This document shows, piece by piece, positions 1 through 42,850 of a DNA stretch of 42,850 bases. The position numbers were made by a program, and so were the translations under genes. The DNA is from Catajapyx aquilonaris (lineage: Eukaryota): positions 1-42,850 of the forward strand of contig KZ538885.1 in assembly GCA_000934665.2 (NCBI GenBank), read 5' to 3'. Numbering within the stretch: the first letter of the stretch is position 1; each line of letters opens with the position of its first letter. The notes beneath the pieces were generated by a model, which was given only the letters and a program-made list of their open reading frames with translations, searched no databases and had not been told where the DNA came from.

Positions 1-746
1 TCATTGACTACCTTTTGCCTTGAAGGTGATGGGGACTAGGGGGGGGGGAGATGCCTTTGATCTTGAAATGTAAAGGTGAGATGCTCGTCTCATCCTCATC
101 CATGATGAAGTGCACCTTTTCCCGACACCCTCCGTTTCCCATCAGGACTGTCGCTTTTACTGTTGACCTTCAAGCCGACAAGCAGACTTTGAAATCTAAA
201 GACATGTACTTAAATTTTTCTGAGATCTTTACAGGAGGTGGAAAAGGTGCTTCAATCGACTCATTATTTACTATCAGCGACACACTTAAATATGGCTGTT
301 AGAGAATTGCAAGGTTATTGTGCCCAGAAACAGTTATTGAATACTTTATTACAATTTGGATTCTGGTCTAAAAGAGTGGCATAATATTACTTGAATTACG
401 TTCAAATGAATATATGAGACGCGAGATTGTACTGTGCGTGAAAAATTTCTCATAAACGCTAGACAGAGTCACAGCGAAAGCATATTAAAATACGTTTAAA
501 GATTGAATATTACTCCTTACCTGATTACCATATACCACTTACAGAAGCCCTTCCAAGTATGAACTAATCCTTGAAATCCATTACGATCTTCATAGTTATC
601 TTCAGTCATGACAGTGATCCTAATTTGGAACCATTTGATTCTCACCCGTACATGTAGGTTCCTAGATATTATTACAATACATAATCCCCAATTCCCCTTA
701 AAATGGATCATCTTAACTACTGATTCTGTTGAGCCATGTCATCTGG

Positions 747-978
747 AATTGAAGCGATGAGTGCTGAAACCCCATAGGGTAAGTCCTTCAGGAGAGACAT
801 AAAACGACCTGTAAGTACACGATACTGCTGTTGTATGCAATTGAATTTTTTTTTACGTAACACACATGCAAAGGCAATACTTTCGTCCTGATTTAAACAA
901 ATTAAGTGACAATGGGTGTCTGTAGGGGTTTGTTAAAAGTCATGAACTTATGGGGTTTCAACACTCATCGCTTCAATT
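747..978. repeat. 30-bp inverted repeat (1 mismatch) with 172-bp spacer; MITE-like
   Basis: aattgaagcgatgagtgctgaaaccccata (747-776) / tatggggtttcaacactcatcgcttcaatt (949-978). Confidence 0.7.
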
Positions 979-3778
979 GTTGCTCTTAATTATGGCATTT
1001 TAAATATGATCATTCAATAACCCCATTGATCTGCTAATTTTCTTTAAAAATGTATGTGTCTTAATATCACTGCAGTATCTTCTGGTAATGGACATGGAGG
1101 AAAAATCGTGATGGCAATATTCGATATTCCGACCACTTTCAAATAGATTAAACGCTCGGTAGCTTGGTCTATACTCACTGCTGGAACAGGGGCCCAAAAA
1201 ACCCCCTTTTGGCCCCCGTAATGCCAAGAGTCACGTTCCAATCGTGCAAAAATTCCGAAATGAACTCGATCATCATCAGGTTATGGAGCACTACTCCCAG
1301 TGGGTCGGAACCCCCCCCCCCCTATACCCTCTCTCCCCTCCATGCTTTTTAACGGAAACATGAACGGTTTGGAGTCTCCAAAAAAAAACCGCAGGGTTGT
1401 GAGTGAGTGCACTTCATATGACCCCGCACCCACCCAACCCATCGAATTTTTTTTTCGTGTATGTGTGTGTGTGTCCGAGTGGTTAGAGCGGCAAATTGGA
1501 TTTCATTTCCCACTCGGACTTTGGAACGCAAAGAATTTCCAACCCCCTCTATTTTTTGTTCAGTGGAGCATCACAAAAATTGGGAGGCGGCCAGGCGTAA
1601 AATAATGCACCGACGCGGTTTTAGGGGGGNGGGGGGGGTTAATGATGATAAACTGTCTTGTTTCGTGGGGACATGTTCATGCGAGGTCCGGACGTTTTCC
1701 AATTTTCTGGTTGTGAAGGTGTGGTCTTTCCATGAGAAATCGTCTTGTTAGATTCCTGAACCATAATCTCTTACACGTACAGTATAAATGGGAAAGTTTC
1801 TCTGTATGTTCGCATGTCCCGGCTATCTAACCCACTTTCGGACTACTGAGAGTGCTCAAATTCATGGCTTACGTGCTTGTTGAATCTAAGCCCGCAAAAT
1901 TCAGGACTCTTTTTTTTTTACTTTGGGATTCCGGTTACACATATAGAATTGGCGTGAGTTTGTGCCTCTGTTTGTCCGAGCCACTTGTCTCCCTCGTGCC
2001 TTCAGTTGCTCGACTTTGAACGTATTTGAGTCCCTTCGTCTGGCTTGTGTGCTGGAAGTGGTTTTCCCTAAAGTTGGTCTTAATCCTGGACCGGAAGCTC
2101 GTTTTTCAGTCGCAATTGTTGTGTCTCTTGCATCATCCCCCTCCATCCTCTTGGCTTTTCTCTCCCACGGGATTATCTTCATTCCCTTTTCCCTTTAAGT
2201 AATGACATCGGTTAAGTCAATTGGAGGGAAGGGTCCTTCCCCACAGCACACATTAAATTCTCATCCTGTTTCCTTCCTTCCTTTTTTTTCCTTCTATTAT
2301 TCAACACCGACAGATACTTCTGGTTTTGGAGGAAGGGAGAGGAGAAATCCGGCGGGATTAAAGAGCCTATAGAAAAGGAGTATGATGCTCTCCAGAAAAT
2401 CGCGGGCATAAATCTTTTTCCCAGCTTCCTAAAACACCCAGGGCCAAAAACCCCTTTCCTAGATCCAAACCCACGGGCTTTTCCATGGTTGGGAATTAAA
2501 ATCTGGTGAAGCGATCCGTTTCTCTGGAGTCAGATTCAAGCGAGCGGCTTCAATTGGGCTCTAAAAGCGACCTAGGTTCTGTTTCCAACCAGTTTTTTTG
2601 CTCTTATTCAGTGCGACAACAGGTTCTAAAAGTCAGAAAAGACATCATTACCATAGCATATCATATAGTAAGCACTGAGAAAATCGCATCATTATTGTCC
2701 GCATTTATTGCTAAGCTAAGCCACATTACGCGCACCTGACCATCAGGTATAATTTCACGCGTTTGATGTGCACGCACATTTGTCAGGATAATGTGTTGTC
2801 ACATCTCGCCTTAATTGATTGCTGTGATTATGACACGGTGTGCGGTTCTCATTACACGCAGTGCTGTTATAACCCTCCCTCTAACACAGGGTTTTAAATA
2901 TGATTTTTTTTTGTGTGTGGGGCCGGCCACAATGCAATGTAATGAACACTGTGCATATACTTTGGCTGAAAATCCTGCCGGATGATAGGCCGTAATGAAG
3001 TTTTGCCCTGTAGGCTTAATGTGATTGTCTATAACGGTGGAAATTGAAGTGGTTTTACAACAGCGCCGAGTTGATTACAGGGCACTGAATTTGTCCTCGT
3101 CAACATTATTTTGCTGGTAGGCCTATTTCAATTATCGATATTATTCTGGGGCCGACATATTTGGCCATTTATTGTATACACGACGGAACAATCTGAACTA
3201 GGGGCAATTAGAAGAATCAGTGCATGTTTCTGGTTCCGTTGCCCAGTGCTTAGCAGTAATCGTCAGTTGTATGGCCCGGATTAGAGCCGAGTGTCTGTGC
3301 TGGATAGGATGTAGCAGCAGCAAAGCGGAATCAGATTGTTTCCTATAGCTGGAGAAAAGCAGCACCGCAGCCTGTTTTTCCAGGAGTCCAGATGATCCTA
3401 TTGGCACGTTCAAGTGCGGCCAGGAAAATGCGCTTTATGGCCAATTTATGCGGCTGTCACATGTAAAAGCCGACCTGGCTTGATTCCCCTCAACCAGGCT
3501 TTTCTAACCCCCCCTTTCTCCTGCACGTTTATACGTGGTGCAGGATCGCCTCCCGACGGACTTGATACGTTTTAATTACTGTTTGCCCAGTTGGGCACAT
3601 CTGCTCGCCGGAGCTTAACACGCTTCGGGGCAACCCACCCACACACGGACTTCAGAGTTTGACGGCATCCCCGCTGATTAGAGCTGCGTTCATCCTGCTC
3701 AAGTGCGTTCCGCCGAGAGCAACACGGTTCGACCCCGAGCCGGATAGAACGTGTCAGGCCTCTCGCCTATACCGAAAG

Positions 3779-3953
3779 TCATGTATAAAATTGGCTAGGC
3801 GTGACTTTGCCCCTACACGAGGTGACTCATCACCAACGTGCACTAGTTACCACCTGGAGTGGGAGTATGCGCGCCATCTGGTTGTGGCACAACGCCCAAG
3901 TCGCTACCTGGCTGGGCAGTGTTGCCAAATTTCGGCAAGGGTTTCACTGCTAG
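3779..3953 (+). mobile_element. Short Helitron of the same family
   Basis: TC start, shared core gtgactcatcaccaacgtgc, hairpin ttgccaaatttcggcaa, CTAG|t end; homologous to 21759-21967 (-). Confidence 0.65.
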
Positions 3954-4720
3954 TGTCGTAGAAAAGTGAAAAGCACCTGTCACAAATAGAGAATGTTTTA
4001 TTATGATAAATTAATATTCCGATGTAAACCTCCAAAATTGTTATGTTCACTACAAACTGAGCCTTGGAAGTGTGAAGTTTTGCTTTGTAGCTTAACACAT
4101 TAAATAAAAATGATACACTCAATTACTCCCAAGTAATTTGCACTCCAGATGGATGTCTGGAGTGCAAACTTTGCACTGGACAAAAAGAAAATTAAAATTC
4201 GACCCCCCCAGCAAACATTCTCATGAACAATATGACTGAAAAATGTATGTATTCATGATGTCAGTTTGGTGTGTCCCAACGCTTCGGCGGAATGCATTTG
4301 GGCCGATGCACACCTACAAATCCGGCTGGCTGCCCCCGTTTCTATGGGACCTTTCAGGGTGCAAACACCTCCCAAATTTCAATGGATCTGTCATTTTTTT
4401 TTTTACACCCGCCACCCCTCTCCCAGCACAAGTTCATGTCCAACAAGTATCCCCCACCGACCGTCCATTTGAATGACCTGCACCAACATGATAAGCTCAG
4501 CAGTACATCTCTTGTTCCGCTAACCAGGTTAATTTAAAAGGGGGAGGCCCTTCACAAAGGGGAAATGCCGGCTTTGTATCTAATTAGGGCGCCCCCCCCC
4601 AGTTGTAATTTGTAGCATGGAAAGTTTCTATCCCCCACTGTACCCTATCCCTGTGCTCCTCATCCCAAAGTCCACGTGTGTTGCTGTGTGTGTAATGCAT
4701 AAGTTTGGGTGTGTTTCCAG

Positions 4721-4858
4721 GCGGATCCAGTTCTCACTCGGCCAATTATTACCTGGAGCTGCTTCGTCAAAGAGAAGAAGAGCATCGGCAGGAAATTGAG
4801 CACCTGACTAATGAGATCCGCACGCTCAAGCTGGCCCTGCTTCAGCAGCACCAATCAG
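4721..4858 (+). CDS. CSGALNACT: CSGALNACT exon (coiled-coil stem)
   Basis: tttccag|gc ... tcag|gtgacc; phase 1-1; [45 protein letters not shown]. Confidence 0.85.
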
Positions 4859-7800
4859 GTGACCGCTTCCTCCTTGGTAATCTCCTAATTTGTTCCTTTG
4901 TCGTTACTGCTCGCACTTTCAACCAACTTTTTTTAAAAATCTCGTTCAGACGTGTTGGTTACCTTCAAATAATTTGAATAAGTACAGAGTCCAAAATGGT
5001 CCGAAATTTCGCAAGTGTTATGGCACCTAAATGTGAAGTAGCAGTTATTTTCAAACAAGGCTGTCAAATTAGTTGATAAGTCCAAATACTCTAATGATAA
5101 TAAATGAATTTACTTAATCTGCATATAAAAGGCAACGTTTGTCATATTTATGGATATGAAATGGGTATCAAATACAGCTTGTTTTTGTTTAATGGCAACA
5201 GGTTCCACTGCTATAGATGATTTTTTTTTCGAGCATAACCGAGTGCGCACACACACTCACGCAGTTCCATCGTTCTGACAACAACGTTGCCAGAATTACT
5301 AGATGTCCAAATAACTCATACCCGTAGCATCAGAGGCGCGTTCAAAGCCTTGGCAACGTCGCAAACGTCGGCCATTTTATTACCATTCAAGCATATAGCT
5401 TTGGAAATAAGTGGGCAGCATTATGCAGAGAGCTTACAAACTATCATTGGTAATGCCAACCGTGCACGCTGCGTGTGGTGCGCACTCGGTTACGTTCTTT
5501 CAAAAAAGTCATCTGAAGCGCCAATTTCTTTGCATGGTTATGACCCTATTCTTGCCCCTGTAGGGGACGACGGGTCGTCCAACCCGAAAAGCCTGGTGGT
5601 TCCTGCAGACGGACTCAACCTGTCCTCGACTGCTATTGGGTCCAACAGGAAGAGCAACATGGACTGCGCGGCTTATGTCCGTCAGCAGCTGAGTTCGGCC
5701 GAGGTGCTCCAAGGGGTGCCGCTCAACAACGAGTACGAGGTTCTAGCCTACACGCACTTCACCTTCAGGTAAGTCTGTTCACACTTGGGTCACATAGGGG
5801 CAGGAAGCAATCTTTCTCTTTCTTTCCAGCCGGATATATCCAGCCGATCTGGGTCTGGGTAAACGAGTGGTGGAGAAGCCAATAGGGTACAAGAGGAAGG
5901 ACCTCTTGGACGCCTTGGTTCGGGTCATGGAGACGTTGAACCGGGGTCGGACAGGACGCGACCGCTACACTGCGGACGACTTCGTTGAGGGCATCTACCG
6001 GATGGACCCCACCTCCGGAACCCAGTACGAAGTGTACTTCCGAGCCAAGAACCGGACCAGGGGCGGACCAGGGGCCAACTCCGGTGCCAACCTGACCCGG
6101 GTCAGCCTCCTGAGGCCGTTCGCTCCTGCCCAGGTAGTCAGTCAGGAGACTCTGGCCGCAAAGGAGCTGATACACGTCATCCTTCCGCTGTCAGGGAGAC
6201 TGGCAACCTTTCGAGGTTTCATGGACAAGTTCGCCAGAATCGCGATCAAACACGACCGACGCGTGTTTCTAACCGTGGTCTACTTCGGACAGGAAGGACT
6301 GGACGACGTTCGAGTTCAGTTGGCCCGAGTGGCCCGCGAGTCGCGCTTCAGGTCGCTCAAACTGCTGACCCTGAACGAGACCTTCTCCAGGAGCAAAGGT
6401 CTCAGAGTAGGAGCCGAGCAGTGGGAAGGAGACCAGGACGTGCTGCTGTTCATGTGCGATGTGGACGTTGTCTTCAGCGCGAGGTTTCTGGATCGGTGCA
6501 GGTGGAGCGCGGCTCCGGGAAGGAAGGTGTACTACCCGATCGTGTTCAGTCTCTACAACCCTCAAGTGGTGTACGCCCTGCAGGGGAAGGACACCCCTGC
6601 AGAGACGGACCAACTGGTCATCTCCAGGGACACTGGATTCTGGAGGGACTTTGGATACGGGATGACGTGCCAGTACAGGTAGGACCAGCAGAACTATTGT
6701 ACCCCGGACTCTTCACCAATTGGGACTACATTCGGCCAATCTCTTGCTTTAAAAAGAACAACAAGATTGGCAATCTCGCCTGATTCGAGTATACTTTTAG
6801 ACTTTTTCTCATAGAGAAAAGTTTTACGTAGCTGTCTGTAATAATGTATGTCCATCCGTCTGTCTGTGGACAGGTATCGGGGCCTAAACCGCAAGAGATA
6901 GGGACAAACGGGTTTTCAAAATGGATTTTATGGCCATCCTGTGACCGGCCACTTCCGGTTTTCCGGGTAAGCTTACACTGTACCCGCCAAGATCAAATCT
7001 GCAGGCAGGCAACAATATAAATAGGGTTCCTTGGCAGACTGACAACAATCAATGCCATTGTTGCCCAATTAGAATCGCGTCGTGTCGTATCGTATCGGGT
7101 TTGTCGGCCTCATTGCCCGCTGCCCAATGAGAAAAAAGTCTACTCGAATCACGCTCGCGTGATTAGCCAATCTCATGTTTCTCATTGCCAAGGAAATTCA
7201 AATTGCACAACGACATAGAATGTTGTCAGTATCATTTCTCGTGCCAATAAGGTACCCAATTTAAACGGTAACCTGCTTGTGGCGGATATAGTGAACCCGG
7301 AAAACCGGAAGTGCCCGGAAACCGGAAGCTGGCCATGAAACCTATTTTGGTCATTCTGAATCTGAATCCGAAAACCGTTTGTCGTTATCTCTTGCGGTTC
7401 AGGTCCTGATGCCTGTCCACGGACGGACGGACGGACGGACAAGCCATTTTATAATACGTTTTTGATGAGAAAAAGTGTAAGAATCGCAACTAAAAGTGAC
7501 ATTTCGATTAGAATGGCTGTAGATTTGTCGACAACAGAACTGTAGTAAATTTTTGGGAGCTGACATTCCGGCTCGAATATCTGCGGACACTTTCTCTTCC
7601 ATCCCAATCATTTGGTGAAGGGTCCGATAGTAGTATATATAGAGTCCGCTTCCCGCTCGCATGCTTCCCCACTAAATCTTGGTCTTGTTCATTGCCTTGC
7701 TTCGACATTGCTATCAGGGGAGGGGAAGCTTTGGATGTGTAGACAGCCCTTGTTCAATGCTGGTTTGGCTTCGGGAGGCGGTTACGTTGCTTTGGTACAC

Positions 7801-10684
7801 ACATTCCGCTGCTGTTCGAGCTATAAATTGTTCTCGCCGCGATCGCAGATGGATTTATAGGGGTCTTGGGAGGTTGCAAGGCCTTCCCCGGATAAGTTCG
7901 ACGCTCCGAGAAAACATTGCGTGACCCACACGATAGCTGTTCTGAATTAGCGCCAGACAAACCCTCCCAAGAAAAATTGGCATGGTTAAAAAAAAAAAAA
8001 GCGCCGGTGGATGTTGAGCTTCATTTTGCGAGAAAGGGCTAGGGGGTTTAGAAATTGAAATTAAATTTTAAAGCATCTGCTGAGGGTGAATTATTCGTGC
8101 GCGGAACCCTTTTCATGACTGCGCAGCTATTCACTGCTCCAGAGAGGCCGCCCTGGAAATTATCAACCGGCTTAAATTAATCACTGCTCCATATTGCCTG
8201 GGCCAAAAAGCTAGCTCCGCCGCATGAGGTCAAGGCGGTTTCAGCTGTAGTGTCCTTTTTAGTCAGGCAGTGCGAAACCTCGATTCATCGTTTTTGTCGG
8301 GACCCGGTCGGAAAAACGATGGATACGGGAAAACGATAAATATAGGATTGGTTCGTGTACCCTTGGAATTGAACGATGGATCCGGGATTGGCATATCCCG
8401 CTCGCGTGATTCGAGTAGACTTTCTTCTCATTGGGCAGTGGGAAATGAGACTGGACGATACGATACGACACGATGCTATTCTTACTGGACAACAATTACA
8501 TATAATGTTGCCAGTCTCATTTCCCGTTGCCAAAAAACCCCGAGAAACTTAATTTATACGTTGTAGACTTGACCTTGGCGGAGAGAGTGAACCCGGAAAA
8601 CCTGAATTTGACCATGAATCCGAATCCGAATCAGAAAACCGTGTGTAGCCTTCTCATGATGTATAGGCCCTGATACCTGTCCACGGACGGACGGACAGAC
8701 AACTTTTTTTCGAGGAGAAAAAGTCTGAAACGATACATCCGGAAACTACAGATCGAGGTTTCACGACATATTATTTTGCACTAAGCGGCTTATTATTAAG
8801 CAGTGGTTCAGGCCCCCCAACAGTGTCTGCTTAATAATATGCAATTATTCTCGAAATAATTGCTAATTGTAACACGCTGTGTATGCTCGCTGATGCATGC
8901 CGATGAGATCAGACCACCCCCTTTTTTTGATGTGCAGACACATCGTTATTGCCTAATCGTGCCTTGCTGTGTGACGATTCTCAGTGTTGGCGTGTGTGCA
9001 TGCTGATTGGAAGGGAAAAGCCGTGGGTTCATTATCAGGGCAGAGAGTAATTGTGAATCGGGCCATGTGGCTGGCCGAGCATGACTAGTTTTGCCTCATG
9101 TGTAATGGGCTCTCTCTTTTTTTTTGATTCGGTATTGGCCAAAAGGAGGCTAATTTTCGTACTTCTGTTGCGTATGTGACGGTTATCATGGGGCATGATT
9201 GGCAGGAGCGTGTTGCTCTCATCAAACATCCAGGGTTGATGACAGTTGGTGCCTCAATTTGGAGGCGGCGGTGCAAAAAGGATCCTTTCAAACGATATGT
9301 TTCGGAGTTGCTATTAGCAGGTTCAAATGTTAACAATCCGAATTGGTATCCAGGACAGTACATTGAATAACCTGAAAAAATTTAGCGTGACAGAATTTGC
9401 GAATCATTGTTTTTTTTCAAACGTTGTATTACAGCAAGGGACAGCAAGTCAGGCTAAAATTGTGCAAATATTGTTGCAATTTACCTGCTCCTGGCTGAGC
9501 GCAGTATGCTTCGGAAAATAATTACAGGAGCTGCATATTTCATATTTGTAGTGGAATACACAATGTTGGTTAATTATATTAATTATTAATTCATCCACCT
9601 TTTTATTTTATTTGCAGTTTTTAAATTGATGGTGCGTTTTCCACTGGAGAACGCGCCTTGCTTTTGGGCCACTAAATGTAGCGCAAATATGTTTTGCAAA
9701 ATTTCACAGCTCCTTACCAAAATGCCAAGCAGAAAAATATGCAATATGACAATTTTTTGTCCGAATTTTATACTTCAAAAAATTGACACGTAAACAACGG
9801 GCTGCAATGCGAATTTCCTTTTGCTCACATTCGGCACAAAATGTGAATATTTTGGGAGGTATATTGCTTCAAAGATAAGCTGAAATTTCGTGAAAATTTT
9901 TATTCTTATTTCTCATGAATGATAATTGGCATGACTTCCATGATAACTAAATTGCTTGAATATATATTTTATAGAAGATTTAATATTTTATTTTAATGTA
10001 TGAGTTGAGCTCAATGCTGATTCAATTTCAACTCCAATGCTGTCCTGTAATGGCATTAAATGTCTCGTATTTCTCCGAAAGCTTCACGTGGCTGAAATGC
10101 ATGAGCCACGTGCGCTATTGAGGTCATAAAACGCCGAAACCCCAGTCCGTGTCTTTCCATTCATAACGCCTCCATTCATGTCACCTCACGCCACGGTCGC
10201 AACACGACAAGGATTATTTTTTTGCCTGCTCATGCTTTTATTTCCTGCACGTGTGTTTTGTGTCACTCTGCTGCATGGATCGATTGTGTCATGAAATCTC
10301 TGGGACTAAACGAAACTCTCCTGGGTCTTGGGTGGGTGGGGGTTCTTTTTTGGCGTGTGTTTTGTGCGTGTTAGGTCGGACTTCCTCCAGATCCGTGGTT
10401 TCGAAGAGGACATTGTCGGCTGGGGCGGAGAGGACGTGATGCTCTACCGCAAGTACGTGAAGAGCTCGATGAAGGTGGTGCGGGCCACTGACCCAGGCAT
10501 CTTCCACATCTGGCATCCAAAGGTGTGCTCCCAGCATCTCTCAGCGGACCAATACAGGGCCTGTATTCGCTCCAGGGCTCTGAGCGAGGCCTCTCATGCA
10601 CAGCTTGGACTTCTGGCCTTCAAGGAGGAGCTGGACAGGCATTCCAGCAGGTTGTCCAGCTCGCCAAGAAAAGAAGGGACCTGA
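4721..10684 (+). CDS. CSGALNACT: Chondroitin sulfate N-acetylgalactosaminyltransferase, 5'-partial spliced CDS: join(4721..4858,5564..5768,5830..6678,10375..10684), ~499 aa visible
   Basis: Four exons with GT-AG boundaries join in frame (phases 1,1,2,2). The product has a coiled-coil stem ([25 protein letters not shown]), a DxD motif (FMCDVDV), and [18 protein letters not shown]...[13 protein letters not shown]...FHIWHPKVC...[12 protein letters not shown], which closely matches the CSGALNACT1/2 C-terminus as I recall it. The ATG/TM exon was not found in 1-4720. Confidence 0.93.
5211..5518. mobile_element. MITE in CSGALNACT intron; family members at 14428-14827 and partially ~18590-18630
   Basis: Imperfect TIRs ctatagatga...aaccgagtgcgcac / gtgcgcactcggtta...tcatctgaag; internal homology to the 14.4-14.8 kb copy. 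Confidence 0.7.
5564..5768 (+). CDS. CSGALNACT: CSGALNACT exon
   Basis: cccctgtag|gg ... ttcag|gtaagt; encodes [35 protein letters not shown]. Confidence 0.88.
5830..6678 (+). CDS. CSGALNACT: CSGALNACT large catalytic exon
   Basis: Follows a 61-bp intron; tttccag|c ... tacag|gtagga; overlaps ORF 5867..6682; contains CDVD and [14 protein letters not shown]. Confidence 0.95.
6795..8730. repeat. Three copies of a DINE/Helentron-like repeat with (CGGA)n in the last CSGALNACT intron: ~6795-7180 (-), ~7290-7490 (+), ~8385-8730 (+)
   Basis: Shared cctgtccacggacggacggac, aacccggaaaacc and gagaaaaagt blocks; 7060-7175 is inverted relative to 8385-8495. Confidence 0.7.
10375..10684 (+). CDS. CSGALNACT: CSGALNACT terminal exon
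   Basis: gtgttag|g; [21 protein letters not shown]...KEGT-stop; AATAAA candidates at 11269 and 11574. Confidence 0.95.
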
Positions 10685-12854
10685 GTCTCCATGATGTGGA
10701 CAGAGCTGTGACTCACTTTTACATCACCTGAATATGGGCTGGCTCACTTGGACCACAGTTTTTTTTGACATTAGTTGGAAGGAACTTTTTTCTTACTATG
10801 AGGAAAGTAAGAAAAATTTGTGGTTCTCTTTTACACGAGGAAACGTCTAGACAGGGTCCAGTTTCCTGCATAGGAATTTTCCAAAAAAAAAAAAGAATTG
10901 TCAGCGCTTCCATTTCTCATTGTCTTTTTTTGTATGACGAGAGTACGTCATCTGAAGAGCTAATTTTTTCATCTGGTGGAGCTTTGAGAGGTATGGTTGG
11001 TAAGGAGAAGTTTTTCAAAATAGTTCTTACAGCTGAAATGAAGTGGCATGGTAAAAGCCTTGTGTGATAAATATTTTGACTGGCAGACTCTCCCAGAAAG
11101 CCAGAAATCTAATCAAAAAATTAATAACGAACTATTGCAGGCTCTAGATTTGCCGTGACGAAACCTTACAACAGATTAGTTTTTCAAAAAAATATACCTT
11201 AGCGAAAGTTTTTAGTAGCAAGAACTCTCGCAATTAGTGCAAAATGTACAAGCAATTTAAAATTATGTAATAAAATTTATAATAGACGCTTGTCTTGCTT
11301 GTTGCCATGCATCAAATGCATAAATGACGCTCTTTGTGCTGTGCTTCACCAGCATTTGTCACTTGATTTCCTGAAAGAAATTATTAGTCAAAGGCTGCCA
11401 GTCTCACTTTTACAATCATTTTAGCAGCGTACTAATAAGCAGCCAAGTTACTTAAAACACTGACTTGAAAAGTCAGAGCTTACAAAATATTTTATGAAAG
11501 TACTGGACTTCTTTACAGCTTTTAATAAGCAGGCAAGTTACTTAAATTGCCACTTTCTTGAGGAGTAACGGCTAATAAAATCGGTGCCTGATAGGCCTTG
11601 TGTGTGCGTAGAAATATATTTTTTATATTTTTAAAAACTTTTCCTTCTTCCTACCCTAAGTGCAACCACCTTTTCCAAAGTAACTCTCAACACTACTTAA
11701 TGAACCGTTTTCTTTGCCAAAAGCCATTTCTGGAGAGAGAGAGTATGAAAAGGCTCCTCCCGGTGAATTAGTTCGCTCTTTTTGGATGATGTTTTAAACT
11801 CTGCAGGAGGGCCCATCGCGAAAAGACTTACATAACTTATGGGAGGGGAATATCGATTCGATATACCAACGCTTATTATAAGACCAGGCCTTCAGAAAAA
11901 CCTTGCGAGGATAGGGAAGTATATTATGTGTATGTGAGATGTAATAACTCATGGAATAAGCTGCAGCACACACCTTTTTTTCCATCCCTCCACTCTTCGA
12001 CCCCTCGATTGCCTCGAAAAACTGATTTATTCTCTGCAAAAATGTGAAAAAGTGGAGACGGAAGGGATGGGAAGGAAGCGCAGATGCTTTCTCTTTTCCT
12101 CAGCGAGATTCGAAAAGTAGTTTTGAGAAGTGAGGCAAGGGCCGGCCATTTGTAAAGCGACGCAAAGGAGAAACTGGATTCTTCTTCTCTTTTTTCTCTC
12201 TTCCCCATCCCCCTCATAATATCCTCTGTCCCTTTTTTTCTCTCTCTCTCCTCCTTTTCTCCTCACGTTTGTTTGTTCTGACAAGAGTCGTTTGTGTGTG
12301 GTTTTCTTTCCGTTGCTTTTATTACTCTGAAGGAGAGTCTTTTGCGAAGAGAGCCTTTCTCTTCTGTTCCTGAGGTCCAAAAACCAAAGAGTAGTCGATA
12401 TGTGTTTGTCGCTTCAGTTGGGAAAATGTGCCACTACAGGACGATGCTAAAGGTTGTTTTCTTTGGCAGGGGGACAATATCAGGTGTGACATGCGACATG
12501 AAAGGCTGAACTAGTCACTCATGCACAATCCATAAACATGATATCATTTCCAACAAATCGCACCAGTCAGTCGCCTGTATCACACCAGGATTGTCTCACC
12601 TGAGGAAATGTGTATGTTGTTTGGAGTGGAGCGGAATAAAAGAAGGGAAAAACCTATACATGTGAATGGAATAATCCTTTGCCTTTCATTCGGACAGCAC
12701 AGTTTACCCCAATTAAGCTGGAAATGGCGACCAGGAAAAAAAAAAGGTGGGGCCGCAGACAAGGGTCGACTGGGAAATGGCCTTTCTCTTTCTACCCAAC
12801 CCTATGCATACACCCCATCACCCTATACCCGCACCCGTAATTTGCAAACAAACA

Positions 12855-12924
12855 TGGCCCCGGTGGGATTTGAACCCCGGACATGGACTCCCCCACTTTG
12901 CCTGGCTTTTACCACCGTGCCTCC
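12855..12924 (-). mobile_element. tRNA-like SINE head (degenerate)
   Basis: Minus strand has an A-box-like GGCACGGTGGTAA and B-box GGGGTTCAAATCCC followed by ACCGGGGCCA; no intact cloverleaf. Confidence 0.5.
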
Positions 12925-14114
12925 TAATTAATAGGGAATTGTTCGGCCTGCCAATTTGGAGAGGAGAGAATAATGGCGCCCGGATAGCTTCGATGTGTAC
13001 TGTGGCGCTCTGATCCAATCCCATTTATGTTGTGCTGTAATGGCACCCATACACCTCTACGCTGAAAAAAAAAAGTTGATGCTCTTTTGGATCCGATCCA
13101 ACAAACCCCGTAAAAAAGAGCAGATGAACCGCAAAGTTCGTTAAATACAGCTCTTGTTTTTTTATTCCAGCTACTAAAGTTAGCAAGAGCTGCTAACACC
13201 AACGAACTGCTAATGAACACATATACACAACGAGCAGCACCGCCTGGATGAAATTGCTCGAAACAGTTTGGCCCTAAACTGTCATGGCGGTCAAAGCTGT
13301 TGCTCTTTACAATAAAAAAAAACGGAAAGGAACATTTTTGAACTTCATTGTTGCCAAAGTTTGTTAACGCCGCGCCGCGCCTTAAATCCGGCTTTAAATC
13401 CGTCGTAAATTCCATGGCGGCTAAACGGTGGGCCATACAAAGTTTGGGTAATGACGCGCGTCTCTCCTTTTTTTTCTGCGCCATTTGGGTCAACAACCGA
13501 GCCGTTTGCGACCAACTGTCGATTCGCAACCGCAGCTCCTCTTTGGCTGTTTTTTTTGGAGGGGGGGGGGGGAGCCGAAGTCTTTGGGCACCCGCAAAAG
13601 CATAGTTAGGCCCAAAACTCTGTCACTCAGAGAGAGAAAAAAAAACCACGCCCTCAACTCGCGTCATCACATTAGGTCCCAACGACACCCCAGGCGGACC
13701 GAACCCTAATTAATTGTTGTGTGTCAAGCCGCACAGGAACGCGGTTTTGTTGCCTCTTTTTCCACCTCCCAACCCAACCTCTCCTCTTTTTTTCCATCAT
13801 GTGTCCTAAAATGGCCTGCTATATGTATTGACAAACACTGGCTTTTTGCTCTCTCATCCGTCCTGTACACACACGCAAGCAAAAGCCAATATTTGGTCCG
13901 TTTCAGCCAACAAATTCGGATGAGCTGACATATTATATGGACCAATCAGAGGCGATTGGCTGCCGCTGAATCGGACCCAAAGTTGGATTGCCTTAAACTC
14001 GATATTGTAGTTCTGCGCATGCACGTATACGTTGATCTGCGCATGCGCGTATACGTTAAAATTCGTCGTCGGCATGAAAATGAATCCAATAACAAGTAAG
14101 TCTAATATTGTCAA

Positions 14115-14274
14115 CTAGCGCACCCGTAGCCAAAATTTGGCAAGGTGGCAGCACTCACCAGGGGCCCTTCCATCTTTCCGCCGCGATCAGAAGGTGGCAG
14201 CACTCGCACCAGGGACCCTTCTCCTTCCGGAGCGTTCCAGAGGCGAAAAAAATAAGGCTATTATTATAGGGGGA
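14115..14274 (-). mobile_element. Short Helitron-like element
   Basis: a|ctag...gccaaaatttggc hairpin (same family 3' end); internal duplication aaggtggcagcactc. Confidence 0.45.
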
Positions 14275-14427
14275 ATGTTCAGTATTGCATTTACACTCTA
14301 CAGGCTCTAAGGTAAGTAATTACCTCTTCTTTGATAATTATATCACAGTCACTTGTAAAAACCTCGCATCTGCACCTAGGGATAAGGTACTGCAGAGGCA
14401 CCTTTTTCCAAACGACGGCAGTGCAGA

Positions 14428-14827
14428 CTATAGATGAAAATCTTTTACGAGCTCAACAGAGTGCGCACACACACTCGCGCAAACTCCATTGTTTTGACAA
14501 CAACGTTGCCAGAGTTGCTCCCCAGTGGCCAACACCAGTAGCCTCTAAGGTTCTTAGAGGCTACTGGTGTTGGCCACTGGGGAGCAACTCTGGCAACGTT
14601 GTTGTCAAAACAATGGAGTTCCAGAGCCTTGGCAACGTCGCAAAAGTCTGCCATATTGTTACCTCGCCTCAATAGTAGCGTTGGAAATAAGTTCAGCGCG
14701 CGCTTGTTTATCAGCACACCAGCTCTGCAGATAGCTTATCCGCTATGATTGATAATAATTATCAACTATGAAAGCTGCGCGATCTGTGTTGCGCACTCAA
14801 TTGCGCTAATTTAAAAAAAATTTATAC
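14428..14827. mobile_element. MITE copy containing a perfect 68-bp-arm palindrome (14482-14620)
   Basis: Homologous to 5211-5518; arms 14482-14549 and 14553-14620 are exact reverse complements with loop gtt. Confidence 0.8.
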
Positions 14828-17450
14828 GCATGAGAGTGCATTTGGCGCATTCGCAATGCGTAAACACCATTGTTGATTGTTTTTTAGAGGCGGAAATTCC
14901 TCCACGGTCCGCTTCAACGCCCCCGCATTGATTGGCCGGAGTGGTCCAGACGTGAGAGACATGGAGAGCGGATCTTATTGGCAGGCCGGGAAAGCAAGCC
15001 TTGGCACTAAATCCGTCAGGACCCTGTTTTTGTCTATCAGTTCTCTTCCGGGTCGGACTTTGTGCCTGGTTGGGTGGGTGGGTTGGGGTGTGTGCATCTC
15101 CTGCGGCAGTAAATAACTCTCCTTTAAGTGAGATTGTTCGCGTGCTGACGGACATTGAGTGGTGGGGATTGGACCCCCCTCCGATGAGAGAGGCGCCATT
15201 AGACCCGGTCGTTAGCAGGGGGGGTCCTACCAAAGGAAAAGGGGGTGGAGACACGGACATTAGACACACGCAGATCCGCATCTTTTTTACCAGCAGTTTT
15301 CCACACCTGCGAGGATACAAGCAGTGTCATGATAATGCCATTTTTCACCCTATAAGATGCTTACTAGTAAGCAGTATTAGACTCGAGTAAGACCGGATTG
15401 AATCCCATTTTAAATAACATCTATAAATGTAACAGTTTTAATGTGACCCAGTACTTAAAAGAAGCCGATTATGGTGAAAAATTACTAACATCATGGACAT
15501 TTTAACTATAGCACACTGTAATACTATACTCACTGTCATCAGACGTGTTTAAAATACCTTATTAGGTGTGTAATTTTGACGGGATTTTTTAAAAAATGTC
15601 TAACCTGTAAGAAAATTGACGTCTGTTGCTTATGTGTCAAAAATATTATTTTTTCATGGCTACATTTCAGAAATTTATTGTCGTAAATGTCGTGACTGGA
15701 TTTTAGAGACTTACTAGGAAAACGCTCGCAAACCACTCGCTTCGCTCGCTCTTTTCTAGGCCTACGGCCTGGGGTACCTATTCGGCGCACCATATCGCCG
15801 GGGAATGGACAGTTTCCCCGGCAACCCAACAGGAGTTGTTTACACCCCATTGCGCATGAGTAGAACGCGGGCCAATGGGGAGGTGGCGGTAACAATATGC
15901 GGCGGACCAATCAGAGGGCTCGGCCAAGCAACACAAGTTTTAATATTATATATGGTCGAATTTTCGTCCCACTGATAGTTACTAACTTAGCCGTACCATT
16001 GTTGGTAGTGTTACTGCTAACTTAGCAGTGGGACGAAATTCCCACCCTAAACCTTTAGGAACTCTTTACAAACTATTGTTGAAAAGTAATGGAGAGGAAA
16101 TACAGCGATGGACATTTTATGGTGTCGTCCTGGTGACGCCACGGGCCAATGTCGGCAAAAAGAGCGAATCGAAGCTAATTGGTTGCTAAATTCGTCACTT
16201 CTATTCTCTATTTTGCCACCAGCAACTCGTGGCGCCACATGTACGACACCATTAACGTCCAATGCGGAAGTACTCGACTCATCCTAATGTTTTATAATCT
16301 AGCCACCAACATCGAAGGACCTGCGTGATTGTGCAGTCTTACAACATGGTAAGTGAGCATTACAGTGGCGTCGCTGCTCTAGTATCTCAAACATTTCCTA
16401 CGGATTTCCATTCCTTGGAAAAAAAGACTTTGTCCCAAGATCTTGCACGTCAGTTCCCTTCTTTTTCCGGGCTATGATTCCTTATCGCCGCCTGATCGAC
16501 CAGTCTTCCCCCCCCCCNCCCCCCCCCCCCCTTTTATCCGGAGCCTGATTTCTATCAGGAGGAGGCTCAACTCCGGTCCTATTCGTTCCTGACTGCAGCC
16601 GAATCTGTTTAGAAAGACCGGTCCCCATTTTTTTACCGTAGCTGCAGGATCGGGGGACCTTAGAGAAGACAGAAGCTGCAATCTTTTTCGTGTCTGCGCG
16701 ACAATTGCAACTCCGGATAATTGAGCCGGGGTTGTCGATAAACCTTTATCATGGAGTAAACAGCTTTGAGCTTGGAAGGTCCGGTCCGGATCACAAAAGA
16801 GGGGACGCTTATCACCCTTTCGGGGGGTGGACAGGGAGAGCTGGGGGATCCAATAGAAATTGACCTTCGTTTTGTGTACGACCGGGGGGAAAGAGATATT
16901 GAATTCTGGTGGTGGTGGAAAAGGCCGGCCAATTCAATCCCTGCCATTCTTTTGGAGGCAGGATCGAGTGACAGGGACGGGTATTATTTGGGGCACGTCG
17001 CCCCCTCCCCTCCCCCTGTCCACATCCTATCCGCCCCCCTTTTTTTCCTCCCCCGTCCAGTTTTGGTGTCGTTGGCAGACGGAACTGGCGGAAGCAAGTC
17101 TTTGTGACGGCGGGGGCTGTTCAATAATGGGTTAACCCAGCGGTTCCCTGGGTGTTGGGACTGCCCGGGGGGACCTTTTCAGTTGCACAACAGATGCGAT
17201 TTTTTTTTAAATGTGACGGGGAGGTGGAAAAATCCTGAATTTTATAGCAGATAGTGGCGATTTGGAAGAGAAACCGGCCTTGGATATTTCAATTTGAAGG
17301 ATCTGAGATATTTTTTAAAAAAACAGCCAAATCCACCTATGGAGTGTTCTCACACAAATACGTGCAGCAATTATGTATTTTGTCATTGGGTAAACTAACA
17401 ATATTGCACATTATTTTGTATCTGAACTGCGGCAACATATGGATGTAAAA

Positions 17451-17820
17451 TCTACTAAACCCAATCTCCTTATTCTCTATGTCCACAAGTTTGTCCTATT
17501 GTCCGTGTTGACTCATCGCCTATAGGAAATAGTTGCCATAGTTTTCACCTTTCCCCGTTCAACAATATTAGGGGGTATATAGCTGTCAGAGAGGGTGGGA
17601 CCCACTTCAATTGAGGCGAGACACGCGCTGGTTATAGCAACCTGGTGGGCTTTATCTACGCGGTGACTCATCACCAACGTGCATGTAGTACTACTTTCCC
17701 CATGAGAGCGGCAGTAGTGCGCCAAGTGGTGGTGGTCTTTTGTACTACGTCCAAATGGGGGAGGGGAGGGGGTGTGAGCCAAGCAGTGTTGCCAAAATTT
17801 AGCATCGAGTCCGCTACTAG
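17451..17820 (+). mobile_element. Non-autonomous Helitron (370 bp)
   Basis: a|TCTACT ... subterminal ttgccaaaatttagca hairpin ... CTAG|t, no TSD; near full-length homolog at ~25020-25395. Confidence 0.75.
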
Positions 17821-17908
17821 TGTTTCAAGATTGTACCAGTGAAATCCGTTCTTGCTCATTTTATAACCAGTTTTTTTTTTCAGGTGGACTTGACTGTTTT
17901 TGAGTCGT

Positions 17909-18074
17909 CAGATCCTCTTATCCTGAGTATCGAGGGCAACCCAAGTGTCTGGTCTGTGATGCGGGCAGACTGACTAGCAGGATGCGGATGTTGCAGACTC
18001 ATCCTGTAATTGAGCCTCCCCGCATGACAGAGAAGGCACTTGGGCTGCCCTGAATAGTAAGGATGAGCTGTCTG
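17909..18074. repeat. ~165-bp imperfect inverted repeat (hairpin, MITE-like)
   Basis: agggcaacccaagtg...tctgtgatgcggg pairs with cccgcatgacaga...cacttgggctgccct. Confidence 0.7.
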
Positions 18075-21000
18075 GTTATAATCACGAAAATATCAGGTGG
18101 CAGTTGGGGGCCACTCTTTATCCAGCACTATTGTCGGTGCTTTTTGATCAGGGTTGTGCTGTGATGAGGTCGAGGGTGTGAGCCAACGAGCATGAAGCCC
18201 CCCAGAGCCCCCAGTTCCCCCTGGTACATATTGGTGTGGCAGGCCGCTCGTTAACCCATTTAACTGCGTATTTATTTACCCGACCGGCCGTCCATAACTT
18301 GATTATCTGTACATCTGGGCAATCAATGCGATCTGGCCGGACCACCTCAGCCGTTAAATAGGCGGGGAGGGGAGGGGGATGTTGGGGAAGGTTTTTTTTA
18401 CTACAGCATCCCTACCATCTCGCTCGATATCGCGTAGCTTCCCAGCTCGAGGCTGATAAATAACGCACCCTATAAACCAGGGATATTCATCTAGTGGTCG
18501 CGACAATTCAGGTGCTTTCATCCTTGTACTGCTCCGGGGGCACCTTGCTACGCAAGTACAATGTACTGTTGTGGGAACAGTAGTCTTGCGCTAGTGTGGG
18601 TGCGCACTCGGTTGCGCTCGTAAAAAAAACTTTTTAATAAAGTTGTCCGGATCCAATGATAAACATGTTGTTGCCGCAGTGATTCATGTCGCCCCTGCCT
18701 TTTTGCTGACCTCGGTACGCTTCCAAACTGGCAAATTTCCACTCATCGACACCCTGCAACCCTTCCCTTTGATTGCATAACACAATATTGCTGGTCGTTG
18801 TAGAGCTTGCCTGACCAGCAGGTTCCCCCTCAGTTGCGTTGCTGTAACAGGCGATAAGGCCTCCCCATATCCGTATGTAATGGTCCCTGCTGGGTCTAGT
18901 TGGCAGGCCTGCCGTCTGCTGGTCAGCACACCAGCTGCAACCCGGAAACACACAATGGCTTGCCCAGAAAGTGTCCATGTGGCCGGACCTGCAAAGATTA
19001 AATGGAATCCGTTCCAATATCATTGTTTGTTCCCGCCGGGATAATGAGTAGGGGGGAAAGAGAGGAGAGGGAGGGGTTGATAACCCTGAAAAAAAAGTGT
19101 GGTCTGGTCCAGCAGGGGGTTACAAAAGGAGGTTGGGATTAGGCCGAGTTTGCCCGGACAAAAGGATCTTGAACCCGGGAAGAATGGGACTGCAAATTGC
19201 ATTACTCGCTTCCAATAATCCGGAAGAAAAGGAACGGTGTGTCGAGAGAGGGGGGGGGAAGTAGACTAGCCCCTTCTCTCTTATATGGTAGCCTCCTCTT
19301 TCCCCCCAACTCTATTTCATTAATCCCAAATGCGATTGTCCGCTTCGGGTCTGCGGGGGGTATAATGTAATAGTGCGCAATGCAGGGCTACATCCTCCAG
19401 GGAAAAGGCAAAAAGGGGGGGCTGGGAGGAGTGTGGAAAAGTTATGGCCCATGTTTTTGGTCACTGTCACGTGCAAAATGGCGTAAAAGAAGTCCCTTGC
19501 GGAATGGGGATAACCTCGGTGCCAGATAACTCTTGGCGTTTCGTGGGGAAACTCCGTTTATATGAGCAGGGCCGGAAATACGCGAGGAAATTCTCGGAAT
19601 TTGCATTGGGTCTGCCTCTGCGGCCAATATTGGCGAAAACCGGAAGCTAATTAGCGAATTAAATGACTGGAGGGAAAAATGCAGGAAAGTGTGTCGAGAA
19701 GTTCTCTCCGTATTGGTGTGGGTTTTCTTGGGATTCTCTTGCTTCCTTACACTCTTCAAATTACAGTATATTTTACTGCGAACCCTGGCTCCACTGCTAC
19801 ATCAAGCAGTAATTCTGTTTTTCGCGATTGTTGCTTCCAACCTCTCCGAGTTGCTGAAGCAAACAGTCTATACCTTTGCTCCGTATACCTGAACTGAAGA
19901 CATGGGAAAGGGCATCGCCCTCAGTTATTTTCCGCTTTGATGAATCCTAGGAAACTCGTGGAATTCCTTGAGGATTATTGGGTACCTGGTTGCATCTTCC
20001 TGGCCAATATTGGCAAACCAGGAAAGCTAATTAACAACTTCATACCTTGAAAGCAGACGAGCGACATTAAATGGAATGGGGGGGAAAAAACGTAGTCCAA
20101 TCAAGTGAATTTCTGCGGAATGTTTCACATAACTGTTATGCTCTCATTATTTTGCATCAACCGCTAAGCCTGATGGTAAACCATTAGTATAAGTGGGAGG
20201 CATCGCATTGGACCAAAAACCCGGGACGCAATTACTCATTTCACGCCATAAGTGACAAGTTGCAAAAAGTTTTGGCACGCCAGAAAAAAAAACAATTCTG
20301 CAAGTTATTCCAGACTCCCACCCCCTCCATCCCACCCCCCCACTAGAGCTGTCGCTGTAACTCACCCCTCTAATTTAGCACGTCTGCATCATTTGAAAAG
20401 TCAACTTTTTGCAATTAAGCTGCAGGAGTCATTTTCAAGCAAAGCAAAATGCAACCCACAAAAGGCGCAGGTATATCGTCCAAAAAAATATCCGGGCGAA
20501 AAAAATTCGCGAGCTATGAAAATCCATATTAATTATAAGGGCTTGAGGTTATGTAGTTTGGAATCTCACCCCCCCATCTACTACCCCCTCCCCCCTTCAG
20601 CTGCTGGCTATTATTCTATCCCTAGAGCAAATGTTGACACAGCTTCCGGCTGCCATTTACACATTTGGAAGGGTCTTTTTCAAGCCATTATGAGCATCAT
20701 TGGATGTTCAACATTGGCTCTATATGCTAAGCTAACTGATCTGGATCGCTGTTTGCACGCATCAAGCTGGACACGCGATTTTTTTTTACTTGGGTAAAAG
20801 GGGGTTTACTCTCTCGTCGTATGTTGTGCATGTATACACTCTGTACACATGGTGATTGATGAATTTTCCAGCGTGAGAAATAATAAATTTCTCCTCCCAT
20901 GACTGGAGCATAATCTTGTTCACCTTTTGGCGAAAGGTCGACCAGAAGCGCTGGCAAATGATCAATATTGCTCTCCGACATGACACCAGATATGGGTAAG

Positions 21001-21364
21001 GAGAGGAGGGTTGTCTAGTGCAATTGAAAAGGGGAGGTGTGGAAGTGGGGAGGAGAGATAGAGATAGAGAGACATTGGCAATCCGTGGGCGTATCTCATT
21101 CCAGCTAGTCGGCAGCCAAGGGTGCTTAGGAAATGCTTGAGAGGTGGCAGCCTGGGTAATGGAAACGGAATGATTTCAGTCTCCCGGATCCTTACGCCGC
21201 CAACCACTTGTCCTTCTCAAGAGTTGCCAAGGGCTGGCTGGCTGGCTAAAGGGAGGAAAAGGAGGGTTGGAAATGCACAGGGTGGTCCAGACATAAAAAA
21301 AACACTGCTTATAAGACACTTTCTCATGTAGCTGGTTTGCAGGCTACGTAGTATTTATTCAAAA

Positions 21365-21427
21365 ATCTGCACAAGGGCCCACAAAGCCTTGCAGGTTAAT
21401 AAAACTATTACTTACTTACTATTATAC
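21365..21427 (+). mobile_element. Very short retroposon 3' remnant
   Basis: AATAAA plus (TTAC)n tail, flanked by 13-bp direct repeat tatttattcaaaa (21352-21364, 21428-21440). Confidence 0.45.
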
Positions 21428-21440
21428 TATTTATTCAAAA

Positions 21441-21677
21441 CTAGCTGCGGCTCCCGGCGTTGTCCTGGAAGAAATGAAGGGAAAACACCTACCTGAAGTA
21501 GCCCCGTAAAAATTTGCACGCACAGAGAGCCGCCATGACACTTTTAAGATGGCCGGGTTGGAAGGACGGGAGAGGTTGGAGGTGTAGGAAGTGGACCACA
21601 GATGGCAGGCAAATGACGTTTGGCGTTACAGGCGGGCGGACAGACAGACAGATCACAAGCGGGTTTATTCATATAGA
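21441..21677 (-). mobile_element. Non-autonomous Helitron with (CAGA)n microsatellite
   Basis: a|ctagctgcggctcccggcgttgtcctgg ... cagacagacaga ... atataga|t, the usual layout of arthropod non-autonomous Helitrons. Confidence 0.65.
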
Positions 21678-21758
21678 TTTATCAACATGCTACAGTTTGT
21701 TATGATTTATTCGTTCATTTATAAATGTTTCACTTTTTCTTATAGTCGAATAGGCATA

Positions 21759-21967
21759 CTAGTAGTGAAACCGTTGCCAAAAACTTGTCAACACTGCCCG
21801 GCCCGCCCCTACTTGGACGTAGTACGATATTCCACTACCGGGACTCCAGGAGGCACACCTCTCTGCACACTACTGCCGCTCTAAGGGGAAAAGTAGTATA
21901 CTACATGCACGTAGGTGATGAGTCACCGTGGACAGACAGAGTCTCGCCTAGCCAATTTTACATATGA
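21759..21967 (-). mobile_element. Short Helitron of the same family
   Basis: On the minus strand: a|TCATATGTAAAATTGGCTAGGCG ... hairpin ... CTAG|t. Confidence 0.7.
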
Positions 21968-24697
21968 TTTATTCGCATTATGATTTACGGCTTCATGATT
22001 TATGATCTGTTATGTGATGTCCTTTATGATTTATGATTTGTTTTGTGATTTATTTTACACTTTATTTTTATACTGTATAAACATTTATGTATTATTTCAT
22101 CAATTTATACAGTATACAATTTTATGCATTATGCTTAAATAGATTTGCAATGTTCATTTCTTGTTGGATCACCCTGTACTTTTTTTTAAAGGGGCGAAGA
22201 GGTCTTAAAAGGAAAGTGTGTGGAGGAATTCCAGTCTGCTGGACACTTCTCCTGACTGAAAGCGATTGTCCGTAAACATTTTTTGGACATTTTTTTGTCC
22301 CCCCCCCCCCCCTAACCCTTTGCAAAATATTGCGTTGGGAAATATTGACAAGAGGAGGGGGTGGGAGGGGGAGGGACACTCTCGGCTCAGATGTTCGCCA
22401 AAGCGGATAATTAAATGCACTCTCATGCAAATTATAGCAGGGTGATTTATGAAATTCAACCCCCCCCCCTCCTCCCCTCTTTCTACCCACCCTTCTAACC
22501 CATCCCGAGTAACTGCACTTATCGAATTTCTATCCCGGCTCGTTTATTACGGAGTCGTTTCTAGTTAAACCGTGTGGGAGGGTTGGCTGGTGTGGGTGGG
22601 TTATTGCCGTTTTCGATATTAAATGTTAGGATGGGTACGTCATGGCCAAAGACCAGATGAATATTCAAGAGCCTGCTTCGAAAATAGTTGAATCGTATAC
22701 AGAATGGTGTTTACTCCCAAAGTTGGCGGCTCCTGCAACAATGCGATGAGCAGTCAATGTGTCAAAAACACTGGCAAATATGATGAGGCTGTAATAAAAT
22801 AGTGTGTACCTGATATCACGTGTAAGTCATGTTTCCATATATTGAACCAGGTGAGCGAATATTTCAAACAATTATTTGAAACTGCGCTGGCATGCACGAG
22901 ATTAGAACGCAAATTAACTGGTTCATTTGCAGTGTTTGATTTCTGATTGTTTTGTTTGTCGCTTAATTAATAATTGCTCCAGTGAATTTTTACGGTTTAG
23001 TAATTAACAGCAATGAACTGGCTGGTACCGCCGCTTCCATGATGAAGCAAAGGAACAAAAGAATCCTCTGATGTGTACATGGTTCATATTCATATGTAGT
23101 ACTTGCTGCGTTTATTACTGGAGGCTCATATAATATTTATCCAGTTGCTAAATTATTTTCAGGGCATGTGAAGGACCTCTCGAGGAACAAAAATTAATCA
23201 TTTATAAGCCAGTAATTGACACTTCTGCGCATGTTATTATTGCGGATTGTGTTAACATATATGTGTTGGTGCAACATGATGTAGTGTCTACGTAGCCTAC
23301 ATGACTACATCGAGCACTTATTGTTGGAAGAATTTAATATTGTGAAAATTTTACTCGACGATCCCTTGGCTTGGTATGTGGTGGATGAAGTAGAACTGCC
23401 CACAACATTTTGTCGAAGTTAGCACCAGCTGAAAGCCAATGGTTTGAATAACGGGTAACTCTGAGTCCCCGGATTAGATTGCGAGTCGTAAATAAAGTGG
23501 AGGCATATGGAGAGAAGTACTCTTGTATAGTGAAAACGAGAGGACGCGGGTATGTCATGAGAACCGTCATAATTTTTTGGGAGAAATAAACGTGGGTTTT
23601 TAGCCCTCCTCCCACCAACCCATGGCAGGATTAGGCGAGTGGTCGGAAATGACCAAATGGCTTTGGGGAACGTAGATGAAAGCCAATTATTTTTAGTGGG
23701 AGGCGACAGAAAAGGGGAGGTTATGTAGGGGGTGGGGGGGAAATGGCAGGAAAGCGCAATAATTCGGACCCGGCATCAATTCGCCCTCCTGGCCCATAAA
23801 TCCTTTTATCCCAACGCTCCACCTCTCAAAATGCTACACCTTTTTTTGTGTGTTTGCGTCAGAGACTATTAAAAAGTAAGGCAGGAAATTCCGGGACAAC
23901 AAAAGTGCAAAAATCTGGACCCTAACGAGTCAGCTATTCAAAAATTATCGGGAGGTCGAATAAGTGGAGACGACGGCCTTTTAAACTGAGAACTCGACCC
24001 AAATTCTGCCTTTTTGCCGACGTCGTTTATCAATCAATAGAAGTGGAGACACACACAAAAAAAGAGACGACGCCGGCGACGCCTTTTCCTGCTTCCAAGT
24101 CACGCCTGGAATTGAAACAATGCTCTTAACCCGGTTTTTGGTTCAATGGTGTTAATGGCTGTGATTGCATTATATGGCAACATTTTTTCTCCGTAAAATA
24201 GACGGGTTTTGCTCCCAACATTTTCCTGCTGCCAGTATCAATTAATATAGGCCGTTACGATTTGAGAAACGATTTGGATCCCATTCCCTCACGTCTCATT
24301 TTTCATGGGGGCCCCCCCATCCCACGGAGAATGATTTTTAAAATCTCTCCCATGGGTCGGTCGTGCAGGAAGAATTTTTTTCCCTCCCTTTCCAAGAAAC
24401 ATGGCGGGTACACAGGGGTCTTTTGAGGGTTTTTGCACTTGGGGTTGGGAGGCTGAGCAGACCCGGAGATTTATCGGGCGAGAAGAGGCCGCAAATGGAA
24501 GCCGCTACAAATTCCAATCCGGGGGGGTCAGCAGCCGAAATGCGGGCTGGCAGGTTATGCCAACCACCTATTCCCAACTCGGAACCAACTTGCGGCCTGC
24601 AATTAGGACCCACCCGCCTCACTTTTTGGTGGTGGAGGCCAAGTGGGGGAGCGGGATGAATAAAATCGGCCGCAGCCCGAGAGGGGGGGGGGGGGGA

Positions 24698-24812
24698 NNN
24701 NNNNNNNNNNNNNNNNNNNNNNNNNNNNNNNNNNNNNNNNNNNNNNNNNNNNNNNNNNNNNNNNNNNNNNNNNNNNNNNNNNNNNNNNNNNNNNNNNNNN
24801 NNNNNNNNNNNN
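24698..24812. other. Assembly gap (115 N) inside a poly-G tract
   Basis: Run of n between G homopolymers. Confidence 0.99.
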
Positions 24813-25019
24813 GGGGGAATACACAGGATGTTTTGTAATGATACGGGCAAAGTTCTAGGGTCATACTGCTGGGTATCGTACGATCATTTTATGTAAACTG
24901 AAAGGTCGCCTAAGCTTCTTCACTCAGAGAAAAGTACAACATTTCTGTAACCTCACTGCCAACTATACGCAGTCATAAGCTGGCATCATAATTATTTATT
25001 ATTATTATTATTATTTATA

Positions 25020-25545
25020 TACCTAATGCCCTTAATCCCTTATTCTATCTGTCCACTAGTTTGTCCATGTAGACTCATTGCCTAGGTAGTAGTTACCTCA
25101 ATTTTCACTTTCCCCGTTCAACAATTAGGCATATAGCGGTCAGAGAGGGTGGAACCCACTTCAATTGAGGCGAGACTGTAGCACCCCAAGGTGGTGGCAC
25201 CCTGCTGGTGGGCTTTGTCCGAGTTGTGACTCATCACCAACGTGCATGTACAGTAGTACTACTTTCCCCTTGAGAGCGGCAGTAGTGTGCGGAGGGAGAG
25301 CCTATGCGCCAACTGGTAGGGTCATATCGTACTGTTTCCATGTGGGAAGGTGGACCAAGTAGAGTTGGCAAAATTTGGCAACAAGTCCGCGACTATCATT
25401 ATTATAAACTGCTAAGTTTGTTTGTCCGTGACAACGGGGTTTCCATAGCAACGGGGTTTCCATGGTAAGTTAGTTTTTAAAAAACTGATGTTGTTGATTA
25501 CGTATCATGGAAACAAACGGTGTGAAGAATGGGATTCGCTGCTAG
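25020..25545 (+). mobile_element. Two abutting Helitrons (~25020-25395 and 25396-25545)
   Basis: The first is homologous to 17451-17820. The second starts a|tcattattataaactgctaagtttgtttgtcc and ends gctgCTAG|t. Confidence 0.6.
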
Positions 25546-27281
25546 TAAAATGCAATTTAATTAAATGATATAAAATTACTATATTAATAATTTCGTAAGC
25601 AGCTTCTTTATTGTTGGTCCACTTTATTTTATGAAAGCAAAATTTTCCGAGCAACTATGGCCAGAGGACACTAACACTGTAATCCCAGAGAATAGAGAGA
25701 GAAATAGTTTCGCGCATCTGCGTATTTTTGCAACCACAGCACGCCATCTTCCCAACATTCGTCATTCGAGGTGGCCACGAGAGAGAGATTTTTTTTTTCC
25801 TCTGGTGCTGGAGAATCAGTGTGAATTTCGCAGACCATTTGTTTTCATTTCGGACAACGTTGCTGGCGACGGAAGACCAGAATTATTTTTTTTCTGGATC
25901 CAGGGATGCATTCGCATCTCCTCTGTTTTTATTCAGAGGGAGGAAAAAATGGCGTGTACATTGTCAGCCAAAATATCCCATTAGGCATCTTTAGGAGCCG
26001 CAAAAGGTTCACGAGGGTTCATTCGTTTCAATCATAGGAATGGGAAGAATACGGGACTAGTCCGGATTATTTGACTGAACCATCAGTGGCGTGCAATGTA
26101 CACTAATGTCTTGTTGCTCACGTTACAAGTCGCAATTAACCGTGAGTTATCGCTCCGGTTGATTATACCAAATGGTGCACTGCCAAAAGTTACAGCGTAG
26201 AAAAGCAGTGCTCAAATTTGACTTTTTAAAATGATATAAGTGGCCCAGTCCTATAACTGAATAAGACAATTCAGTGGAACATCCTGATAATGGCCCCTCA
26301 GAAGGGCGAACGATAGAAAAAGAAAAGTCTCGTACAATGCAGGAGCCAACGTAAGCTGTCGGGCCTGCTAATTTATGTCGCGTAAAATACGACGATCGAG
26401 TTGACTAGGTGGGCTGGAAGGGGGTGGAGAGAGGGTGGGGGGTTTGGAAAGAGAGGATATATCTTCCTTCGCAGTTTGTAGCTCCAATCCTATTCATCTC
26501 CTGCAAGAGCTCTCACACTCAAGAACAGAAGCAGACTCGTTTCTTTGCCTCGACTCCTACTGTCTTTTTCCAAAGTCGGCTTTGAACTTCTAGAGACTGG
26601 CGGCAGGGTAAAGGGTGAGAGAAGGAGGATGCAGATGGTGGTGTGTCAAAATCTGCAAAACAGAAATTTGATTAGTGCTATTTAAAAGCGCCAACCACAA
26701 TATCTTGTATCATAGAGAAACTGCTATCTTTAAATAGCAGACATTCTTCTGAACCCGTTACGTGGTCAAAACAACCGGACGTTTTAGGAAGTACATTTCG
26801 CAAAATACTTTACACAATTTTGGCAACACGCAACACCTCTCAAGCTGTCACAATAAAAACCTATTCTCCCTTTGCCTTCATTTCAGAAAGAAAACGTTTC
26901 CATTTGCGTAACTGTTTTCCGGCAGAGTCTGACAGAAATAAAGCCGACGAATGAGACGTGACATATTTCCCATTAAGACCGGTCTAATTAGTAGACAAAT
27001 TAGATGATAAGAAGGAAGGCGAAGGAAGGGATGAAAGAAGAGGAGATTGTCACAAAAGGAAATGGGGGGGCCGGATGTCAGGCACTTACGAGGATCAGCA
27101 CTTGAATTTATCCTGAGAGGAAATAAAAATGGCTATCCTAGGCTTTGGCTTTACACCGTAAATCCAGCTGCAGCTCCGGATAAATCATTTTTACTCCTCC
27201 TTTTGGGAATAAGAAACTGGACTGTTCCACTTGGATTCGCGCGGTTTTTTTTGCAGCAAGAAAGAGGTTAGGAGGGGACAC

Positions 27282-27465
27282 CCAAATACAGGGTTTTCCA
27301 CATTCGTGGGCCACTTTTCATATCACTAATATTGTCCGAAGTGGTTATTCTCTAGCAACTGCTACATTCGACCACCTGGGAGTAAGGGGCACATCAAAAT
27401 ATAACCTCGGGCAATATTAGTGATACGAAAAGTGACCTACTAACTTGGAACACCCTGGTATTTGG
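27282..27465. mobile_element. Small mariner-type foldback MITE
   Basis: ccaaatacagggttttcca...cacttttcatatcactaatattg / caatattagtgatacgaaaagtg...tggaacaccctggtatttgg. Confidence 0.7.
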
Positions 27466-27771
27466 CCAATTTTTTAAAATGCTAATAATGCTGATTTTTA
27501 TGCGGTATACTGTACAGTATACAGTAGTACTGACCCACTTTGCAGGTTGGGGCAACTGGCTGTGTTACTGACCTTTTTCAGATCTGGATGAGGGCTGTTG
27601 CTGTGCACGTGTTTCACACTTGCTGTGCCCGATTTTGGGAGGCACAGATGTAGCTTAGAGAGAGGAGTTAGGAGAAGGGCCTGAATAAAGGTGGAGGTAA
27701 ATCTTGTTGGGAGTGTTGCGGAAGTTGGTGCGGAGTTGGAAGTGGGGCTGTGGGAAACCTTATCTGGCGTC

Positions 27772-28484
27772 GCACTACACAACACCAGGCAGCAGCCCAA
27801 CGCTTTTGTGTAATAGATATGCAAATAGGCTGAGAACCACTTACCTGCCTCCTAATCCAACCCTACATCCACACTCTTCCTACTTCCTTTTTCCTCCAGG
27901 TGACGATGTGTGCTGCCTGATAACGCAATGTGCTCCTATGGCTGAGGTGTCCATTCCAGTGAGTTAACTTATATTTTTTTGCACTAAGCTTCTATGTGAA
28001 TTACCATCGATTACCACTCATCTGCTCGACGAATATGCAACCGTATTTCACTGGCCTCACTGTATAATAGCTAGTTTTGTACACATGAGAGTTAGGCACT
28101 AAATAATTATGGTACTGTATTCAAAAAACATAACTGGAGATAGCTTGCAGTAGAACTTCAAGTTGGCATTGTTGAAAGTCACTTATTGCCTTTTCTATTT
28201 CAGTGCCGATTCCGCTATTGCACGTGTACGATGTATGCCTACATTGAGAGTTCTGCCAGCTTGGCTTGTGACGTCAGTACTCCTCCGATACTGAATGCAT
28301 TATTATAGCGTACTGTAGCAGCAATGAATTTCATTTGCGCAAGCAATACGTATACTGTATATATTATGATCCGTTGCTACGGTGTACAGTGTGCATGAGG
28401 TGGGATTGGTTTGCAGCAAGTGCACTAAATTCATTCTGCGTGGCGCCACTGCACAAACCGGAAGAAGAAGCCCGGACAGAGGGT
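27772..28484 (+). repeat. Segmental direct repeat, copy 1 (copy 2 at 40574-41854)
   Basis: Long shared blocks such as gcaaataggctgagaacca..ctgcctcctaatccaaccctacatccacactcttcc and aattatgatccgttgc..gtgcatgaggtgggattggtttgcagca. Confidence 0.9.
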
Positions 28485-29469
28485 GTCTCGTAGCGGGTAA
28501 GCACTTCAGTTTGTTGTGGACAGTTTACTCGTAACAAAATGCATTGGTGCTTGACAAGCGAGATGTGTAGCCTACAGATGGTAATGGTACACTGATATAT
28601 AGTCCAGAGTCCAAAGAGGGGAAGTATTTTAGATCGTTTACTCCGCAGCAATAATTTCAATCGGTGTGCTTTTTTTGTACACACATGAGAAAAAGGAGGG
28701 TGAAATGATGTTACAAGTCGTATGTCGGTTATACGAATCGTGAATTTATCTCGGACAGGTTAAGCTGGCCTTTGAAGTTGTATATGTCTGTTAGAACAGG
28801 AGGAAATGCGATGTACAGATTAGTGATGGACACAAGAAGGTTGCAGAATTTAAAGAAATTGAGCAAAGTGATGTCTTCTTTCGTGTGGTTTGACTCTCTG
28901 ACTAGACCCGATTCTATAGAACACCTTTCAAGCACATCAGATAGCAGATGAGGTGTTTTTAAATTTTCTACGCAATGCCAAAAATTTCACTTTTATGACG
29001 TTCAAAAGTGGTGGTTGACAAGAAAATGGGAATACATGACTGTGACAACACATTTGGCCTCCGGGTTTACAACTAAGTGTGTCGCATCTGAGCGCTTTCA
29101 TATCCCAACAAGGTCATGGTAATGTTAAAGAAGCAGTAAGGTTGCCCTCGTCATGTTGCGACACACAATATAATTATTTATTGGTATTATCAAGACAGAG
29201 TAAACCCCCCACCATACATACCATACATATACAGAGTCACTCTGTGCTTTATTATAAGAGATGACTCGATTGTAATGAGGTACTTTCTCTGCATCAACTC
29301 TTAAAGTAACAACCCAAGTTAAATATTTAGAATACTTTTATTAATGCCATTATTATAATTATTACATAAGAGTACCCACCACCATCCCATAATAACACCA
29401 CATAACCGTAATACACACAAAAACGACCTCAAGCAATGGTCACACTTTGAGCCATATACAGTAGGCTAT

Positions 29470-29513
29470 TTAAAATCCAATATCTGTGGCGTTGTGGTTC
29501 GAGCAAACATGCC
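29470..29513 (-). CDS. Cys-rich gene exon 10: C-terminal tail
   Basis: Long polypyrimidine tract then AAACAG|; GHVCSNHNATDIGF-TAA; AATAAA on the minus strand at 29337-29342. Confidence 0.7.
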
Positions 29514-32500
29514 CTGTTTAGATCAAGAAAAGAAATAAAGAAAGAAAGAAAAAATTCTAGATTCACACACTACGACTAACACCCCCACAACTGCCCCGTA
29601 CAATCACCACAAACTAACTCCAGTATACTTTCAAGCCTTTCATTTTCAGTGTCATCATCTCAGTCATCTTTTGTCATTGGCCAGTAATTATCGCTTTATT
29701 TTTAGCAACTCGATCCTGCGGCATACTACTACTCACCGTCCTCAGGCTGAGTGCAGAAATTTTCCACAACATAACTGGGAGGAGCAGGAGGACAGGTATA
29801 AGGGAGCAAGTTAAATATCTTAGTGAAGAAACTACTATCGTCATATTTGACAAGTCGCCCGCAGCACTTTGTATTATTTCCTTGGTTCGTGCAGTCCTCG
29901 TCAGTCGTGCAGGCTTCGCAGCTCTCGTCGATGGGTGTAAACGTGCAGGGGCATTGTGGCTCTGAAACAAAAGATTTGTGTGTGTTAGAAGTCAATATAG
30001 GACTCATTCACGATCCACCCATAGCGTATATAGGCTGTAATGGAAGAGGTATATATAGTAGAACACTCACCTGGTTCAGCGCACTCGCATGGCGCAGATC
30101 TTGATGGTCTGCAGCATGTGTGAGCTTCAGGGCAGGCGATGTCCTCCGTACACGCGCAGTCTGAGCAATGTGCGGATGAGTTCCTGCACACGCCATAGGG
30201 GTCTGAAACGAGTGCGACAAACACTCATATTGGAATGTATGGCATTGAAAGAAGCGTATCGTTATAGAGATGCCTTGGCTCACTTACCGCTACAGGAACA
30301 TGGAACGCGGAATTTCCTGCATGTGGTGCCGGGATACTGGGCGCACAAGTTAGTATTAGAGCAGTTGACAAGACTATAGATGAAATATCCCCCGTCATCG
30401 GTCTGGCATCTAGAATCACTTTCTCCGTCTCCATAGGGATGAAAATGAAATTATTATTGTGAAAATAATTGTCGCAATCACTGATAAGAAGTAACACTGA
30501 CTTGAGAGCAAAAGCAGCCTGGTAATATTGGAACTAATATTATGCTACGAGGTTATTGTTCAACTAATTTTCTGACTGTAACGGTGATAATTATATAAGA
30601 CAATAAATATCCAATGCAGGTCTCATATTGGCAATAATATTTCGTCTTCTTCCTGAAGCCCATTATTTCAGCAACGAGTATTTGGAGACAAAATGACAAA
30701 TCGACCATAAGTAATCACATGGAGTTCACTTTATAAAACATTCCTCCCGTTATTACGGAACAACATGTCCATAGTCATATCCGCATTGGTTTTGAAAGGT
30801 GGCAGCCAATTTGCCCCAGGATTATCAATTTATCATTCTGGTAGGGCTGTGTATATCACACAAGAAATTTTAGAAAAGGAGTTGTGTCTGAAATTACCTG
30901 CAAGCGGAGTCTGTTCCTGCTGTTCGATGCAACACTGGCTGTTAGGGTACTTACAATCTGCGTCAGCAGCGGTAACATTATTTTCCTGTGGTGCACGGCA
31001 GTAAGTATTCGGAATTACTTGACCAGTCCCCCTGTCCAAGCATGTACCAAACACACCTGAAAGAAAGGTATTATTAATACAGTGAGCCCCTCTTATTCAC
31101 GGTTTCAATTATCCGCGGTTTGAAAGTATTATGCCTTATAATATTACGTACTAAAAATATGCAATTTATAAAATGCAACAAGTGATTATAGTGCAGTGCC
31201 ATACAGTAATCTTATTACTATATTGAAAAATTGGGTTAGCATGCAAGGATCCTTTTTTATTCTTTGTGTGCTTTTAGTGTATAAAATTTTTAAACCCTAG
31301 GCATGGCCGGAATTCAGAACATTGTCACCAAGATTGTCACTTAAGCACAAACTCGACAAGTCATCTCATTCATGGGTTCGTCATATCCAGGGTGTTCCAA
31401 GCATGAAGGTCGCTGTAATTATGTAAAATTTTGCTGAGAGCTGTTAATTTTTGTATCTTGTTGCGCCCTGATCCAGGGAACCTATTACAGTAGGTATACT
31501 GGGCGAATTAATTGGGACAACGGAAGAACTTTTGTTTCATTTAGTTTGAACGATATTCGCGGATGAGGAGATGACGCCTTCCAAGTTGCTCAGGAATATT
31601 ACCTCGACCTTGCAAAACCGATATGTGGTACTGTACGTATAATTATGCAGTAGTTTCCTCTGATTGCTGGCAGATCAATGGCAGACACAGCTCAGTGTCA
31701 GTTACGAATGAGAATCTTCCTCACTTTGTCACGGCCTATAGATTATAATAATTATAGGTATGCTTACCTTCCGGAAACTCAGTTGAGCATTCCCGAATCC
31801 CATTGCAGCATTTCTGATTGGCGGCGGAGCAATTTGCATCAACATCGCATACTTGAGATGTGCATATTCCGGTTTGAGGACTTTTAGGAAGCGGATCACC
31901 TGCTGCCACAGTTGAGCACACTTTCTTTTCTGCAAGGGGACGAAGAAATAATAATGCATTGCGTTGCTGATGTAAAGCACGCATATACATCTACACAGCA
32001 TAGGCGCCTACATGGGCTCGCAAATATGTGCAATAAATGTGCATATTATTAACCTGTCAATCTGTGTCTGTAGCGTTTTCCCACCTTTATTTGACTTCTG
32101 AGAATGACAATTATTCGACCAGACTCATTTTATAGAGGTTGAAAATTGTGGGTTAGCGACTTACCGAAAATGAAATGTGGCCGGAACCACTTGGAAAGCC
32201 ATGCAGTCACCCGGATGATTATGCACCAATATTATTTTGCAGTTTGAGATATTATGATTTTTATAAGTATAAATCTCCGCACTGAGATAATGCCAGTATA
32301 AAATATACGATATAGATATAAGAGTTTGACATCTTTAAACAGTACATGTAGCAGAAGAACGCTCTGGTTTACTTACGTGTTGGTTTAATGTTGCAGTAGC
32401 ATGGAAAGCGTCCTTTGTGGCATGCAGTGTTCGGTGGGCAAGGAAATGAAGGATTGGCGCAGTTGTTGGTACCAATCAAAAAAAATCCGCCTTCCTTAGT

Positions 32501-35500
32501 CTGGCATGCCACTGATCCTGGAGTGCCGTCTTCAGTATGAAAAAGAAAGAAATATTGTGAAAATATTGTCGCAATCCGTGTTAAGAAGTGACCCTGACAG
32601 AGGGACTCTTACTGATGGGACTAAGTTACACGGTTGTTGATTGTTGTTCAGGCAATTTTCTGGCCAGTACCACTTCGCAGAAGCAAAATATCAAAATCAA
32701 ATTTTTACGCAAATATAAATAACTTTAAATAAATTGGTATCCAGGAAACCATCCTGGTTAGTGTATTTGGGAATCATTAATCATACTGAACAATCTCTCT
32801 ATAGTCAATTGGTTGTAGAAGGTGGCCACCAGGTTGAGATGGGATTTTCTGGGATCTGTCGAAAAGGATTTTGGGCACAAGAAGTTCTCTTATAGCACTT
32901 ACCTGCAGGTGCAGTCTGTTGCTGTTCAACAATGCAGCACTTGCTATTACTGAATTTATCCGAACATTGAGTATCAGGAGATTCATTATCCTTCACTGCA
33001 AAGCAGAGTGCAAAACCAAAAGCCAGGAACATTCCTGTGTCGCGATCGATGCATTGGCCGGTCGCATCTGAAAGAAACAAACATAATTATTTATGTTCAC
33101 ATTATTTACGGCATGCTTTCCAATGACGGAATTGCCTAACTCTCGAGATATTTTTAAAAACTGTCGTTTAAACGCGAAGCCCTTCTAATAAGGTGCTATA
33201 TACGTGATATTTAAGTTCCAAGCTTATGATTCGAAGGATTGTTAAGTAGGTGTTTCTCAAAATTATTCATACTCTGCATTTGATGGATTACTTGTAATAC
33301 GCTGTATAATAATTGTACAGGGTGATCCAAACACTTTTCCGAATAATTTGGTATTTGTTGGAACTAAACTTCTTATTTTATCAGTTGCTTCTGCATACTT
33401 TCAAGTTGCAACATTTGGTTATCACAACTTTCACAAGGCAGTAATAGTTGCTACAGTAATATCATATATGCCGAAATAACTCATCCCTGCGAGCTCTGAA
33501 CTGCAAAGTATTTTCGATTAGGAGTGGCACATTGGAGCAATTGGTATTTCATGTCAATGAAAGGCGTTAAAAAGCATGGGTGCACCTAACCTAATAGTAG
33601 CAGCTAATACTTTTAATAACCATCGTATGAATCAGTATAAATACTTTAGGAAGTAGAGCCAAAAGTATTCATAAATGAAAATATGTCTACTGCCACTAGT
33701 GAAATAAATAATTATTACACTTTAAAAACTTAAACAAAGTAGTCTCGCAAAGGTTTCAAGGTTTGTAACCGTTTGTACTGAACACACCTTATCAGTAGCA
33801 TGTCTGCGTATTATTTTGCAGTGCGTATTATGTCACCTTGACGTATGGGCAAACACAAGAGATCCTAGAATTAAACTTATTTAACTCCATGTTTACTAAA
33901 TTTTTAAGCATCTGCAAGATAACTTGCCCTAAAAAATGTTGCAAAAATAACCTACCACAACCCACTTGGGTAAAACTAGTGCCAAATTATTTTGCAATTA
34001 ATTTTGGTATCTGAGTTACCGGTATAAGATCACTAGACAAATATTATTGCTGAGAACAACAATTTGTGAGAGAATCTAATGTGAAAGACGTATAGAAATT
34101 CATGCTATACTGCACATGTATAAGCGGGTGTAAACTCTGACAGGAGACTCACTAACTTTATGTTGGGAGATATCGATTCCAAATAATTATTCATCTGCTG
34201 GGGAAAATCGTTGCTCAGGGATTGTTCAGAGTGCATAATATTATACTGCAACAGTCTTCTCAGATTCACAAACACAAGGAAAAAATTGCCAGCGCACACT
34301 ATTCAACAGAATTTGGGCCTGGTAAATAATAATTCATACTATAATAATTATACTCTGACGTGTTACCAGATTATCTGATGCCGAGTTAAGATTCTTCTTT
34401 CACTGTCTAATCGTCTATCATATTATCACGGCCGTGGTTACATGTGGACTATACTTACTTGCCGGAAACTTGGTTGCGCACTTTCCAACCACATCGCAGC
34501 ATTTCTGATTGGACCCGGTGCAATTTGCATCCTCTGTGCACACTGTAGTTCCGCATATCCCAGAAGTAGCAATAACGGGATTCACAACACTTGAGCAGAC
34601 TCTTTTTGCTGAAAGAGTACAAAGAAAGGAGACATTACGTTGAAGAGATGATTTTAAAATGCAAATATACCATCATACTTACGAAAGCATGGGTTAACAA
34701 AAATATTTGCTGTGAATTATTATAATATCTCTCTAGCAATTTCCTGCCTGCATTTCTGATATTAAACTTCTGAGACTGGTCTTTATTCAACCTGAACACA
34801 CGATATCAAGGTCAGAAATTTTGTGTTTACGAATAACTGGCAATATGACGGGGACGGTACCAATGGAAAATGCCAAATAGCGGAAAAATTGTATGTACAA
34901 GTACACACGATGTAGGTTATGGTTAACCGTTAACTATTGACAATGTTCTTTGCTGCACAATAAGTTTGAGAAGAAATAGGTACAGTACTACCCTTGACAG
35001 TACCTCCTCATAATATTAGAAGAGAAAATCATGTTTTTCTTCTGCATGTTTCCTACGTTGTCATTACCTGGGCTTTGAAATCTGGGACTCTTCTTATTTC
35101 TACTGAAATAGTGGTTACGATAACCGCTCTAAGAACCTTCCATGATTGTAATTTAATTTTAATGGCAATGGTAGGCGCTGCTCATTTCATACAGTCGTAT
35201 ATATTGTTCTCTAACCTGAATTTAATGATTCTGTATACTGTCTCTTGTAATACATTACAAAAATATTTGCCACTCTGGGAAACCAGGATTATGCAGTCAC
35301 CGGTTGCAGTGAAGGATTCACGCAAAATTTTACATAATTGAACATTGCCACGAATAGAATATTATGCAACGTTCCTAGCGCCTTTTGTGGCCAAAAAATG
35401 GGATATTTACGCTTCTCAATCCAAGAAAAAAAACCAATTTAGATATACTGTATTGTTTCTTCTCATATTATTACAGGTGTATTTGTGACATTGCAGGTAT

Positions 35501-35641
35501 ATTCTAACACAGCGGATACAGTAACAGTTTCGTTTGCTAATACTAGGTAGTGTAGGCCTACTTACACGGTTGTCCCGAAGCAGGAAGGACAGCAGTAGCA
35601 GCAAAGAGTGCTGCGATGATCACCAGGTAGTTCCTGTCCAT
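29470..35641 (-). CDS. Secreted cysteine-rich multi-WAP-like protein, 468 aa: complement(join 35566..35641, 34459..34608, 32903..33067, 32377..32529, 31768..31929, 30898..31056, 30288..30428, 30071..30202, 29737..29961, 29470..29513)
   Basis: Ten exons with GT donors and AG acceptors and all nine introns in phase 1. They sum to 1407 nt (469 codons) with no internal stop. N-terminal signal peptide MDRNYLVIIAALFAATAVLPASG; WAP-type C-x-x-D-x-x-C...KCC motifs; TATA box upstream and AATAAA ~130 nt after the stop. Confidence 0.85.
29737..29961 (-). CDS. Cys-rich gene exon 9: module E (WAP-like with long insert, 9 Cys)
   Basis: TTTCAG| ... G|GTGAGT; PQCPCTFTPIDESCEACTTDEDCTNQGNNTKCCGRLVKYDDSSFFTKIFNLLPYTCPPAPPSYVVENFCTQPED. 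Confidence 0.87.
30071..30202 (-). CDS. Cys-rich gene exon 8: module D (WAP-like, 9 Cys)
   Basis: TTTCAG| ... G|GTGAGT; PYGVCRNSSAHCSDCACTEDIACPEAHTCCRPSRSAPCECAEP. Confidence 0.88.
30288..30428 (-). CDS. Cys-rich gene exon 7: module C2 (6 Cys)
   Basis: GAG acceptor at the position homologous to exon 4's; G|GTAAGT donor; GESDSRCQTDDGGYFIYSLVNCSNTNLCAQYPGTTCRKFRVPCSCS. Confidence 0.75.
30898..31056 (-). CDS. Cys-rich gene exon 6: module B2 (5 Cys)
   Basis: TTTCAG| ... G|GTAATT; VFGTCLDRGTGQVIPNTYCRAPQENNVTAADADCKYPNSQCCIEQQEQTPLA; paralog of exon 3. Confidence 0.88.
31768..31929 (-). CDS. Cys-rich gene exon 5: module A2 (WAP-like, 7 Cys)
   Basis: TTGCAG| ... G|GTAAGC; KKVCSTVAAGDPLPKSPQTGICTSQVCDVDANCSAANQKCCNGIRECSTEFPE; paralog of exon 2. 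Confidence 0.88.
32377..32529 (-). CDS. Cys-rich gene exon 4: module C1 (6 Cys)
   Basis: Polypyrimidine tract then AAG acceptor; |GTAAGT donor; GTPGSVACQTKEGGFFLIGTNNCANPSFPCPPNTACHKGRFPCYCNIKPT. Confidence 0.8.
32903..33067 (-). CDS. Cys-rich gene exon 3: module B1 (5 Cys)
   Basis: TTTCAG| ... G|GTAAGT; ATGQCIDRDTGMFLAFGFALCFAVKDNESPDTQCSDKFSNSKCCIVEQQQTAPA. Confidence 0.88.
34459..34608 (-). CDS. Cys-rich gene exon 2: module A1 (WAP-like, 7 Cys)
   Basis: CTTTCAG| ... |GTAAGT; KRVCSSVVNPVIATSGICGTTVCTEDANCTGSNQKCCDVVGKCATKFPA. Confidence 0.88.
35566..35641 (-). CDS. Cys-rich gene exon 1: signal peptide
   Basis: ATG at 35641; MDRNYLVIIAALFAATAVLPASGQP then T|GTAAGT. Confidence 0.85.
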
Positions 35642-35910
35642 CTTTCTCTTGAACTGGACCTGTTCTTGAGCATGATCAGAGAAAGTGCTTTTAGTAAGGA
35701 GCTGCCTTCACAATCAAGCACATAATCTCCTTAGTTGGAGGATTCACAGTACATTCTAGCTATAGTGCAATACAATGAAATAAACGAAGCAACTTGTACT
35801 TACTACGAAGTTGGCCTTTCCCACAGGACTGCTCTTCAGTGGGTAATTCTCAGACGTTGTTTCCGAGAATGCCCAGGAGCTCTAGTGATCAGCAGGGACC
35901 CCCCCACTCA

Positions 35911-36038
35911 CTTTTATAGGCGCCCATGCGGCTCATCTGATATATTATCCACGAATTGGGCACGAGCCTCATTGATAGTCACCAATCAGATTATCAGAAT
36001 GGGGATTGATAGTCACCAATCAGATTATCAGAATGGGG
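35911..36038 (-). promoter_or_regulatory. Core promoter of the Cys-rich gene: TATA box plus exact 34-bp tandem duplication with GATA and CCAAT motifs
   Basis: TATAAAAG on the minus strand at 35911-35918; (attgatagtcaccaatcagattatcagaatgggg)x2 at 35971-36038; probable 5'UTR intron 35660-35803 (GTAAGT...CTAA...CAG). Confidence 0.65.
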
Positions 36039-36478
36039 ACTGATACTAACTCCCTCACTTGGAAAAGATTGGTACTGTTTTAAAAAACCATATGTTGGAG
36101 AATAATGGAAGGATTACACGTGGAGCTATTCATACGTAGATCAGCACAGGGCAATACGTCCAGTGCAGTACTGTATGAGTAATGTCCTTTACTTTGAAGT
36201 CAATCACTCATAACGTAAATGTAAATTAAAAACACCTTTACTGTCTGTAACACTCACACAGGCAGGTATTGTTAGTTTTGAATGTGTCTATAGTTTGATT
36301 ACATTTTGACAATGTAAAAACTGCCATAAAAATATATATACTGTATACCAGTACCGTATTCCTCTTTAAGACCTTCTTTCTGTGTCGTTTGATAATAGCT
36401 CTCCAGGGTTTTTGGGCTCTACTATAAGTCCCTTTCTATATTCAACTGATAATTTCAATATGATTGTATAGTCGCCTC

Positions 36479-38953
36479 TTCACGTATCGGCGGTTTTCTC
36501 CTAGACGCGAGGAAATTTTGGTCACTCACGCGACTAAACTAAAAATCACGCTTCTCTGTCAGAGCCAGATAGAAGCGATTTTTTGTCAGCCCAAGACCTC
36601 CCCCTGCCCACACGACCCCCGACCCCGTCCTACCTCCTACCTGCCCTGCAACTAACGAGTAAGTTTTATCGCATAGCGGATACGTGCAAATTTTCCAAAA
36701 ATTCGCTCGCTTCGTGACGTAAAAGACGCGAAAAAGCAAAACCTGAAAATCGCCCGCAGGTGTTTATTCGCGTATATGCTGTGAACGCACCAAGGTGTGA
36801 TTTGTCGTTCATCTGGTACGGCACGCTTAAGCTAGTTATGTCAATTTTGTCGCATTTGCTGCTTATTCTACACGTGTCTTACGAGAATGAAAGAAGTCAC
36901 ATTGACAATGAAGAAAGTAGAAAAAAGCTAGCTAGTTCATGTAACCAATGACAGTGAATTTATAATGCGCTTTTATCTTAGCTCATAAATTCTGCAAAAG
37001 GGTATTTTAAAAATAATGGCGTATCTACCATAAGGCAGGGACGTTCATTTAGTATGAAACATCTGCAGTGCATACCAGTAATGATATTCTTTAGTGAGGA
37101 ATTCCTTCACCTCATCCTCTGTTCATCTGTTCAGCCAAGGTCGCTTTATTCAAGTGCAAAATGCGGGGAAAATGATAATGAAGGTGGTACCCTGTACGAA
37201 CGAAGAATGTCGCAGCAAATTCAATGTCATTTATACTCATTATACATTGTGACTGTGTTTTTTGGGCATCACGGGGAGGATCAGCCAAATCCCCCTAGAT
37301 ATAGGTGTATGTGACAGTCTATACCCAACGCGGGCCTATACAGGGTGTTTCACTAGGTAGTCCCCCAAAGAATCGGCTATATTTTTATTACCGCACTCTA
37401 CCTAGAAACGTGATGTTTGGTTTAAAAGTTACCTTAGTATAATTGAAATGTAGCACCATTCACAATAAATTCTGACCTTCAACGACCTCCATACGCACTC
37501 GAACGCGACTCGCCACGACTCTCCTTATTATACAAGATCCTCCACACCAGCATGTACTCATTAAGAGTGTGGATTGGTGAACTTATGTTGTTCTCCAAGT
37601 CTCTAATGTCGAAGCTCACTAATGTAAGCACAACTCTTCAAGTATCCCCATTCGTGGCTCTTTTGACAGGTGTAAACAGTATACCCGGTTTTTTGTGACA
37701 AAATCGTGACGACTTTTTTTCGGTCATTCAAGCAGCCTGTACTTCCCTTTTTCGATTTTTTTTCTGTTTCCTTTAAAATTTAAATAGTATAAAGGAGGTC
37801 ATCTACCACAGTATATTGGTCCAAAATACTTGGAGCAACAATCTTGACTATTAAGTTTAATGTCGATATGCTGCGGAGAGCCTTCGATAATAAGGAGCAT
37901 CGGCGTCGAGTCGCGTTCGAGAGCGTATGGAGGTCGTTGAAGGCCAATTACAGATTTTATTGCGAATGGTGTTACATTTCCATGATCTAAGGTAAGTTTT
38001 AAAGGAAAAAATAGTGTTTCTATAGGTAGAGTAGAAAGAAAAATCTAATCGATTCTTTGGAGGGACTACCTAGTGAAACACCCTGTATAGGCCCGCGTTG
38101 GGTATAGATTGTCACATACACCTATATCTAGGGGGATTTGGCTGATCCTCCCCGTGATGCCCAAAAGACACAGTCACAATGTATAATAATCAGTAAATGG
38201 CATTGAATTTGCTGCGACATTCTTCGTTCGTACAGGATACCACCTTCATTATCATTTTCCCCTCATTTTGCACTTGAATAAAGCGACCTTGGCTGAACAG
38301 ATGAACAGAGGATGAGGTGAAGGAATTCCTCACTAAAGAATATCATTACTGGTATGCACTGCAGATGTTTCATACTAAATGAACGTCCCTGCCTTATGGT
38401 AGATACGCCATTATTTTTAAAATACCCTTTTGCAGAATTTATGAGCTAAGATAAAAGCGCATTATAAATTCACTGTCATTGGTTACATGAACTAGCTAGC
38501 TTTTTTCTACTTTCTTCATTGTCAATGTGACTTCTTTCATTCTCGTAAGACACGTTTAGAATAAGCAGCAAATGCGACAAAATTGACATAACTAGCTTAA
38601 GCGTGCCGTACCAGATGAACGACAAATCACACCTTAAGGTGCGTTCACAGCAGATACGCGAATAAACACCTGCGGGCGATTTTCAGGTTTTGCTTTTTCG
38701 CGTCTTTTACGTCACGAAGCGAGCGAATTTTTGGAAAATTTTCACCTATCCGCTAAGCGATAAAACTTACTCGTTAGTTGCAGGGCAGGTATAGGAGGTA
38801 GGACGGGGTCGGGGGTCGTGTGGGCAGGGGGAGGTCTTGGGCTGAAAAAAAAATCGCTTCTATCTGGCTCTGATAGAGGAGCGCGATTTTTAGTTAAGTC
38901 GCGTGAGTGACCAAAATTTCCTCGAGTCTAGGAGAAAATCGCCGATACGTGAA
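36479..38953. repeat. Large palindrome: ~860-bp near-identical inverted arms (36479-37340 / 38086-38953) around a central MITE
   Basis: ttcacgtatcggcg... at 36479 is the reverse complement of ...cgccgatacgtgaa ending at 38953; the match continues with few differences to the centre. Confidence 0.95.
37341..38085. mobile_element. Tc1/mariner-type MITE, TA-flanked, long degenerate TIRs
   Basis: ta|cagggtgtttcactaggtagtccc ... gggactacctagtgaaacaccctg|ta; imperfect inverted homology continues ~200 bp inward; no ORF. Confidence 0.75.
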
Positions 38954-39032
38954 TGCCTTCGCCCAGACGCGAATTCGCAGAAAGCTGAAATTCGCTCGCT
39001 TTTGATCAAAATCGCGTATATGTGAATGCACC
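38638..39032. mobile_element. TTAA-flanked MITE (PIF/Harbinger- or Kolobok-like); truncated inverted copy at 36479-36791
   Basis: ttaa|ggtgcgttcaca ... tgtgaatgcacc|ttaa. Confidence 0.65.
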
Positions 39033-39341
39033 TTAAGAGACTCAGGTAAGAGTGGTCTACCCTTGACTTTGAAGAAAGTGGAAAAAAAACGAGAAGAAAG
39101 TTGAATAATTGATCATATGCTTCTTCTCTGACTCATAAATTAAGTACAAATGTATTTTTACACGGCATCTGCAATAAGACAGGCACGTGGATTTAATGTG
39201 AAACATCTGCAGTGTATATTCAGTAATGATATATTCTTTTGTTAGCAATTTCTTCACATCATCATCTGGCCTTCTGTTCACCAAGGCCGCTTTGTTGAAG
39301 TGGCAAAAATGATAATGAAGGGGTGCAGTACTGTACGAATT

Positions 39342-39428
39342 TCCCGAGTTCGATCCCCGGGTCGTACGGAGGATACTTATGTGGAGAGAGTTTCGGGAGA
39401 GTCCCAAGGAGGCTTATCACGGGGTATC

Positions 39429-39506
<78 letters not shown>
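39342..39506 (+). mobile_element. 5'-truncated tRNA-derived SINE with (ATT)~26 tail and 13-bp TSD
   Basis: B-box gagttcgatccccggg near the start; ATT microsatellite 39430-39507; TSD tactgtacgaatt at 39329-39341 and 39507-39519. Confidence 0.8.
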
Positions 39507-39509
<3 letters not shown>

Positions 39510-40573
39510 TGTACGAATTATTGCGAATCTCGCATTTAGTTGCTTGTCTGGAAACTACTGATACGTATGAGAAAAGTGAGAGGAGAATTTGATTCTGAAT
39601 ACTATGGAGTGCATGATTTCCATATAAATTAACTGACCTGGCAGAACATTCAAATGGCACATGAGATCCGAGCAATGTAATAATTGTCCCAAGACACGGT
39701 GTGCAGTATCCATGAGTTGCACAATACAAAAACTTACGAAAATTCAGACTCTATCACATGGCCAGAACCATCATAGTAGTAAAACAGAGGTGGGTTCCCC
39801 TACCCTGCAATAAAATACTACTTCTTGTACAGTACTCTTGCCTGGAGCATGATTCGATCGTAAAACTAACAACCAAGTGGACTCTTCTTATTATACCCTC
39901 ATGAATTTTAAATTTTTATTTTATTTTCTAATTTTGCTTGACCTATAGTGTTGTGCAAACATCGCCTCTGCTGCTAATTTTCACGTTAGAAGGGTCAAAA
40001 TACAAGCCAAAAGACCGAAATTCCGAAGCCACAACACCTGCATCCGGTCGCGGGTCGCCTGTCCCGACTGCCCGGTCACTTGACTATATTATGAACTTGC
40101 TTTCCTCCCCCCCCCCCCCNCCCCCCCCGACTGTCTTCAAAAACAAGGGAACTATTGTAAATACTTGTCTATTTTCCATGAACATGCCCTAAGTGTCTGA
40201 AAATGTGCTTAGTTCATCTTGTAAGACAATCTTAAGCTATCAAATATCAATAAAGCATGATCAGAGAAGGACACCAACGAAGAATATTTTGTGCATGGCA
40301 TCAGCAAGCATTGACTAGCACAGATCATGCTTCCACACAACGGATACATTATTCCCTCGACGCATGGGAGCAAGTTGTCTGCACATCTGGGAACCTTGAC
40401 TGTACACGTACAGTACTGTACAAGTGTATACATGTCTAGAAAGTAGCGCCACCTCACCTCCTTGCCAAGGCATGCTTCTCCTCTGTATGGTGTGTGAAGG
40501 CGGTGTCTTACCCCCATCATATGGGCCAACAGGTTATAACTTACTGCATGACTTTCGGGGTTTTTCTCTCCCA

Positions 40574-41854
40574 GCACTACACAACACCAGCCAGCAGCCA
40601 ACGCTTTTGTGTAATAGATAATAATGATGCAAATAGGCTGAGAACCATTTACCTGCCTCCTAATCCAACCCTACATCCACACTCTTCCTAGCTACAGTAG
40701 GCCCTACTTCCTTTTTCCTCCAGGTGACGATGTGTGCTGCCTGATAACGCAATGTGCTCCTATGGCTGAGGTGACCATTCCAGTGAGTTATATTTTTTGC
40801 AGTAATCTTCTGTGTGAATCCCCGTCGATTACCACTCATCTGCTCGAGGAATATGCAACAGTATTTCATTGACCTCCCTGTATATATTGCTAGTTCTGTA
40901 CACAGCACAGTTAGGCTTAGGGCACTAATTATGATGATAGCCTACAGTATTCAAAAATCATAACTGGAGATGTAGGCGTTGCAGTAGAACTTCATGTTGG
41001 AATTGTTAAAAGTCATTTATTGCCTTTTCTATTTCAGTGCCGATGCCGCTATATTGCACGCGTGCGACGTAGGTATACATTGAGAGTTCTGCCAGCTTAA
41101 TCCGTGATTTCTGACACGAGACCACAAGTAGTGATCAGGAATCCTCATTAGCAATGCTGTTCTTAGAAACAAGAAGGAGACACCTACAGTGTGTCCTCCA
41201 TAGCCTACCGTGTAAATGGCTCCTTTGTAATAAGTTTTAACCTCCTGAGACCCCTGGTACAGTATACTGTACCTTTGTTTTTGTTTTTTATGCGCTTGAG
41301 TTAGTCAGAAGGTACTGGAAACAACAAAGGTACAGTATACTGTACCAGGGGTCTCAGGAGGTTAAGACAAAAAAACACAATATTATAGAGTAATCGGCAC
41401 ACAAAACCAGTCTTTACACACAAATTCCAACATTACTGAAACATAAATTGATTAGTCCTGAAAATACTAAGCATGTGGTGAATAATGTTACAGTGTTTAA
41501 GTTGCAATGTATTCAGCACTGACGTTAAAATCCTTCCATTGTTAGCAATATGGTTGATTGTTGTGACATCAGTACTCGTCCGACACTGAATGCATTATTA
41601 TAGCCTATTGTAGCAGCAATGAATTCCATTCGTGCAATACGTACTGTATAAAATTATGATCCGTTGCCACGGTGTACAGTGCGTGCATGAGGTGGGATTG
41701 GTTTGCAGCACCTTGCATCCTTGCAAGCATCCTTGCAAGCACGACAAGGACTGCAAAGGCCATGGCGGCAAAGGCCAAGGGGGAAAATATCTGTGAGCTG
41801 CGAACGGCCTCTGTCCGGGCTTCTTCTTCCGGTTTGTGCAGTGGCGCCACGCAG
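40574..41854 (+). repeat. Segmental direct repeat, copy 2, with ~460-bp insertion (41099-41560) and an inverted ~47-bp terminal block
   Basis: Collinear with 27772-28418; 41808-41854 is the reverse complement of ~28437-28483. Confidence 0.9.
41241..41361. mobile_element. piggyBac-type MITE (121 bp)
   Basis: TTAA on both sides; perfect 39-bp TIR cctcctgagacccctggtacagtatactgtacctttgtt. Confidence 0.85.
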
Positions 41855-42053
41855 CATGTATTTCCGGTTTGAAACGTAATTATAAGCCACATTAAATATA
41901 TTGGTGTCATTATTAAGTGTCGCATGCATGTGCTTTAAAAAACATCAGGTGCGCAAAATTATCATACTAAACGTACGGTACCAGCTTTTGCATAGTATAC
42001 TGTACAGGCACGGCAACTTCAGAGAAGATAATGTGGTAAAATAAGGTACTCAT

Positions 42054-42386
42054 TTTCTGCGCATTTCGTGGTCCTTGGATCTTTGCAGCATTGTAACCTG
42101 CTGCACCACACTTTGAGTCATTAGTAAACGAGCAGTCGGGAGAGCACTGAGGTCTTGTTTTCACTAATGCGCAAGCCGAATAATGGATCTGGAAAGTACG
42201 TAACAGTAAGAATTTAGTCCAGTGTTGCAGGGAGTGAAACGAGACGGATGAACTTACATTTATATTCATCGTGGAAGCAGGAGCATGGGGGAATACTCTG
42301 ATGCATTATTAAGTTTGGTGCATTTGCCAAACTGTCTTTCGCAATCACTCGCAATATGATTTATTTACAAAGCAATCCTGATTGGT
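42054..42386 (-). pseudogene. Decayed paralog of the Cys-rich gene: exon C-like (42258-42386) and exon D-like (42054-42188)
   Basis: C-like exon ends PPCSCFHDEYK|GTAAGT and has an internal TAA. After a 69-bp intron, the D-like exon reads DPLFG/CALVKTRPQCSPDCSFTNDSKCGAAGY/CCKDPRTTKCAE with two frameshifts and a degenerate donor (ATGAGT). Order, phase and strand match exons 7-8. Confidence 0.65.
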
Positions 42387-42850
42387 CTGATAATTATGAA
42401 AATGTAAGTGTGAACCCTGCAAGTAATACATAGGTGTATGTTATGGATGTATATACATTGTTTCTTTTGCAGACCAATAAATAGGTCATTAAGAGATCAT
42501 TAACACTCACAGCGATGTCAGTGTCATCACTCGTCACTTTTATTTTATTTGAATATAAGTTATTTGGAGTTTCTAACTATAGTATAAAAGGATTATCAAA
42601 TTACGGGTGCTAGTCACGCCTTGAACTTGACCCAAGGTCAGTCAAATCACATGCCACGTGTCTCAACCTGACCTAATCATGAGAATGAGTAACCGATCGC
42701 AACTGAAGTGAATATATATATATATTTTTTAATTTTTTATTTTTTATTTTTTTAATTACACCCTTGAAGCCTTCTGGCTTATGTAGGGGGGAGGTTTTTC
42801 TGCCATTTTCTAACTCTCCAGTGCTGGAATGGAGGGGGGGACAGTGGTGC

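Follow-up and report, generated by a model that had tools for sequence, protein, structure and literature searches.

The question raised by this locus, in a window of 42,850 nucleotides (the whole stretch analysed; contig KZ538885.1 of Catajapyx aquilonaris, assembly GCA_000934665.2), is whether a series of cysteine-rich exons on the minus strand forms one gene, and what its product might do. Very probably the locus is a genuine arthropod gene, with a secreted, glycosylated product made of disulfide-bonded beads related to WAP defence domains.

Gene Structure and Predicted Splicing

The ten-exon model given in the preliminary description can be rebuilt as claimed: it lies on the minus strand, is in frame, and yields 468 aa with 55 cysteines and nine sequons. 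The exons carry 0, 7, 5, 6, 7, 5, 6, 9, 9, and 1 cysteines, and all nine introns are GT-AG and phase 1. The GC content is 0.45–0.59 in exons vs. 0.35–0.42 in introns. The scanner that recovered the exons of paralogs finds one candidate in the remaining 34.9 kb of the window (both strands), and the paralogs repeat every module with identical order and phase; the exon model is thus beyond chance. The gene probably comprises nine coding exons, encoding 456 aa with 54 cysteines and eight sequons, and this anatomy, with its predicted splicing, can be read with considerable confidence. In run X1, 0.22 of the sampled words were present, near the exon share of the stretch (about 0.19–0.23 by hand estimate); the value is a lead only.

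The signal-peptide exon (35566..35664, minus strand, as for all features below unless stated) has its ATG at 35641, an acceptor at 35664 or 35659, and a coding part of 35641-35566. Its product has a hydropathy peak at residues 4–18 and is probably cut after residue 23. This exon is 88% identical in the paralog C9871. It is followed by module A1 (34459..34608), which has seven cysteines, is WAP-like, and matches Pfam WAP with an E value of 0.002, by module B1 (32903..33067), which has five cysteines and a reduced WAP-like core with a lengthened loop, and by module C1 (32377..32529), which has six cysteines and no family match. An alternative in-frame acceptor at 32517 makes C1 4 aa shorter. The same triplet recurs as A2 (31768..31929, seven cysteines), B2 (30898..31056, five cysteines), and C2 (30288..30428, six cysteines; model pLDDT 71, without a fold match). 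A2 is 49% identical to A1 and comes from an internal A-B-C duplication, which is also visible in DNA self-matches. Module D (30071..30202), WAP-like with nine cysteines including one extra, is the most conserved module. The WAP-like module E (29729..29961) has nine cysteines and a partly hydrophobic insert of 34 residues, and is the probable last coding exon.

The Terminal Exon

The preliminary description placed a tenth coding exon (29470..29513), with 14 aa and the 55th cysteine, after an E exon of 29961-29737. This is not supported, as the frame of the E exon continues to a TAG at 29731-29729, and the E exons of all five close paralogs also stop in frame, 2–5 residues past the last FCT/YCT. 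The tail donor sits in a 19-nt stretch that the nearest paralog does not have; this paralog is also without the acceptor AG and has an extra stretch within the "tail". At 3.1 bits, the tail acceptor ranks lower than each of the 35 family acceptors, and introns 1–8 contain 27 decoys that reach this score.

The contrary reading, a truly spliced exon 10 behind a newly gained intron, would give the 468-aa protein, whether as main or as alternative product, and supply a free 55th cysteine for dimerisation. It draws on the phase-1 donor, which at 9.9 bits is mid-range among 32 family donors and is equalled by no decoy in introns 1–8 and by three in 28.5 kb, on a long pyrimidine tract beside the acceptor, and on 14 open codons, nine of which can be aligned with the paralog C2308, where two of four base changes would be silent. 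Besides the stop in E, the missing sites, and the weak acceptor, it would leave an odd cysteine total, whereas the four complete family models all have even totals (54, 36, 36, and 34). A spliced exon 10 is given a minority share of belief. Exon 10 probably belongs to the 3′UTR, and the tail would be at most, and doubtfully, a splice form that is alternative or peculiar to this gene. The conservation of the "intron 9" sequence in C2308 was rejected as proof by itself of a UTR, as true introns and flanks also match patchily.

Promoter, Leader Exon, and 3′ End

A putative proximal promoter with the transcript start (35842..35989) has 69–83% identity to five paralogs, so that the block is conserved in six family genes. 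It contains what we take to be a TATA box at 35918-35911 and an Inr-like site near 35886. A probable non-coding first exon (35804..35886, boundaries predicted) ends at a GTAAGT donor at 35803. A donor-like site occurs at the matching position in all six aligned genes, followed by an intron of ~140 nt. The upstream conserved block also holds a 34-bp tandem duplication of 2.2 copies (35971..36045, no strand assigned), which is unique to this gene among the family genes compared. The probable 3′UTR (29337..29728) ends with AATAAA at 29342-29337, and a block just upstream of this signal is common to three paralogs. The earlier ten-exon reading had missed the leader exon (~35886-35804), the conserved promoter, and the paralog family.

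Relation of the Modules to the WAP Domain

By the criterion used here, a WAP or four-disulfide core (4DSC) domain has eight conserved cysteines. No module has eight, as the preliminary description already noted: A has seven, B five, C six, and D and E nine each, counts that as a rule recur in the paralogs. The nine cysteines of D and of E could be an 8+1 arrangement. In searches of the family modules A–E, none reaches the Pfam WAP (PF00095) gathering cut-off of 20.8 bits, the best being A1 at 18.8 bits. At E ≤ 0.1, WAP matches 7/12 A, 2/10 B, 0/13 C, 2/6 D, and 0/6 E modules, and no other Pfam family is matched by two or more members of any module alignment. The genome has 76 canonical WAP matches, and a profile was built from 21 canonical WAPs of this genome, with 40 shuffles of the non-cysteine columns as a control. 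Modules A, B, D, and E beat all 40 cysteine-keeping shuffles, while 14 of 40 shuffles score as high as module C. A C-x5-C-x5-CC core with WAP-like non-cysteine residues is present in A, B, D, and E, and is lengthened in B1 and B2 of this gene. In sequence, A, B, D, and E thus resemble WAP beyond their cysteines, which supports the WAP-like character proposed earlier for the protein. The proposal that both B and C lie outside recognised families holds for C, which has no WAP signal, but not for B, which carries the WAP-like core of A, D, and E.

The model of E (pLDDT 65) has omwaprin, a WAP protein, as its weak top match among 48,161 chains (Z 2.5, rmsd 2.8, 39 residues aligned). A knottin-like peptide of tomato comes level with it (Z 2.3, rmsd 2.6, 39 aligned). 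The modules might instead be knottin-, granulin-, or colipase-like beads, with C-x5-C-x5-CC arising by convergence. This tie, the absence of a WAP signal in C, and weak sequence matches to granulin, Bv8, and carboxypeptidase inhibitor agree with such an origin. The granulin and carboxypeptidase-inhibitor matches (E 0.03–0.4) leave the module topology not fixed; over the knottin/granulin/colipase-like folds the range is E 0.03–0.9, and the shuffle control addressed WAP only. Against this origin stand the recurrence of WAP alone in the Pfam alignments of A, B, and D and the behaviour of two cysteines in E. WAP disulfides are C1-C6, C2-C7, C3-C5, and C4-C8. In module E, the cysteines equivalent to C2 and C7 are both lost in C2308 and both shifted here, as would be expected of a bonded pair, in agreement with WAP connectivity. 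A non-WAP origin is the less favoured one, with a minority share of belief; a WAP derivation of A, B, D, and E is preferred.

Searches for Homologs

The suggestion of a lineage-restricted protein was supported, as database searches of C, D, and E in large protein sets found no homolog outside the family. The word-index search is weak for queries of 43–76 aa such as these; with E, against proteins of 131–2000 aa, it gave one candidate and none at E ≤ 1. An alignment search with D gave 198 candidates and none at E ≤ 0.01. The profile of C had one match among 1.84 billion representatives (E 3.6e-4, 15 columns), a cysteine-poor, Gln-rich repeat protein, which was rejected. B2 and E gave no usable match in the ESM Atlas, and the best E value of five profiles against PDB sequences was 0.029. 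Module B had a ricin-B hit at E 0.22 in which no stretch was significant, and this was rejected as chance. Foldseek with the E and C models gave none at E ≤ 0.001, and VIA with the C model none at Z ≥ 2, which does not demonstrate a new fold. A literature search, limited for subscription papers, found no description of the A-B-C/D-E architecture among the records listed.

The Paralog Family

The same genome has 9–11 genes of this family, this one included, on eight contigs, all of them unannotated; six of the genes share the promoter and the non-coding first exon. They are built on an A-B-C repeat, with one to six units per gene, usually followed by a D-E cap. In the C2816 stretch L096:2279-2800, B, C, and A lie in a single natural open frame. 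Of 16 intact units, 14 have 7/5/6 cysteines, one has 7/7/8, and one has 6/5/6. In two copies the frame of B is broken, as would fit gene turnover in the family. A Thr-rich spacer occurs in one paralog, and the insert of E is rich in Phe/Tyr/Gly/Ser, is repetitive in some paralogs, and has up to 14 aromatic residues in 47. Module trees have mostly unresolved branches; the B and C copies of this gene group with C9871/C7444 (90/95 and 93/99), and A1 groups with A2 (89/90). Weak genome-search hits on C3155, C12368, C5082, and C1889 lack family exons and were rejected. A join of C2830 and C2308 is not established, its sole support being a 44-nt match.

The modules differ in rate. At p < 0.05, without multiple-test correction, pN < pS holds in four of four D/E pairs vs. 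two of nine A/B/C pairs. In four of the nine A/B/C pairs pN exceeds pS, in none significantly. D/E are under purifying selection and A/B/C are near neutral. Since no pair has significant pN > pS, relaxed constraint and an arms race account equally well for the A/B/C arms.

Disulfide Pairing and Protein Properties

The odd cysteine counts of single modules imply inter-module bonds, and the preliminary description suggested them between A and B and between D and E. Parity favours these predicted bonds, with an even total in 15 of 16 intact A-B-C units. The paralog C6040 (6/5/6/8/9) disagrees with a simple scheme of A-B plus D-E bonds. It has one cysteine fewer in A and one fewer in D, and A-D plus B-E bonds suit it better. 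A complex prediction of A1 and B1, run without alignments and with an uncertain fold for the partner, scored 0.02, which counts neither for nor against such bonds. More speculatively, and with a rather low probability, A-B-C may be an undescribed super-domain of 18 cysteines and nine disulfides, its three pared-down WAP-derived beads each supplying bonds that the others lack. The family would then be a germline-encoded recognition library of one poorly sampled arthropod lineage, with binding arms of variable copy number and variable loops on a conserved D-E anchor.

The net charge is negative (32 K+R vs. 49 D+E). The pI is not conserved, at 4.6–4.9 in three genes and 7.8 in one.

Possible Function

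The proposed explanation begins with phase-1 exon duplication, which would have produced a chain of WAP-derived beads with trimmed or extended cysteine sets. The 456-aa product would be acidic, secreted, and N-glycosylated, and could contain up to 27 disulfides. A-B-C (18 cysteines, ~150 aa) would work as one repeat, with a bond between the spare cysteines of A and B. D-E (18 cysteines) would form the conserved cap at the C terminus, and its hydrophobic insert probably serves to anchor or oligomerise the protein. The cap may keep the protein in position, and the A-B-C loops, which change fast, may bind changing partners such as microbial surfaces or foreign proteases, without an elafin-type reactive loop. 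The favoured role, tentatively and at somewhat under even chances, is defence or barrier formation by a protease-resistant protein secreted at the body surface, in the gut, or from a gland. The trappins (PMC2831891) give a precedent for duplicated, fast-evolving WAP defence genes. Of the earlier proposal of a secreted defence, venom/saliva, or matrix protein, the secreted and lineage-restricted character is supported. The evidence speaks against a role as canonical WAP protease inhibitor or as cationic antimicrobial.

A structural or reproductive secretion (egg coat, spermatophore, cement, silk, or cuticle matrix) is nearly as likely as defence. The beaded, glycosylated chain would then have its length set by repeat number and its assembly driven by the D-E cap. 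The one to six repeats per gene, the Thr-rich spacer, the aromatic-rich, partly repetitive E insert, the acidic protein with its eight sequons, and near-neutral loops are all compatible with this. Multi-WAP proteins are known from mollusc shell matrix (PMC3374290), and chitin is bound by a crustin (PMC12175665). Pfam searches of the modules found no chitin-binding or other matrix domain, and the family has many divergent paralogs and not a single long homogenised repeat, which weighs against a structural role.

A multi-domain, disulfide-rich venom or saliva component acting on prey or host is improbable. It agrees with secretion, the disulfide richness, tandem duplication, the promoter common to six genes, and the weak nearest fold match to a snake-venom waprin, but the translation has no evident dibasic processing pattern between modules, and toxin families gave no match above chance (one of 13 C modules at E 0.094).

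Least probable is a canonical multi-headed WAP serine-protease inhibitor or cationic antimicrobial of the elafin/SLPI/crustin type, for which the WAP-like core of four of the modules (A, B, D, and E) and the canonical WAPs elsewhere in the genome speak. Elafin/SLPI-type inhibitors have six and eight residues between C1-C2 and C2-C3 (PMC11408880), whereas C2-C3 spans 2–6 in all 22 A/D/E modules that keep C2. In WAP protease inhibitors a Met adjoins the scissile bond that follows C2 (PMC9680087), but the mature chain here has a single Met, which is in B1, and no aligned A, D, or E row has a Met just after C2. The negative net charge also argues against this role.

Comparison with Known Systems

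Mollusc multi-WAP matrix proteins: Perlwapin and the Lottia shell proteins (PMC3374290) are likewise long secreted arrays of WAP beads, in a non-immune setting, and include a partial WAP domain. They differ in that most of their WAP domains are complete and are interspersed with antistasin domains, and no sequence relation to them was found.

Elafin/SLPI/trappin inhibitors: These share the WAP scaffold and a duplicated, fast-evolving family (PMC11408880, PMC2831891). The present protein lacks their 6/8 cysteine spacing and Met-bearing contact loop, and its family shows no significant positive selection.

Arthropod crustins and single/double-WAP proteins: These are also secreted, cysteine-rich, WAP-related, and multigene. 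Crustins of types I, II, and V have a 12-cysteine signature, made of a four-cysteine region and one complete C-terminal WAP (PMC9680087). The present protein has neither this signature nor a single complete C-terminal WAP, and is much larger, acidic, and predicted to be glycosylated.

WAP/4DSC domains (PF00095; omwaprin, PDB 3NGG): The similarity includes a C-x5-C-x5..8-CC core, an Asp before the second cysteine, secreted beads of 40–50 aa, the sub-threshold Pfam and profile matches, and the weak, tied fold match of E. In contrast, the modules have 5, 6, 7, or 9 cysteines instead of eight, the C-x3-C-x3-C tail is replaced, and there are putative inter-module bonds, an E insert of 34–50 residues, and a fixed A-B-C triplet repeat. 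If the pairings are true, exon shuffling would have rebuilt WAP beads, the loss of single cysteines freeing partners that lock neighbouring beads into a larger repeat. With one to six repeats and with paralogs that have lost or shifted cysteine pairs, the family is a natural test series. It is one of several lineage-specific, predicted secreted cysteine-rich families in this genome, a kind common in animals.

Gene model

The ten exons proposed in the preliminary description, on the minus strand at about 29470-35641, do splice in frame into a predicted protein of 468 aa with 55 Cys and nine sequons. They carry 0, 7, 5, 6, 7, 5, 6, 9, 9, and 1 Cys and have a higher GC content than the introns, all nine of which are GT-AG and phase 1. 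Because an exon scanner gave only one candidate in the remaining 34.9 kb of the window, the module run is not attributed to chance.

The tenth, or tail, exon (29513-29470) is doubtful. The frame of module E runs by itself to a TAG at 29731-29729; the protein would then have 456 aa with 54 Cys and 8 sequons. E is also the last coding exon in all five close paralogs, with the stop 2-5 residues past the final FCT/YCT. All 35 family acceptors outscore that of the tail exon, their in-sample scores being somewhat inflated, and 27 equally good decoys lie in introns 1-8. The donor scores well, which favours the exon, but it sits in a 19-nt stretch that the nearest paralog does not have, and the acceptor AG is missing from that paralog too. 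Cys totals are even in the four complete family models computed (54, 36, 36, and 34), and a block with AATAAA at its end, 320-395 nt beyond the stop, is common to this gene and three paralogs. Judged from sequence, the gene is very probably real, its earlier model probably being one exon too long, and the 456-aa form is likely the main product.

Module identity

WAP is the sole Pfam family matched repeatedly by the modules, at E≤0.1 in 7 of 12 A, 2 of 10 B, 2 of 6 D, 0 of 6 E, and 0 of 13 C; none reaches the Pfam cut-off. The same animal's genome has 76 canonical WAP matches over this cut-off, on many contigs (stretches L038-L066) and many in multi-WAP arrays. With hhalign and a profile built from 21 of the genome's canonical WAPs, A scored 87%, D 72%, E 44%, B 11%, and C 0.4%. 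All modules but C score above 40 of 40 shuffles with Cys columns kept, a control that tests WAP only; C does not exceed every one of its 40 shuffles against the same profile. The earlier statement that B and C match no recognised family thus holds for C, which has no WAP signal, and not for B, which is WAP-like beyond its Cys columns. The alignment of B with A reaches 75% and that with C, weak along its length, 25% over 35 columns; C may therefore be a bead that has diverged further. For the E model (pLDDT 65), omwaprin was top among 48,161 chains, though Z was only 2.5 and a knottin-like peptide did about as well; fold searches with the C model (pLDDT 71) matched nothing. Protein searches found no homologs of C, D, or E beyond this genome, which are weak negatives.

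Paralog family and promoter

The family comprises 9-11 genes on 8 contigs, from inspected contigs and single-module genome searches, which give lower bounds. The basic plan signal-A-B-C-D-E occurs in C6040, C3040 gene 2, and C9871+C7444, whose contig ends overlap (97% over 196 nt). A-B-C is doubled in the gene under study, C2830 has A-B-C-D and then two further A-B-C, and C2816+C7444 carries A-B-C six times, together with a Thr-rich spacer and an E-like end. Cys counts are 7/5/6 in 14 of 16 intact units, 7/7/8 in one, and 6/5/6 in another. Two more units were excluded for a frame break in B (L031 9239-9404 and L033 5684-5856, in C3040 genes 1 and 4); these exons are pseudogenes, skipped exons, or assembly errors. 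In C3040 gene 3 (L033 1451-2876, plus strand), B and C each have two additional Cys (the 7/7/8 unit), and neither D nor E was found nearby. The C6040 paralog (L036 9437-7473, minus strand) looks intact, has lost the spare Cys of A and of D, and has aromatic FSYG-type repeats in its E insert. In C2816 (L096 2800-2276, minus strand), B and C form a single exon, the intron between them apparently lost; the intron that follows contains no in-frame stop, making B-C-A one natural frame.

An upstream block, a TATA box, a probable non-coding first exon, and a short 5'UTR intron recur in six genes of the family, suggesting common regulation. At 35971-36045 of the window, a 34-bp tandem duplication that adds GATA-like sites stands in place of an octamer-like motif that is kept in five paralog promoters. 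The gene under study may be regulated differently owing to this duplication.

Selection

All 4 pairs compared for D and E have pN<pS at p<0.05. For A, B, and C, 2 of 9 pairs reach this, both with near-saturated pS, and in 4 of the 9 pN is the larger value, significantly in none. This contrast indicates that the D-E cap is conserved and that the A-B-C arms, despite their fixed cysteines, evolve at a roughly neutral rate.

Proposed disulfide pairing

WAP domains pair C1-C6, C2-C7, C3-C5, and C4-C8. E resembles a complete WAP that carries one additional N-terminal Cys and an insert of 34-50 residues; its Cys equivalent to C2 and C7 are lost jointly in the C2308 paralog and lie jointly at shifted positions in the gene under study. 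A would lack C7, leaving C2 spare, and C2 is the only A Cys that varies. B would lack C2, C7, and C8, leaving C4 spare, and D has one extra Cys. The A-B bond guessed in the preliminary description is favoured as the simplest closure, because A-B-C repeats alone and 15 of 16 units have an even number of Cys. Counting against it, the spare Cys is gone from A and from D in C6040, a loss that would fit A-D and B-E bonds. Alternatively, A's final Cys could be part of the B domain.

Genomic surroundings

The genome spans 285.6 Mb in 20,583 contigs, and the window is one whole contig. The neighbouring gene (5798-10684, plus strand) encodes a chondroitin sulfate N-acetylgalactosaminyltransferase (Pfam CHGN, E 1.4e-52); its named best matches are from insects, spiders, horseshoe crabs, and crustaceans (57-66% identity; best overall 67%). 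These matches place the animal among the arthropods, with none of its near relatives represented in the protein database. A fold-back element of ~2.5 kb (36479-38953), with nested arms 94-99% complementary over ~890 bp, lies ~0.5 kb upstream of the promoter and is probably a young non-autonomous transposon. A short minus-strand frame at 41657-41794, preceded by AG and ending in a stop, has 7 Cys and a 12-bp repeat. It has no Pfam match and may be due to chance.

Possible functions

A protease-resistant secreted scaffold is the tentatively favoured reading of the sequence. The conserved D-E cap, with its hydrophobic insert, would anchor or assemble the chain, and the variable arms would bind external partners that change, at the surface of the body, the gut, or a gland. 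A possible close second is a structural or reproductive secretion, with precedents in PMC3374290 and PMC12175665. A venom or saliva component is improbable. A canonical inhibitor is slightly more so, and a cationic antimicrobial is likewise unlikely. The elafin-type loop requires spacings of 6 and 8 residues from C1 to C2 and from C2 to C3 (PMC11408880), and such inhibitors usually have Met beside the scissile bond (PMC9680087). The 8-residue C2-C3 spacing occurs in 0 of 22 A, D, and E modules, and in 0 of the 21 canonical WAPs extracted, 14 of which have 3 residues. The single Met of the mature chain is in B1, and the chain is acidic (pI 4.7, 32 K+R against 49 D+E); one paralog is non-acidic (pI 7.8).

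Relation to known WAP proteins

The literature search did not find the same architecture, though subscription papers and supplements, outside its scope, may bear on this; the family is probably an undescribed, WAP-derived one. Duplicated WAP genes that evolve fast have a precedent in the trappins (PMC2831891). The protein appears to work like multi-WAP secreted proteins, yet it is not assigned to the WAP family because its modules lack the defining eight Cys and stay below the Pfam cut-off. It is regarded as a novel form of WAP-derived protein, with a fixed three-bead A-B-C repeat.
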